From: an uncultured Planctomycetota bacterium
GTDB lineage: Bacteria; Planctomycetota; Planctomycetia; Gemmatales; Gemmataceae
DNA length: 64,000 nucleotides
Assembly (NCBI GenBank): GCA_963849325.1
Contig: CAWKHF010000007.1
Coordinates: forward strand, 416,001-480,000
Direction: 5' to 3'
Both the position numbers and the translations under genes were made by a program. The first letter of the stretch is position 1; every line of letters begins with the position of its first letter. The notes beneath the pieces were generated by a model, which saw nothing but the letters and a program-made list of their open reading frames with translations, did not search any database and was not told where the DNA came from. This document shows positions 1-64,000 of the stretch, piece by piece.

Positions 1-2138
1 CGGCCGCGCCGGATGCCCTGTCGTCGGCGCCGGACATGGGGACGTTCTTGCGCGTCTGCGGCGCCGCTGGGTCTCCGCCCTCGCGCTGGGCGGCAGCCTG
101 GCCATCGTCGCCGCCGTGGCCGCCTGGTTCCTGCTGTCGCCCAAGTACATCGCCTTCGCCCGCGTCAAGGTCGCCTATGAAGTACCCAGCCTCGATCCCT
201 CCGGGCAGCGCGGCGGCCGGGGCGACTTCCTCACCTACCTGAAGACGCAGGCGGCGCAGATCATGAGCCGGCCCGTCATCTGGGAGGCGCTGAAACGAGA
301 TGAGGTCAAGCGCCTCAACCTCGATGCTCTGGGCAAAGACCCGGCCCAGTTCATCGAGGAAGAGATGAAGGTCGAGTTCCAGGACAATCAAGAGCTTCTA
401 ACGATCACGCTGGGCGCCCACGATCCCCAGATCTCGTTGACGCTCGTGAAAGCCATCGTCGATTCGTACATGGACAACATCGTCTATGCCGAGACGCGGG
501 CGCGCGAGAACCGCGTGGCCCAGCTCGACAAGGCGTACACCGCCGCCGCCGCCGGCCTGAAGCAGAAGCAGGACAGCCTGGCGGCACTGTCCAAGAAACC
601 GGGCAGCACCGATCCTCTGCTGACGACCATGCGCCTCAACGAGCTGCAATCGCGCATCCGCGAGGCCACCGCCCAGCAGAGCGGCATCCGTCTTAACCTG
701 GTACAAGCCCAGGCCGACCTGGCCAGCCACGAGGTACGCATCAAGGCGGTGAAGGACCAGGCGGTCTCCGACGCCGTCGTGGAAGCCACTCTGAAGGTCG
801 ATGCCAAGGCCCAGGCGTACCAGGCCGGCATCACGCGCTGCCAGGACGTCATCACCGATTTCGAGGAAAAAACGCCGGGGCAAACGTGGCCGACGCTCAC
901 CACCGCGCGCAACAAGATGAAGAGCTTGCAGACCAAGTACGACCAGCGCAAGAAGGAGCTGCAGTAAGGAGATGGCCCATCTGGCCGAGTCCTCCGGCTC
1001 CGGCGGCCGCGAGGAGCTGGAGCTGGCCCGCGTGCAGAAGGCCAACCTCATCACGGCCCTGGAGCAGCGCGATAAGGAGCTGGATAAGGACATCGTGGTG
1101 CTCAACAAGCAGCTGGCCGAGACCAAGCTGGCCGACCACGACCAGGACGGTCTGCGCGATCAGATCAAGCAAGAGGAGCTGTTCGTCAACAAAGTGGGCT
1201 TCCAGCTGAAGCAGGAGCAGATGGAGCTGATGGCCGGCTCGCGCGTCAGCAAGCTGCAGGACGCCGAGCTGCAGAAGAAGGACATGAAGAAGCAGATCCT
1301 CGGCACGGCCGTGGCGCCGCTGGTCGTGCTGCTGGCCGTGTGCATGGGCCTGGCGTGGCTGGAAGTGCGGCAGCGTCGCATCCGCTCGGCCGGCGAGGTG
1401 TCGCGCGGCCTGGGCATCCGCGTCGTCGGCGCCGTGCCCAGCCTGCCCAACCTGGAGCGGCACCTGATCGGGCCGACCGGCGAGCCGGACCTGGAAGGAC
1501 ATCCGGCCCTGGAGTCGATCGACGCCATCCGCACGCTGCTGTTGCGCGACGCCGACGCCGAGGCGACGCGCGTGGTCATGGTCACCAGCGCCACCACCGG
1601 CGAGGGCAAGACGACGCTGGCCAGCCACCTGGCCAGCAGCCTGGCGCGGGCCGGCCGCAAGACGCTGCTGATCGACGGCGACCTGCGGCGACCGGCGGCC
1701 CATCAGTTGTTCGAGCTGCCCATGCAGCCCGGCTTCAGCGAGGTCTGCTCGGCGAGGTCGAGCTGACCGACGCCGTGCAGGCGACGACGCTGGACGGCCT
1801 GTCGTTCATGGCGGCCGGCCAGTGGGACCGCGAGGTGCTGCAAGCCCTGGCCCGCGACGGCCTGGAGGGCATCTTCGAGAAGCTGCAGCGAGGAGTTCGA
1901 CTTCATCGTCATCGACTCGCATCCGGTGCTGCCGGCGACCGATTCGCTGCTGATCGGCCAGCGTGCCGACGCCGTGATCCTGTCGGTGCTGCGCGAGGTC
2001 AGCCAGATGCCGCGCGTGTATGCCGCGTCGCAGCGGCTGACGACGCTGGGCATCCGCGTCATGGGGGCGGTCGTCAACGGCGCCGACCCCGAGGAGGCGC
2101 TGGCCGCCACCGCCAGCGCTCGCTTGGTCAGTCATTGA
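1..2138 (+). CDS. Wzc/GumC-type polysaccharide co-polymerase with tyrosine autokinase domain (5'-truncated by window edge; frameshifted near 60, 965, 1745 and 1890)
   Basis: N-terminal TM, coiled-coil region and second TM, then Walker A VTSATTGEGKTT, LLIDGDLRRP and FIVIDSHPVL across ORFs 116-967, 972-1766 and 1926-2138. Confidence 0.85.
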
Positions 2139-2170
2139 TCCCCCGGCCGGGCCGCTTGCGGCCTCCTTCC

Positions 2171-2212
2171 TCCCCTCTCCCCGCTTCGGGGGAGAGGGGT
2201 AGGGGTGAGGGG
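2171..2212. repeat. REP-like palindrome CCCCTCTCCCC-gcttc-GGGGGAGAGGGG followed by TAGGGGTGAGGG
   Basis: Inverted repeat in the wzc-epsI intergenic space. Confidence 0.65.
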
Positions 2213-2238
2213 ACGGCCCCCATTGAGGAACACGACTC

Positions 2239-2898
2239 ATGATGCGATGGTTCGCTGCCCTGATCGGCTCGGGTGCCTTGATCGCCTGCGGCATCGTCCA
2301 CGGCTTCTGGACCGACCGCTGGGTTCCCCCTGTGGAGACAGCGGAGGCCGCCGCCCGCCTCGACGCGCTGCCGCTGGAGCTGGGCGACTGGGATGGGCAG
2401 ACGCTCGAGGTCAAGCCGGGCGAGGCCGGCGCCGGCGTGGCCGGCTGCATCAACCGCCATTACGTCCATCGCAAGACGGGCACGGTCGTATCGCTGTTCC
2501 TGGTGTGCGGCCGGCCCGGCCCGGTATCGATCCACACGCCGGAGGTCTGCTACGGCGCCAGCGGCTTCATGGTCGGCGCCAAGGGCCGCATCGAGATGGA
2601 GGAGGCCGGCGACAACCTGTGGAAGGCCGACGCCGTTCGCACCAGCGCCACCGACGAGAAGCACCTGCGCCTGTACTGGGCCTGGAACGGCGGCAACGGC
2701 TGGACGGCGTCGGCACGACGCCCGGCTGGAGTTCGTGCGTTATCCGGTGCTGCACAAGCTGTACGTGGTCCGCGAACTGAACGGCCCGAACGAGTCCAGC
2801 CGGAGCGAGCCGTGCGAGGAGTTCCTGCGTGTGCTGCTGCCGGTGCTGCGGAAGACCTTGTTCGTCCCCGGCGTCTTAGGTCGCCGCTTGCGGCTTGA
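2239..2898 (+). CDS. Exosortase-associated EpsI-family protein (frameshift ~2716; 3' end approximate)
   Basis: N-terminal TM; LPLELGDWDG, SIHTPEVCYGASG and LYWAWN motifs; continues LHKLYVV...PCEEFL in the shifted frame. Confidence 0.7.
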   Translation: MMRWFAALIGSGALIACGIVHGFWTDRWVPPVETAEAAARLDALPLELGDWDGQTLEVKPGEAGAGVAGCINRHYVHRKTGTVVSLFLVCGRPGPVSIHTPEVCYGASGFMVGAKGRIEMEEAGDNLWKADAVRTSATDEKHLRLYWAWNGGNGWTASARRPAGVRALSGAAQAVRGPRTERPERVQPERAVRGVPACAAAGAAEDLVRPRRLRSPLAA

Positions 2899-2966
2899 GC
2901 GTGCCGGACGTTCTCGCCGAGGGAGCGGCGAGGGCGTGGCGTTGCGATCGCCCGGTTGTCTTTTGC

Positions 2967-3805
2967 ATGGAGGCGAGTCCCTTGCCGACAAAGATCACCC
3001 GCCGACCGGCCAGCAACGAGGCTGTCGAAGTCTGGAACGAGACCCAGCCCGCGACGCTGCGCTTCCGCCGCGAGCGCCTGCCTGTCGGCCGCGAGCCGGT
3101 ACGGCCGCTGCGCCACCGCTGGTATCTGTCGTGCAAGCACGTCGCCGATTTCGTCCTCGCCGCCCTGCTGACGGTGCCGGCCGTGCCGCTGGTCCTGCTC
3201 GCCGCCCTGCTCGTCAAGCTGACCTCGCGCGGGCCGGTCTTCTACACGCAGACGCGCGTCGGCGAGAACGGCCGGCTGTTCACCATCTGGAAGATCCGCA
3301 CGATGATCCACAACTGCGAGTCGCTGACCGGCCCGCGCTGGTCGATCCCCGGCGACCCGCGCGTCACGCGCATCGGCGCCTTCCTGCGCACAGCCACCTC
3401 GACGAGCTGCCGCAACTGTGGAACGTGCTGCGCGGCGAGATGAGCCTGATCGGCCCGCGGCCGGAGCGTCCCGAGTTCGTGCCGGAGCTGGAGCGCGAGC
3501 TGCCCGGCTACTGGCAGCGGCTGACGGTGCGGCCCGGCGTGACGGGACTGGCCCAGGTGCAGCTGCCGCCCGACTCCGACCTGGACAGCGTGCGCCGCAA
3601 GCTGGCCCACGACCTCTACTACATCCGCCATCTCAGTCCCTGGCTGGACCTGCGCCTGCTCGTCTGCACGGCGTTCTACGCCATCGGCCTGCCGTTCGGC
3701 GTCGCCGGCGGGCTGCTCGGCATCCCCGATCACCCGATCGTCGAAGAGGCCATGAGCGACGCACTGGGCAACCTGCCCGAGCCGCGCGTCCGCCTCAGCG
3801 CCTGA
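2967..3805 (+). CDS. Priming sugar transferase (bacterial sugar transferase, WcaJ/CpsE C-terminal type; frameshift ~3392)
   Basis: KLTSRGPVFYTQTRVG, KIRTM, DPRVT, LDELPQLWNVLRGEMSLIGPRPERP, RPGVTGLAQV. Confidence 0.9.
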
Positions 3806-3845
3806 GAATGCCGGGTGGAGGAAATCGAGCCGTTTTACTTCAGGG

Positions 3846-4960
3846 ATGAACGCGATGCACGATCCAGCCATCGGACAGAAACGCGAAAGGCACCCCGCCG
3901 CTCGGGCGGCGATTGTCCCGCGCCCGTTCATCTCGGTCATCGTGCCGGTGCGCAACGAGGCGGCGTTCATCGCCGACACGCTGGAGCAGCTGCTCGGCCA
4001 GCACTACGAGGCGGATCGCTTCGAGGTGATCGTCGCCGACGGCCGTTCGACCGACGACACGCGCACCATCGTGGCGGCGATGCAGACGCGCTTCGCCAAC
4101 TTGCGACTGCTCGACAGTCCGCGTCGCTGGTCCAGCGCCGGACGCAACGCCGCCGTGCGGGCGGCGCGCGGCGACATCATCCTGCTGGTCGATGGACATT
4201 GCGAGTTGAGGAACCCGCATTATCTGCAAGAACTGGCGGATGCCTTCGCCGAAAGCGGTGCCGACTGCGTGGGCCGGCCGCAGCCGCTGGACGTGACGGG
4301 AGCGAGTCGTGTCCAGCGGGCCATCGCCGCGGCGCGGGCGTCGCGGCTCGGCCATCATCCGGCCTCGCACATCTACTCCGACCGCGAAGGCTTCGTGCCG
4401 CCGCAGAGCGTGGCCGTCGCCTATCGCCGCGAGGTTTTCGACACGGTCGGCCTGTTCGACGAGGCGTTCGACGCCTGCGAGGACGTGGAGTTCAACCATC
4501 GCGTGGCGCGGGCCGGCCTGCGCTGCTGGTTCACGCCGCGCGTGCGGGTCCACTATCACCCGCGCGACCGCTTGACCGGCCTGTTCCGTCAGATGGTGCG
4601 CTACGGCCGCGGCCGCGTCCGACTGCTGCGCAAGCATCCGGACACGTTCTCGCTGCCCGGCTTCCTGCCGGCGGCGTTCCTGGCCGGCGTCATCGTGGGA
4701 CCATTGCTGGCGTGCGGGAGTTCGCTGCTGGCGTTGCTCTACCTGGGTGTGCTTGGGCTGTACGGCGCGACGCTCTTGCTGTTTAGTCTGGCCCTCAGCA
4801 TGCGCGAGCGCGATCCGCGGCTGCGCGCCGCTCTTTCCGTTGGTTTTCCTGACGATCCACGCCGGGGCCGGCACGGGCGTGTGGTGCGAGTTGCTTCTCG
4901 GTTCGCCGCCGACAACCACGGATGCGAGGGGAATGAGACCAAGGAGGGCACTGCCCATGA
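3846..4960 (+). CDS. GT2 glycosyltransferase, ExoA-like (frameshift ~4830; end approximate)
   Basis: ISVIVPVRNE, VADGRSTD, LVDGH, EDVEFNHR, C-terminal TM segments. Confidence 0.85.
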
Positions 4961-5896
4961 CGAGCCGCGCGGAAATTCGGGCGGAGGAAGACAAGACGCT
5001 GTCAGCGGCGGACGGGTCCGTCGAGGGGCGGGCATTGCTCAACGCGCTGACGATCGACGTGGAGGACTACTACCACGTCTCCGGCTTCGACGGCTGCGTA
5101 TCGCGGAAGCAGTGGGACGATTTCCCCGCGCGGGTCGGCGACAGCACGCGGCGCCTGCTCGACCGGCTGGCCGAGGCCGGCGTGCGCGGCGACGTTCTTC
5201 GTCCTGGGCTGGGTGGCCGAGCGGCAGCCGGACCTGGTGCGAGCCATCCGCGCGGCCGGACACGAGGTCGGCTGTCACGGCTACGCCCACCGCCTCATCT
5301 ACGAGCAGACGCCGCAGCAGTTCCGCGTCGATCTGCGCCTGGCCCGCTTGGTGCTGGAGGACATTCTCGGCGAGAAGGTCACGGCGTACCGGGCGCCGAG
5401 CTTCTCGGTCACGCGGCGGTCGCTGTGGGCGCTGGACGTCCTGCTGGAGGAAGGTTTCCGCTTCGATTCGAGCATTTACCCGACGCACCACGACCGCTAC
5501 GGCATCGCCGGCACGCCGCTGGGACCGCACCGGATTGAACGCTCGGGGGGAGTGCTGTGGGAGTTCCCGCCGCCGGTGTGGCGGCTGCTGAAGTATCCGC
5601 TGCCGGTCGGCGGCGGCGGCTACTTCCGGCTGTACCCGTATGCGTTGACGCGCCGCGGCCTGCGGTCCATCAATGCCGCCGGTCGGCCGTTCGCCGTCTA
5701 CCTGCACCCGTGGGAGTTCGACCCCGAGCAGCCGCGCTTGCGGCCGGGGGCGCTGCGTGCCTTCCGCCATTACGTCGGTCTGCGCCGGACGGAGGACCGC
5801 CTGGTACGACTGCTGAAGGATTTCCGCTTCGGGACGATGTCGGAAGCACTGGCCGAATGGTCGTCGTCCGGCCAACCGGCGCCGCTTGCGGCTTAG
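4957..5896 (+). CDS. Polysaccharide deacetylase, XrtA/PEP-CTERM-locus type with DUF3473 (frameshift ~5190)
   Basis: NALTIDVEDYY, HEVGCHGYAH, YRAPSFS, PVGGGGYFRLYPY, YLHPWEFDP; RBS AAGGAGG upstream of ATG 4957. Confidence 0.9.
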
Positions 5897-5918
5897 CGCG
5901 AAATCACGGAGTAACCTC

Positions 5919-7217
5919 ATGCGAACCGTCACCCGGACATCCGCCTTGCCCAACGCGCCGCAGCGGCCTACGCGGCCGCTGCGCGTCGTCCTGGTCGATG
6001 AGGAGCTGCCTTACCCGCCGACATCGGGCAAGCGCATTCGCACGCTCAACCTGACGCTACGACTGGCGCGGCGTCACGAACTGACATACGTATGTCACCG
6101 AAACTCCGACGCCGAGGAATCCCGGCAGGCGACGGCATTTTTCGCCGATCGCGGCATCGCCACCATCGTCGTCAACCGGACGGTGCCGCCGAAATCGGGG
6201 CCGCGCTTCTACCTGCGCCTGGCCGCCAACCTGCTGTCGCCGCTGCCGTACTCGGTGGCCACGCACACCAGCCGGGAGTTGCGGCAAGCACTGGCGGAGC
6301 ACGCGCAAACGCAGCCGGTGGACGTGTGGCACTGCGAATGGACGCCTTATGCCGAGGCGCTGCGCGGCATCACCCACGCTCGGCGCGTGGTGGTCGCCCA
6401 CAACGTCGAGTCCATCATCTGGCAGCGCTACTACGAAACCGAGACGAATAGCCTGCGTCGCTGGTACATCGGCCGACAGTGGCACAAGTTCCGCCGCTTC
6501 GAGCGCCGCGTACACGGCGAGGTCGAGCACACGGTCGCGGTCAGCGGCGTGGACGCCGAGCGCTTCCGCCGGGACTTCGACGCCCGTCGGGTCGATGTCG
6601 TGGAGAATGGCGTCGATACCGCGTACTTTCAGCCGCGGGCGGCGCGGCGCCAGCCGGGGCGATTGCTCTTTCTCGGTAGCCTCGACTGGCGGCCGAACCT
6701 CGATGGCGTTCGCCTGCTGCTCGAGCGCGTCTTCCCCGCCGTGCGTGCGGCCGAGCCGTCGGCCCAGCTGTGCCTGGTCGGTCGCAATCCTCCCGATGCG
6801 CTGCGGCGACAGGTCGAGAGCATGCCCGGCGTCGAGCTGCACGCCGACGTGCCGGACGTGCGGCCGTACCTGGCCGATTGTGGCCTGCTCGTCGTGCCGC
6901 TGCGCATCGGCGGCGGTTCGCGCTTGAAGGTGCTCGAAGCGCTGGCCAGCGGCACGCCTGTTATTTCGACGCGGATCGGTGCCGAGGGACTGTGCCTGGA
7001 AGCCGGCCATGACCTCACGGTCGTTGAGGACATCGACGATTTGGCCGCCGCGCTGGTGACGGCCATTCGCCATCCGGCGACGATCCAGGCCCAGGCCGAG
7101 CACGGCCGCGAGACCGTGCTGGAGCGCTACGACTGGGATCGCCTTGCCGAGCAGCTTGAACAAGTGTGGATGCAGTGTGCCACGGGACCGAGAGAAGACG
7201 AGCCGTTTGCGGCTTAG
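5919..7217 (+). CDS. GT4 glycosyltransferase
   Basis: Intact ORF; AHNVES, ENGVD, FLGSLDWRPN, PLRIGGGSRLKVLEALASG. Confidence 0.9.
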   Translation: MRTVTRTSALPNAPQRPTRPLRVVLVDEELPYPPTSGKRIRTLNLTLRLARRHELTYVCHRNSDAEESRQATAFFADRGIATIVVNRTVPPKSGPRFYLRLAANLLSPLPYSVATHTSRELRQALAEHAQTQPVDVWHCEWTPYAEALRGITHARRVVVAHNVESIIWQRYYETETNSLRRWYIGRQWHKFRRFERRVHGEVEHTVAVSGVDAERFRRDFDARRVDVVENGVDTAYFQPRAARRQPGRLLFLGSLDWRPNLDGVRLLLERVFPAVRAAEPSAQLCLVGRNPPDALRRQVESMPGVELHADVPDVRPYLADCGLLVVPLRIGGGSRLKVLEALASGTPVISTRIGAEGLCLEAGHDLTVVEDIDDLAAALVTAIRHPATIQAQAEHGRETVLERYDWDRLAEQLEQVWMQCATGPREDEPFAA

Positions 7218-7236
7218 CGGGAGGAGAGTTTTCGCC

Positions 7237-8468
7237 ATGAACATCGTCCACCTGACCGCGTCCACCCTCCACGGCGGACCGGAGCGGCAGATGCTGGGAC
7301 TGGCCCACCATCTGCCGGAGACGGACCAGAGTCTCTTTCTGTCCTTCGCCGAGGGCGGCCGTTGCCGGCAGTTTTTGAGCACGGCGCGGCACCACGGCTT
7401 CGAGGCGGTGGGGTTGCGGTTCGACACGCCGCACCTGTGGGCGGCGGTGCGCGAGATCGCCGGCCATCTGCGAGCGCGTCGAGGCCGACGTACTGTGCTG
7501 TCACGGCTACAAGGCCAACCTGCTGGGCCGAATCGCGGCACGACAGCGGAAGATCCCGGTCATCGCGGTCGCTCGGGGATGGACAGGTGAGAGCTTGAAG
7601 GTGCGCGTCTACGAACGGTTCGATCGTTTTCATCTGCGCTGGATGGATCATGTGGTGTGCGTCTCGCAGGCGCAGGCGGTGAAGGCACGCCGCGCCGGCG
7701 TGCGCGCGGATCAGATGAGCGTCATTTACAACGCGATCGACCCATCGCGTTTCGCGGAACCGGACGAACGCTATCGCGCCAAGCTGCAGCGCTACTTCCG
7801 CCAGCCGCGGACGCACCTCGTCGGCGCGGCCGGCCGGCTCAGTCCTGAGAAGGGCTTTGAAGTGCTGGTGACGGCGGCCGAGCGCGTGCGCGATACGCAC
7901 CCGTCGGCCGGCTTCGTGCTCTTCGGCGATGGACCGGAGCGGGCGCGCTTGCAACAGCAAATCAACGCGGCCGGGCTGAGTCAGACCTTTATCCTTGGCG
8001 GCTTCCGGGCGGACCTGGATCGCTTCCTGCCGCACTTCGATCTGCTGGTGCTGCCGTCGTACACGGAGGGACTGCCGAACATCGTGCTCGAATCCTTCGC
8101 GGCGGGCGTGCCCGTGATCGCCACGGCCGTCGGCGGTACGCCCGAGGTGATCGAAGAGGGTGTCAGCGGTCATCTCGTCCCGCCGGGCCATGCCGACGCA
8201 CTGGCCCGACGCATCGGCGAGGCGCTGAGCTGCAGCGGATCGACTGCCCGACATGGGCCGCAAGGGCCGGATGTGTGTACTGGAGAAATTCGGCTTCGCC
8301 ACTCAGGCGCGATTGTACGGAGAGTTGTTTGCCCAACTGTGTCCCGACGCGAGGAAGGCATCTGGAGAGATGGAAGCAGGAACCGAATGCCGCACGAAAT
8401 CTCCGACAATGCCGATGATTTGCGTAGACGAAGACTTTCTCGAAACGGAATCGACATGCAACCGCTGA
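7237..8468 (+). CDS. GT4 glycosyltransferase (frameshifts ~7475 and ~8235)
   Basis: GGPERQ, CHGYKAN, AGRLSPEKG, PSYTEGLPNIVLESFAAG. Confidence 0.85.
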
Positions 8469-9667
8469 CCAGGACGCGACAGGCCGTCGCTCGCCGAGCG
8501 AGCCACCCCGGAAGTTGGGGAGACGCCGCCAGGCCATCGTCCCACCACGGCCGGTGCGCGTGTGCTTCCTGATCGACGAATTGGCGACCGCCGGGACGGA
8601 GGGGCAATTGTTGGCGCTCCTCCGCCACCTCGATCGCCGGCGCGTGCGGCCGTATCTCTGTCTGCTGCGCGGGGACAGCCCAACCTCGCAGGCGCTGGAG
8701 CCGGACGATTGCCCGATCCTCCGGCTGGGCGTGGATTCGCTGTGCCGTCCGGCGACTCTGGTGCGGGCTTGCCGTTTCCTGCGTTTTCTTCGTCGTGAGC
8801 GCATCGATGTCGTCCAGGTGTACTTCCCCGACAGCAGTTACTTCGGCGTGCCGACGGCATGGCTGGCGCGGCGTGCCGCATCGCGTGCGGACGCGCAACA
8901 ACGTCGGCCACTGGTTGACGCCGCTGCATCGCCGCTTGGGGCGGGCGCTCAACCTGCTGACGACGCGGACGGTGGCGAACTGCGAGGCGGCGCGGCAAGC
9001 CCTGCTGGCGATGGAGCGGCCTTCGCCGGAGACGGTCGTGGTGCTGGAAAACGGTGTCGATCTCGGGCGCTTCCGCGACATCCCGCCGCTGGCGGCGCAA
9101 CCGATGGACGACGGACCGCGCGTCGGCGTGGTGGCGAATTTGCGACCCGTCAAGGGGCTTGAAGTGTTCGTCGAGGCGGCTGCCCAGCTAGGCGAGCGAC
9201 ATCCGCGGGCCGTCTTCGAGGTGGCCGGCGAGGGCGAGTTGCGGGCGGGGCTGGAACGGCAGGCGGAGGCGGAAGGGTTGACAGGGCGGTTCAAGTTGGG
9301 CGGCGGCGTGTCGGACGTGCCCGGCTTCCTGGCCGGTCTCGACGTGGCAGTGCTGTGCTCGCACGCCGAGGGCATGTCGAACGCCCTGCTCGAATACATG
9401 GCGGCCGGCCGGGCCATCGTCAGCACGGCCGTCGGCGCGGCAACGGACTTGATCGAGGACGGCGTACACGGTTTGCTCGTGCCGCCGGGGGATGCCGGCC
9501 GATTGGCGGAGGCGATCGGGCGCTTTCTGGACGATCGCGGCCTGGCGCGGCGACTCGGGGAGGCGGCGCGGCGGCGAGCGCTGGAGCGCTACAGCCGCGA
9601 GGCGATGGTGCGGCGCTTCCAGGACTTCTACGAAGGGTTGATTTCGGCGCGGAGCCGTGTGAGGTGA
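8456..9667 (+). CDS. GT4 glycosyltransferase (frameshifts ~8515 and ~8868)
   Basis: AGTEGQL, ENGVD, VANLRPVKG, SHAEGMSNALLEYMAAG. Confidence 0.85.
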
Positions 9668-9670
9668 CAC

Positions 9671-10738
9671 ATGCCTGACATCCTGACCGACATTCCGGGG
9701 AAACCGGGGCGATTCTGGGGCGAGAACACGACCTTCATCGGCCCCAAGCAGCCGCCGGCGTGGCTGCTGCGCCTGGCCGGAAAGCGCTGGGCCTACAACC
9801 TGACCGGCGCTCTGGCTGCCCTGCGGCTGTTCGCTCGTCGGCGACACTGTCAAGGCATTGTCACCGATGGCGGGTCGAGCGGCATGTTGTTCGCCTGGCT
9901 GCAAGCGCTGTGCCCGTGGGGGCGCAAGCCGCACGTGCTCATCGATTGTCTGTGGGAGCTGCCCCCGTCGCGGCTGCGAGCCTGGCTCAAATCCATGCGC
10001 ATCCGTCTGGCAGCCCGCTCGGTCCATCGCTTCGTCGTCTGGGCCAGCCACGAGGCCGAAGACTTCGCCCGCGCCTTCGGCCTGCCGAGATGGCAACTGG
10101 AGTACGTGCCGTTCCACCACACGTTGCACGATTACGCCTACGAGGTCCGCGACGACGGTTACCTGTTTGCCGGCGGCAATTCGGATCGAGATTATCGCAC
10201 GCTCATCGAAGCGGTGCGTCCTCTCGACCTGCCCGCGTGGATCGCCCTGACGCAGCGTGATCTGCTCGCCGGGATCGATGTCCCGCCGCATGTCCGCGTC
10301 GAGGCGACGACCCCCGAGGGGTTCCGGCAAGCGATGGCCGGGGCGAAGCTCCTCGTCGTGCCGATGCGAAAGGGCACGCTGCGCTCGGGCGGGCAGCAGA
10401 CGTGTCTCAACGCCATGCTGCTGGGCAAGCCGACCATCGCCGTCGGCCGCCGCTGGGCCATCGATTTCATCACCGACGGCGAGGATGGACTCATCGTCGA
10501 ATATGAAGACGCCGAGGGTCTGCGACGAGCGATCCGCTGGGTGCTCGATCACCCCGCGGCCGCGCGGCGCATGGGACAGCAGGCCCGCGCGCGCGCCGCC
10601 TGGTTTACGACAGAGCGGTGCATGCGCACCGTCCACGACCTGGTTCGAGATGCGGCGGGCGGCGGACGGTCGCGGCCCCGGATGGATCGTCCGAACTCTC
10701 GCCTGGAGCTTGTACACGATGCCGGTACGTCCCGCTAA
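9671..10738 (+). CDS. GT4-like glycosyltransferase
   Basis: FAGGNSDRDY, SGGQQTCLNAMLLGKP; position in the EPS operon. Confidence 0.75.
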   Translation: MPDILTDIPGKPGRFWGENTTFIGPKQPPAWLLRLAGKRWAYNLTGALAALRLFARRRHCQGIVTDGGSSGMLFAWLQALCPWGRKPHVLIDCLWELPPSRLRAWLKSMRIRLAARSVHRFVVWASHEAEDFARAFGLPRWQLEYVPFHHTLHDYAYEVRDDGYLFAGGNSDRDYRTLIEAVRPLDLPAWIALTQRDLLAGIDVPPHVRVEATTPEGFRQAMAGAKLLVVPMRKGTLRSGGQQTCLNAMLLGKPTIAVGRRWAIDFITDGEDGLIVEYEDAEGLRRAIRWVLDHPAAARRMGQQARARAAWFTTERCMRTVHDLVRDAAGGGRSRPRMDRPNSRLELVHDAGTSR

Positions 10739-11972
10739 CTTCACCGATTCCTCCGCCGCAGCCCGGCCCGAGGCGGTCGCTCGCCGGGCCATCGGGGTGG
10801 GGCCGCGCCCGCGCGTGCTGGTCGTCGCTCGCTGGCCGGTCGGCGGCATCCGCACGCACCTGCTGGCGAATTACGCCGCCCTCCACGATGCCGGCTTTCG
10901 CTTCACCTTCGTCGGCCCGGCCGACGAAACTCTCAACGGCCTGCGGGCGGGGTTCGGCGACATCGAGGGAGCGGGCTTCATCGGCGCTCCGGTCGAGAAC
11001 CGACGTTGTCGGCTGTGGCCGGTGGTGCGCGGCCTGCTCCGCGAGGGACGCTTCGGACTGCTCCACGCGCACGGCGTCACGGCGGCGGCCCACACCGCCC
11101 TGGCCAATCTCGGCATCGGTGTGCCGCACGTCGTCACCCTGCACGAACCGCTGCGGACGAATCAGTTCCCCGGCTGGCTCGGTCGCTTGAAGCGCTGGAC
11201 ACTGGCGCGGGCGCTGGGACAGGCCGATGCCATCGTCACCGTCAGCGACGACGCCCGCATGAACCTGCTGGAGCATTTTCCCTCGCTGTGGTCTCGGGCC
11301 GAACGTCTGCTCACGGTGCCCAACGGCATCCACGCCGAGCGTTACGCCATCGCTCCCGAACAGCCGGCGAACGATCTGCGCGATCAGCTGGGACTCGATG
11401 CGCAGCCGTTCCTCCTCGGCTTCCTCGGCCGATTCATGCCGGAAAAAGGTTTCCCCGTGCTGCTGGAGGCCGTGGAGCGCCTGGCGCGAGAGGAGACGGT
11501 TCGTCCGTTCCATCTTGTCGGCTTCGGCTCGGGCGATTTTCGCCGCGAGTATCAGAAGGCCATCCTGCGCCGCGGGCTGGAGAAAGTCGTCAGCCTGCTC
11601 GACCAGGTGGCGGACGTGCGGCCGGTGCTGTCGCAGCTCGACCTGGTGGTGGTGCCGTCGCTGTGGGAGGCGTCGTCGCTGGTGTCGATGGAAGCGATGG
11701 CCGCCGGCGTGCCGGTGCTCGGTTCGGACTGCATCGGTCTACGCGAAGTGCTGCGCGGCACGCCGTCGCGCCTGGCGGCGACGAACGACGCGGCCGCGCT
11801 GGCCGCCGGCCTGCGGGCCGCTCTCGACGAGCCGTGGACGGAGGCGGCGCGGACCTTCGCCGCCGAAGCACAAGCGCGATTCGATAATGTCCACTCGGTT
11901 CGGCGATTGACGACGCTGTTCGAGTCGTTGGCGAGCGGCGCGGGGCGGAGCGCCCGGCCGCTCGCGGCGTGA
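10719..11972 (+). CDS. GT4 glycosyltransferase
   Basis: GGIRTH, VPNGI, FLGRFMPEKG, PSLWEASSLVSMEAMAAG. Confidence 0.88.
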   Translation: MPVRPANFTDSSAAARPEAVARRAIGVGPRPRVLVVARWPVGGIRTHLLANYAALHDAGFRFTFVGPADETLNGLRAGFGDIEGAGFIGAPVENRRCRLWPVVRGLLREGRFGLLHAHGVTAAAHTALANLGIGVPHVVTLHEPLRTNQFPGWLGRLKRWTLARALGQADAIVTVSDDARMNLLEHFPSLWSRAERLLTVPNGIHAERYAIAPEQPANDLRDQLGLDAQPFLLGFLGRFMPEKGFPVLLEAVERLAREETVRPFHLVGFGSGDFRREYQKAILRRGLEKVVSLLDQVADVRPVLSQLDLVVVPSLWEASSLVSMEAMAAGVPVLGSDCIGLREVLRGTPSRLAATNDAAALAAGLRAALDEPWTEAARTFAAEAQARFDNVHSVRRLTTLFESLASGAGRSARPLAA

Positions 11973-12002
11973 TCGGGGATTCGCAACCTACGGGGCCAAG
12001 GC

Positions 12003-13298
12003 ATGATCTGGCTGCTGGGCGGATACATGTGGCTGTTCGTGCATCGGCCGTTCGAGATCTGGCCGGTGCTCGGCCTGCTGCAGATCGAGCGCGTCTACAT
12101 GATGGTGATGCTCGTGGTGTGGCTGGTTTCGCCCGGCAAGGGCTGGGTACCCAATCGCATCCACTACGCGCTGGCGTTTTTCACGATCGTTCTGGCGGTG
12201 GCCTGGCTGCTCAGCCCGTACATGGAGCAACCGCTGTGTACCGACACCATCGAGAATTATTTCAAGGTGGCCGTGTTCTACGTGCTGGTGTTGTCGAGCG
12301 TGCGTGACGAGCGCGGCCTGCGCCTACTCGTGCTGCTCTTTTTAACGGCGGTCGGCCTGTACATGGCGCATTCGCTGTGGGAGTTCATCCACGGCCGCTA
12401 CCAGTGGCGCATGGGCATCCGCCGCATGATGGGCATCGATCAAAGCTATGGCGACCCGAACGCTTTCGCCTCCAGCTTGCTGTACGCGCTGCCGTTGACG
12501 CTGCCGTTGTGGGCCACACGGCCGTCCAAGCTTCTGCGTTTGACGCTGGTGAGCTTCACCTTTGGCGTGTGCATCTGTGTGGCCCTCACGGGGTCGCGCG
12601 GCGGGCTGGTCGGGTTGTGCGCCTTCACCGCGCTGACCCTGTTGGTGACAGTGCGGCGCAAGGCGCTGGTCGTCGTGCTGGGCGGCCTATTCGGCGCGGT
12701 GGGCCTGGGAGTGGCGGTGCTGGCGCTGCCGGAGGAGCTGCAAAACCGCTACCTGACGCTCATCGATTCGAGCTACGGACCCAAGAACGCCGCCGAATCG
12801 GCGAGCGGTCGCCTCGACGGTTTCCTCTACGGCATCGAGGCGTGGGAGAAAAGTCCGCTGCTGGGCCACGGGCCGCGCGCCTTCGACTTCGCCACGGGCC
12901 GCATGGGCGGCGCTCACAATCTTTACGGACAGGTATTATCGGAAATGGGCGGACTTGGCGCGTTGGCGCTGGCCGGCCTCGTGCTCTGCTTCGCGCTCAA
13001 CTGGCTGGAGGTGCGGCGCTTCTACCAGCGCCACCCGGAGCAGCCGCGCGATTTTTCCTTCCACGTGTCGCGGTCTATTGGACTGGTCATCGTGCTCATG
13101 ATGTTGCTCGGCTGGGGTGGACACACGCTGTACCGCTATCACTGGCAATGGTTCGCGGCCTTCCAGGCTATCGCGGTCCACTGCGTTCGCCAGAAACGTG
13201 TATCGGACCTCGTGAATGGCGAATCGAGAAACCTCCTTCCGAATCTCTTCGTCACGATGCACGGCCCGCGATTGACGATGCACGAGATGGGGTCATGA
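12003..13298 (+). CDS. O-antigen ligase-like / Wzy-type polymerase
   Basis: Polytopic membrane protein; GDPNAFA, TGSRGG, PLLGHGP, AHNLYGQVLSEMG. Confidence 0.85.
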   Translation: MIWLLGGYMWLFVHRPFEIWPVLGLLQIERVYMMVMLVVWLVSPGKGWVPNRIHYALAFFTIVLAVAWLLSPYMEQPLCTDTIENYFKVAVFYVLVLSSVRDERGLRLLVLLFLTAVGLYMAHSLWEFIHGRYQWRMGIRRMMGIDQSYGDPNAFASSLLYALPLTLPLWATRPSKLLRLTLVSFTFGVCICVALTGSRGGLVGLCAFTALTLLVTVRRKALVVVLGGLFGAVGLGVAVLALPEELQNRYLTLIDSSYGPKNAAESASGRLDGFLYGIEAWEKSPLLGHGPRAFDFATGRMGGAHNLYGQVLSEMGGLGALALAGLVLCFALNWLEVRRFYQRHPEQPRDFSFHVSRSIGLVIVLMMLLGWGGHTLYRYHWQWFAAFQAIAVHCVRQKRVSDLVNGESRNLLPNLFVTMHGPRLTMHEMGS

Positions 13299-14854
13299 AC
13301 GATCGCTCGTTTGTCAAACATGCCGCGGTTTACGGCCTGGCCAACCTGCTGGTGCAAGCCGGCGGGTTCGTGCTGCTGCCGCTCTACACGCGCTGCCTGA
13401 CACCGTCGGACTACGGCGTGCTGGAGGTGCTGGGGCGCCTGGCTGAGACGGTCGGCACCTGCCTGATGTTCGGCGGCTTTCGGCAAGCGCTCTTGACGTT
13501 CTACCAGCAGAGCCAGCACGAGGCGGAACGTCGTCGCGTCGTGGTCACGACGCTGAGCCTGTTCGGCCTGACCGGCCTGCTGGGCGGCGGTCTGGTGCTG
13601 GCGCTGGCCGACCCGTTGGCTGCGCTGCTCAACCGTTTCATGCAGGCCGACGCACCGATCCTCAGTGCCGGCCTGCTGCGCCTGGCCATCCTGGCCATTC
13701 TGCTGGAGCCGCTCAGCCAGCTGCCGATGGCGCTGATCCAGGCGCGCGTCGAGTCGGTGCGGTTCGTGTCGATCACGCTGACGCAGTTCGTGGTCCGCGT
13801 CGGCCTATGCGTGCTGCTGGTCAAGTGCCTCAACGGCGGCGTGGCGGGCGCCCTGGGAGCGACCGCGCTGATGGGGACACTGTTCGGGCTGACCTTGTCC
13901 ACGCGGGAACTGCTGCGCGGCCCGGCCTGGCCCAGCTTCGGACAGCTCCGCGCCATGCTCCGCTTCACCCTGCCGCTCGTGCCTGGCGGGTTGTGCTTTT
14001 TCCTGATGCACCACGGCGACCGCTTCTTCCTGCTTCGTTACCGTGGCACCGAAGACGTGGGCACCTATGCGCTCGGCTACAAGCTGGCCCTGGCGGTCGT
14101 CATGTTCAGCCTGTCGCCGTCGTGCATGGTCTGGAGCGCCCGCATGTACCAGGTCGAGCGACAGGCGGATGCTCCGACCGTGTTCGGCACGGTCTTCACG
14201 CGCATCCTGGCGGGATACTTGTTCGGGCGCTGGGGCTGGCGCTATTCCAGGACGAAGTGGTACGACTACTCGGCGGCGCCGGCTATGCCCGAGCATCGCG
14301 GATCGTGACACCGGTGCTACTGGCATACTTGTGTCAGTCGGCGGCGTCGCTCATGGACTCCGGACTGTACATGCGGCACCGCACCGGCCTGAAGCTGGGC
14401 ATCACGCTGGCCACCACGACGGTCATGCTGCTGCTGTACGCCGTGCTCATTCCGAGCTACGGCAGCATGGGGGCGGCGATGGCCACGCTGGGTGGCTTCG
14501 CTTTCCTGGCCGTGTGTACCTGGGTGGTGACGCAGCGCGTTTTTCCGGTTCGTTACGAATGGCCGCGACTAATGGCGCTGCTGGCCGTGGCGGCGGGCCT
14601 GTGGTCGTTGTCGCGTCTGCTGCCGGTCAGCGCCGTGGGCCTGGCCGGCCAAGGCCGGCTTATGGCTGCTGGCGCCGGTCCTCGTCTGGTGCCTGGGCCT
14701 GATGTCGCACCGCGAGAAAGAGCACGTCCGCAACCTCGGCGACGAAGCGCGGCAACGTCTCCTCGGCTATCTGGCGTGGTCGCGGACGTTCCGGCCGCCG
14801 CTCTCGGCGGCGATGCCGGCGGAGCTGGCCGACGAAGAACAGCCGGCCGTGTGA
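13295..14854 (+). CDS. Wzx-type polysaccharide flippase (frameshifts ~14228 and ~14635)
   Basis: LLPLYTRCLTPSDYG, DRFFL, VGTYALGYK, LIPSYGSMGAA; many TMs; ATGA overlap with the upstream gene. Confidence 0.85.
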
Positions 14855-14909
14855 GAGAGAAACCAGAGGTTTCATCCGAGTTTCGCCCCGATCGGAGGAG
14901 GAGATCGAC

Positions 14910-16751
14910 GTGAACATCAGCTATCTCGGCGGCATTCTCAAGCGCGGCCCGATAGAACGGCGTCCGGCCATCGGGGCCGGCGCCATCGACGAGGACTGGG
15001 GCTGGATCGGCGAAGAGGCCGAGTTGTTCCTGCACGCCGCCGGGCCGTGCTGCCGGCTGTTCACCTGGGACGCGCTGGCCCTGCTGGTGCGCGGCTACGC
15101 CCGTCCGACCGACGGCAGCGACGCGCTCGACCTGGAGCGCGTGGCCGAGGAAGTCCGCTGCCATTACCTCGAACACGGCGAACTGGCCGTCGAGTGGCTG
15201 GATGGCAGCTTCACCCTGGCGCTGCTGGACGGCCAGGCGCGGCGAGTGCTGCTGTACCGCAACCTCGTCGGCTCCGGCTTCACCTACTACCATGCGTCGG
15301 CCGACGGCCTGCTCTTCGGCAGCAACCTCGCCGAGTTGCTCGACGCCGCCCACGTCACGGCGCGGCCCAACCGCGACGCCCTGCCGGCGTTCTTCCTCTA
15401 TCGCTGCGTGCCCGGCCGCGAAACATTACTGGATGGTTTTTTCCGTCTGCTGCCGGGCGAACAAGTGTGCTGGGACGCGCGCGGCCTGACGCGCGTGCAG
15501 CGGCAGACCTTCGCCGACCTCCGCGGCGAGCGCATCGACGACCCGGAGGCGGTGGACCTCCTCGACGAGACGATGGAGCGCGTGCTGTGGGACTGCGCCC
15601 AGTTCCGACCAGGCACCGCCAACTTGCTGTCGGGCGGCGTGGACAGCTCGTATCTGCAAGCGATCTGGGGGCGCGTGACGCCCAGCGACGGGATGCCGGC
15701 CAGTTACTCCATCGACGTCGATCACCCGCACACCTGGCGCGACACCGATTACGCCGTCACCGCCAGCCGGACCCTGGGCAGCCGACACACGCTCGTTCCC
15801 GCCGACGAGCCGTATGCCACCTACCTGCTCGACGCCCTGGCCACGACAGCCGAACCGCCCAACCACGTGCAGAGCGCCTACTTCGGCCACCTGGCCCGCG
15901 TCATGGTCGAGCAAGGCGTGCGCAGTGGATTGTGCGGCGAGGGAGCGGACAGCCTGTTTGGCCTGGGACTGGCCAACCAGCTGCACAACGCCGGCCTGCT
16001 GCGGCGACTCGTGCCGCTGCGATGGATGCGGCGGGGCGGCGCCTTCGTTAGCGGCGCCTTCGGATGGGAACGTCTGGCGGCCACGTTCCAATTAAGTAAT
16101 CGTCTCAACGACTTTGACTGTCTGGAACATCCGGTTAATCGAGTGGCGGCCTTCGCCGACTGGACGGCGGTCGAGGCGTGCTTCGGTCAGGGGGCCGTCG
16201 CGGCGGCGGCGAGCGAACGACGGTCGCTTCTGGACCTGTACGCCATCCCCGATTGCCCGCAGGAGCGGCTCCACGCGGCCGGCTTCCTGGGAGAAGCGAT
16301 GGACAGTGCTTCGCTGTGGACGACGCTGTTCAACCGCGCCGGGGCGGACCTGCTGTGTCCGTTCCTCGATTCGCGCGTGCTGCACCTGGCGCTCAACCTC
16401 GCTCCGGGCGTTCGCTTCCGTTTCCGACGACCCAAGGACGCGCTCAAGCGGGCACTGGCACGGCTGGCGCCGCCGGAGCTGGCGCAGCGGTCGAAGCTCG
16501 GTTTCGGTCAGCCGATTTTCGAGTGGCTGGCTCCCGGCGGCTGCCTGCGGTCGCTGGTCGAGCAGATCGCCACGTATGACTTCGTGGACGCCGATGCGCT
16601 GGCGCGGATGCGACGGCAGCCGACGTGGTTTCTGTACAGCCTGTTGTGCTACGACCTGTGGCACAAGTTGTTCATCGACCGCTCGCTGCCGCGGCCGGAG
16701 CGGATCGCTGGCTGCCGCCAACTCGCCGCCTCGTTAACGGCATCTCCGTGA
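14910..16751 (+). CDS. Asparagine synthetase-like amidoligase lacking the N-terminal catalytic Cys
   Basis: LSGGVDSS PP-loop, CGEGADSLFG, PFLD, SKLGFGQP; N-terminus MNISYLGG rather than MCG. Confidence 0.8.
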   Translation: MNISYLGGILKRGPIERRPAIGAGAIDEDWGWIGEEAELFLHAAGPCCRLFTWDALALLVRGYARPTDGSDALDLERVAEEVRCHYLEHGELAVEWLDGSFTLALLDGQARRVLLYRNLVGSGFTYYHASADGLLFGSNLAELLDAAHVTARPNRDALPAFFLYRCVPGRETLLDGFFRLLPGEQVCWDARGLTRVQRQTFADLRGERIDDPEAVDLLDETMERVLWDCAQFRPGTANLLSGGVDSSYLQAIWGRVTPSDGMPASYSIDVDHPHTWRDTDYAVTASRTLGSRHTLVPADEPYATYLLDALATTAEPPNHVQSAYFGHLARVMVEQGVRSGLCGEGADSLFGLGLANQLHNAGLLRRLVPLRWMRRGGAFVSGAFGWERLAATFQLSNRLNDFDCLEHPVNRVAAFADWTAVEACFGQGAVAAAASERRSLLDLYAIPDCPQERLHAAGFLGEAMDSASLWTTLFNRAGADLLCPFLDSRVLHLALNLAPGVRFRFRRPKDALKRALARLAPPELAQRSKLGFGQPIFEWLAPGGCLRSLVEQIATYDFVDADALARMRRQPTWFLYSLLCYDLWHKLFIDRSLPRPERIAGCRQLAASLTASP

Positions 16752-16784
16752 CGTCCGGAAAGACCCCATCAACCGAGAGGACTT

Positions 16785-17678
16785 ATGCCGACCCTTGAAG
16801 TGAACGAATCCGTCTTCCGTTTCCGTGCCGTGCCGTCCGGCCGCATGCCCCTGGAGGACGATCCGGAGCCGATGGTGCAGCAGCAGCTGGCCCGCCTGCA
16901 CTTCTTCCAGCGTCGGGTCGGCGCCCTGGGCCGGCGCGTGCTCGATTGGGGCTGCGGCTCCGGGTTCAACTGCGCCTGGCTGTTGCGCGAGGCGCAGGCC
17001 GCCGAGGCCGCCGGCTTCGACCTGTCCGCCGATGCCATCGCCCTGGCTCGCCGCGCCTACCCCGCTGTCTCGTTCGCCGTCGCCGACGCCTGCGATCCCG
17101 CCCTCGATTTGTGTCCGGGTCAATGGGACCGCATTTTGTCCTGCGAAGTGCTGGAGCACGTGCCCGACATGACGGCATTCCTGGCCAACCTGCGCCGCCA
17201 CCTCCATCCGGATGGACTCGCCTTCGTGTCCACACCCAACCGTCTCATATTCTCGCTCGGACACGAGCCATCGCCGGTCAACAAGGAGCACATCAAGGAG
17301 CTGACGTTGGCAGAGTTCCGCGCCGTGCTGCGGCCGCACTTCTCGGACGTCGAGATTTATGGGCAGCGCTTCAAAGATCCGGCACTCCTGGCGGCCTGGG
17401 AGGCGGACGTACGCGGCAAAATCGAGAGCTGCCGGCGCGGCGAGCGCTGGCTGGAGAGACCGACGCTCCGCTCCCGTCTGCTGCGTTTGCCCTGGGTCCG
17501 CCGAGCGCATGGCATCCCCCTTCTGCGTGACGCCTGGCGCGCCCTGCGCTGGGGCGTGGTGCCGAGCCTACGCGGTTGGGTCCAGCCGCCGCGGCCCCCG
17601 TATCGCTGGAGAGATTTCGAGTTTGTCGCCGACGATCTGTCCGATGCCGTGTGGTTCTGTGCGATCTTACGGCCGTGA
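16785..17678 (+). CDS. Class I SAM-dependent methyltransferase
   Basis: VLDWGCGSG, EVLEHV, STPN. Confidence 0.88.
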   Translation: MPTLEVNESVFRFRAVPSGRMPLEDDPEPMVQQQLARLHFFQRRVGALGRRVLDWGCGSGFNCAWLLREAQAAEAAGFDLSADAIALARRAYPAVSFAVADACDPALDLCPGQWDRILSCEVLEHVPDMTAFLANLRRHLHPDGLAFVSTPNRLIFSLGHEPSPVNKEHIKELTLAEFRAVLRPHFSDVEIYGQRFKDPALLAAWEADVRGKIESCRRGERWLERPTLRSRLLRLPWVRRAHGIPLLRDAWRALRWGVVPSLRGWVQPPRPPYRWRDFEFVADDLSDAVWFCAILRP

Positions 17679-17728
17679 GCGGGCGTCGCGCCCTTGGGTA
17701 TGGCTGACCCTGGCGAGAACATCGATCC

Positions 17729-19110
17729 ATGACACTCTACCCCATGCTGGTCCGCAACCTGTTCGTACCCCTGTCGCTGTGGCGCGGCGGCGAGCTGGCC
17801 CAATGGCGCTACCTCCGCGAGTTCGAGCGCACCCAGTTTTTGTCCGTCGAGGAAGTCCGCCGACTCCAGTGGAGTCGATTACAATTGCTGCTGGAACATG
17901 CCTACGTCCAGTGTCCGTTCTACCGCCAGCGCTTCGACCGCGTCGGGCTGAGGCCGAGTGACCTGCGCAGATTGGAAGACCTGCGCGTCCTCCCGGTACT
18001 GGAGAAGCGCGACATCCAGGTGTACGGCGACGACATGGTGGCGCGGAACTGGCCGCGCGGCGACCTGATCCGCAATCAGACCGGCGGCTCGACCGGCACG
18101 CCGGTGTCCTTCTATTTGAGCAAGGCGCGAAAGTGTTCGCGGGCGGCGGCGACGCTGCGGCACAATCGCTGGGCCGGCTGGGAGGTCGGCGACAAGGCGG
18201 CGGTCATCTGGGGAGCGCCGCGCGATCGGCCGGCCGACACCTGGCGCGCTCGCCTGCGCGGCGCCCTGCTGGCGGAACCGCTGTGGCTGGACACGGCCCA
18301 CGTCACCGAGGCGAGCCTGGCCGCCTTTCACGCCGACCTGGCACGCTGGAAGCCGCGCATCATCCAGGCGTATGCCCGCGCGGCTGTATTATTCGCCCGG
18401 TATTTGCAGGCGCGAGGCCTGACGCCGTACCGGCCGCACGCCCTCGTCACGTCGGCGGAGGTGCTCGAAGCGGACGAACGCCGGCTTCTCGAAGACGTGT
18501 TCGGCTGTCCCGTCTTCAACCGCTATGGTTGCCGCGAGGTCAGCGTGGTCGCCAGCGAGTGTCCGGAGCACAGTGGTCTTCATATCATGGCGGAAGGTTT
18601 GTACGTTGAGATCGAGACGCCGCACGGGCCGGCTGGTCCCGGAGAGATGGGCGCGATCCTCGTGACGGACCTGCTCAACCATGCCATGCCGCTGATCCGC
18701 TACCGCATCGGCGACCTCGGCGCCTGGGCGGCGGGAACATGCCGTTGCGGCCGAGGTCTGCCGCGACTGGAGCGCGTGGCCGGGCGCGTCACCGACTTCC
18801 TGGTCGGTTGCGATGGGCGACTCGTTTCGGGCGTGTACCTGGCCACCTACGTGGTGGCGCAGCGCCGAGCCTGGGGCAGGTGCAGATTCATCAGGATCGG
18901 GCCGGCGCCGTGACCTACCGCATCAAACCGGGCCGCGACTTTCATCTGGCGCACGACCTGGAGTATTTGCGGACGACGACTCGACAGTATCTCGGCAGCG
19001 AGGCGGTGATCGACAGCGAAGTCGTGACGGAATTGCCGGCCGAACCGTCCGGCAAATTCCTGTTCAGTCGTTCGACCGTGGCGCCGGGGTTTCTCGCCCC
19101 AACGACGTGA
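17729..19110 (+). CDS. Phenylacetate-CoA ligase-like (CapK family) adenylate-forming enzyme (frameshift ~18865)
   Basis: TGGSTGTP, YGCRE, MPLIRYRIGD, GR, SGKF. Confidence 0.88.
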
Positions 19111-19154
19111 CGAGAGCGCGACGGTTGCCCCACCCGCGTGAGAAAGGGACACGG

Positions 19155-20573
19155 ATGGACCATACGCCCTTCTTGGACCCCGAAGCACCAGTCTCCCGAA
19201 TGCAGGCGCTGACGCGGCTGCCGTGGCTGGTTTACCGCCTCTTTCGCTGGCGTGCCCTGCGCGGCGGTTGGCTGCCGGGCTACCTGCGTCGGCACCGCTC
19301 CTTCGATCGCCGCGCCTTTGGGCCGGACCAGCCCATCGACATCCTGGTCCTGTGCAGCGATCACTTCGAGCCGGCCCGGCGTTTCGGCGACGCGGCCGCG
19401 GTCGAATCGGTGCGCTCGTGGTGCGCCGCCTACGAGAAGATGGCCGGGCAGCACCGCGACGCGGACGGTCGGCCGCCGCAGCACACCTGGTTCTATCGCT
19501 ACGACTACCCCAACTCCGGCTGCATGCGGGCTTTGAGCGAATGTGTCTTCCGTGGCTTCGGTGAGGTCGAATTCCATCTGCACCACGGCCACGATACGCA
19601 TGAGACGATGCTGGCGACGCTGCGGGCGGGAGTGGACTGGTTCAGTCGTTTCGGCGCCATGCGCACCGCCGAACCCGAGCCGCGACCGCGTTACGGCTAT
19701 GTCGCCGGGAACTCGGCCCTGGATAACGGGGCCGGCGATGATGCGCTGAGCGGTTGCGCCACCGAGCTGCGCGCCCTGCGGGACACCGGCTGCTACGCCG
19801 ACTTCACCTTTCCGTCGCTCGGTTCGCCGGCGCAGCCGCGCCTGGCCAACTGTATCTATTACGCCACCGAGGACGGCCGGCCCAAGTCCTACAATCGCGG
19901 CAAGCCCGTCGAGGTGGGCCGGCCGGCGCGGGGCGATCTGATGATATTCCAGGGTCCGGTGGCCATCGACTGGCGCTCCGGCTGCCTGGATGATGGCGCC
20001 GTGGAGAACACCTCGCCGCCGCATCCGCGTCGTCTGGCGAGTTGGCTGTCGGCCCACGTCCACGTGCCGGGCCGGCCCGAATGGGTTTTCGTCAAGCTGC
20101 ATACGCACGCCATGCAGAACCGCGACTCGTTCCTCAGCGCCGACAACGACGCCGTCTTCACCGCGATGGAGACGTGGTGGAACCGTCCGCCGTTCCGCCT
20201 GCACTACGTGACGGCCCGCGAGGCGTACAACCTCGTCAAGGCCGCCGAGGCCGGCAAGTCCGGCGATCCCAACGACTACCGCGATTTCGCGGTCCCGCCC
20301 CCCGCTAATCGTCTCGTCCACTGCGACGCGCCGTGGCGGCTGTTGAGCTACACTCCCGAGCGCACCCACGTCGAGATACTCGAAGGGGGACCGGCTCGGC
20401 TACGGTTCGCGCGCGGCAGTCTGGCCTCCGTCGCCGGCCGCATCCGCGAAGTCGAGGCAACCTACCGCGATGAGCTGCTGACCGACCTGCGCATCGAAGG
20501 GGAAGGACCGTATGAAGTGATGAGGCGAACGGCCGGCGTCAGCCGGCTGGTGGTCGCTTCACCAGCCGGCTGA
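19155..20573 (+). CDS. Uncharacterised His-rich protein, possible metal-dependent polysaccharide deacetylase-like fold
   Basis: Intact ORF; motifs DHFEP, EFHLHH, GCYADFTFPS, VKLHTH, HYVTARE; last gene of the EPS operon. Confidence 0.65.
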   Translation: MDHTPFLDPEAPVSRMQALTRLPWLVYRLFRWRALRGGWLPGYLRRHRSFDRRAFGPDQPIDILVLCSDHFEPARRFGDAAAVESVRSWCAAYEKMAGQHRDADGRPPQHTWFYRYDYPNSGCMRALSECVFRGFGEVEFHLHHGHDTHETMLATLRAGVDWFSRFGAMRTAEPEPRPRYGYVAGNSALDNGAGDDALSGCATELRALRDTGCYADFTFPSLGSPAQPRLANCIYYATEDGRPKSYNRGKPVEVGRPARGDLMIFQGPVAIDWRSGCLDDGAVENTSPPHPRRLASWLSAHVHVPGRPEWVFVKLHTHAMQNRDSFLSADNDAVFTAMETWWNRPPFRLHYVTAREAYNLVKAAEAGKSGDPNDYRDFAVPPPANRLVHCDAPWRLLSYTPERTHVEILEGGPARLRFARGSLASVAGRIREVEATYRDELLTDLRIEGEGPYEVMRRTAGVSRLVVASPAG

Positions 20574-20594
20574 CGCCGGCCGTTCGCCATTCAA

Positions 20595-21159
20595 TTACTT
20601 CTTGTGCTCCGCGCTGGGGTTGGCGATGCCGACGACGCCGCCGGCGATGCGAGGGCCAGCGTTCCCGGCTGGATCACTCTTTTGATCGTCTTCCCCGCCG
20701 TGGATGATGACAGCCCGGCCGACGATCGAGTGCGAACCGCTCAGGGCGATCAGCTTGTCCCTCAGGTGGATGGTGGCCTTGCCGCTGTCATCGGCGGTGA
20801 TGTTGCCGAGGTCGCCGACGTGGCGTTCCTCCGAAGTGGGGCCGCCATGCTTCTTCTTCTCGGGATTGAAGTGGCCGCCGTGGCATTTGGGATCGGCGGA
20901 GGAGCAATCGCCGAACTCGTGGATGTGGAAGCCGTGCTTGCCGGGTTTCAGGCCGCGGATCTCGCCGCTGATCTGCACGCCCTCGGCGGTCGCCGTGAAG
21001 TGGACGACGCCCTTGACGGGGCTGTCGCCGAAACCGTGGATGACGGCGACGGCCTTGGTGGGACCGCCGTGCTTGACCTCCTTCACTACTTCTTCTTGCG
21101 CCCAGCAGCACCATCGGTACCGCCAGCGCCACCATGGCAACGAGAACTCGCTTCATCAT
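20595..21159 (-). CDS. sodC: Cu/Zn superoxide dismutase with signal peptide (frameshift ~21100)
   Basis: HGFHIHE, GGHFNP, KHG, RHVGDLGN, IIHGGEDD, GNAGPR. Confidence 0.93.
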
Positions 21160-21247
21160 GGGACACCCTTTCTTCGTGGACCATCAAGTTTGTCAGGGCC
21201 GACGTGCGGTCATGCTATGACATCGGCCGAGCCGGTGCAAACGATTT

Positions 21248-23365
21248 CTAGCGGCCGCCCGGCGGTACGTACTTCTTCAGCCAGGCAAAGACCTCCTTGT
21301 GCCAGAATTCGCTGTTTTTCGGCTTGAGCACCCAATGCCCTTCATCGGGGAAGTTGATGAATTTCGCCGGCACGCCCAGGCGCTGCAGCGTGGTGAACAG
21401 CTCGTGTCCCTGACTGACGGGGACGCGAAAATCGAGATCGTTGTGGATAATGAGCATCGGCGTCTGGAAGTTCTTGGCATAGCGGTGCGGCGAGAATTTC
21501 TCATAGGAATGGCGGTTCTTGCCCCACGGTGGGCCGCCGTGCTCCCACTCGTCGAACCATAGTTCTTCGGTCAGGGCGTACATGCTATCGAAGTTGAAGA
21601 CGCCGCAGTGCGTGATGAGCGTCTGGAAGCGCGTCGTGTGGCCCTGGAACCAGTCCATCATGTAGCCGCCGAACGAGGCGCCGGCCGCGGCCATGCGCTT
21701 CTTGTCGATGTACGGCAGCTTCTCCAGGTAATCGACGCCTTTCATGAGGTCATCGAAGCACTTGCCGCCCCAATCGCCGCTGATCTCATCGACGAACTTC
21801 TGGCCGAAGCCGGTACTGCCGCGCGGATTGGGTAACGCCACGACGTAGCCTTGCGCCGCCCACAGCTCGGGGTTCCAGCGATAGCTCCAGCCGTCCTCCC
21901 AGGCGCCTTGCGGGCCGCCGTGAACGAGGTAGACGAGCGGCCATTTCTTATCGGGATCGAAGCCCGGCGGTTTCAGGATCCACATCTGCATCTCGCCGCC
22001 CTCGACCTTGACTTTGACACTCTCGGGGCGCGGCAGGTCAAGTTCGGCGAGGAGCGAAGCATCGGTGTGCAGAATTGTGTTCATTGCTGTGACATAGCCT
22101 TCCGACTCCTTTTCCTTCCGTATATAGCTCTGAAGAGTGTTCGGGTGGTTCAGCGCGGCATTCGTGCAAGCATAGCCGTGGCCGTCATTGCTCGTTGAAG
22201 GCGATCCATACGTTCCATCCGACCACAACTTCTTAACCGAGTTCTTCTCCCCGGCATCCAGCGAAACGGTGAATATCGGCCGCGAACCTTCGTCATCGGC
22301 AATGAGATAGAAGCGGTCGTTCCCGTCCCAGCAAAACTCATCGACCGCATGATCGAAGTGCTGCGTCAGACTGCGCGGCTTGCTGCGCCATGTTCCACTC
22401 GGATCGGTCGGAACGGCCTTCAACTCCCACTTGTCCGCCTCGAAGCCGGCCCGCTTCTGCGCTCGATACGCCAGCATTTTGCCATCCGGCGAGAACACCG
22501 GGCCGCTATCGGCCGCTTCGTTGTCCTTCGTCAGTGTTTCCCACTCCTTGCCGTTGCCGTTGATCGGCACGCGGCAAATGTCGTAGTTCGTGCTCCACGC
22601 CTCATCCTTCGCCGGCACTGCCGTGAAAACGAGATATTTACCGTCCGGAGAGAAGGTAAAGTTATCGCCGGTGCTGAAGGTGTTGGAGGTCGGATAAGCA
22701 TCGCGGTCGCCGGGCGTCACGTCCTTCGGTTCGCCGCCTTCGGCACTCATGACAAAAAGATGCTGTCGCTTGTCCTCGACGTAGCTATCCCAGTGACGGT
22801 AGAACAGCCGCGTGTGGACCTTCGCTTTTACCGGGTTCTTCTCGATTTCCTCCTTGCGTTTCTTGTTGAGGGCGTCGCTCTCCTTGAAGGGCTTGTCCGA
22901 GTATTCGGGATAGACCGCCGACACAAAGGCGATGCGTTGACCGTCGCGCGACCAGATGCCTCCCGACGCCTCCGTGCTGATTTTCGTCAATTGCCGGGCC
23001 TCGCCGCCGCCGATGTCGATGATCCACAGCTGATTGTCGCCGGAGCGATTGGACTCGAAGAGGATGCGTTTGCTGTCGGGACTCCAGCGCGGATGACGAT
23101 CTTTTTTGGTGGTATTGGTGAGCTGACGCAACTCGACCTTTTCGGTGCCAGTCAGCCACAATGAAGAGGAAGTTTTGTTGCCGTCGAGATCGACGGTGGT
23201 GGCGACGTAGACGACGAACTTGCCGTCGGGGCTGATTTGCGGATCGCTGACGCGCTGGAAGCGGAACAGGTCATCGATCCGCATGGGCCGTTTGCCATCG
23301 GCGAAAACGGCGGCCGGCGCGGCCAACAGAAGCAGAAAAACACACAGGACGGCGGAGCGTTCCAT
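21248..23365 (-). CDS. S9 family (prolyl oligopeptidase / dipeptidyl aminopeptidase) exported peptidase
   Basis: Signal peptide, PD40/WD40-like repeats, VHGGPQ, GASFGG, DFRVP, DEGHW. Confidence 0.93.
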   Translation of the reverse strand: MERSAVLCVFLLLLAAPAAVFADGKRPMRIDDLFRFQRVSDPQISPDGKFVVYVATTVDLDGNKTSSSLWLTGTEKVELRQLTNTTKKDRHPRWSPDSKRILFESNRSGDNQLWIIDIGGGEARQLTKISTEASGGIWSRDGQRIAFVSAVYPEYSDKPFKESDALNKKRKEEIEKNPVKAKVHTRLFYRHWDSYVEDKRQHLFVMSAEGGEPKDVTPGDRDAYPTSNTFSTGDNFTFSPDGKYLVFTAVPAKDEAWSTNYDICRVPINGNGKEWETLTKDNEAADSGPVFSPDGKMLAYRAQKRAGFEADKWELKAVPTDPSGTWRSKPRSLTQHFDHAVDEFCWDGNDRFYLIADDEGSRPIFTVSLDAGEKNSVKKLWSDGTYGSPSTSNDGHGYACTNAALNHPNTLQSYIRKEKESEGYVTAMNTILHTDASLLAELDLPRPESVKVKVEGGEMQMWILKPPGFDPDKKWPLVYLVHGGPQGAWEDGWSYRWNPELWAAQGYVVALPNPRGSTGFGQKFVDEISGDWGGKCFDDLMKGVDYLEKLPYIDKKRMAAAGASFGGYMMDWFQGHTTRFQTLITHCGVFNFDSMYALTEELWFDEWEHGGPPWGKNRHSYEKFSPHRYAKNFQTPMLIIHNDLDFRVPVSQGHELFTTLQRLGVPAKFINFPDEGHWVLKPKNSEFWHKEVFAWLKKYVPPGGR

Positions 23366-23484
23366 GAAATCCCCTTCGTCAAAAGCATTCCCGGATGCGT
23401 GCCGCTCGCCGTCTGGCGATTATCCCGGACGGCACTTCCCCTACATTGACGAGGAGGCATCGCGGACGCAAGGGAGTAATCGCC

Positions 23485-23947
23485 ATGATAAAGACGAAAC
23501 GCTGGGACGAGCCGCGCGAAGCCGACGACGGCTTCCGCCTGCTGATCTGTCGTTATCGCCCGCGCGCCCTGCCGAAGAAGAAGGAGACGTGGGATCTGTG
23601 GTGGAGCCAGCTCGGTCCCAGCAAGGAACTGCACGCCGCCTTCTACGGCAAACACGGACAGACGCCGATCACCTGGGAGGAATACCGCCGACGTTATCTG
23701 GAGGAAATGCAGGGAGAAAAGCAACAGGAGAGCATCGCCATCCTGGCCGAGAAGATTCGCGGGCATGACGCTGACGCTGCTGTGTTCGTCGGCCTGCACC
23801 GATGCGGCGCACTGTCACCGTTCGTTGTTGAAACAACTGATCGAGAACGAGGTAGGCCGCCTGCCGCAGCGGTTGGATGGACTCGGGGGTATACTATCCA
23901 AGGAGAGCAAATCCATCGACACGAAGGAGACACGCTATGACAGCTAA
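23485..23947 (+). CDS. DUF488/YeaO family protein (frameshift ~23765)
   Basis: DDGFRLLICRYRPR, LGPSKEL, RYLEEM, TLLC...HCHR. Confidence 0.8.
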
Positions 23948-24149
23948 CTATACCGCCGTGGTGCAACAAGATGGCGAATGGTGGATTGGCTGGGTCGAGG
24001 AGGTTCCTGGAGTCAATTCGCAAGGAAGTACCCGGGAAGAGTTACTGGAGAACCTCCGCGATGCTCTGGACGAAGCGCTGGAAATGAACCGAGCGGAGGC
24101 ACGAGCGGCCGCGAGCGGTACCTTCGAGGAGGTGAGCCTTCGCGCGTGA
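23937..24149 (+). CDS. hicB: HicB-family antitoxin (short form, no C-terminal DNA-binding domain)
   Basis: YTAVVQQDGEWWIGWVEEVPGVNSQGSTREE; RBS AAGGAG. Confidence 0.88.
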   Translation: MTANYTAVVQQDGEWWIGWVEEVPGVNSQGSTREELLENLRDALDEALEMNRAEARAAASGTFEEVSLRA

Positions 24150-24331
24150 AACGGCACGAAGTGATCGAACACCTTCGCCGACACGGATGCGTCTTCGTCC
24201 GCGAGGGCCGACGCCATTCGTGGTGGGGAAATCCGGCGAACAACCGCCGTTCGACCGTTCCGCGACACGCCGAAATACCCGATCGGCTCGTCCGCAAGAT
24301 TTGTCGTGATCTTGGGATCGCAGCGCCTTGA
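24146..24331 (+). CDS. hicA: HicA-family mRNA interferase toxin
   Basis: GTG start overlapping the hicB TGA; LRRHGCVFVREGRRHSWW, TVPRHAEI, KICRDLGI. Confidence 0.88.
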   Translation: MKRHEVIEHLRRHGCVFVREGRRHSWWGNPANNRRSTVPRHAEIPDRLVRKICRDLGIAAP

Positions 24332-24343
24332 AGAGCGGCGCGG

Positions 24344-26385
24344 TCACGGCGCCTTCTTGACCTCTACCGGCACAACTTCTCCCCTGAGATGTTTCGGATC
24401 GGTGACGAGGAGGTCGGAGGCTTGGACACCTTGCACAATTTCCACTTCGTCCGCACCGATGTGGCCCATCGTTACGGGGGTCCGATGCGCTTTCCCATCG
24501 CGGACCACATACACTCCTCCTTTCCAAGAAATGCTCCGTCCCACTACTTCCTGTATCAGCTCGTACAAGCACGATCTCGGCGCCACCACGGTGCCCATCG
24601 GGACTTTCTGGAAGTGGATCGTGACCTTGGCATCCATCCCCGGCAGAAGGCGGCCCTCGGCATTGGGCACGTCGATTTCCACCCGCATGGTCCGATCCTC
24701 GCGGTCGAGAACGGGGCTGAAGCGCGTCACCCTCAAGCCGCTGATGCGACCGCTCGTTTGGGAGTATAGCTCGACCGGATCGCCGCGCGACAGCCGCCCA
24801 GCGTATTCGCCGGGCAGTTGAAGCCACAGACGCACCGGATCAACGCTTTGCACCGTCACCAGCGGTACCAGCAAGCGCGAATCGCTGACCTGGACGAAGT
24901 TGCCGGGATCGGCGGTTCGCCGCGTTACCACGCCATCGAAGGCGGCTGTCAGGCGCATGGAACTCTCCTGGATGCGCGCCTTGTCCAGCGCTGCCTGAGT
25001 CATTTCTGCGTTGGCCTTGGCCGCCTTCACGGCCGCCCTGGCCTGAGCGAATTTGCCCTTCTTGACCTTCACGTCGGCTTTGGCGGCGGCGATCAGGCCA
25101 AGGGGTCTGCGCCTGTGGACTGCTCTAACCTTTTGAGACTGGCTTCGGCGGACTCCACGTCGGTCTGGGCCATGACGGCCTGCGCCTCGGCTTCCTCGAC
25201 CTGCGCCTGGGCCATCTGCAAGGCAGCCTTGGCCTGCGTCACTTCCGTGCTCAGCAGCGGCGCATCGAGGACGACCAGCGTTTGTCCCTTCTTTACGCGA
25301 TCGCCAATGTCCACATTGACTTCCTTGATGGTCCCGGAAATCATCGGCACGAGCTGTTGTTGCCGCGCCGCCACGACGGAGGCCGAACCTACTGCCTCTT
25401 GGATGAGTCCGCGCCCTGCCGGCTTGACCACGCGCACGGCGATCGGCTTCGCATCCGGCTTGCGCGGGGCTTCCGGTTTAGGTGGAGGAGCTTCCGCTTT
25501 CGTTTCCGGTTGCGGAGCTGCCGTCAGAGCATGAGTCAGTACGCCGCCGGCCGCCAGAACGCCGGTGACGAACAACACCAACACCGCCATCTTGATTTTG
25601 GTCACGAACATGGTCCTCAACACTCCTTCCGCCAACGCCGCCGCGCGGGGCGAAATCGGCCCACCCGACGACAATCCGGCAAATGACCGCGCTGCCCGAA
25701 CGGCGCCCCGCATCAGAGAGATGGCTGGAGTCGCTTCCGCCGCGCGCTGTCCCAGTGCCGTCATCAGCGCCGCCGCCGGCAACATCACGCCGCGACGTAC
25801 CAAGCGCCGACGCAGCATGTCGCGTCCGCGCGACAACCGCGAGTAAATCGTGCCGGGACGACAACCCAGCTCCCGCGCCGCTTCCTCGTTGGTCTTTCCT
25901 TCCAGATAGCACAGCACGAACGGCCGCCGCAGCCGCTCGGGCAGACGATTCAGTTCTTCATCGAGGACCGGCCGCAGGTCATTCCAGATGGGATCAGGCG
26001 CCGATTGGATGGCCAGGATTTCGCCCCCGGACTTCTCCCGCGCCGCGATCTTGTCCGCCCGCGCTCGGGCTTCGAGGGCGGTGCGATAGGCGACCTTGTA
26101 CAGCCAACTGGAAACGGAGCCACGTCGGACGATGGCGTGCGCTTGTCGGACGAAGGCGAGAAAGGTGGCCTGGAAAGCGTCTTCGGCGTCGTGTTCGCGG
26201 GGCAGCAGACGGCGGCAGACGTTGAATACCAGTGTGCCGTGTCGCCACAGCAGCAACTCGAAGGCGGCTTCATCGCGGTGGCGGACGTAGCGCTCCAGCA
26301 GTTCGCCATCGCTCAGGCCGGCATCGTCGGCGCCGGCGATATGATGGAGGTAGCGAACGACATCGCTGAGTTTCCGCCGCGCCAT
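24344..26385 (-). CDS. ECF sigma-70 factor fused via a TM to an RND/HlyD periplasmic adaptor (MFP) domain, paralog 1 (frameshift ~25100)
   Basis: DAEDAFQATF, SWLYKVA, LPERLRRPFVLCYLEG, SRLSRGR; TM; then SGTIKEVNVDIGDRVKKGQ, AAFDGVVTRR, EIDVPN...LLPGM. Confidence 0.85.
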
Positions 26386-26439
26386 GATCTGTCCTCTCGC
26401 CGAATAGGTCCACGATTGGCGAAGCCGCACGCAGCGCGA

Positions 26440-28604
26440 TCATGGCGCCTTCTTGATCTCGACCGGCACGATCTCGCCCTCCAGGCCGCGCGGATCGACC
26501 ACGACGCGATCCTTGGCTTGCACGCCGGAGAGGATCTCCGACTTCCCTCCGCTCCTCGTACCTACCCGAACCGGCGTCAAGTGGGCCTTGCCGTCCCGGA
26601 TAACGTAAACGAAGTCGTGCTGCCTCGGCGGATCGCACAACAGGCACGAACTCGGCACCGTGACGGCGTTCGGCGAGGGCTTGGCGAGATGAAGTGTAAC
26701 GTGCAGGAACATGCCGGGCCGCAGGAGGTCCTTTGGATTGGGCACATCGATTTCCACCGGCATCGTGCTGGACTTTTCATCCAGGGCGAAGCCGATGCGC
26801 GACACTTTGCACGCGGGAAGTTGCACGTCGGGCAGCGCGCCGATCTGCAGATCGACCGGGACACCGGGGCGGACGAACGGGATCTCGTTTTCCGCAACCT
26901 CGGCCACGACCCGCACCGAGTCCGTCCGCTGAACGATCAACAAAGGTCGTCCCGAACCGGCATTGTTCGCCGAGAAGAAATTGCCGTCGTCGAAGTTCCG
27001 CCGCGTGACGACGCCGTCGAAGTTGGATCGAATCTGGGTGGACTCGACCTGGAGGCGGGCCTTGTCGAGGGCGAACCGAACCATCATCACGTTGGCCTTG
27101 GCGCTCTCCAGGGCCGCCCTGGCGCTTTCGACCTTACTTTCGGTGACCGCCACATCGGAGCGCGCGCTGGTCAGGGCGACTTCGGCTGACCCTAACTCTT
27201 CCTGGGCCGCTTCGCGCCGGTCCTCCTGCTCATCGACGAGTCGCGCGTCAATCGACCTCTCTTTAAGCAACTCCTTGTAGCGCTCGGCTTGCTTGGTGCG
27301 GAATGCCAGGTTGGCTTTACTGGACTTCACCTTGCCCTCAAACGCCTTGACGCGATCCGTGGCCGCCTTGACCTCGGCCGCCGCGGTGGCGACCCGTCCC
27401 TCCGCCTCCCGAACCTGTCCTCTCGCCAGCGCGACGGTAGCCTCAGCCTGCCGTGCCTCCACGAGCAGCAGCGGCGCATCAATCTCCGCCAAAAGATCGC
27501 CCTTTTTTACGCGGTCGCCGATGTCAACGAGCTGTCGTTTCAAGTACCCGGAGACAGCCGGATAGACCTGCTGCTGCGTGGCAGCTCGGACGTGGCCGGT
27601 GTACTGCGACGTTCGTTCCAGCCCTCCCGGCGTGGGCCGGACCACCTGCACGACCGTCTTCTTGGACTCGTCTTTCCGCGCAACCTCCGGCGGGACCGGC
27701 AGCGCCTGCTTCGGAGGCTCCGGCTGCGGGGCCGCCGTCAACGCTTGCCGGGTCACAGCGCCGCCCGCCGCCAGCAGTCCGACGACGAACAACACCAGCG
27801 CCGCCATCTTGATTTTGGTCACGAACATGGTCCTCAACACTCCTTCCGCCAATGCCGTCACTTGTATCGGGATACTGTCGCCGACCGCCCGTCCGCCCGC
27901 GAAGAGCAGGGCGGCCCGTGTCGTCGTCGCCAAGAGCGAAGCCGTCGGGACGGCCTCGGCCGCGCGCTGTCCCAGTGCCGTCATCAGGGCCGCCGCCGGC
28001 AGCATCACGCCACGACGCGAAAGCCGCCGACGCAGCATGTCGCGTCCGCGCGACAGCCGCGAGTAAATCGTGCCCGGACGACAACCGAGTTCGCGCGCCG
28101 CTTCGTCGTTCGTTTTTCCTTCGAGATAACAGAGCACGAACGGCCGCCGCAGCCGCTCGGGCAGACGATTCACTTCTTCGTCAAGGATGGGGCGCAAGTC
28201 ATTCCAGAGAGGATCAGCCGCGGGTTGAACGGCCAGGGCTTCACCGCCGGACTTCTCCCGCGCCGCGATCTTGTTCGCCCTCGCCCTGGCTTCGAGGGCA
28301 GTGCGGTAGGCAACCTTGTACAACCAGCTGGAGACGGAGCCGCCGCGGACGATGGCATGGGCCTGTGCACGAAAGCGAGGAAGGTGGCTTGAAAAGCGTC
28401 TTCGGCGTCGTGTTCGCGGTGCAGCAGGCGGCGGCAGACATTGAGCACCAAGGCGCCGTGCCGCCACAGGAGTAACTCGAAGGCAGCCTCGTCGCGATGG
28501 CGGACATAACGCTCCAGCAGCTCGGCATCGCTCAGACTGGCGCCGTCGTTGCCGACAAGCTGTTGGAGGTAGCGGACGACCGCGCTGAGCTTTCGCCGCG
28601 CCAT
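26440..28604 (-). CDS. ECF sigma-70 factor fused via a TM to an RND/HlyD periplasmic adaptor (MFP) domain, paralog 2 (frameshift ~28365)
   Basis: Same sigma motifs; VSGYL...VDIGDRVKKGDLLAEID, coiled coil, FDGVVTRR, LRPGM; sigma region 4 to MFP end is one uninterrupted ORF. Confidence 0.88.
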
Positions 28605-28699
28605 GATCTGTCCTCCCGTCGTTGCCCTCGCCTCTGTCCTTTATAGAGGGAACACACGCGGAGGTTCTTCCCCTTTTTTTCGGCGGATTGGGCCGATGG

Positions 28700-30200
28700 T
28701 CAGGTGGCGATCACTTCAAACAGATGATGACCCCACGCCGCCAGGTCCAGGTACAGACCGTGTGACACCATCTCGTTGCCGTCGCGCTCGTACTGCGCGG
28801 TGCTGAGCAGATCGCGCAGCAGCACGCGCTTGCCGCGCAGCTCGGCGAAGGGCAGCTCGACATAGCACTGTCCGCGCGCCGGGCCGAAGAGGATCGCCGC
28901 CAGCAGTCGTGGCCCCGGTCCCGGCTCCCAGCCGAAGGCGAGAAACTGATCCACGGTCGTGTTGCCCTCCCACGCCGGCCGACAGTTGTGCAGCGTCCAG
29001 CGGCCGTTGCGCAGCTGCGGACGCTTCAGGCATTCGAGCAGCTTGTCGTAAAACGCTTGCACGACGGGATCGACCGACTCGGCACGACGGCGAGCGAGGT
29101 GGATCGACGCATGCGCCCGCCGGCCCTCCAGCTGTCCCTCGTGAAAGAAGCGCAGGCCCGGCGTCAGGTACGTCAGCAGGGCGGCTGGTCTGTGGACCTC
29201 GGGCGGAAACACGGCCGCCGCTCGCTTCTCATCGTGGTTCTCCAGGAAGCGGGCGCAGCGATTCTGAAACGACAGCGGGGCGCTGAGGTGGGAACGCACG
29301 GGGCCGGCCTTCCGTTCGCGCAGCCGATCGTACAACCGTTTGTCGTAGGTGTACGTGAACCCTTGTTGCTGCAACACCCACTCCAGATCCCAGTACACCT
29401 CGGCCAATAACAGGAAATCGGGATGGCGGGAGCGCACCTCGGCGATGGCCTGCGGCCAGAACGGCTCATCGACGGCCGCGCTGTCGTCGGCCGGCCGGGC
29501 GGCGTCGCCCCACGTTTTCAGGAACACGTCGGGCAAGAGCAGCATGGCCATGTCGCAGCGCACGCCGTCGCAGCGGTCGGCGACGCCCGCCAGTTCGGCC
29601 CGCATGGCGGCACGCAGCCCGGCGTGACGGTAGTTGAGCTGCAGGGTATCCGGCCAACCGGGGAAGTACGGATCGCGGCCGTGGGCCAGGATCCGGGTGC
29701 GGTCACCGCTGAGGATGCGGCGCCAGTTGTGCGGCTCGCGCTTCAGGTCCGCCTCACGGCCGGACACGTAAAACTCGGGGTGCGCCTGCGTCCAGGAATG
29801 ATCGAGGGCGGTGTGATTGGGCACGAAGTCGAGCAGCAGACGCAGACCGCGTTGGTGCAGCCGTTGGCGGAGGCGGGCCAGCGCTTCGTCGCCCCCGAAA
29901 TCGCGGTGGACCGTGTACGCCTGGACCGCGAACGGCGAACCGCAGATGTCGTCTTCCGTCACGTCAGGCAGGTCTTGCGGATAGCCGCGCCGCCATTCCG
30001 GCAGCGTGCGCGAAACCTCCCGTCCGGCCGGGCCGGTCTGCCAGACGCCGAGCATCCAGACCACGTCGAAACCGAGTCGCACCAGGCGATCGAGCAGTGC
30101 GTCGGGGATGTCATCGAGGGTGGCCCGCGGCTCCGATCTCGCCCAGCAGGATGCGCGTGTTGATCTGGTACAGAGAGGGGCAAGGAGGCAGCGGGTTCAC
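28700..30200 (-). CDS. GH13 alpha-amylase family protein (frameshift ~30125)
   Basis: SLYQINTR, LDFVPNH, GVRCDMAML, LAEVYW, FLENHDE. Confidence 0.88.
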
Positions 30201-30441
30201 GAAGGACTCCGGCGAACGAAGTGCATGAGGTCCGGCATTGGGCGCGGCGCCTCCAGAGCTTCATATGCCGCCACGGTATCGCCGGCCAGTTCCTCTTCTT
30301 GGAGTCCCGCATCGGAGAGGAGGCCACTCGGCGAGCGGAGCAAACTGGTCTGGCATGACGGGGATTTCTTCGTATGATGCCGCCCCGGATGGGGGCTGGA
30401 CGTCCCGGCCCCCCTCAAGTCCACGGGATGGGCAATTCGCC

Positions 30442-32533
30442 ATGCAAGAGGCAATCTGGAAATCCCTCACGTCCCGGAAGGTAGTCCTGGGTTCCTCCAT
30501 CGCGCTCGTCCTGGCCGTCGTCGGCCTGTGGCTGGCCGACCCCGACGCTTTCCCGATCAAAGGCCCGGTCACGCAGGCGGAGCCGCCCAGTCCGGCGGCC
30601 GACGCCGGGCCGCCGCCATCCGAGGCCGTACGCCTCGCCCACTTGCAGCGCTCCCTCGATAACGACCGCAAGTACCTCGCCAGCCTCAACGCCCAGTTCA
30701 ACGACCCCGACAACGAATTCCATAAGGCCGAAAAACGGTTCCAGAAGGTCGATGCGGAGCTGGAGCAAGCGAAGCAGACGATCCAGCAACTCCGCAACGC
30801 GAACAAGATGGGCGAACTCACGGCTCGACAGGCTTCCTTCGCGGACCTCGCCGCGCTGGCAACAGAACCGCGATCGCTTCGACCTGGCCATCAAGGAACA
30901 CAAGGACCTCGAAGCGAGCATCGCCGCCCTGACGCGCAAGATCCAGGAGGACCAGCAAGAACTGGATCGACTCTCCGGCACCGGAGCGCTCGTTGCCCAA
31001 TCGCCCTCGGCCCCTTCCGCCGTCGGCAAGGGGGCCGCTTCAACCGCCCCGGCGGCGGCCGCTCCTCCGAAGTCGGCGCAAACGACCGCCATTGCCCCAT
31101 CGCTGCTGTCGCTGCCGGAGTCGCCGCTCGCCCTCGCTTCCTCGGCTGCGACGTCGGCCGCCCCCGCCGCGGGCAATGTCTCCCGCGAAGTCGAGCGGGC
31201 GCAGGAAGAGGCCAAGGCCAAGGAGGAAGAGGCGAAAAGAGCCGAGAACAAGGCGCAATCGCTCAGCCAGCGCATGAACGCCTTGCGCGACAACATCAGT
31301 CTGGCGAAGAAACTGCTGGAAACCGCGCGGCAGCGGGCCGACCACGAGCAGCAGACCAAGAACGCCCTGGACGCCGAGCTGCAACGGAAGGCCGCCGCCC
31401 ACGCGGCGGAGGCGGAGCTGAAGGACGTCTCGCGCCGCATCGACGCCGCCCAGCGGCGCTTTCAGGAAGCGCTGGCCGAGGTGCGCTCGACCACGGACCA
31501 CCTGCACGAATTGCAGAGCGAGCTGAACAACCTGCAAGCCGAGCAGATCGCCGCCTTGCACGAGGCCGACGCCAAGAAGCAGGCCGCCGACGCGGCCGAG
31601 GACAAGATCGCCCAGCTGCAAAACCCCTTCCGTCCGCGCAATATCGTGCATTGGCTGCTGCATCACGGCCCGCGCCTGGCCCTGATCGCCGTCGCCATGC
31701 TGGTCTTCGCGCGGCTGGCGCGCGTCCTCAGTCGCCGCGTGGTCCGCCTCATGGCCCAGTCCGGCACGGCCAAGCGCGGCAGCCATCAGGACCGTGAGAA
31801 CCGGGCGACAACCCTGGTCGGCGTCTTCAGCAGTGTGCTGTCGCTGCTCGCCCTCGGCGGCGGCTCGCTCATGATCCTCGATGAAGTCGGCATCCCGATC
31901 GTGCCCCTCATGGGCGGCGCCGCCGTGCTCGGCCTGGCCGTCGCCTTCGGCGCCCAGAACCTCATCAAGGACTACTTCTCCGGCTTCATGGTGCTCCTGG
32001 AGGACCAGTACGGCATCAACGACGTCGTGCGCATCGGCTCAATCTCCGGCCTGGTCGAGCACATTTCGCTGCGGACGACAGTGCTGCGCGATCTGGAGGG
32101 CGTCGTCCATTTCATCCCGCACGGCACCATTACGACGGTCAGCAATCTGACGCACGGCTGGTCGCGGGCGCTGTTCGATGTCGGCGTCGCCTACACGGAA
32201 AACATCGACCGTGTCATGCAAGTGCTTCTCGACATGGGGCGTGAGTTGCGCCAAGATCCGACGTTCGGGCCGCTCATCCTCGATGACCCGGAGATGCTGG
32301 GCGTCGATGAATTGGCCGATTCGTCGGTGGTCCTCAAGTTCTTCCTCAAGACGCGGCCTTTGCAGCAATGGACGGTCAAGCGCGAGATGCTGCGGCGCAT
32401 CAAGAATCGGTTCGACGAGTTGGGCATCGAGATCCCCTACCCGCAGCAGACGGTGCATCACCGCTACGGCACGCCGCCAGTGGGAGCGCCTGAGCCGGCC
32501 TACGCGCCGCCGTCCGCCAAGCGGGCAGGGTGA
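30442..32533 (+). CDS. MscS-family mechanosensitive channel with a long N-terminal coiled-coil extension (frameshift ~30850)
   Basis: GLAVAFGAQNLIKDYFSG, SLRTTVLRDLEG, IEIPYPQ; N-terminal TM followed by heptad-rich region. Confidence 0.88.
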
Positions 32534-32547
32534 AACGCATTTGTCTT

Positions 32548-32592
32548 GGCGAATGGGGGGTGCGGGCGGGACGCCCGCACCCCCCATTCGCC
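32548..32592. repeat. Perfect 21-bp hairpin (REP-like or terminator)
   Basis: GGCGAATGGGGGGTGCGGGCG-gga-CGCCCGCACCCCCCATTCGCC. Confidence 0.75.
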
Positions 32593-32615
32593 GAAGTTAT
32601 TCGTGGAGGTGCGTC

Positions 32616-33320
32616 ATGTCCGTTCGCTTGTCGCCCCTGCCGATCGCCCTGTTGCTGGCCGCGTCGGGTTGTCTCTCTGACGAGAAGCACCTGACGACCG
32701 TTCCGGGCACACCGTTCGGCCAGCCGGTCCGCACGCAGGCGGCGTCGATGAAGCAAGCGCCGCCGGCCACGCAGAAGGTGGCGATGCGCGTCAGTGAGAT
32801 CGGCCGCAAGGTTCTGGCCGCCAACCCGCGCATCAATCAGCAGGTGGCTTTCCTCACCCTCGGCGTCTCCCAGCCGGAGCTTTTCCACCAGGTTCAGAAG
32901 GACGGCTGCGCCGTCTCCATCACCGAGGGATTGGTGAAGCAGTGTAAGAGCGACAACGAGTTGGCGGCCTTGCTGTGCGAGGAGCTGGGCAAGATGGAGG
33001 CGGAGAAGGCCGCCCGGACGAAGCCGGTGGCGAGTCTGCCGGAACGTCCGCCGCTCCTCACGCCGCGCGTCGGCAACGACATCGGCGGCTCGTTCGGTTC
33101 CGCCGACGGCACCGATCGAATGATCCTGGCTCGCTACGAGAAGGACCGGCAGCAGGCCCAACGGGCGCTGACGGCCCCGCAGCCGGACAGTCTGGCGCGT
33201 CTGTATCTGCGGAACGCCGGCTATGACGCCAAGGATCTCGATGCGGTCGCCCCCCTGCTGCGCCAGGCCGACCAGAATGACAGTGTCGAGCAGCTGATGA
33301 CCGGTAAGACGGGACAGTGA
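32616..33320 (+). CDS. Lipoprotein with a degenerate M48 peptidase-like domain
   Basis: Lipobox ASGC; ITEGLVKQCKSDNELAALLCEELG; LRNAGYD. Confidence 0.65.
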   Translation: MSVRLSPLPIALLLAASGCLSDEKHLTTVPGTPFGQPVRTQAASMKQAPPATQKVAMRVSEIGRKVLAANPRINQQVAFLTLGVSQPELFHQVQKDGCAVSITEGLVKQCKSDNELAALLCEELGKMEAEKAARTKPVASLPERPPLLTPRVGNDIGGSFGSADGTDRMILARYEKDRQQAQRALTAPQPDSLARLYLRNAGYDAKDLDAVAPLLRQADQNDSVEQLMTGKTGQ

Positions 33321-33346
33321 TTCACCTGCCCGCAGACGGTGTTCTC

Positions 33347-33399
33347 GTTTAGCCGCGACGCGCAGCGGAGCGCAGCTCCGCTGCGCGTCGCGGCTAAAC
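33347..33399. repeat. REP-like palindrome family A, copy 1
   Basis: 25-bp perfect arms GTTTAGCCGCGACGCGCAGCGGAGC / GCTCCGCTGCGCGTCGCGGCTAAAC; identical arms at 56909. Confidence 0.88.
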
Positions 33400-33491
33400 A
33401 GAGAGGAGCCACCCGCGACATCGCCACTTGTCCGGCCGCGCCCTCCGCATATCCTTACCTCCGTATCGTTCCCGGAAAAACGAGTTGCACC

Positions 33492-34527
33492 ATGAAATCG
33501 CGGCGTCTTCTCGGCTGGCTGACGGCCACTCTGTTGTTGGCGGCGTCGGCGGGCTGTCAACGCGGGCCGGCCAAGACCAAGGTGGCCTTCGTCAGCAACA
33601 ACCCCGAATCATTCTGGACCATCGCCGAGGCCGGTACCGAGCAAGGCCGCCGCCGAGGAGGACGTCGAGGTGCTCTTCCGCAAGCCCGCCCAGGGCGACG
33701 CCGCCCTGCAAAAAGAGCAGATCGACATCGTGCTCGGCCAGGGCATCAAGGCGCTGGCCGTCAGCGTCATCGACCCCGAGAACCAGCGCCGACTACCTCA
33801 ACGAGATCGCCGAAAAGATTCCGCTCATCACCCAGGACAACGACGCTCCGGACACTCAACGCAAGTGCTACATCGGCACCGACAACTACAAGGCCGGCAA
33901 GGCGGTCGGCCAGCTCGTCAAGGAAGCGATGCCCGACGGCGGCGACATCGCCATCTTCGTCGGCGACATCAAGCCGCTCAACGCCCGCCAGCGCCGCCAG
34001 GGCGTCCTCGACGAATTGGCCGGCGTCAAGGACGCCCCGGAGGACAAGTCCTACGGCAAATACCGCCTTATCGATACCTACACCGACCAGCCGGACGGCG
34101 CCTCGGAGTGCAAGAGGAAATGCCATCGATCTGCTCGCCACCAAGGAGATGGAGAAGGAGAAGCACATCTGCTTGGTCGGCTTGTGGGCTTACAATCCGC
34201 CGATGCTCCGCAGCGCCGTGCTCGACAAGGCCAAGGATCGGCTCGATCGCGGCGAGAGTCAAGATCGTCGGCTTCGACGAGGACACCGCCACCTTGCAGG
34301 GCATCGCCGACGGCTCGATCTACGCCACCGTCGTGCAGCAGCCGTTCGTGTTCGGCTACGAGTCGGTCAAGATGATGGCCGCCCTGGCTCGCGGCGATAG
34401 CTCGAAGCTCCCCGCCGACGGCATCCGTTACGTGCCCCATCGCGTCATCACCAAGGACGGCGGCAAGGATCGAGTGCCGGTCGAGAAATTCCGCCGCGAA
34501 CTGGAAGAAATGCTTGCCAAGAAATAA
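33492..34527 (+). CDS. Sugar ABC transporter substrate-binding lipoprotein, RbsB-like (several frameshifts)
   Basis: Lipobox SAGC; FWTIAEAG, YIGTDNYKAG, IVGFDE, TVVQQPF. Confidence 0.85.
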
Positions 34528-34578
34528 AGACGAACGACCTCCGCAGACCTCATCCATCCCTTCACCCCCTCATCCGAC

Positions 34579-36087
<1,509 letters not shown>

Positions 36088-36091
<4 letters not shown>

Positions 36092-37042
36092 AGCGACTGC
36101 TGGGCATCTTGCTGATGGTGAGTTTGCTGTATTTCGGACTGATGCTGTCCGACGACAACGCCCGTTCGCTGGGCAACCAGCAAACCATCGCCAACCGGCT
36201 CGGCTTCTACGGCGTGCTGACGGTCGGCGTCGGCATCCTCATCATCTCCGGCGGCATCGACCTGTCGATCGGCTCGGTGGTCGGCCTCGGCGCCGTCGCC
36301 TTCGCTCTGCTGCTGGAGAAGCAAGTGTCGCCCTGGCTGGCCGCCGCGATCGTGCTGCTGGGATCGGCACTGATCGGCCTGATCCACGGCCTGCTCGTCA
36401 CGCAGCTCGGTTTGCAGCCGTTTCTCGTGACGCTGTGCGGTCTGTTCATCTATCGCGGGCTGGCGCGCTGGGCCACGAAGGTCAGTGTCGGACTCGACAT
36501 TCGCGGCGCCCCGCCGGAATTCACCGAGCGCGTCGAACAGACACGGCGGCTCCTGGTCGGCACCCACTTCGGCGTTCCCGATCAGTTGCTTCTGTTGATT
36601 GGCCTGTCGGTCGTGCTGGGGCTATTTCTGCACGGCACGCGCTACGGCCGTTATCTGTTCGCCATCGGCTCCAACGAGGACGCGGCCCGTTACGCCGGCA
36701 TCCCCACGAACCGCTACAAGGTGCTGGCCTACGTCATCTGCTCGATGCTGGCCGGGCTGGGCAGCATCCTGTACCTGCTCGACAATCGCACGGCCAACGC
36801 CACCAGCGCCGGCTCGTGGCTGGAGTTGTACGCCATCACCGGCGCCGTGCTCGGCGGGTGCAGTCTGCGCGGCGGCGAGGGCACGGTCCCCGGCATGTTC
36901 CTGGGCGCGGCCGTGCTGCCGTTGCTGCGACAGCTCTGCAGCTTCGGCGGCATTCCCAACGAGCTGGAATACGCCGTCATCGGCGCGGCCTTGCTGCTTG
37001 GGCACGATCGCCGACGAACTGCTCAAGCGCCGCGGCTCGTAG
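36088..37042 (+). CDS. Sugar ABC transporter permease, RbsC-like (frameshift ~37000)
   Basis: GGIDLSIGS, GRYLFAIGSNE, ELYAITGAVLGGCSLRGG. Confidence 0.92.
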
Positions 37043-37055
37043 CGCGACGGTACAC

Positions 37056-37083
37056 TTGACCCTTCTCTCGCCTGTGCGATAAT
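37056..37083 (+). promoter_or_regulatory. Candidate sigma70 promoter
   Basis: TTGACC-16 nt-GATAAT with an extended -10 TG, ~40 nt upstream of ATG 37121. Confidence 0.45.
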
Positions 37084-37120
37084 CCGAAAAGACTCGGCCA
37101 ACTCTTCGCAGAGACGGGTC

Positions 37121-39658
37121 ATGCTCAAACTGCTGACGTGCCCACAGGGCCATTACTGGGAGAAATCGATCGAGGACGGCGCCGACGGGCGGCACGATCG
37201 CTGTCCGGTGTGCGGTCACGCCGCCGAGACGATGCCGCTGCTGGACCTGGAGTCGCCGGAGGAGCGTCCCCAGCGCCGGCCGAACCGCCGCCACCGCCGC
37301 CGCTGCGGGACAAGGAAGGGCGTCCCATCATCGCCGGCTACGAGATCCTGCAAGATCTCGGCAAAGGTCCAACCGGCGTCCACCATTACCGAGCGCGGCA
37401 GGTGCTCGTCAATCGCACGGTCGTCCTCAAGGTGGTGTTCGCCGGGGAAGACCCCACCCAATTCGCCTGGGGCAGTTTACGCGGCGAGGCTGCGGCGCTG
37501 GGCCGGCTCAGCCATCCCAACATCGTGCAGGTCCTCGACGCCGGCGAACGCGAGCGCCAGTTGTTCTACAACGCTGTCGAGCACGTCGAGGGGCCGACGC
37601 TGGCCGAAGCCCAGGACGGCAAACCGCTGCCCTTGCGCCAGGCCATCGCCCTGGTCGAGACGCTGGCGCGAGCCATCCATCGCGCCCATGAAAAAAACCT
37701 GTTGCACCGCAACCTGAAACCGGCCAGCATCCTCCTCCAACGAATCGAAGACTCAAAGACGAAAGAGACCGCTCGTGTCTCTATTGCTTCGGTCCTCATT
37801 CATCAATCCTCCTTCCTCACTCTGAAGATCACGGACTTCGGGCTGGCCCGTCGGCCGGTCGAGGGCGATGCAACCGACGTGGAGCTGCAAGGCGAGCTGC
37901 CCTGCTACCTCTCTCCCGAGCAAGCCTGGGGGCGTGCCAAGGACATCGGGCCGGCCACGGACGTGTACGCGCTGGGAGCGATCCTCTTCGAGCTGATAAC
38001 CGGCCGGCCGCCGTTTCGGGCGAAAACGGCGGCTGCAAACCCTCGATGCCATTCAGTTCAAGGAGTTGGTCCCCCTGTCGCGTCTTCGCAAGCGCGTGCC
38101 GCGCGACCTCGATACCATCTGTCGCAAGTGCCTGGCCCGGCAGCCTCGTCGCCGCTACCCCAGCGCCCTGGATCTGGCCGAGGACCTGCGCCGCTTCGCC
38201 GCCGGCTATCCGATCAAGGCCCGCTCGGCCAGCAATGCCGAGCGCTTCGGCAAATGGCTGCGGCGGCACCTGCGTGGCGTCGCCCTCGTCCTGCTCAGTC
38301 TGTGGGCCGGCATCTCGTTACTGATCCTCTTCGCGTCTGGCAGCGGCAGTCCCAACTCGATGCACAACCTCCGCGAGCAGAGCTATCGTCAGGCGGTGAT
38401 GCGGCTGGAGAGCGATCTTCTCCAAGCCCGCAGAAATGCAGCTACCGCCGACTATCTCCGCTACCTGAGCCTGGCCGAGCGCGAGGTGGAGGATGGCAAC
38501 CGGGAGCGCGGCCTGGCGCTGCTCGACCGCTGCCCGGAAGAATTGCGACAATGGGAATGGTACTACCTGCGCAGCCGCTTGCAGGAGGCGGCGAAGGGCC
38601 GCATGGTTTTCGCCACTACCCTGCCGATCGCGAGCATCGACCTCAGCCGCGATGGGCAGTATCTGGCCGCCGGCGGCGCCGCGGACGCGGTCAATCCACC
38701 TCCAGGAGATAAAGGCGAGGTCGTCGTGTGGGGTCTGACGAACCGAGAACGGCTCTGGCAAGAGTCGGTCGCGGCGCCGGTGCATGGGGTGACGTTCAAC
38801 GCCGACAACTGGCACCTCGCCCTGGTCGCCGGCGAGGAAGCGCAGCAGCGACGTGCAGGTTCGCGGTACGCGAACCGGCCAGCTCTTGTTTTCCCGTCCC
38901 TATCCCGCAGGGACGTGGCTGACCGCCCTCGCTTACAGTTCCGATCAGGCCAGCTTGTTCGTCGCCGGCGGCAATGGCGTCGTGCATGCCTTGCAGGCGG
39001 CACGATGGGGACGAGCAGATGTCTGCACCAGGTCGCCTTTCGCCAGGTGTGGCCGCCCGGCCCGTATATGCGGCTGGTCCCGCTCGGCCCGGAGAACGAA
39101 CGTCTTGCCCTCATCAGTCCCGACGGCAGCCAGATTGTGGTCCTTCACGACCTGCGCGGTTGGCAGCCCCGGGAGCTGCGCGGCCGCGAGAACGCGACCA
39201 TCCTCGCCCTGGCTTACGACGAACACACCCAGACCCTGGCGGCCGCCGGCCGCGATCAGACCATTCGACTGTGGAACCTGCGTTCTCCGGGCCAGGCAAC
39301 GATCGTCCTGCGCGGCCACAAGGGCGCCGTTACCGGCGTGGCGTTCAGCAGCAACGGCAAACGCCTGGCCAGTTGCGCCGCCGACGGCACGGTCATCATT
39401 TGGGATACCGAGCAGGGACAGGAAATGCTTACGCTCCGGGGCTACGACGGGGCCACCGCCGTCGTCTTTAGCCGCGACAACGACCGACCGATCTTTTTCG
39501 GCAATGCGCCGCCCATCGACCGCTTGGCCATCGCCCACGGCAACAAGGTGACGGTGCTGGCACCGCAGCGCTTCGGCACGAGGATGGTAGTCGCGGACAG
39601 CCCGGCGCGAATTGGTACAATGATTGATCCGTTGATCCGAGACTCCCCGGAAGCGTAG
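37121..39658 (+). CDS. Zn-ribbon / Ser-Thr kinase-like (probable pseudokinase) / TM / WD40 protein (several frameshifts)
   Basis: [47 protein letters not shown] repeats. Confidence 0.85.
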
Positions 39659-39672
39659 ACAAGGAAGCGATC

Positions 39673-40254
39673 ATGGCGGTGAAGAAGATCCTGATGCTGG
39701 TCGGCGATTACGTGGAGGATTACGAGGTCATGGTGCCCTTCCAGGCGCTGCAGATGATCGGGCACACGGTTCACGCCGTCTGTCCGGGCAAGTCCAGCGG
39801 GCAGACGGTGCGGACGGCCATCCACGATTTCGAGGGCGATCAGACCTACAGCGAGAAGCGCGGCCACAACTTCACGCTCAACGCCTCCTTCGCCGACGTG
39901 CGGCCGGAATCCTACGACGCCCTGGTCCTGCCCGGCGGCCGCTCGCCGGAGTATCTGCGCCTCAACGAGGACGTGCTGCGCATCGTGCGACACTTCGCCG
40001 AGGCGAAGAAACCGATCGCCGCCATCTGTCATGCCGCTCAGCTGCTGGCCGCCGCCGGCGTCGTCCAGGGCCGCACCTGCTCGGCCTATCCCGCCGTCGG
40101 TCCCGAGGTGAAGAGTGCCGGCGGTCGCTGGGTCGATGTCGGCTTCGACCGCGCGCACGTGGACGGCAATCTCGTCACCGCCGCCGCCTGGCCGGCCCAT
40201 CCGCAATGGCTGGCCCGCTTCCTCGACGTCCTCGGCACGCGCATCGAGCCGTGA
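39673..40254 (+). CDS. DJ-1/PfpI family protein
   Basis: [19 protein letters not shown]. Confidence 0.92.
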
Positions 40255-40286
40255 CGGCGTTTCCATTCCTTCCGAGAAAGGTATTC

Positions 40287-40971
40287 ATGCACATTTGTCT
40301 CTTCGACATCGACGGCACGCTGATCGCCAGCGGCGGCGCCGGCAAGGCCGCCCTGGAGGCGGCCCTGGCCGACGAGTTCGGTATCCCGCGCATCATCGAC
40401 AAGCTGGAACTGAGCGGCCGCACCGACCGCGCCATCATCGCCGACCTGTTCCGCCTGCACGTCATCGACGATACGCCGCAAAACCACGAGCGTCTGCGCG
40501 ATGCCTACCTGCGCCATCTGCCGCGCTGCCTGGCGAGGGGCACCGGCCGCGTCCTGCCCGGCATCGCCGAGTTGCTGGCCCACCTCGCCGGCCGGGACGA
40601 CGTGGCTGTCGGCCTGCTGACGGGCAACGTGCGCGCGGGGGCGAAGGTCAAGCTCGGTCACTTCGGCCTGTCATCACTATTTCGCCTTCGGCGGCTACGG
40701 CGATCATCACCTGGACCGCGATGACGTGGCCCGCGAGGCGTTGGCCGAGGTGCGGCGGCAGTTGAACGGCTCCGTCTGTCTCGAACGCATTTGGGTCGTC
40801 GGCGATACGCCGCTGGACATCCGCTGCGCCCGTTGCATCGGCGCCCGCGCCGTGGCCGTGGCGACCGGATGGCACAGCCTGGAGGAGTTGTCCGTGCATC
40901 AGCCGGACTTGCTGTTAGCCGACTTGTCCAATCACGAGCCGTTACTCGCGCAGTGGATTTCGTCGAGCTGA
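40287..40971 (+). CDS. HAD-superfamily hydrolase (frameshift ~40678)
   Basis: LFDIDGTL, LLTGN, VGDTPLD. Confidence 0.88.
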
Positions 40972-40974
40972 GCC

Positions 40975-41298
40975 GCGAGCGTGAACGCGCAGCGTGTTTG
41001 TCGAGGGACCGGAGTTGCCGCCAGTCGCGGACAACCCAGACCACAAGGCCGACAGCGAACACGGCATGAGCCGAGCCAATGACCCATGTACCCCACGGGC
41101 TCGCCACGCGATCAAGCAACCACGCGCATCCCCATAGCGTCAGTGGAACGACCGGGATTAGCGGAAGGATACTCACGCCACCTCGTTGCCCTTCGGGTAT
41201 GCGACGACGTGAATCCTCAACTGCGCCCGGGCCGCCGCTGCGACGATCCACAAACACCAGACTGCGAAGACGACCAGCAGCAGAACCCACGATGGCAT
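40975..41298 (-). CDS. Small membrane protein, probable gene cassette (frameshift ~41225; 3' end unclear)
   Basis: MPSWVLLLVVFAVWCLWIVAA...GGVSILPLIPVVPLTLWG...PWGTWVIGSAHAVFAVGLVVW; three hydrophobic segments. Confidence 0.5.
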
Positions 41299-41340
41299 CG
41301 GCCCTTCTCTTCGACGAGCTACTGTTTCGGCACAAGCACT

Positions 41341-41634
41341 TCAATAACGCCAGGTTGCCCTCCGCCCATCCGTCTCAATGTGCAAGAGGAACTCGGTGAT
41401 CGGCTCGCGGCCGTCGAGCGGCTCCAACCGCAACCCTTGGGCCAACTCATCCCAGACGACGCCCCACTCGTCCCGGTCGGCGTCAAGCAATTCCCGCTCG
41501 CGGTTGAATAGCGAGCGAACGACCTCGAACCCGTCGGCTGGTTCGAAGGTGCCATGCCACCATGGCCAGTCGCTGCCGGTACGGGTTAGAGTACCCAGGA
41601 GGACATTGCCCCGATGTACCCGGTAATCCGGCAC
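41341..41634 (-). CDS. Hypothetical protein (97 aa), gene cassette immediately downstream of the attC
   Basis: RBS AAGGAGG and GTG directly after the attC R' box; DWPWWHGTFEPADGFE. Confidence 0.7.
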   Translation of the reverse strand: MPDYRVHRGNVLLGTLTRTGSDWPWWHGTFEPADGFEVVRSLFNRERELLDADRDEWGVVWDELAQGLRLEPLDGREPITEFLLHIETDGRRATWRY

Positions 41635-41648
41635 GAGTTCCCTCCTTC

Positions 41649-41745
41649 GACGAACGACACAGTTCAGCGACAGGGCAGGCGAGAAAGACGTTGAACCTCG
41701 AAAAGCCGCAAGGCTCGCTTTGTCTGCTGCAACGGCCGGTTCGGC
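41649..41745 (-). mobile_element. Integron attC recombination site (97 bp)
   Basis: On the - strand: R'' GCCGAAC, 5 nt, L'' GTTGCAGC ... L' GCTGAAC, 6 nt, R' GTTCGTC; L'' has one extra base relative to L'; inner AGAC/GTC pairing with a second bulge. Confidence 0.8.
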
Positions 41746-41799
41746 GGCTACTTCTCTTTCCATCGCCTGCCAGCAGAAACCGTAGTAGTGCCTAAACAT

Positions 41800-42346
41800 T
41801 CATTCGATTGGCCGGTTTGCCCCAGCGACTCGTCCGGCTGGAACTAAGGCTTTGGCAATTACACTCTCAACAAGATACCTCATATCAGAGAAAAAGAACG
41901 CACCCCACATCGCCGTCTTCCGGTAGTAATATACCGCTCTGGCTTTGAAGTCCACCACCACCGGGAACTCGAAAATCGCCCAATGTTTCCTTGGGCGGCT
42001 CTCCACATACCGAATCAAGCCCTCGTCCGCGTGCCTGACCGCCAAGCAAGGTATCACCATGTAGCCGAACTGTAAGCCGCGAAGGAGTGGGACGCGGTTC
42101 CCTTTCTTGCCATAGCGGAAACCCACATCGAACAGATCCTCCGCGTCGGCCCTGGTCGCCGACTCCATGCTGCGGACAAGAATGTGTCGGGATAGGAGGA
42201 CCAACCCTTTCCAGGAGAAGTAGGTTCGAGACCCGATGAGATCCACCTTGGGGCCTCCCTGCACCTTCACCTGCCGCGAGGCACGCAGGCCCTGCGCATG
42301 AAGCTGACCTTCCACCAATGCGAGGAACTCGGACAATTCGTCCACG
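41800..42346 (-). CDS. Hypothetical protein, probable gene cassette
   Basis: Visibly lower-GC ORF upstream of the attC; GTG at 42346 preceded by GAGGTG (ORF track start 42372). Confidence 0.65.
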
Positions 42347-42380
42347 GCCGTCACCTCAATGATGCCGAGCACCCAAGCTC

Positions 42381-42530
42381 CGTGGGTCTATAAGAATGGG
42401 GATGCCTCGATTGTGGTTATTGTGGTATCAGGGACGATCACTGGTCCAAGTGCAGAAGTCATCCCCATGAAGAGCAAATCATACCGTGCCATCGATGTCA
42501 ATCAGATTCACCTGGATCGCTCTACGGCAG
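42381..42530 (+). mobile_element. Possible IS110-family left-end remnant (non-coding end plus ~20 codons of transposase)
   Basis: MKSKSYRAIDVNQIHLDR resembles, from recollection only, planctomycete IS110 transposase N-termini; abuts a half attC. Confidence 0.35.
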
Positions 42531-42615
42531 AACGGCTGTCGTTCCTGTGGAATATATTTTCTCTTGACACCAAGAGCCTTAGGAGTGTTAGGCTACAGCA
42601 AAGGCGGAGCATCTG

Positions 42616-42711
42616 TCGGAGCCCGCAGCGTCAGCGAGGAAACGCCCCTCGCTGCGGCTGCGGGCCTCGACAAGTCCGGGGAATGTCCCTCGCTGACGCT
42701 GCGGGCTCCGA
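42616..42711. repeat. REP-like palindrome family B (three half-sites)
   Basis: TCGGAGCCCGCAGCGTCAGCGAGG, then two inverted copies CCTCGCTG(AC/CG)GCTGCGGGC; sister copy at 60806. Confidence 0.82.
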
Positions 42712-42716
42712 GAACC

Positions 42717-45700
42717 ATGACCACGGTTTCGGTGCGCTGTCCTCATTGTCAGGCTGCCAACCAGGTCGCCGAGTCCGACCTGGACCGTGAGACCATTTGC
42801 CTGCACTGCCGGCAATCCTTCGTGCCCGCCCTGGCGAAAGACAGTTCCTCCAAGCGATCCTCGCCGTGGTGGTGGCTCTCTGATGACGCCTCTGGCTCGG
42901 CCCTGCCTCCGACGGTGCCGTGGGATGGTCGGCCGCGTGCCGATGCCGAATCCGTCGCCGACACCTGGAAGCCCGGCGACGTTATCCTCGATCTTTACGA
43001 GGTGCGCGAGGTCTTCACCAGCGGCGGCCGCGGCCTCGTCTACCGCGTGCGCCACCGCGGCTGGAACATGGACCTGGCCGTCAAGTGTCCGCGGCCCGAG
43101 TTTTTCCTCAGCGAGCAGGACAAGGCCGACTTCGAGCAGCGAGGCGGAGACGTGGGTGAAGCTCGGTCTGCACCCGCACCTGGTCACCTGCCATTACGTC
43201 CGCCGACTGGGTGGCATCCCGCGCGTCTTTGCCGAGTACGTCTCCGGCGGCAGCCTGGCCGAGTGGATTCGTTCGCGGAAGCTGTACGCGGGTGGGCCGA
43301 GCCGGGCACTGGAGCGCATTCTCGATGTATCCATCCAGTTCGCCTGGGGTCTGCAGCACGCTCACGAGCAGGGGTTGGTACACCGCGACGTCAAGCCGGG
43401 CAACGTCCTACTGACGAGCGACGGCATCGCCAAGGTCACCGACTTCGGCATGGCCAAGGCGCGTGGGACAGTCGGGCACGCGGTCGCGGACAATGGGCAG
43501 GGGAGCATCCTGGTCAGTGCGGGAGGACTGACGCCAGCCTTCTGCTCGCCCGAGCAGGTGCAGGGCCGGCCCGTGTCGCGCAAGACCGACATCTGGAGCT
43601 GGGGCGTGTCGCTGTTGCACGTGTTCGTCGGCTCGACGCCGTGGTCGGCCGGCTACCTGGCCGACGGCGTGCTGGCCGACTATCTGCAGCGCGGCCCGTC
43701 CGAGAGTTGCCTGCCGTCCATGCCGCCGGCGCTGGCCGACCTGCTGCGGCAGTGCTTCCGTCCCGACCCCAACGAACGGCCGCGCGACATGCTGGAAATC
43801 GTGGCCGTCCTGCAACGGCTGTACGGGCAGACGATGGGCCGGCCGTACCGCCGCGAGCCTCCGCAGGCCGTCAAGGCGCACGCCGATTCTCTCAACAATC
43901 GGGCCTTATCGCTGCGTGACCTGCACAAGCACGACGAGGCGGAACGTCTGTGGCAGGAGGCGCTGACGGTCAGCGCCCAGCACCCGGAATCGACGTACAA
44001 TCTCGGCCTGACGCGCTGGCGGGCCGGCCGGCTGAGCGGGGAGTCTCTGCTGCAACAACTACGCGATGTTTGCCTCGCACATCGGGGCGAATGGCTGCCG
44101 CCGTATTTGTTGGCCCGCGTGCAGCTGGAGCAGGCCGATTGGCACGCGACCGTCCAGACGCTGGAGAGCGTCACCGGCGCAGGGGCCGAGCTGGACGAAG
44201 TTCGGGCCGCGCGCGAGGCGGCGCGCGAGTGCCTGAATGATGGCGGCCAGCTCGTGCGCCGCTTGTCCGGACACACCGGCTGGGTCTCCTCGGTGTGCGC
44301 CGGCCGCAATGGCCGCTCGGCCCTGTCCGGCAGCGCCGACGGCTCTCTCAAACTGTGGAGTATCTCTAGCGGCCATTGCCTGCGCACGTTTCAGGGACAT
44401 TCCGGGTGGGTTACGTCGGTTGGTCTTAACGGCGACGGGCGCCTGGCTCTGTCGGGCAGCGCCGACCGCACGCTTCGGCTTTGGCAGACCGCCGACGGGC
44501 AATGCCTGCGCATCCTGCAAGGGCACGCCAACTGGGTGCTCGCCGCGGCCCTGAGCGCCGACGGGCGGCTGGCACTGTCCGGCGGCGGCGATGGTGCAGT
44601 CAAGTTGTGGGAGACCGCCACGGGCGCCTGCCTGCGTACCCTCGACGGCCACGAAGGCCCTGTTCTCGCCGTGTGTTGGAGTGCCGATGGACGGCACGTC
44701 CTGTCCGGCAGCCGGGACCGCACGCTCCAGTTGTGGGAGGCCGGCAGCGGGCAGCGCCTGCGCACGTTCATCGGACACGCCGACAAGGTAGCGGCGGCGG
44801 CGCTGAGTGCCGACGGGCAGTACGCCCTGTCCGGCGGCGCCGACCGCACGCTGCGGTTGTGGGACGTCGCCACCGGACGCTGTGTACACCCTTTCGAGGG
44901 GCACCAGGCGGGGGTGACATCGGTCTGCTTCAGCGGCGGCGGCTGTTATGCCCTGTCCGCCAGTGAGGACCGCACGGTCAAGGTCTGGCAACTCACGACA
45001 GGCCGTTGCCTCGCTACCCTGGAAGGCCACGCCGGCACGGTGCATTCGCTCTGCTTGGCCGGGGGAGGCCGGCGGATGTTATCGGCCAGCGCGGACACAA
45101 CGCTGGCCTTGTGGACCGTGCCCGGCGATCAGCCCGCTCCCTACGTCCTCTCGCGCGTGCTGCCGAGTGACATCGAGATGTCAGCATGGACGGAGTACGA
45201 GCGGGCGCTGGAGGGGCGCGACAGGCGCTCGCCGCTGGCGATGCCGTCCGCGCCGCCGGCTACGTGCGCAAGGCTCGTTCGCAGCCGGGCCACGGCCGCC
45301 GACCGGAGTCCATGAACCTGTGGGGCCGCCTATACGTCCATTTGCCGCGTCCGGCGCTGCAGGGCGGTTGGGGCGGGCCGACCCTGGCCGAGCATACCGA
45401 GGCGGTGACATCGGCCTGTCTCGCTGCCGACGGTCGGTTCGCCCTGTCCGGCAGTGCCGATCGCACCCTCAAGTTGTGGGAGCCGGCCACCGGCCGCTGT
45501 CTGCACACCTTCGAGAGCGACATGGGCGGGGTAACGTCCGTGAGTCTCAGCGGCGACGGCCGCCTGGCCCTCTCGGCCAGCAACGATGCCGCCCTGAAAC
45601 TCTGGGACGTCCGCGCCGGCCACTGCCTGCGCACCTGCCGCGCGGACCTGGACGTTCTCACTTCGGTAGCGCTCGAGCGCCGACGGCCAGCTGGCCATGT

Positions 45701-46676
45701 CCGCCAGCATCGACGGTACGGTTCACCTGTGGGACGCGGCCACCGGCCGGCTGCTCCGCGTTCTCCGCGGCCACACCGGCCCCGTCCACTCGGTCGCGCT
45801 GAGCGCGGACGGTTGCCACGCCCTGTCCGGCAGCGCCTTCTTCGTCATCCGCAACGATGGCGAACGTCTCTTCACCTGCGGGCAGCTGAAACTGTGGGAC
45901 ACGGCGACCGGCCGCTGTCTGCCGGCCTTCGAGAGCGAGACCGGCGCCGTGACCGCCCTGGCCCTCAGTGCCGATGGCCGCTACGCACTGACAGGCGGCG
46001 GTCAGTCGGTCATCCAGCGCGACAATGGACGGTTCGTGCAGTCCGGCCTCCTCCATCTGTGGGAACTGTTCACGGGCGGGCGCCTCCGCACTTTCGTCGG
46101 CCATCAGGGCGCCGTCACCTCGGTTTGTCTGAGCTTCGATGGCCGTTTCGCCCTGTCCGGCAGCACCGATGCCACGGTTCGCCTGTGGGACGTTGCCGGC
46201 GGGCCGTGCCTGCGCACCTTCGCTGGACACGCCGACGCCGTCACGTCGGTCGCTTTCAGCGCCGATGGCCGCTACGCTCTGTCGGCAAGTGCCGACCGCA
46301 CGCTCAAGGTGTGGATTCTCGACTGGGACTTGACCGACCGCGAACTGGCGGACTGGGATGAGGAGGCGCTGCCGTATCTGCAATCGTTTCTGTCGCAGCA
46401 CACGCCCTATGCCACTCCGGCGCCGAATCGCAAACGGAGCGTGGCGGAGATGGTACGCTCACCCCTGTCGCGCCTGTTCCAATCCGCGCCGGATGAGGAA
46501 GAGCGCTCCGATCCTTGACGCGGCAGGGACCGCCGGCATGGACGGAGAACGACTTCCAGGTCCTGCTCCGCAAGCTCGGTCATGCGGGTTACGGCTGGTT
46601 GCGGCCCGAAGGCGTTCGCCGGAAACTGGCACGGCTGGCACTCGGCTGGAAGGGGCCATCCCGGACGGAATTCTGA
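42717..46676 (+). CDS. Zn-ribbon / Ser-Thr kinase / TPR / tandem WD40 protein (frameshifts ~43138, 45215, 45675, 46510)
   Basis: CPHC..CLHC; LAVK, HRDVKPGN, DFG, CSPEQ, DIWSWG; numerous GH..WD repeats in two blocks; GYGWLRPEGV tail. Confidence 0.9.
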
Positions 46677-46710
46677 TCCTCTCTCCCTCCCGACACAGGT
46701 TGAGCGAGAC

Positions 46711-47412
46711 TCACGGCTCCTCCGAGCGCAGGCGCGTCCGCTGGGCGGTCGATCCGACTGCTTCTCCCTTGCAACACGAACACTTCATGTCGCGGCACCA
46801 CTCATCCGGTTCGTCCGGGTCGCGCAGGGCCATCGCCTCCATGAACTCGCGGTATCGCCGGGAATACGTACCGTTGAAGAAGACGAGCTGGATGTGCTCC
46901 TCCGCATCAAGGTGGAAACGCAGGCTGTACGGTTTCAGCAGGGCGATGCGGCGGCGCTGCGTCCGTTCTTCCACCCACCAGGACGAACCGCGGCGGGCGG
47001 CGTCCTCGACGCGCGTCATCAAGTCGTCGATGAGCAGGCGGAACTCGCGGACGGTGTTGCCGTTGATGGCCGTCGCCGACACGGGGGCCTGCATGCGCGC
47101 CTTGATGCGCGGTTCCTCGGCTACCCTCCCGCCCCGGTTCCAGGCGGCGATCCAGGCGTTTAGACGCGGCCCCCAGTCCGGCCGGGATGTATCGGTTCGG
47201 ATGAGGATAGCCGGATCCTGGTTGGTCAAGGCGCTCTCCAGGAGCGTATCGAAGGCGTTCGTTTCGACGTAGCTGATGACGGTCGGCTGGATGTCGGGCG
47301 GAGGCGGTTCGTGGTAGGGCCGAGTGACGCGGGTGTTTCGGCAGCTGAGCGCGGAGGCGCAAAACAGGGGCAGGGCCAGCACGAACCATCTTCGGTTCCG
47401 GTCTCGCGTCAT
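46711..47412 (-). CDS. Hypothetical lipoprotein
   Basis: Signal peptide with ALSC lipobox; intact ORF. Confidence 0.65.
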   Translation of the reverse strand: MTRDRNRRWFVLALPLFCASALSCRNTRVTRPYHEPPPPDIQPTVISYVETNAFDTLLESALTNQDPAILIRTDTSRPDWGPRLNAWIAAWNRGGRVAEEPRIKARMQAPVSATAINGNTVREFRLLIDDLMTRVEDAARRGSSWWVEERTQRRRIALLKPYSLRFHLDAEEHIQLVFFNGTYSRRYREFMEAMALRDPDEPDEWCRDMKCSCCKGEAVGSTAQRTRLRSEEP

Positions 47413-47545
47413 CGGGGCCACCTGCGATCGGTCTGGCGCGCACCCTCGCCGCCCGGGCACGGAGATTCGCGCGGGTATCTGCTCAAGGAATGACGCGGCT
47501 ATGTCAAAAAATCGCCGACGTGTCCAGGGCAATTTCGTCGCGCGG

Positions 47546-48286
47546 TCAGCGTTTGCCATTCCAGGCGGGCTGTGTGTACTTGCCGGCGATTAGCTCCTCG
47601 ATCCGTCGCCGTTGATCGGGGGTCCAGTCATCGGGTTGAAGCATCCAGGCTGTCCGCCTCGTGAAATGCTCGGCCACGGCGGCGCAGAGAGATTCGGGAG
47701 AGATGGTCAAACCTGTGAGTTCGCGGATGCCGGGCAAAGCCAGCGCAAACGGACTGGCGGCGAGGAGAATGCCGCCGTGTTGCAGCAGGGCGCCGCGCTG
47801 CTTCCGCTGGGCGCTGCCGGCCACCTTGACCTCGCCGAGGAGCAGATCGCCCGGCGTGTGATGGAGAAAGCAGAGGACGTCGCCGAGCTTTTTCTCCTCG
47901 TCGTCGCCGCAGGCGCGGACGGTCACGCCCCGATCGGCGAAGGCGTCGGTGAGGATGGCGTGCATGCGACGCAGCCAGGATTGGCCGTGTTTCTGCCAGG
48001 GCGCCCCGGCGGGCAGGGCCAGGGCGTAGGTCACTTCGAGATGATGCACCAGGGCCGCCCCGCCCGACGGCCGCCGCACCCAGGCCAGCTCCTCCAGCCG
48101 AGGGTAAGCCCGACGAACCGCCTCGGGCTGAAAGTAGCCGAGGCTGAGTGTCGGTTGCGACCAGCCGTAAAAGCGCAGAGACGCGATGCCGGCGACGGCC
48201 GCCTCCAGCAGCACCTCATCGGCGGCCATGTTCCACGCCCCGTCGGCGACGTGGAAGGGCAACAAGCGACAATGCGGAGGTTGCAT
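47546..48286 (-). CDS. Lipoate-protein ligase / octanoyltransferase (LplA/LipM family)
   Basis: NMAADE, LRFYGW, RRPSGG, KVAGSAQ, LQHG; downstream of gcv. Confidence 0.88.
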   Translation of the reverse strand: MQPPHCRLLPFHVADGAWNMAADEVLLEAAVAGIASLRFYGWSQPTLSLGYFQPEAVRRAYPRLEELAWVRRPSGGAALVHHLEVTYALALPAGAPWQKHGQSWLRRMHAILTDAFADRGVTVRACGDDEEKKLGDVLCFLHHTPGDLLLGEVKVAGSAQRKQRGALLQHGGILLAASPFALALPGIRELTGLTISPESLCAAVAEHFTRRTAWMLQPDDWTPDQRRRIEELIAGKYTQPAWNGKR

Positions 48287-48300
48287 GAATCTAAAACGGC

Positions 48301-48636
48301 TTACGTCGGCCGGCGAAGTTTGACGGCGGTGCCGTAGGCCAGCACCTCGGTCACGCCCTGCGCGAACTCGGTGGCGTCGTAACGCATGGCGAGGATGGCG
48401 TCGGCGCCGCGCTCCTGGGCGTGCTCGACCATGCGGACGTACGCCTCCGAACGCGCCTGTTCGCAGACCTCCTCGTAGGCCTTGATGTTGCCGCCGAGGA
48501 TGCTCGAAAAGGCGCCGCGGATGCCCTGCGTGATGGTCTGCGCCCGCACGACGATGCCGCGCACGATGCCGAGATATTCCTCGATCTCGTAACCTTCCAG
48601 ACTGTTCCCGGTAGTGACCGCGACACGTTTGGCCAT
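48301..48636 (-). CDS. YbjQ (UPF0145) family protein
   Basis: YLGIVRG, GADAILAMRYD, EVLAYGTAV. Confidence 0.9.
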   Translation of the reverse strand: MAKRVAVTTGNSLEGYEIEEYLGIVRGIVVRAQTITQGIRGAFSSILGGNIKAYEEVCEQARSEAYVRMVEHAQERGADAILAMRYDATEFAQGVTEVLAYGTAVKLRRPT

Positions 48637-48701
48637 GATTGCCTCCCAGGTAAAAAGATGAAGCCCCCTGGAAGTTCTTCGTACTTCCGCCTCCGCGCAT
48701 T

Positions 48702-50160
48702 TCATTCGGACGCCGGCTTCCAGCGCAGCAGCGGCTCCTTGGCCGCCTTAACCTCGTCGGGCCGGCTCAGGGCCAATTCGTGCGGCGCCTCGTGCAGGAA
48801 GTCGGCGTCCTCGTCGCGGATGCGGATCAGTGCGTCCGCGAAGGCGTCGAGCGTCTCCTTGCTCTCCGTCTCGGTCGGCTCGATCATCAGCGCCTCGGGC
48901 ACCACCAGCGGGAAATAGACCGTCGGCGCGTGGTAGCCGAAATCGAGCAGACGCTTGCCGATGTCCATGGCGCTGATTTTGCGCTCGCGCGCGCAGTGCT
49001 GCGAGCGCTGGCGACGAACTCGTGCATACAGCGGTCGCCATGCGGCACGTCGTAGATGCCCTTGAGGCGGCTGAGCAGATAATTGGCGTTGAGCACGGCG
49101 TTCTCGCTGACCTCGCGCAGGCCGCGCGGCCCCAGCGTGCGGATGTACAACCAGCCGCGCAGCAGGATGCCGACGTTGCCGAAGAAGCTGCGCACCCGGC
49201 CAATCGACTTCGGCCGATCGTAGTCGAGGTGATAGCGCTCGCCGGAGCGGGCCACCAGCGGCGCGGGCAGGAAGGGGACCAGCGGCTGCGCGCACGGCGA
49301 TGGGACCGGCTCCGGGGCCGCCGGCGCCGTGCGGGCCGGTGAATGTCTTGTGGACGTTGTAGTGCATCATGTCCACGCCGAAATCGCCCGGCCGAGTGAC
49401 GCCGAGGATGGCGTTCATGTTGGCGCCGTCGAGGTACACCAGCGCCCCCTGTTGATGCAGCAACTCCGTAATGGTGGCGATCTGATCGTCGAACAGGCCG
49501 AGCGTGTTCGGATTGGTAATCATGAACACGGCGGCGCGAGTCGTCGAGCTTGGCGCGCAGGTCGTCGAGATCGACGAGTCCGCGTGCGTTGCTCTTGACG
49601 CTGACGGCGTCGAAGCCGGCCAGAGCGGCGCTGGCGGGATTGGTGCCGTGAGCGCTGTCGGGGATGAGCACGCGGGACCGTTTCTCGCCGCGGTCGCGGA
49701 AATACGCCGCCGCCACGAGCAGGGCGGTCAATTCGCCCTGGGCGCCGGCGGCCGGCTGCAAGGAGACGCCGTCGAGTCCGGCGATCTCGGCCAGAATGTT
49801 CTGCATCTCCCACAGGATGCGCGAGCATGCCCTGGCACGACTCGTCGCTTTGCAGTGGGTGCAGGTCGGCCAGGCCCGGCAGGGCGGCGAGGCGCTCGTG
49901 CCGCTTGGGGTTGTACTTCATGGTACACGACCCAAGCGGATAGAAATTGGTGTCGATGGACATGTTGCGATTGGACAGGTTGACGAAATGGCGGACCAGG
50001 TCGATCTCGCCGACCTCGGGCAACGGCGGCGGCGCGTCGGCGAGCGCGTCGGCAGGAAGCAGGTCGCGCCGGCCGGCACGTCGCACGCCGGCAGACGGTG
50101 CGTGCGCCGCCCCGGATGGCTCATCTCGAACAGCAATTCGGTCGATTGGCTTTTGTCCAT
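48702..50160 (-). CDS. gcvPB: Glycine dehydrogenase (decarboxylating) subunit 2 (several frameshifts)
   Basis: [49 protein letters not shown]. Confidence 0.93.
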
Positions 50161-50169
50161 AAACAAATT

Positions 50170-50266
50170 AACCACGGATGAACACAGATGAACACGGATA
50201 AGACAACAAATAATGCCATTGTCCCGGTTGTGTTTTATCTGTGTTTATCTGTGTTCATCTGTGGTT
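50170..50266. repeat. Inverted repeat built from 10-bp units (AACACAGATG-like), overlapping the gcvPA stop
   Basis: AACCACGGATGAACACAGATGAACACGGATAA ... TTATCTGTGTTTATCTGTGTTCATCTGTGGTT. Confidence 0.82.
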
Positions 50267-51652
50267 CCTTTTCTTTCGAGTATGGAGTGGCTCCGTTGGG
50301 AGAGGCGCCGTTCGCCGCGGACCATGCCGACACCAGGCCGTCGATCTCGTCACGGGTCCGTTTTTCCGTGACGGCCACGCTCAGGCACGCCGCCAATTCC
50401 GGATACCAACGACCCAGGTGCAGCCCGGCGTGATAACCCCGATCGAGCAGACGCGCCAGCAGTCCCGGCACCGATTCGTCCACCTGCAGCGTGAACTCCT
50501 TGAAAAACGGACGGTCGAAGCGGAGGCGGACGCCCGGCAGCTGCGTCAGTCGCTCGGCGGCGTAGTGGGCCTTGCGCGTACACAACTCGGCCGTCTCCCG
50601 TAAGCCGTGCGGTCCCAGGGCGGCGAGGTAGACCGTCGCTTTCAGGGCCATCAGCCCCTGGTTGGTGCAGATGTTGCTCGTCGCCTTCTCGCGGCGGATG
50701 TGCTGCTCGCGCGTCTGCAACGTCAGCACCCAGCAGCGTCGGCCGCGGCGATCCGTCGTCTGGCCCACCAGCCGGCCCGGCATCTTGCGGACATACTCTT
50801 CGCGGCAGGCCAGCAGGCCCAGGTAGGGACCGCCATAGCTCAGCGGATTGCCCAGGCACTGCCCCTCGGCGATGGCGATGTCGGCGCCGTACTGGCCGGG
50901 CCGCTTCAGCAGACCCAGGCTGATCGGGTCGAAGCTGACGATGAACAGGGCGCCGGCGTGCGCGAGCGACGTTCGCCAGCGCCTCGGGTTCCTCCAGGCA
51001 GCCGAAGAAATTCGGGTGCTGCGCCACCACGCACAAGGTTTGATCGTCGGCGGCACGCTTCAAATCGTCCGGGTCGAGGAAGCCGCCCGGCGTCGGCAGC
51101 GTTTCGACGCGCAGGTCGAGGTTGGCGATGGTAGGTGGCCAGCGCCTGCCGGTATTCGGGGTGGAGGCTCTCGGCGATGAGCACCTTGTGCCGCTTGGGG
51201 TGGACGCTCCAGGCCATGAGCACGGCCTCGGCCACGGCGCTGCCGCCTTCGTACAGGCTGGCGTTGGCCACGTCCAGGCCGGTGAGCTGGCAGATGAGCG
51301 TTTGAAACTCGAAGAACGCCTGCAAACTGCCCTGGCTGGCCTCGGCCTGGTAGGGCGTGTAGGCGGTGTAATACTCGCTGCGGCCGGCGATGGCGTCCAC
51401 CACGGCGGGGATGAAGTGGTCGTAGACGCCGCCGCCGAGGAAGCAGACAGCGTCGCCCGCCGGTCGATTGCGGCCGGCCAATTGACGCGCCTGGGCCGTC
51501 AGCTCCATTTCGCTGAGTGCCTCGGGTACTCGCAGCGGGCGATTCAGCCGCAGTTGCGGCGGGATGTTGGCGAACAGTTCCTCGATCGAGGAGACACCGA
51601 TGGCCGCGAGCATCGCGCGCTGGTCTTCGGGAGTGTTGAGGACGTAGGACAA
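50235..51652 (-). CDS. gcvPA: Glycine dehydrogenase (decarboxylating) subunit 1 (frameshifts ~51130 and ~50970)
   Basis: TTG start; FLGGG, YTPYQAEASQG, NASLYEG, QTREQHIRREKATSNICTNQ. Confidence 0.93.
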
Positions 51653-51672
51653 GCCAGAACTCCGAAACAGGG

Positions 51673-52383
51673 TCAAGGATTGGCCCCAGGGGGCGGGGAT
51701 TGTTGCTGTTGCTGCCATGCTTGACGAAGGGGGAGGACTCGCTCGCGCGCCCAGCGCTTGATAATTTGGAAGCGGTCCCGTTGATCCGGCACATGAAGAC
51801 TTTGCTGAAGTACCGGCATTATTTCCGATATCGGCAAGTAGGGTAGGGCCGCACTGCGCGGCGATTCTTGATAGGTGCCATCCGATCCAAGGAGGTGAAT
51901 GTGCCATTCTTCTCCGTCGAAGCGCCAGATCTCGGGAAAGCCTAGGCCGGCGTAGACGCCTAGACGATCCAGGCAGCTACTCATGATGTCCACTTCCAAA
52001 GCGAGATCCGGCGGCGGATCACGGTCGAGGTTCAGTGTCTCCCAGTCCCCGACCTTGGACATACTACCGAGGTAAAAACAATCGTCCGGCTCCAGACCGC
52101 GATCTCGGATGCGCCGCCGCAGTGTCGGACCTCCCAGGGCATGAAAGGGAAAATCCAACTCCTGGGCCAAGATGATCATAAAATGTCCGAACCAAACCTT
52201 AATCGTCTCATGGATGAGTAACGGCGACATGAATTCGAGGTTCCCTCGGTCATACGTGACTCGGACGTGCTGTTCGTTCAGCGCCTCGACGATCTTCTCG
52301 TAGGCGTCCCAGCCGATATTCCACAGCACGAAGCGCTGACGCGGTTCCAGCTTGGTCGCAGGTGGTTGGACCAGGATGTTCAT
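51673..52383 (-). CDS. Uma2 / DUF820 family putative endonuclease
   Basis: RVTYDRGNLEFMSP, LEPDDCFY, PPDLALEVD, YAGLGFPEIWRFDG. Confidence 0.9.
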   Translation of the reverse strand: MNILVQPPATKLEPRQRFVLWNIGWDAYEKIVEALNEQHVRVTYDRGNLEFMSPLLIHETIKVWFGHFMIILAQELDFPFHALGGPTLRRRIRDRGLEPDDCFYLGSMSKVGDWETLNLDRDPPPDLALEVDIMSSCLDRLGVYAGLGFPEIWRFDGEEWHIHLLGSDGTYQESPRSAALPYLPISEIMPVLQQSLHVPDQRDRFQIIKRWARERVLPLRQAWQQQQQSPPPGANP

Positions 52384-52407
52384 GGCTTACTTCTCCCGTA
52401 ACCTCGC

Positions 52408-52795
52408 TCAATGCTCCTCTGACGCGATCTGCTGTTGATATTGCTCGTAAGTCATCAGGTGGTCCAGTGTCGTGCCTTTCTCGACCTTGACCTTGATGAG
52501 CCAACCTTTGCCGTAAGGGATCGCTGGAGATCAGCGTCGGGTCCGTCTCCAGCTTTTCGTTGATGGCGAGGATGTCGCCGGTGATCGGCGAATACAGGTC
52601 GCTGACCGCCTTGACGGACTCGATCTCGCCGAAACTGTCGCCGGTGGAGACCGGATCGTCGATGTCGGGCATGTCGATGTAAATGATGTCGGTGAGCTGT
52701 TCCACGGCGAACTGCGTCAGGCCGATGGTGCAGACGTTGCCTTCGAGGCTGGCCCACTCGTGGGTCTTGGCGTAGCGGAGCGTTTGGGGGTCCAT
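52408..52795 (-). CDS. gcvH: Glycine cleavage system H protein (frameshift ~52515)
   Basis: YAKTHEW, IESVKAVSDLYSP (lipoyl Lys), GWLIKV. Confidence 0.93.
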
Positions 52796-52817
52796 GAGGT
52801 TCTCGCTTGTGATCGTG

Positions 52818-52851
52818 GTCGCTTGCGGCTTAGCGCGAAGCCGCAAGCGGC
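52818..52851. repeat. REP-like palindrome family C, full hairpin copy
   Basis: GTCGCTTGCGGCTTAGCGCGAAGCCGCAAGCGGC; half-copies at 2151, 2883, 5881, 7202, 11957, 40967, 63854. Confidence 0.75.
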
Positions 52852-53933
52852 TTATTCCTTAGATCGGCGGTAGAACGGCAGGGCCACGACGCGGGCCGCC
52901 TCCGCCTTGCCGCGCACGTCCACGGTGCAGACGGTGCCCACGGCCATGTGGGCCGGATCGACGTAGGCCATGGCGATGGCCTTGCCCAACGTCGGCGTGA
53001 CCGTGCCGCTGGTGACGCGGCCGATGGCCTGGCCCTCGTGCAGGACCGTCGCCCCTTCGCGGGCGGCGCGGCGGCCCTCCAGCTCCAGACCGACGCGGCG
53101 CGGCAGATGGGTGTCATCGCGGCGGCGACGCAAGGCATCACGGCCGAAGAAGTCGCCCTTGTCCATCTTGACCGCCCAGCCCAGTCCGGCCTGGAACGGG
53201 TCGATGTCCTCGCTCAGCTCGTGGCCGTACAGCGGCATGGCCGCCTCCAGGCGCAGCGTATCGCGGGCGCCGAGGCCGCACGGCTTGGCCCCGCGCCGGA
53301 CTAGCTCCTCCCACAACTCGACCGCTTGCGCCGCCGACGCCAGGATCTCGATGCCGTCCTCGCCGGTGTAGCCGGTGCGGCTGACGACGCAATCCTCGCC
53401 GTGGTAGCGCGTCGGCCGTGGCGTGATAGTAGGCGAGCTGTTCGGCATCGGTCTCGGTCAGACCGCGGCACAAGGCCAAGGCTCGCGGTCCCTGCACGGC
53501 GATCATACAGGTTGTCGTCGTCTGGTCCGTAACATCCACCGATCGGCCATCCTTGTGCCGGGCGAGCCAGTCCACGATCTTGCCGCGATTGGAGGCGTTG
53601 ACGACCATCGCCCAGCCGTCGGGCCAGCGGTAGACCAGCACGTCGTCGCGGATGCCGCCCTGCTCGTTGCAGACCAGGCCGTAGCGGACCTGGCCGTCCT
53701 TCATGGTGGCGGCGTTGTTGGTGTAGACCTGCTGGATCAGGGCCAGGGCGTCGGGACCGGCGAAGGACAGCCGGCCCATGTGGCTGATGTCGAACAGGCC
53801 GGCCGCGGTGCGCACGGCCGTGGTGCTCCTCGACGATGCTGGTGTACTGCACCGGCATGTCCCAGCCGCCGAACTCGACCATGCGGCCGCCGTGCCCGAC
53901 GTGCCAGTCATACAGGGGAGTGCGTAACGCCAT
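52852..53933 (-). CDS. gcvT: Glycine cleavage system aminomethyltransferase T (frameshifts ~53820 and ~53415)
   Basis: [45 protein letters not shown]. Confidence 0.93.
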
Positions 53934-53971
53934 GATCGTCCCTTCGCGGCCCGGAGAAGCAGAACGGGGCA

Positions 53972-54001
53972 AGTCTAATCCTATCGCCCCGTTGCGGTCA
54001 A
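53972..54001 (-). promoter_or_regulatory. Candidate sigma70 promoter for the gcv operon
   Basis: TTGACC-18 nt-TAGACT on the - strand, ~40 nt upstream of gcvT. Confidence 0.4.
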
Positions 54002-54151
54002 GTGCGCCGCTTGCCCCGACGACTATCGTGTATGGTAGGCGCGGCGCCGTCGTTCTCCAAGCGGGTTTGTGCGTCCCAGACCAATGCGGTAGGATGCGGA
54101 GAGGAAGGGATTCTCTTCGCTCGGGACACGGATGGAATAGGAGGGTGAACG

Positions 54152-55325
54152 ATGGAAGTCGGCGGGCCGTTGCTGATCGCCTTCTGGACGTGCGTGTGCC
54201 GCGGTCCTCTCCGGCGCCGCCGAGGCAGAGTTATCGCCCGAGATCCATACCCACGAGCTGCGCGCCCACGTCTATCGTCTCGCCTCGCCGGAGTTTCTGG
54301 GCCGGCGCGGACCGGGAGCGGCCCGAACCTCGCGCCATCTGGCCGCTGCCTTCGAGCGACTGGGACTGAAACCCGCCTTTGGCGATTCGTATTATCAGCC
54401 TATTCCCGCGCTGCTGACGGAAGGCACCAGCAAGGCCAACTTCATCGGCCGCAACGTCGGCGCCATCCTGCCCGGCAGCGATCCCAAGCTCAAGGACGAA
54501 TGGATCCTGCTCAGTGCCCACTTCGACCACCTGGGCAAGCAGGGCGGCGTCCTGTATCCGGGCGCCGACGACAACGCGACCGGCGTCGCCATGCTGCTGG
54601 AGGTCGCCGAGTATTTCGCTCTGACCAAACCGAAGCCGCGCCGCACCATCGTTTTCGTGTCGTTCGATCAGGAGGAGACCGGCCTACGCGGCTCGACCTA
54701 CTTCGCCGCCCATTCGCCGCTGCCGTTTCGCCACTTGAAAGCGTTCCTCACCGCCGACATGCTCGGGCGGTCGATGGCCAACGTCATGGACGAATACGTC
54801 TTCGTGCTCGGCAGCGAGCGTTCGACGCAGCTACGGCGGCTGGTCGAGAAGGTGGCGCCGCCGTCGGGACTGCGCATCGGCCGACTCGGCGCCGACCTGG
54901 TCGGCACGCGCAGCGACTACGGCCCGTTCCGCGATCGTCAGGTGCCCTTCCTGTTTTTCAGCACCGGCCAGCATCCCGACTACCACTCGCCCAGCGATAC
55001 ACCCGACCGCATCGATTACCGGAAGCTGCAGCGCATCAGCGTCTACATCCGCGACCTGACGCGGCGGCTGGCCGATGACGACGAAGCGCCGGCGTGGAAC
55101 GACAAGCCGCTGCCGCCGGACCTGGAGGAGATGCGCACCGTGGCCGTGCTGGTCAACCGCGTCCTCAAGCGACAAGACCTCTATCCGTTGTCGGAGAAGA
55201 AGCGCGAGATGGTGCGGAGCGTGCAGAAGCGCCTGACGACGATCCTCGAGCGCGGCCAGGTCGCGGCGGCGGATCGCACCTGGCTGCTGTGGAACGCTCG
55301 GCTCTTGCTGGTGACGGTGTTCTAA
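54152..55325 (+). CDS. M28 family peptidase (frameshift ~54195)
   Basis: [34 protein letters not shown]. Confidence 0.88.
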
Positions 55326-56686
55326 CGCGGCGGGTTCGTGAACAGACGCTGTTCGATCAACCGCCGCAGCGTTTCGTGGGCGTAATCGTCCATGCCCTCG
55401 CGGCGGCTGCGCCAGACGATTCGGCCCGACTCGTCGAGCAGGACCAGCATGGGGAAGTAATCGGCCTGGAACTGCTCCATCACCGGACAATGTCCGGGTC
55501 CGCCGCCGCTGAGAAGGGTCGTGTAGTTGATGTGGTAACGGCCCCGTACACTCAGCACGCGGCGGCGCTGCTCTTCGACCGGCCCCGTCTCACAGGCGAT
55601 ACCGACCACTTTCAGACCGTAGGGACCGTAGGCCCTCTGCAATTCGACCAGGTAGGGGATGGCTTGCAGGCAGGGTCCGCAGGTGCTGTACCAGAAATCG
55701 AGCAGCACCAGTCGGCCCCGCTGGTCGTGCCGGTATTCCCAGCGTTGCCCATCCACGTCGTTCAGCCCGAAATTGTCCAGCTTGTTGCCGATCAGGACGC
55801 AGAAGGGTACGCGCTGGGTCGGGGTGTGGATGGACAGGGGCGGTTGCGACGGCGTAACCGGCGGCGTCGGCGCCGCTTGCGGTTGGCGTTCGTCGGGCAT
55901 GGACTCCCAGGTCGGCGGCGGAGGCGGCACCGACCACGCCGGTGCCGTCCGATACTGCTGGCCCGGACCCTGAATCTCAACCGTCGGAATCTTCGGAGCG
56001 CGCTGGAACCCCTCGGCGATGTGCGTGGGGTCCGGGCTTCCTCCGAAGCCGTTGCCCGACGTGGGACTGGCCTCGCTCTCACGGGAGGGCGACAGGTTTC
56101 GGCTTGGCGGGATCTTGACGGGCGGATCGAGGTTCGCCGCCGGCGTTCGCTCCTGACCGCTCTCCGTACTCGGTATCGTCTTCTTGCCCGGCACCGCCGG
56201 CGGGTCCGGCACGGGTGGCGTATTCGGCGTGGTGAAGCGCTTGTTGATGCGGATGTATAAAGTCGACTTGGGCGGGATCACGATGACCTGTCCGCTGGCC
56301 AGCTCGTTGCCCTCCTTGGCGCGGGCGATCAACTGGTAATGATGGCCGGGGATCAGGCCCAAAATCGTGAAGAAGCCGTCATCCGTGGTCTCTTTATCGA
56401 CCGGGGCCGCCTTGGACGAATCGTCGTCGAGATCCTTGATCTCGATGCGGGCCTTGACGAGTTTGTCGCTGGAGGTATCGACGACGCGCCCGGCCAACAG
56501 ACCGTTGGCGCCGGGCAGCGGGCCGCCGGTTTCGGAGACGACGGGGGCTTCGCGCGGCGCCGACTTTTCGGAACCCAGGAACGGTTTGGGGTTGGTATTG
56601 TGCGCGGTTTGTTTCTTGCCAAAGAGACTACAGCCCGCCAGTCCCAGGCATACCGTCACCAAAGCCACACCAACCCGGGTGCGCAC
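55322..56686 (-). CDS. Lipoprotein: carboxypeptidase-regulatory-like domain, Pro-rich linker and TlpA/redoxin domain
   Basis: LAGC lipobox; LAGRVVD...DGFFTILGL; LLDFWYSTCGPC; YFP. Confidence 0.82.
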   Translation of the reverse strand: MRTRVGVALVTVCLGLAGCSLFGKKQTAHNTNPKPFLGSEKSAPREAPVVSETGGPLPGANGLLAGRVVDTSSDKLVKARIEIKDLDDDSSKAAPVDKETTDDGFFTILGLIPGHHYQLIARAKEGNELASGQVIVIPPKSTLYIRINKRFTTPNTPPVPDPPAVPGKKTIPSTESGQERTPAANLDPPVKIPPSRNLSPSRESEASPTSGNGFGGSPDPTHIAEGFQRAPKIPTVEIQGPGQQYRTAPAWSVPPPPPTWESMPDERQPQAAPTPPVTPSQPPLSIHTPTQRVPFCVLIGNKLDNFGLNDVDGQRWEYRHDQRGRLVLLDFWYSTCGPCLQAIPYLVELQRAYGPYGLKVVGIACETGPVEEQRRRVLSVRGRYHINYTTLLSGGGPGHCPVMEQFQADYFPMLVLLDESGRIVWRSRREGMDDYAHETLRRLIEQRLFTNPPR

Positions 56687-56908
56687 GGCCTGGCCCTCGA
56701 ATTGGGGACAGCGGACAACACGTCACAGGGGCCGCGGCTTCCCTCCCAGCCTCTCGACGCGCGGGCTTTCCCCGTCCAGGGGATACCGACAGCCAAGCGA
56801 TTCTTCCCGCGCCCCGCTCCGCGGTCAAGACGGATTCCCGGCGCGGTCCCCGGGGCAGGGCCAACAACCTGGGCGTAGACGGTAAAACACACAAGGTCCA
56901 GCATCCTT

Positions 56909-56972
56909 GTTTAGCCGCGACGCGCAGCGGAGCTCGGGGCCAACGCGGCTCCGCTGCGCGTCGCGGCTAAAC
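56909..56972. repeat. REP-like palindrome family A, copy 2
   Basis: Same 25-bp arms as 33347 with a different 14-nt loop. Confidence 0.88.
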
Positions 56973-57009
56973 GAATGCTCGGGAGGATTTCGACAGAGCA
57001 AAACCGTTT

Positions 57010-59511
57010 CTAAATCGAAGTTCGCTCCGGCAGCCACGCCAGGCCGAAGTGCGTCACGCGCACGTCCGCCTTGCGCGGCTTGACTTCGATCGGCGCCGCT
57101 TCCTCGCCGACGCGCTTCCATTTCTCGTGGATCTCCGCCAGTTTGGAGTAGTAGTCTCCGGTTATTTTGCGTATCTTTTCCTCCTTGCCATTGGACCGGG
57201 CTGCCGTCGGCTTCGGCGTGGCGAACGACACCAGCCAGTCCCAGAAGGAGCCGTTGGACTTCGGCGTCGCCGGGTCGGCCGGTAGCTCGCTGTCCAGCGC
57301 CTCGAACTTCGGCCGAAACTTCGCCTTGGTCATCTCGATCGCCTGCCGTGCTTCCTCGACGGCGGCGGCGTGGCAGCGCTGACGAAACGCCTCCGCGCTC
57401 TCGCCCGGCTCGCTCACCAACTCCAGGGTGCGATTCTGCAAGAGGGACAACTTTTGCGTGCTGTACAGGTAGTCGGCGAAGGCTCGTTCCAGCGTCTTCA
57501 GCTTCCGCCCGGTGTCCACGCTGGTAGGCACGTTGGCCCAGCGCACGCCGGGCAGCGGCCGCGACTCCATCGGTTCGCCAATGCTCCTTCCCTTGGCCCA
57601 ATCGACGGGGCGTCCCGGCTCGCTGGGCACCGCCAGCAGCCGGACAATCTGACGATGCTCCTTGCCCTTTTTCTTGTCGATGAGGAAGACGACCTCGGCG
57701 AAGCCGAGCAAATGTGGCTCATACGTCGACCGCGCCGCCGGCGATCCGGCCAGCCGCCGGCAAGTAGAACTGGGTCACGTCCGGCGGCAGCACCGGCGGC
57801 AAGCTGTCGTTGCTGGAGGCGGGCGCGGCCGAGTCCGTCTCCGGGACGAGTGTGGCCATCGGAGCCTCGGCGCGCGGCAAGCCGGCGCGGAATTGCTGAT
57901 CGCGCAGGCCGGCGAAGCCGAGTTTCCAGACACGTTCGCCGCACTGCGGGCAACGATCCGTCACGTCCGGGCCGTCCAGCGCGGCGTGACAGTTGCGACA
58001 CAAGGGGATGGCCCGCGGCGGCATTTGCTGCTGCTGCTTGAGGTCGTGCATCAGCTTCCGCGACTTGCTCGCGCGTCAGCGGGCCGCGCAGCAGCGACAG
58101 CGCCCAGCGCGTCTGGAATACCAGCGGCGCCGCTCGGTGGATGTCGTGCATCAGGAAGACGCGGTTGCTCAGCGACGAGATGACGGTCTCCAGGTAGGAG
58201 CGATCCGTCAGCGAACCCTGCTCCGCCGCCACGCTCTCCAGCCCGTCGAGCAGGCGCATCTTGTCGCGCTCGGTTTGCAGCTTGCCGACGAACCAGGTGC
58301 CGGCGTTGGACAGCGCCTTGTAGTCGAGATCCACCGGGTTTTGCGTCGCCAGCAGTACGCCGACGCCGAAGGCGCGGGCCTGCTTGAGCAGCGTCAACAG
58401 CGGCTTTTTGGTCGGCGGGTTGGCCGGGTGCGGCGGCAGGTAGCCGAACACCTCATCGAAGTAGACCAGGGCACGCAGGTCCGTCGTGCCCGGCTGCTTG
58501 CGCGTCCAGCTCAGCACCTCTTCGAGCAGCAGCGTCGTGAAGAACATCCGCTGCCGGTCATCCAGATGAGCGACATAAAAGATCAACTGTTGCGGTTTGC
58601 CGCCGCGATAGAGCATGGCCGACAGGTCGAGCGGCTCGCCGGTCGTCCAGGTGCGGAAGCCGGGGGCGGCGAGGACGTTGTTCAGCGTCGAGGCGAAGCG
58701 CAGCCGCTCCTTGGCGGGGAAGAACGTCTCCAGGTTGTAGGCGCCCATCATGCGAATGGGCGGGTCCTGGATAGCCAGGATGAGGCCGGCCAGGTCGAGG
58801 TTTTTCTTTTGCTCCCAGGCGTGCAGCAGCAGATGGGCGATGAGGATGTGTTCGCGCGACTGCATCGTCTCGCCGGCGATGCCGGTCAGGCCGAGCAGGG
58901 CGCTGGCGGTGGCCTCGGCCTTCTCGGTCAGGGCTTCCGCGCGGCAGGTCGCCCTGCGGAGCGGTGAAACTGCCGAGGATGGACAGCGACAGGCCCGCCT
59001 CGCTGCCCGGCGTGTAGATGCGCCAGGCCGCCGCCTCCTTGACGCCGCGAATGCGTTCCGGCTTCTGAAACGTCTCCTCCAGCCCCTTCCGCCACCGCGC
59101 CGCCAACTGCTCGGCGTATGCGCGGCGCGACAGGTTCTTTTGCTGGGCGTCCTGCTCGTTGACCCAGTGCTCGATGGCGGCCGGGTCGAGGTCGGGGAAT
59201 TGCAACAGCAGGTTCGTCAGGTCGCCCTTGGGGTCGATGAGGATGCAGGGGATGTGATCGATGACCGCCTCTTCGAGAATGCTGATGGCCAGGCCGGTCT
59301 TGCCCGAGCCGGTCATGCCGACGATGACGCCGTGCGTCGTCAGGTCGCGGGCATCGTACATGACGAACTTGTCCGGCCGCACCGTCCGCGTGGCCAGGTC
59401 GTATTCGCGGCCGAGATAGAAGCAGGCCGGTTGCTCGATGTCGAAGGGAGCGGGAGCGGGCGTCGCCGGGGCGGCGGTCGGAATGTTGTCGGCCACGGGC
59501 TTGGTCTCCAT
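57010..59511 (-). CDS. HerA/FtsK-like (DUF87) ATPase with an internal Zn ribbon (frameshifts ~58940, 58055, 57725)
   Basis: LTTHGVIVGMTGSGKT, IDPKGD, YFDEVFG, QARAFG, ATQNPVDLDYK; CRNC..CPQC. Confidence 0.85.
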
Positions 59512-59656
59512 GCCAGATTGTCGGCGTGCCGTATTATGCGGAGTGCCGGCGGCGTTGCCAAGGTCGATGACGGGACGGCAAGGCGAGGCGGGCTGGCTTC
59601 GCGGGGCGCTCTTCGGGTATAACGTGGGCGAATTCCAGAAAACAAGGAGGTGACGG

Positions 59657-60787
59657 ATGAACGTCCATCCCCGCAAGGCGCCGCTCGCTCTGATCGCCCT
59701 GTCCGTGCTCGCGGCGGGCGCGGCTCGGGCGCTCTGCGCGACGAGACATGGGTCCGGCGGCGGATCGAGCAAATCAAGGACAGCGACACCAACGCCTGGC
59801 GCAAGGTCCCCTGGGCATCGTCGCTGCTCGCAGCGCGGCGCCTCGGCGAACGCGAGAAGAAGCCAATCTTCCTGTTCACCCACGACGGCAACATCGACAC
59901 GGGCCGCTGCTGAAACGGCGCCCGCGACATGAGGGTGAGTTCACTCTCCGACGACCGTGTCATCGGCCTGATTAGCAAGTATTTCGTGCCGGCCTGGCTG
60001 TCGCGCGACGACTACCAGCTCGAATCGCGGAGCCAGGCCGAGCGGGACGAACTGGAGCGCATCGATGCCGAGCGTCGCAAGCGCGGCCTGGAGGGCGGCA
60101 CCGTCTGCGTATTCGTCCTCGACGCGGACGGCAGCGTGCTGGCGACGCAGCGCGTGCAGCTCGCTTGCCAGCCCGAGAACTTGCTGCCGTTCCTTACCCG
60201 CATCATCGCGGACAAACACCTGACGCCGCGCGATGCCGAGGCGATCCGCGCCGGCGCTACCCGTCCAGCCGCGATCAAGCCGAAGACGGAGGGCGGCCGG
60301 CTCATCCACGTCTGGACGCGCTGCGACCAGGGCAGCAACCGCGGCCTGAGCAACGATCGCATCGAATTGACGGCGGCGGAGTGGAAAGCGTTCCTGCCGG
60401 CCGCGGACGCCCGCCCGGGATCGTCGTGGCGCATCCCGGACGAGACTGCACAGAAGCTATTCCGCTACTGCTATCCTCCCGGCCCGCACTGGGACGTGAA
60501 GGCCAGCAAGGTGCTCAACAGTACGCTGCGGATCACGCTCGTTGCTGTCTCTACACGAGAGATACGCCTGTGCGCTGGAGGGCGGGCTGGAACTGAGCTT
60601 TCCGCACACGGGCAAGTCGGTGGATGGCCGCGTCACGGCCCATTTCGTGGGGGTGGCGAATGTCAATCCCGGCAAGCAAGCGCTCACGTCGCTGGCGCTG
60701 GTTTCCGAGCAGGCGGACTATGTTTGGTACTGGCAGGGCAAGCCGCAGCCGATCCAGATGCGCATCGCCCTGGAACTGGAGCCGTAG
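59657..60787 (+). CDS. Exported thioredoxin-like protein with in-frame Cys-TGA; probable selenoprotein (frameshifts ~59730 and ~60570)
   Basis: RBS AAGGAGG; signal peptide; KPIFLFTHDGNIDTGRC-TGA(59911)-NGARDMRVSSLSDDRVIGLISKYFVP continues in frame; SECIS-like hairpin downstream. Confidence 0.7.
59931..59948 (+). promoter_or_regulatory. Candidate bacterial SECIS upper stem-loop
   Basis: GAGGGTG-AGTT-CACTCTC: 7-bp stem with one GU pair; loop begins 24 nt after the TGA and has G at position 2 followed by U. Confidence 0.6.
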
Positions 60788-60805
60788 AGCGAGCGGACAG
60801 CACTC

Positions 60806-60862
60806 GTCGGAGCCCGCAGCGTCAGCCAGGGACGTTCCCTCGCTGACGCTGCGGGTCCCGAC
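60806..60862. repeat. REP-like palindrome family B, copy 2 (between convergent genes)
   Basis: GTCGGAGCCCGCAGCGTCAGCCAGGG...CCCTCGCTGACGCTGCGGGTCCCGAC. Confidence 0.82.
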
Positions 60863-60885
60863 CACAAGGTTGAGTCCCCTCGCTT

Positions 60886-61280
60886 TTATCGTGATACTCG
60901 ACTGATGACGTTTCTCTTCCCTATTTGCACTCCGTATACGACTTCTTTCTCCACTTTCCTACCCCAACGATCCTGTAGGGAGAGAGCCACCCGGCAGCGG
61001 AAAAGATGGGGATTTCCTGGCTCTGCGTGGAATCGACCGTCAAGAAGCTCAGGAGGCGATAACCCGCCTTCCAGTCGGGATCGTGGCCCTGAATCGGCTG
61101 GCCGGGGTCGGCGAACTTGTCGGGCGATTCGCCTCGACTCCAGGAATCGAGGAATGCTTCCACGACTTTCTCGGCCTTATCCATCGTTTGCTGGGGAGAG
61201 CTTTTTCCGCAGCCCTGGACCATCAAGGCCGAGAGAATCATCGTGGCATGGAACAGGACGTAACCGGCGTTCTTGAGCAT
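60886..61280 (-). CDS. Small lipoprotein accompanying the DUF1559 gene (frameshift ~61005)
   Basis: VQGC lipobox; FLDSWSRG, DPDWKAGYRL; RBS GGAGG. Confidence 0.7.
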
Positions 61281-61319
61281 GGTCCTCGTCCCTCCTCCCG
61301 GCGACTCCGAAGAAGAGGG

Positions 61320-62249
61320 TCATGGCTCGGGGACCACCTGACCGTCGTTCCGGCACGATAACTTCTGCAGGGTATCCATATCGATGGAGTTGGACAGCGA
61401 AATCACGTGTCCGTCGGAAAAAAGAAACTGACAGATCCCCGTGTGCCAGCTGCCGAATTTGCAGTGAAATGGGCCGACCAGATCATTGGATCCTTGACCC
61501 AGGTTCCATTTGGTTTGACCGCCGATGCGAGAGAAGTTACGAGGAAAGTCTCCGTTCCAGATCGCGCCTTCTCCCCACGTCGGACCGCTCTGGCCCCACA
61601 TGCTCTGGACGGAATGTTTCTCGCCGACGAGAAAGGTCTGGCTCGTGCCGTCGGTGATGTCTTTCAGGGCCGTCTGCGATTGCGAGGACGTGACCTGACC
61701 GCTGCCATCGACCTGGGCGTTGGCATAGCACATCGCTCCCTGGCACAAGGGATGATCCACGATGGCGTTGTAGAACTGGCCGCCGTTGCAAGCGTAGTCC
61801 CCCTGCGACCCGTAATGTTCCTGCGAATCGGGGATGCCGGTACTGGACACCTCGTACATCGTACTCGGCATGGAGATGCTGCGTCGGCTCGGACAAACGT
61901 ACGTCCGCACGAACGCATTCTGCACAAGGGGCGTCTGTTCGTAATAGTTCCTGGTGAGATCCCACTGGTTATAAAGAGCGCTCTGCTCCAGATAGGGGAG
62001 AATGAGCACGAACCAGGTGGCGTGTTGAGGCCCCACGCGACTGGGAGGCAAAGCCTTGTACGTGTCGTGATAGCTGTGGATGGCCAGGCCCATTTGCTTG
62101 AGGTTGTTGCCGCACTGCATCCGCGCGGCGGACTCGCGGACCTTCTGGACGGCTGGTAACAGCAAGCCGATCAGCACCGCGATGATGGCGATGACGACCA
62201 ACAGCTCAATGAGCGTGAAGGCACGGCGCCGTGGAGGAGAATGGAACAT
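61320..62249 (-). CDS. DUF1559 prepilin-type N-terminal cleavage/methylation protein
   Basis: AFTLIELLVVIAIIAVLIGLLLPAVQKVRE, CPS, ITDGTSQT, H-X9-DG motif (WHTGICQFLFSDGHV). Confidence 0.95.
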   Translation of the reverse strand: MFHSPPRRRAFTLIELLVVIAIIAVLIGLLLPAVQKVRESAARMQCGNNLKQMGLAIHSYHDTYKALPPSRVGPQHATWFVLILPYLEQSALYNQWDLTRNYYEQTPLVQNAFVRTYVCPSRRSISMPSTMYEVSSTGIPDSQEHYGSQGDYACNGGQFYNAIVDHPLCQGAMCYANAQVDGSGQVTSSQSQTALKDITDGTSQTFLVGEKHSVQSMWGQSGPTWGEGAIWNGDFPRNFSRIGGQTKWNLGQGSNDLVGPFHCKFGSWHTGICQFLFSDGHVISLSNSIDMDTLQKLSCRNDGQVVPEP

Positions 62250-62682
62250 GGTCGCTCCTTTCGCAGGGTGCGGGAACAAGGCCGGCGGGCCCCGAAGGTA
62301 CACGCCGCTGAACGAGGGGAACGAGTTGACCACCCGAGGGTCAGAAACGAAGAGGAACTGTCACGCAGTTAGAGCGAGAAGCGCAGTCAGGAGAAGCCCG
62401 GCTTGTGGAAAGCCGCCGAGCCGAGAGAAGAGTTCGAGAATCGCATCGCGGGAACCATATTGGACCCGTCACCAACGACAGCCGCCATGCCGGTTTGCAA
62501 GTGAAGGCATCGTAGAGATACGAGGAGCGAACGTCAAGGCGCGGGCGGCGAAGCGCTCCCGAGACTCGACGCCGCGGGCGCTCGGGTTTCGAGAGAGAGC
62601 GATAACCTGCTGCCTTCCGGAAGCGGATTGCCTAACATACCTCTAGAAGTGAACCCCCGCGTCGTGGAGAGGACATCTGGCC

Positions 62683-63840
62683 ATGAAGCAGCGTTTGCTG
62701 ACCCCGGGGCCGTCGCCGGTGCCCGAAGAAACCCTTCTGGAACTGGCCAAGCCGGTTTTCTATCACCGCAGCGCCCAATTCCGGCAGCTGCTGAACGAGG
62801 TGCTGGAAGACCTGAAATACGTCTACGGCACCAAGAACCCCATCGCGCTGTTGACCGCCTCGGGCACCGGCGGCATGGAGGCGGCGGTCGCCAACTGTCT
62901 GCCGCCGGGCAGCAAGGCCGTCGTCGCCGTCGCCGGCAAGTTCGGCGAACGCTGGCGCAGCATCGCCAAGACGTTCGGCGTCGAGGTCGTCAGCGTCAGC
63001 GTGCCCTACGGCCAGGCCGTCCAGCCCGAGCAGATCGAGCAGGCCATCAAGCAACATCCCGACGCCGCCGCCGTCTGCGCCACGCTCAGCGAGACCTCGA
63101 CCGGCGTCCGCCACGACATCCAGGCATTCGGCAAGATCGTTGCCCAGACGCCGGCCCTCTACCTCGTGGACGGCATCAGCGGCCTGGGCGTCGCCGAGTG
63201 CCGCACCGACGACTGGCACCTCGATGTCTGCGTCACCGGATCGCAAAAGGCGCTGATGCTCCCGCCGGGATTGGCCTTCCTGTCGGTCAGCGATAAAGCC
63301 TGGCAGCGCATCGACCAGAATCCGCCCTCGCGCGTCTTTTATTTCGATCTGCGGAAGTACCGCGATAATCTCAAGAACGGCGATACGCCGTTCACGCCGG
63401 CGCACACGCTGGTCAAGGCGCTGCGCGTCAGCCTGAAACAGTTGCGGGCCGAGGGCATCGAAAACGTGTGGACGCGACACGCGCGCATGGCCGCCGCCTG
63501 CCGCGCCGGCGTGCAGGCGTTGGGTCTGGAGCTGTTCGCCGCCCAGCCGATCGACGGGCTCACCGTGGTCAAGACGCCCGAGGGCATCGACGGCGTGGCC
63601 CTGGTGAGCAAGCTGGAGAAGCAATACGGCATCCGCATCGCCGGCGGCCAGGATCCCCTCAAGGGCAAGATCTTCCGCATCGCCCACATGGGCTACATCG
63701 ATCAGTTCGACGTGCTGGCGGCGCTGTCGGCCCTGGAGATGGTGCTGCTGGAGATGGGTCATGCGCTGGAGCCGGGCAGCGGCGTGGCGGCGGCGCAGCA
63801 GGTGCTGGCGCAGCAGGTGCGAACACCGCAGACCGTGTAG
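62683..63840 (+). CDS. Class V PLP aminotransferase (alanine-glyoxylate / serine-pyruvate family)
   Basis: LLTPGP, SGTGGME, ETSTG, VDGIS, GSQKALMLPPG, FRIAHMG. Confidence 0.93.
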   Translation: MKQRLLTPGPSPVPEETLLELAKPVFYHRSAQFRQLLNEVLEDLKYVYGTKNPIALLTASGTGGMEAAVANCLPPGSKAVVAVAGKFGERWRSIAKTFGVEVVSVSVPYGQAVQPEQIEQAIKQHPDAAAVCATLSETSTGVRHDIQAFGKIVAQTPALYLVDGISGLGVAECRTDDWHLDVCVTGSQKALMLPPGLAFLSVSDKAWQRIDQNPPSRVFYFDLRKYRDNLKNGDTPFTPAHTLVKALRVSLKQLRAEGIENVWTRHARMAAACRAGVQALGLELFAAQPIDGLTVVKTPEGIDGVALVSKLEKQYGIRIAGGQDPLKGKIFRIAHMGYIDQFDVLAALSALEMVLLEMGHALEPGSGVAAAQQVLAQQVRTPQTV

Positions 63841-64000
63841 AATAAGACGGTGAGCCGCTTGCGGCCTGGCGGAGAAGCGCTCGCGTGGCCGACGAACCGG
63901 AGACCATAAAACGTTTAGGGACGTCATCGGAATCGCTGGCGCGGCTGAGCCGCAAAGCGGCTGCGGCGGAAGCCGCTCTCGGCATTCATGGCGTGTCGGT

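Follow-up and report, generated by a model that had tools for sequence, protein, structure and literature searches.

A probable exported selenoprotein with an adjacent Cys-Sec pair on a predicted thioredoxin-like fold in a planctomycete genome

Does the in-frame TGA at 59911 end a short gene, or is it decoded as selenocysteine inside a longer one? The question is raised by a locus in a 64,000-nucleotide stretch of DNA from an uncultured member of the Planctomycetota, which was analysed as a whole and is called the window here. One gene-style ORF (59650-59913) closes at the TGA, which directly follows a TGC (Cys) codon, and a second (59929-60846) begins with an ATG in the frame of the TGA, five codons (N-G-A-R-D) 3' of it; inspection of the sequence upstream of this ATG showed no Shine-Dalgarno-like run. 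The original prediction had pointed to exactly this arrangement, and the sequence bears it out in each of these respects. Read through, the protein around the TGA is ...KPIFLFTHDGNIDTGRC-U-NGARDMRVSSLSDDRVIGLISKYFVPAW... The explanation we prefer, and consider highly probable, is a single gene whose product, a likely exported protein of about 375 residues, contains a selenocysteine that SelB inserts at TGA 59911 by means of a SECIS hairpin. The features of the locus are collected in Table 1.

Layout of the gene and its frame breaks

Table 1. Features of the predicted selenoprotein gene and its surroundings in the window
Feature	Position	Strand	Basis or remark
Shine-Dalgarno-like AAGGAGGTG	59644-59652	+	ends 4 bases before ATG 59657; read from sequence
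Start codon and predicted signal peptide (MNVHPRKAPLALIALSVLAAGAARA)	59657-59731	+	frame of 59657; judged by eye
First frame break, 1 base short relative to orthologues, gap near 59724	59718-59745	+	DNA alignment with 6 orthologues
Thioredoxin-like domain (predicted)	59788-60225	+	frame of 59650; corresponds to residues 40-185 of the modelled orthologue L007
Cys codon TGC	59908-59910	+	invariant in the 16-sequence alignment; at -2 (C-x-U) in the largest clade
In-frame TGA, predicted Sec codon	59911-59913	+	column conservation across the family
Predicted SECIS hairpin GAGGGTG-AGTT-CACTCTC	59931-59948	+	7-bp stem 59931-59937/59942-59948; loop AGUU 59938-59941
C-terminal all-beta domain	60253-60784	+	predicted model; the second frame break crosses the domain
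Second frame break, 1 extra base near 60570	60560-60575	+	DNA alignment with 6 orthologues; back to the frame of 59657
Stop codon TAG	60785-60787	+	orthologues end at the same ...IALE[LM]EP position
Long G+C-rich hairpin after the stop, without T-run	60806-60862	+	RNAfold -51.3 kcal/mol

The product is likely to be exported. Its signal peptide was called by eye from an N-terminus with Lys/Arg residues and a hydrophobic stretch, and the N-termini of the orthologues are similar in this respect. Beyond the stop codon, the G+C-rich hairpin is far more stable than expected (z -7.93 in RNAfold, with none of 200 shuffles as stable) and is possibly a terminator; a terminator scan which requires a T-run gave no sites in this search, and Rfam at the gathering threshold gave no matches in the whole window.

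In one respect the original prediction had to be corrected. It took 59657-60787 to be one read-through frame and missed two 1-base frame breaks. The signal peptide, from ATG 59657, and the last approximately 70 codons, up to the TAG, share one frame, and the TGA-bearing body (about 59737-60567) lies in another, so that the region is not a single frame even with the TGA read through; read straight from 59657 to 60787, the frame of 59657 contains 7 TGAs. When the single-frame reading of the window was used as the query, the C-terminal piece likewise matched relatives in a different frame from the body. The exact place of the first break is uncertain, because the sequence around it is divergent.

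Are these breaks errors of the assembly, or has this copy of the gene decayed? Several other genes of this assembly show similar breaks: rpoB lies in four pieces (frames 2,0,1,2; at least 3 frame changes), rpoC in frames 2,0,1,1 (at least 2 frame changes) and selA in three frame pieces (2 frame changes), and the HerA-like gene neighbouring the window gene is also split. Since rpoB, rpoC and selA are broken alike, and essential genes cannot all be pseudogenes, indel errors are the likelier cause, and the two 1-base breaks in the window copy are probably assembly indels and not mutations. The alternative is that the selenoprotein family is real and the window copy is a pseudogene, in which genuine indels have separated the body from its signal peptide and from the last 70 residues. 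The density of the breaks would favour such decay, with 2 in the 1.13 kb of the window gene against roughly 0.6 per kb in rpoB and rpoC, and the four further family members in the genome could cover the function. Against it stand the equally broken essential genes, selA and the split neighbour, as well as the quality of the assembly, which consists of 14 contigs with a marker completeness of only 84.69%. Moreover, the body between the breaks has no further stop and is 57-72% identical to the orthologues, and the two indels cancel, so that the tail returns to the start frame. We regard a pseudogene as unlikely, though as a reading to be taken seriously for this one copy.

Conservation of the TGA and of the downstream hairpin

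The case for selenocysteine was built on the relatives of the gene. A six-frame search of 41 related genomes gave matches in 21, almost every one with exactly one internal TGA. Nine orthologues from the same genus are single frames of 369-393 aa once the TGA is read through; they have a signal-peptide-like N-terminus and end in ...IALE[LM]EP. A wider set was obtained by searching 48 fetched loci, together with two contigs from the genome itself, with an HMM; in 52 of the 53 significant N-domain matches exactly one TGA stands at the same motif column, with identities among the members that go down to about 17-28%. Conservation of this kind is what the proposed selenoprotein predicted for its homologues. 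The sole member without a TGA (L014) reads R-D-A-A-S at this place and has neither Cys nor Sec. In 16 full-length members, some of which are only 22-28% identical, W48, A55, P65, F67, C80, U81, R88, L92, P107 and G305 are invariant, and with 36 sequences only six columns are (W48, P65, U81, R88, G305 and G327). The sequence around U81 divides the family into RCU[NG]G in the window clade, GCTUNNG[VI], with Cys-x-Sec, in the largest clade, and rarer forms, for example FCUTNA and FTUNNAE. The vicinal Cys-Sec pair originally proposed is thus found in the window clade as one sub-family motif, and the main form of the family is C-x-U.

The family is widespread in the phylum, with a match at E<=1e-5 in 119 of 301 sampled Planctomycetota genomes and five members in the genome studied here. 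Among the matches listed from this search, those that span the motif carry one TGA (two of them carry 2), except in genomes G323 and G052.

Public databases present a different picture of the same genes. In a set of 5.8 billion proteins, all 93 relatives are 229-308 aa long and extend over no more than 77% of the read-through orthologue, and where they are named, they are called 'hypothetical protein' and come from Gemmataceae. The Sec forms are recorded publicly only as shortened hypothetical proteins, namely the fragment downstream of the TGA, and the expectation that standard pipelines miss the gene proved correct. A profile search of 1.84 billion representatives (50% identity clusters) yielded 5428 matches at E<=0.001, of which 3113 have E<=1e-10 and 864 have E<=1e-30. 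Among the best 150 of the 5428, 120 start at a profile position of at least 86 and 30 cover the N-domain. At the Sec column these 30 full-length homologues carry Cys in 13 cases (alignment of the TGA with Cys was a check that the original prediction had proposed), followed by Gly in 5, Asp in 4, Ser in 3, Ala in 2 and Arg, Asn and Glu in 1 each, so that 17 of the 30 have neither Sec nor Cys there.

Could the TGA nevertheless be an ordinary stop between two genes, one for a short secreted peptide and the other for a protein of 285-305 aa starting at ATG 59929? The gene-caller annotation agrees with this, as do the lengths and the limited coverage of all 93 database relatives. However, the thioredoxin fold would then end after its first strand, and one frame is conserved across the TGA in 52 of the 53 members. 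A Shine-Dalgarno-like run is missing before 59929, the Met encoded there is not conserved in distant members, and full-length Cys forms exist as single proteins. A division into two genes is already contradicted by these observations, and we give it almost no chance.

A SECIS-like hairpin 3' of the TGA was part of the original prediction, and it is present (Table 1). According to the bSECIS rules, as quoted in PMC13188914, the loop has 3-9 nt and the stem 4-16 bp, a G stands in the first two loop positions and is usually followed by G or U, the distance from UGA to loop is 16-37 nt and the energy is -7.5 kcal/mol or lower. The window hairpin, with its 7-bp stem, AGUU loop, 24 nt from UGA to loop and -8.3 kcal/mol, agrees with all four quoted rules. 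Taken alone, it is no better than chance: a hairpin passing our version of the bSECIS rules follows 156 of the 1310 TGA triplets in the window (11.9%), and RNAfold of 59905-59990 gave no significant structure (z -0.46). The signal is real only through conservation and covariation in the relatives, as judged from their alignments. In the 13 orthologues of the window clade, 97.6% of the stem cells are paired, and there is one double change from U-A to C-G: three sequences have GCG in place of GUG (Val to Ala) together with a synonymous UCA-to-UCG change. The stem codons are also poor in synonymous change, with 4 of 6 invariant, compared with 13 of the 80 codons elsewhere (p 0.013 by Fisher's test, a value which is approximate because the sequences are related). 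Covariation was also observed in a paralogue clade of 20 sequences, which can be aligned from the TGA without gaps: 78.6% of the cells are paired as against 56.3% after shuffling, there are 30 double-sided changes as against 11.3 +/- 2.3 in the shuffles, and the covariation score is 0.602 as against 0.176 (reached by 0 of 500 shuffles), with slid controls at most 0.205. Three hairpin types occur in the family: the loop is AGUU at 24 nt in one and CGUGN at 18 nt in another, and the third has a G[G/U]N triloop approximately 23 nt from the UGA. All three keep an early-loop G[U/G], and loop positions 2-3 are G-U. When scoring was strict, with perfect stems required, the limit of -7.5 kcal/mol was reached by no more than 28 of the 52 hairpins of the family; many of those in the main clade have 5-bp stems at about -2.4 kcal/mol, and two paralogues from the genome itself gave no hairpin by this scoring. 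The hairpin stands as predicted where it is conserved and covarying in the relatives, and carries little weight when the window copy is viewed in isolation.

The genome has the machinery that decoding of this kind would need, which the original prediction had proposed to look for. Its selA (286.7 bits), the adjoining selB (313.7 bits), selD (386.9 bits) and tRNA-Sec with anticodon TCA (72 bits) all score over the curated cut-offs. In the sampled genomes selA (E<=1e-30) was found in 221 of 301, and among the matches listed, by a tally made by hand, it is present in 81 of the 82 genomes with a TGA-bearing match; the remaining one (G286) is an 84%-complete assembly in 990 contigs. In five complete genomes that lack selA, none of the 12 profile matches has a stop inside. 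Read-through of the TGA without the Sec system, by a reassigned code (Trp or Gly) or by near-cognate suppression, would give the same open frames across the TGA, but it is hardly credible, because the TGA is the ordinary terminal stop of 7 of 16 family genes and is therefore not reassigned, each gene has exactly one internal TGA at one column with a covarying hairpin at a fixed distance, the residue most often seen in place of Sec in the 30 full-length homologues (from the best 150 of 5428) is Cys and not only Trp or Gly, and the TGA-bearing copies track selA. The predicted decoding by SelB and a SECIS is strongly supported by these sequence comparisons: UGA 59911 would be read as Sec by SelB, and the hairpin 20 nt downstream would act as the SECIS.

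Predicted fold, fusions and possible function

The thioredoxin-like fold suggested at the outset agrees with the predicted structure. In the AF2 model of orthologue L007 (pLDDT 84.1, pTM 0.78) a thioredoxin fold occupies residues 40-185, and the pair C80-U81 lies just before the helix of residues 82-89, which places it at the N-terminus of helix 1. The N-domain has, in this predicted model, the beta-alpha-beta-alpha-beta-beta-alpha arrangement of solved members. In VIA-align the closest was DsbH (2ju5; Z 13.2, rmsd 3.1 A, 125 residues aligned), followed by 3ira (Z 12.3), 3f9u (Z 12.1), 2lst (Z 12.0), 7tkv (Z 11.8) and DsbD-gamma (1vrs; Z 11.2), and the top Foldseek matches are thioredoxin folds as well. 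A profile search against PDB sequences aligned U81 with the first Cys of CHWC (3ira) or CPYC, and an Ala with the second Cys. A CxxC motif is absent, the family having C-U-x-G-A or C-x-U-N-N-G. None of the Pfam and NCBIfam cut-offs was reached by the window protein, the orthologue or 14 diverse members; a Trx7/PDZ model matched weakly, under its cut-off (E 0.0059), and for PF13899 and PF03190 the window protein and the orthologue gave no match, the best of the 14 members scoring 19.5 bits with Thioredoxin_7 against a cut-off of 27.

The existence of a separate C-terminal domain, also foreseen in the original prediction, is supported by the modelling. When modelled alone (AF2; pLDDT 90.2, pTM 0.87), it is an up-and-down beta structure without a clear known relative in Foldseek or VIA-align. 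Foldseek gave no match for it at E<=0.001. Its assignment to a known fold was rejected, the best VIA-align scores being Z 7.8 (NspA), 7.1 and 7.0 (OmpW), all of them below 8, as is common for up-and-down beta sheets in general.

What could such a protein do? Given the predicted signal peptide, the protein would act in the periplasm, and from the position of Sec in the thioredoxin fold we infer that the protein functions as a periplasmic Cys-Sec redox centre. Sec is predicted to stand at the N-terminus of helix 1, in place of the attacking Cys of CxxC. There its selenolate would attack an oxidised substrate, such as a disulfide, an oxidant of the peroxide type or a soft metal(loid). The adduct would be resolved, with formation of a selenenylsulfide, by the nearby Cys, which stands at -1 in the window protein and at -2 in the main clade. 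Binding of the substrate or of a partner may fall to the beta domain. The surroundings of the gene give no lead on this: we found no conserved neighbourhood or operon partner, only one genome (G002) sharing the HerA-like and DUF1559 neighbours, and no conserved neighbour gene points to a substrate or an electron donor. Other apparent shared-neighbour matches were discarded as antisense overlaps with the gene itself.

The relatives without Sec add a further aspect. Ten homologues covering the N-domain were scanned, and in 9 of them the module is fused behind other domains: Ser/Thr kinase domains in 4, ECF sigma-factor regions in 4 and a FecR domain in 1. The tenth has a SecDF head subdomain after the module. 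The 17 of 30 homologues without Sec or Cys, together with L014, indicate that the scaffold can work without a redox residue. With so many redox-dead relatives and sensor-type fusions, the module may serve in binding or sensing and not in catalysis.

Novelty and comparison with known systems

The decoding mechanism is not new, since selenoproteins that combine a thioredoxin fold with an in-ORF SECIS are well known. The family itself appears to be new, as no Pfam or NCBIfam model names it, and so does the arrangement of its active site, in which the partner Cys precedes Sec and does not form CxxC. The family is not among the 119 selenoprotein families of Table 1 in the available part of a 2026 review (PMC13188914), and the CU-motif entries given there (SaoC, SaoL, HgcA, MbdU, KCU-star and a 2Fe-2S protein) include none with a thioredoxin fold. 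The literature found on selenoproteins of Planctomycetota or Gemmata, on new bacterial selenoprotein families and on VPGUxxT contains no description of it. Table S9 of PMC4807772 lists split candidates, named 'hypothetical' and 'thiol-disulfide isomerase-like thioredoxin', from two marine planctomycetes and with Cys in the closest match; these candidates, given without sequences, may include relatives of the window family.

A broader view can be offered tentatively, and we would put it on the doubtful side. The Planctomycetota may possess a phylum-wide, multi-copy group of exported selenoproteins whose thioredoxin scaffold carries Cys-Sec or Cys-x-Sec and continues into a beta domain of a type not seen before. 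The same module, in a Cys or redox-dead version, may act as an outward-facing sensor in Ser/Thr kinases, in fusions with ECF sigma factors and in a protein with a FecR domain. All this could add up to a hitherto undescribed kind of periplasmic system that uses selenium for redox sensing or detoxification. If the selenoprotein family itself is confirmed, the selenoproteomes of Planctomycetota would be much larger than annotated, a model of the family would mend thousands of split genes, and the kinase and sigma-factor fusions would provide a handle on function.

How does the family compare with systems already described? The hairpin resembles the bacterial in-ORF SECIS read by SelB in its place just 3' of the UGA, its loop size, the G[U/G] and the spacing, and in the window copy also in its energy, by the model as set out in PMC13188914. 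Unlike that model, the family has three versions of the hairpin, many of them shorter or weaker than the energy rule. Among named selenoprotein families, VPGUxxT thioredoxin-like proteins (NCBIfam NF041382 and NF041383) alone give any sequence signal; Table 1 of PMC13188914 has them as 'hypothetical protein OS_HP5', a name that was not found in the accessible part of PMC1976440. In several members, the N-terminal thioredoxin region matches VPGUxxT weakly (best E 8.1e-5, 22.4 bits), and the VPGUxxT models, 287 and 349 positions long, are similar in length to the window family. These scores are nevertheless far below the cut-offs of 275 and 350 bits (best 22.4 against 275), the best in the whole genome being 25.4 bits. 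The motifs also differ, the window family having GRCU[NG]G or GCTUNNG, and VPGU occurs in none of the 52 listed Sec contexts.

Mammalian thioredoxin reductase has a vicinal Cys-Sec centre (GCUG), and the vicinal selenenylsulfide is known chemistry. The pair there forms the penultimate residues, in the flexible C-terminal tail of a flavoenzyme of the pyridine-nucleotide disulfide oxidoreductase type. The window clade resembles it in having adjacent Cys and Sec followed by Gly (RCUGG or RCUNG). Unlike in the reductase, the pair is internal (residues 80-81 of about 371) and is predicted to lie where helix 1 of a thioredoxin fold begins; Pfam gave no match to a flavin domain in the window protein or the orthologue.

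Closest in predicted structure are the proteins of the Thioredoxin_7, DsbH and DsbD-gamma type (PF13899, PF03190; 2ju5, 3ira, 1vrs, 7tkv). The N-domain matches them with Z 11.2-13.2 and rmsd 2.5-3.3 A over 111-129 residues, there are weak profile matches to 3ira and 2lst, and those proteins are exported, as is predicted for the window protein. What sets the family apart from them is the replacement of CxxC by a Sec whose partner Cys stands before it, at -1 or -2, and the additional C-terminal beta domain.

Additional members of the superfamily in the same genome

The genome assembly from which the window is taken (G000) holds four more members of the selenoprotein superfamily, all outside the window, and each has a single in-frame TGA which lies at the motif column. 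Their Sec contexts are GCTUNNGV, RFCUTNAR and, in two copies, FTUNNAE, the last being a form in which Sec has no adjoining Cys. A simple hairpin scan found no hairpin after the TGA of either FTUNNAE copy.

Features around the selenoprotein gene and superfamily members elsewhere in G000
Feature	Location	Strand	Remarks
Carboxypeptidase-regulatory-like + Redoxin/AhpC-TSA domain protein	window 55322-56686	minus	454 aa
HerA/DUF87-like ATPase gene	window 57498-59883	minus	Pfam PF01935 on N-terminal piece
Very stable hairpin	window 60806-60862		just 3' of selenoprotein stop codon
DUF1559 (H-X9-DG type) protein	window 61320-62333	minus	
Two superfamily members	contig C7, near 255.3 kb and 288.5 kb		
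Two superfamily members	contig C6, near 177.8 kb and 551.2 kb		

Frame breaks and the surroundings of the selenoprotein gene

G000 consists of 14 contigs with a completeness of 84.69%, and it seems to contain frequent 1-base indel errors, since rpoB, rpoC and selA, outside the window, are each broken into several pieces in differing frames (G000:C1:334967-343005; G000:C12:1294158-1295519). Calls of 'frameshift' or 'pseudogene' anywhere in this assembly should therefore be weighed against these apparent errors. The HerA/DUF87-like ATPase gene, located upstream of the selenoprotein gene in divergent orientation, is formed by two overlapping ORFs in different frames, a split which is probably a further assembly indel.

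The Redoxin/AhpC-TSA protein, encoded 3 kb upstream of the selenoprotein gene, is another exported-looking redox protein close to it; the flanking sequences retrieved from relatives showed no synteny for this protein. The hairpin (-51.3 kcal/mol, z -7.9) has no T-run; it may represent either a terminator or a repeat element. The DUF1559 protein carries a prepilin-type N-terminal methylation motif; its family is typical of Planctomycetota, and its presence agrees with the lineage to which the window is assigned.

The two-domain module in fusion proteins

Among database proteins, the whole two-domain module in its non-Sec form sits in the C-terminal region of Ser/Thr protein kinases and ECF sigma-factor fusions, as well as of one FecR-domain protein (fusions P0097, P0107, P0125, P0147, P0182, P0209, P0229, P0232 and P0245). 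These associations suggest that the module is able to serve as an extracytoplasmic sensor.
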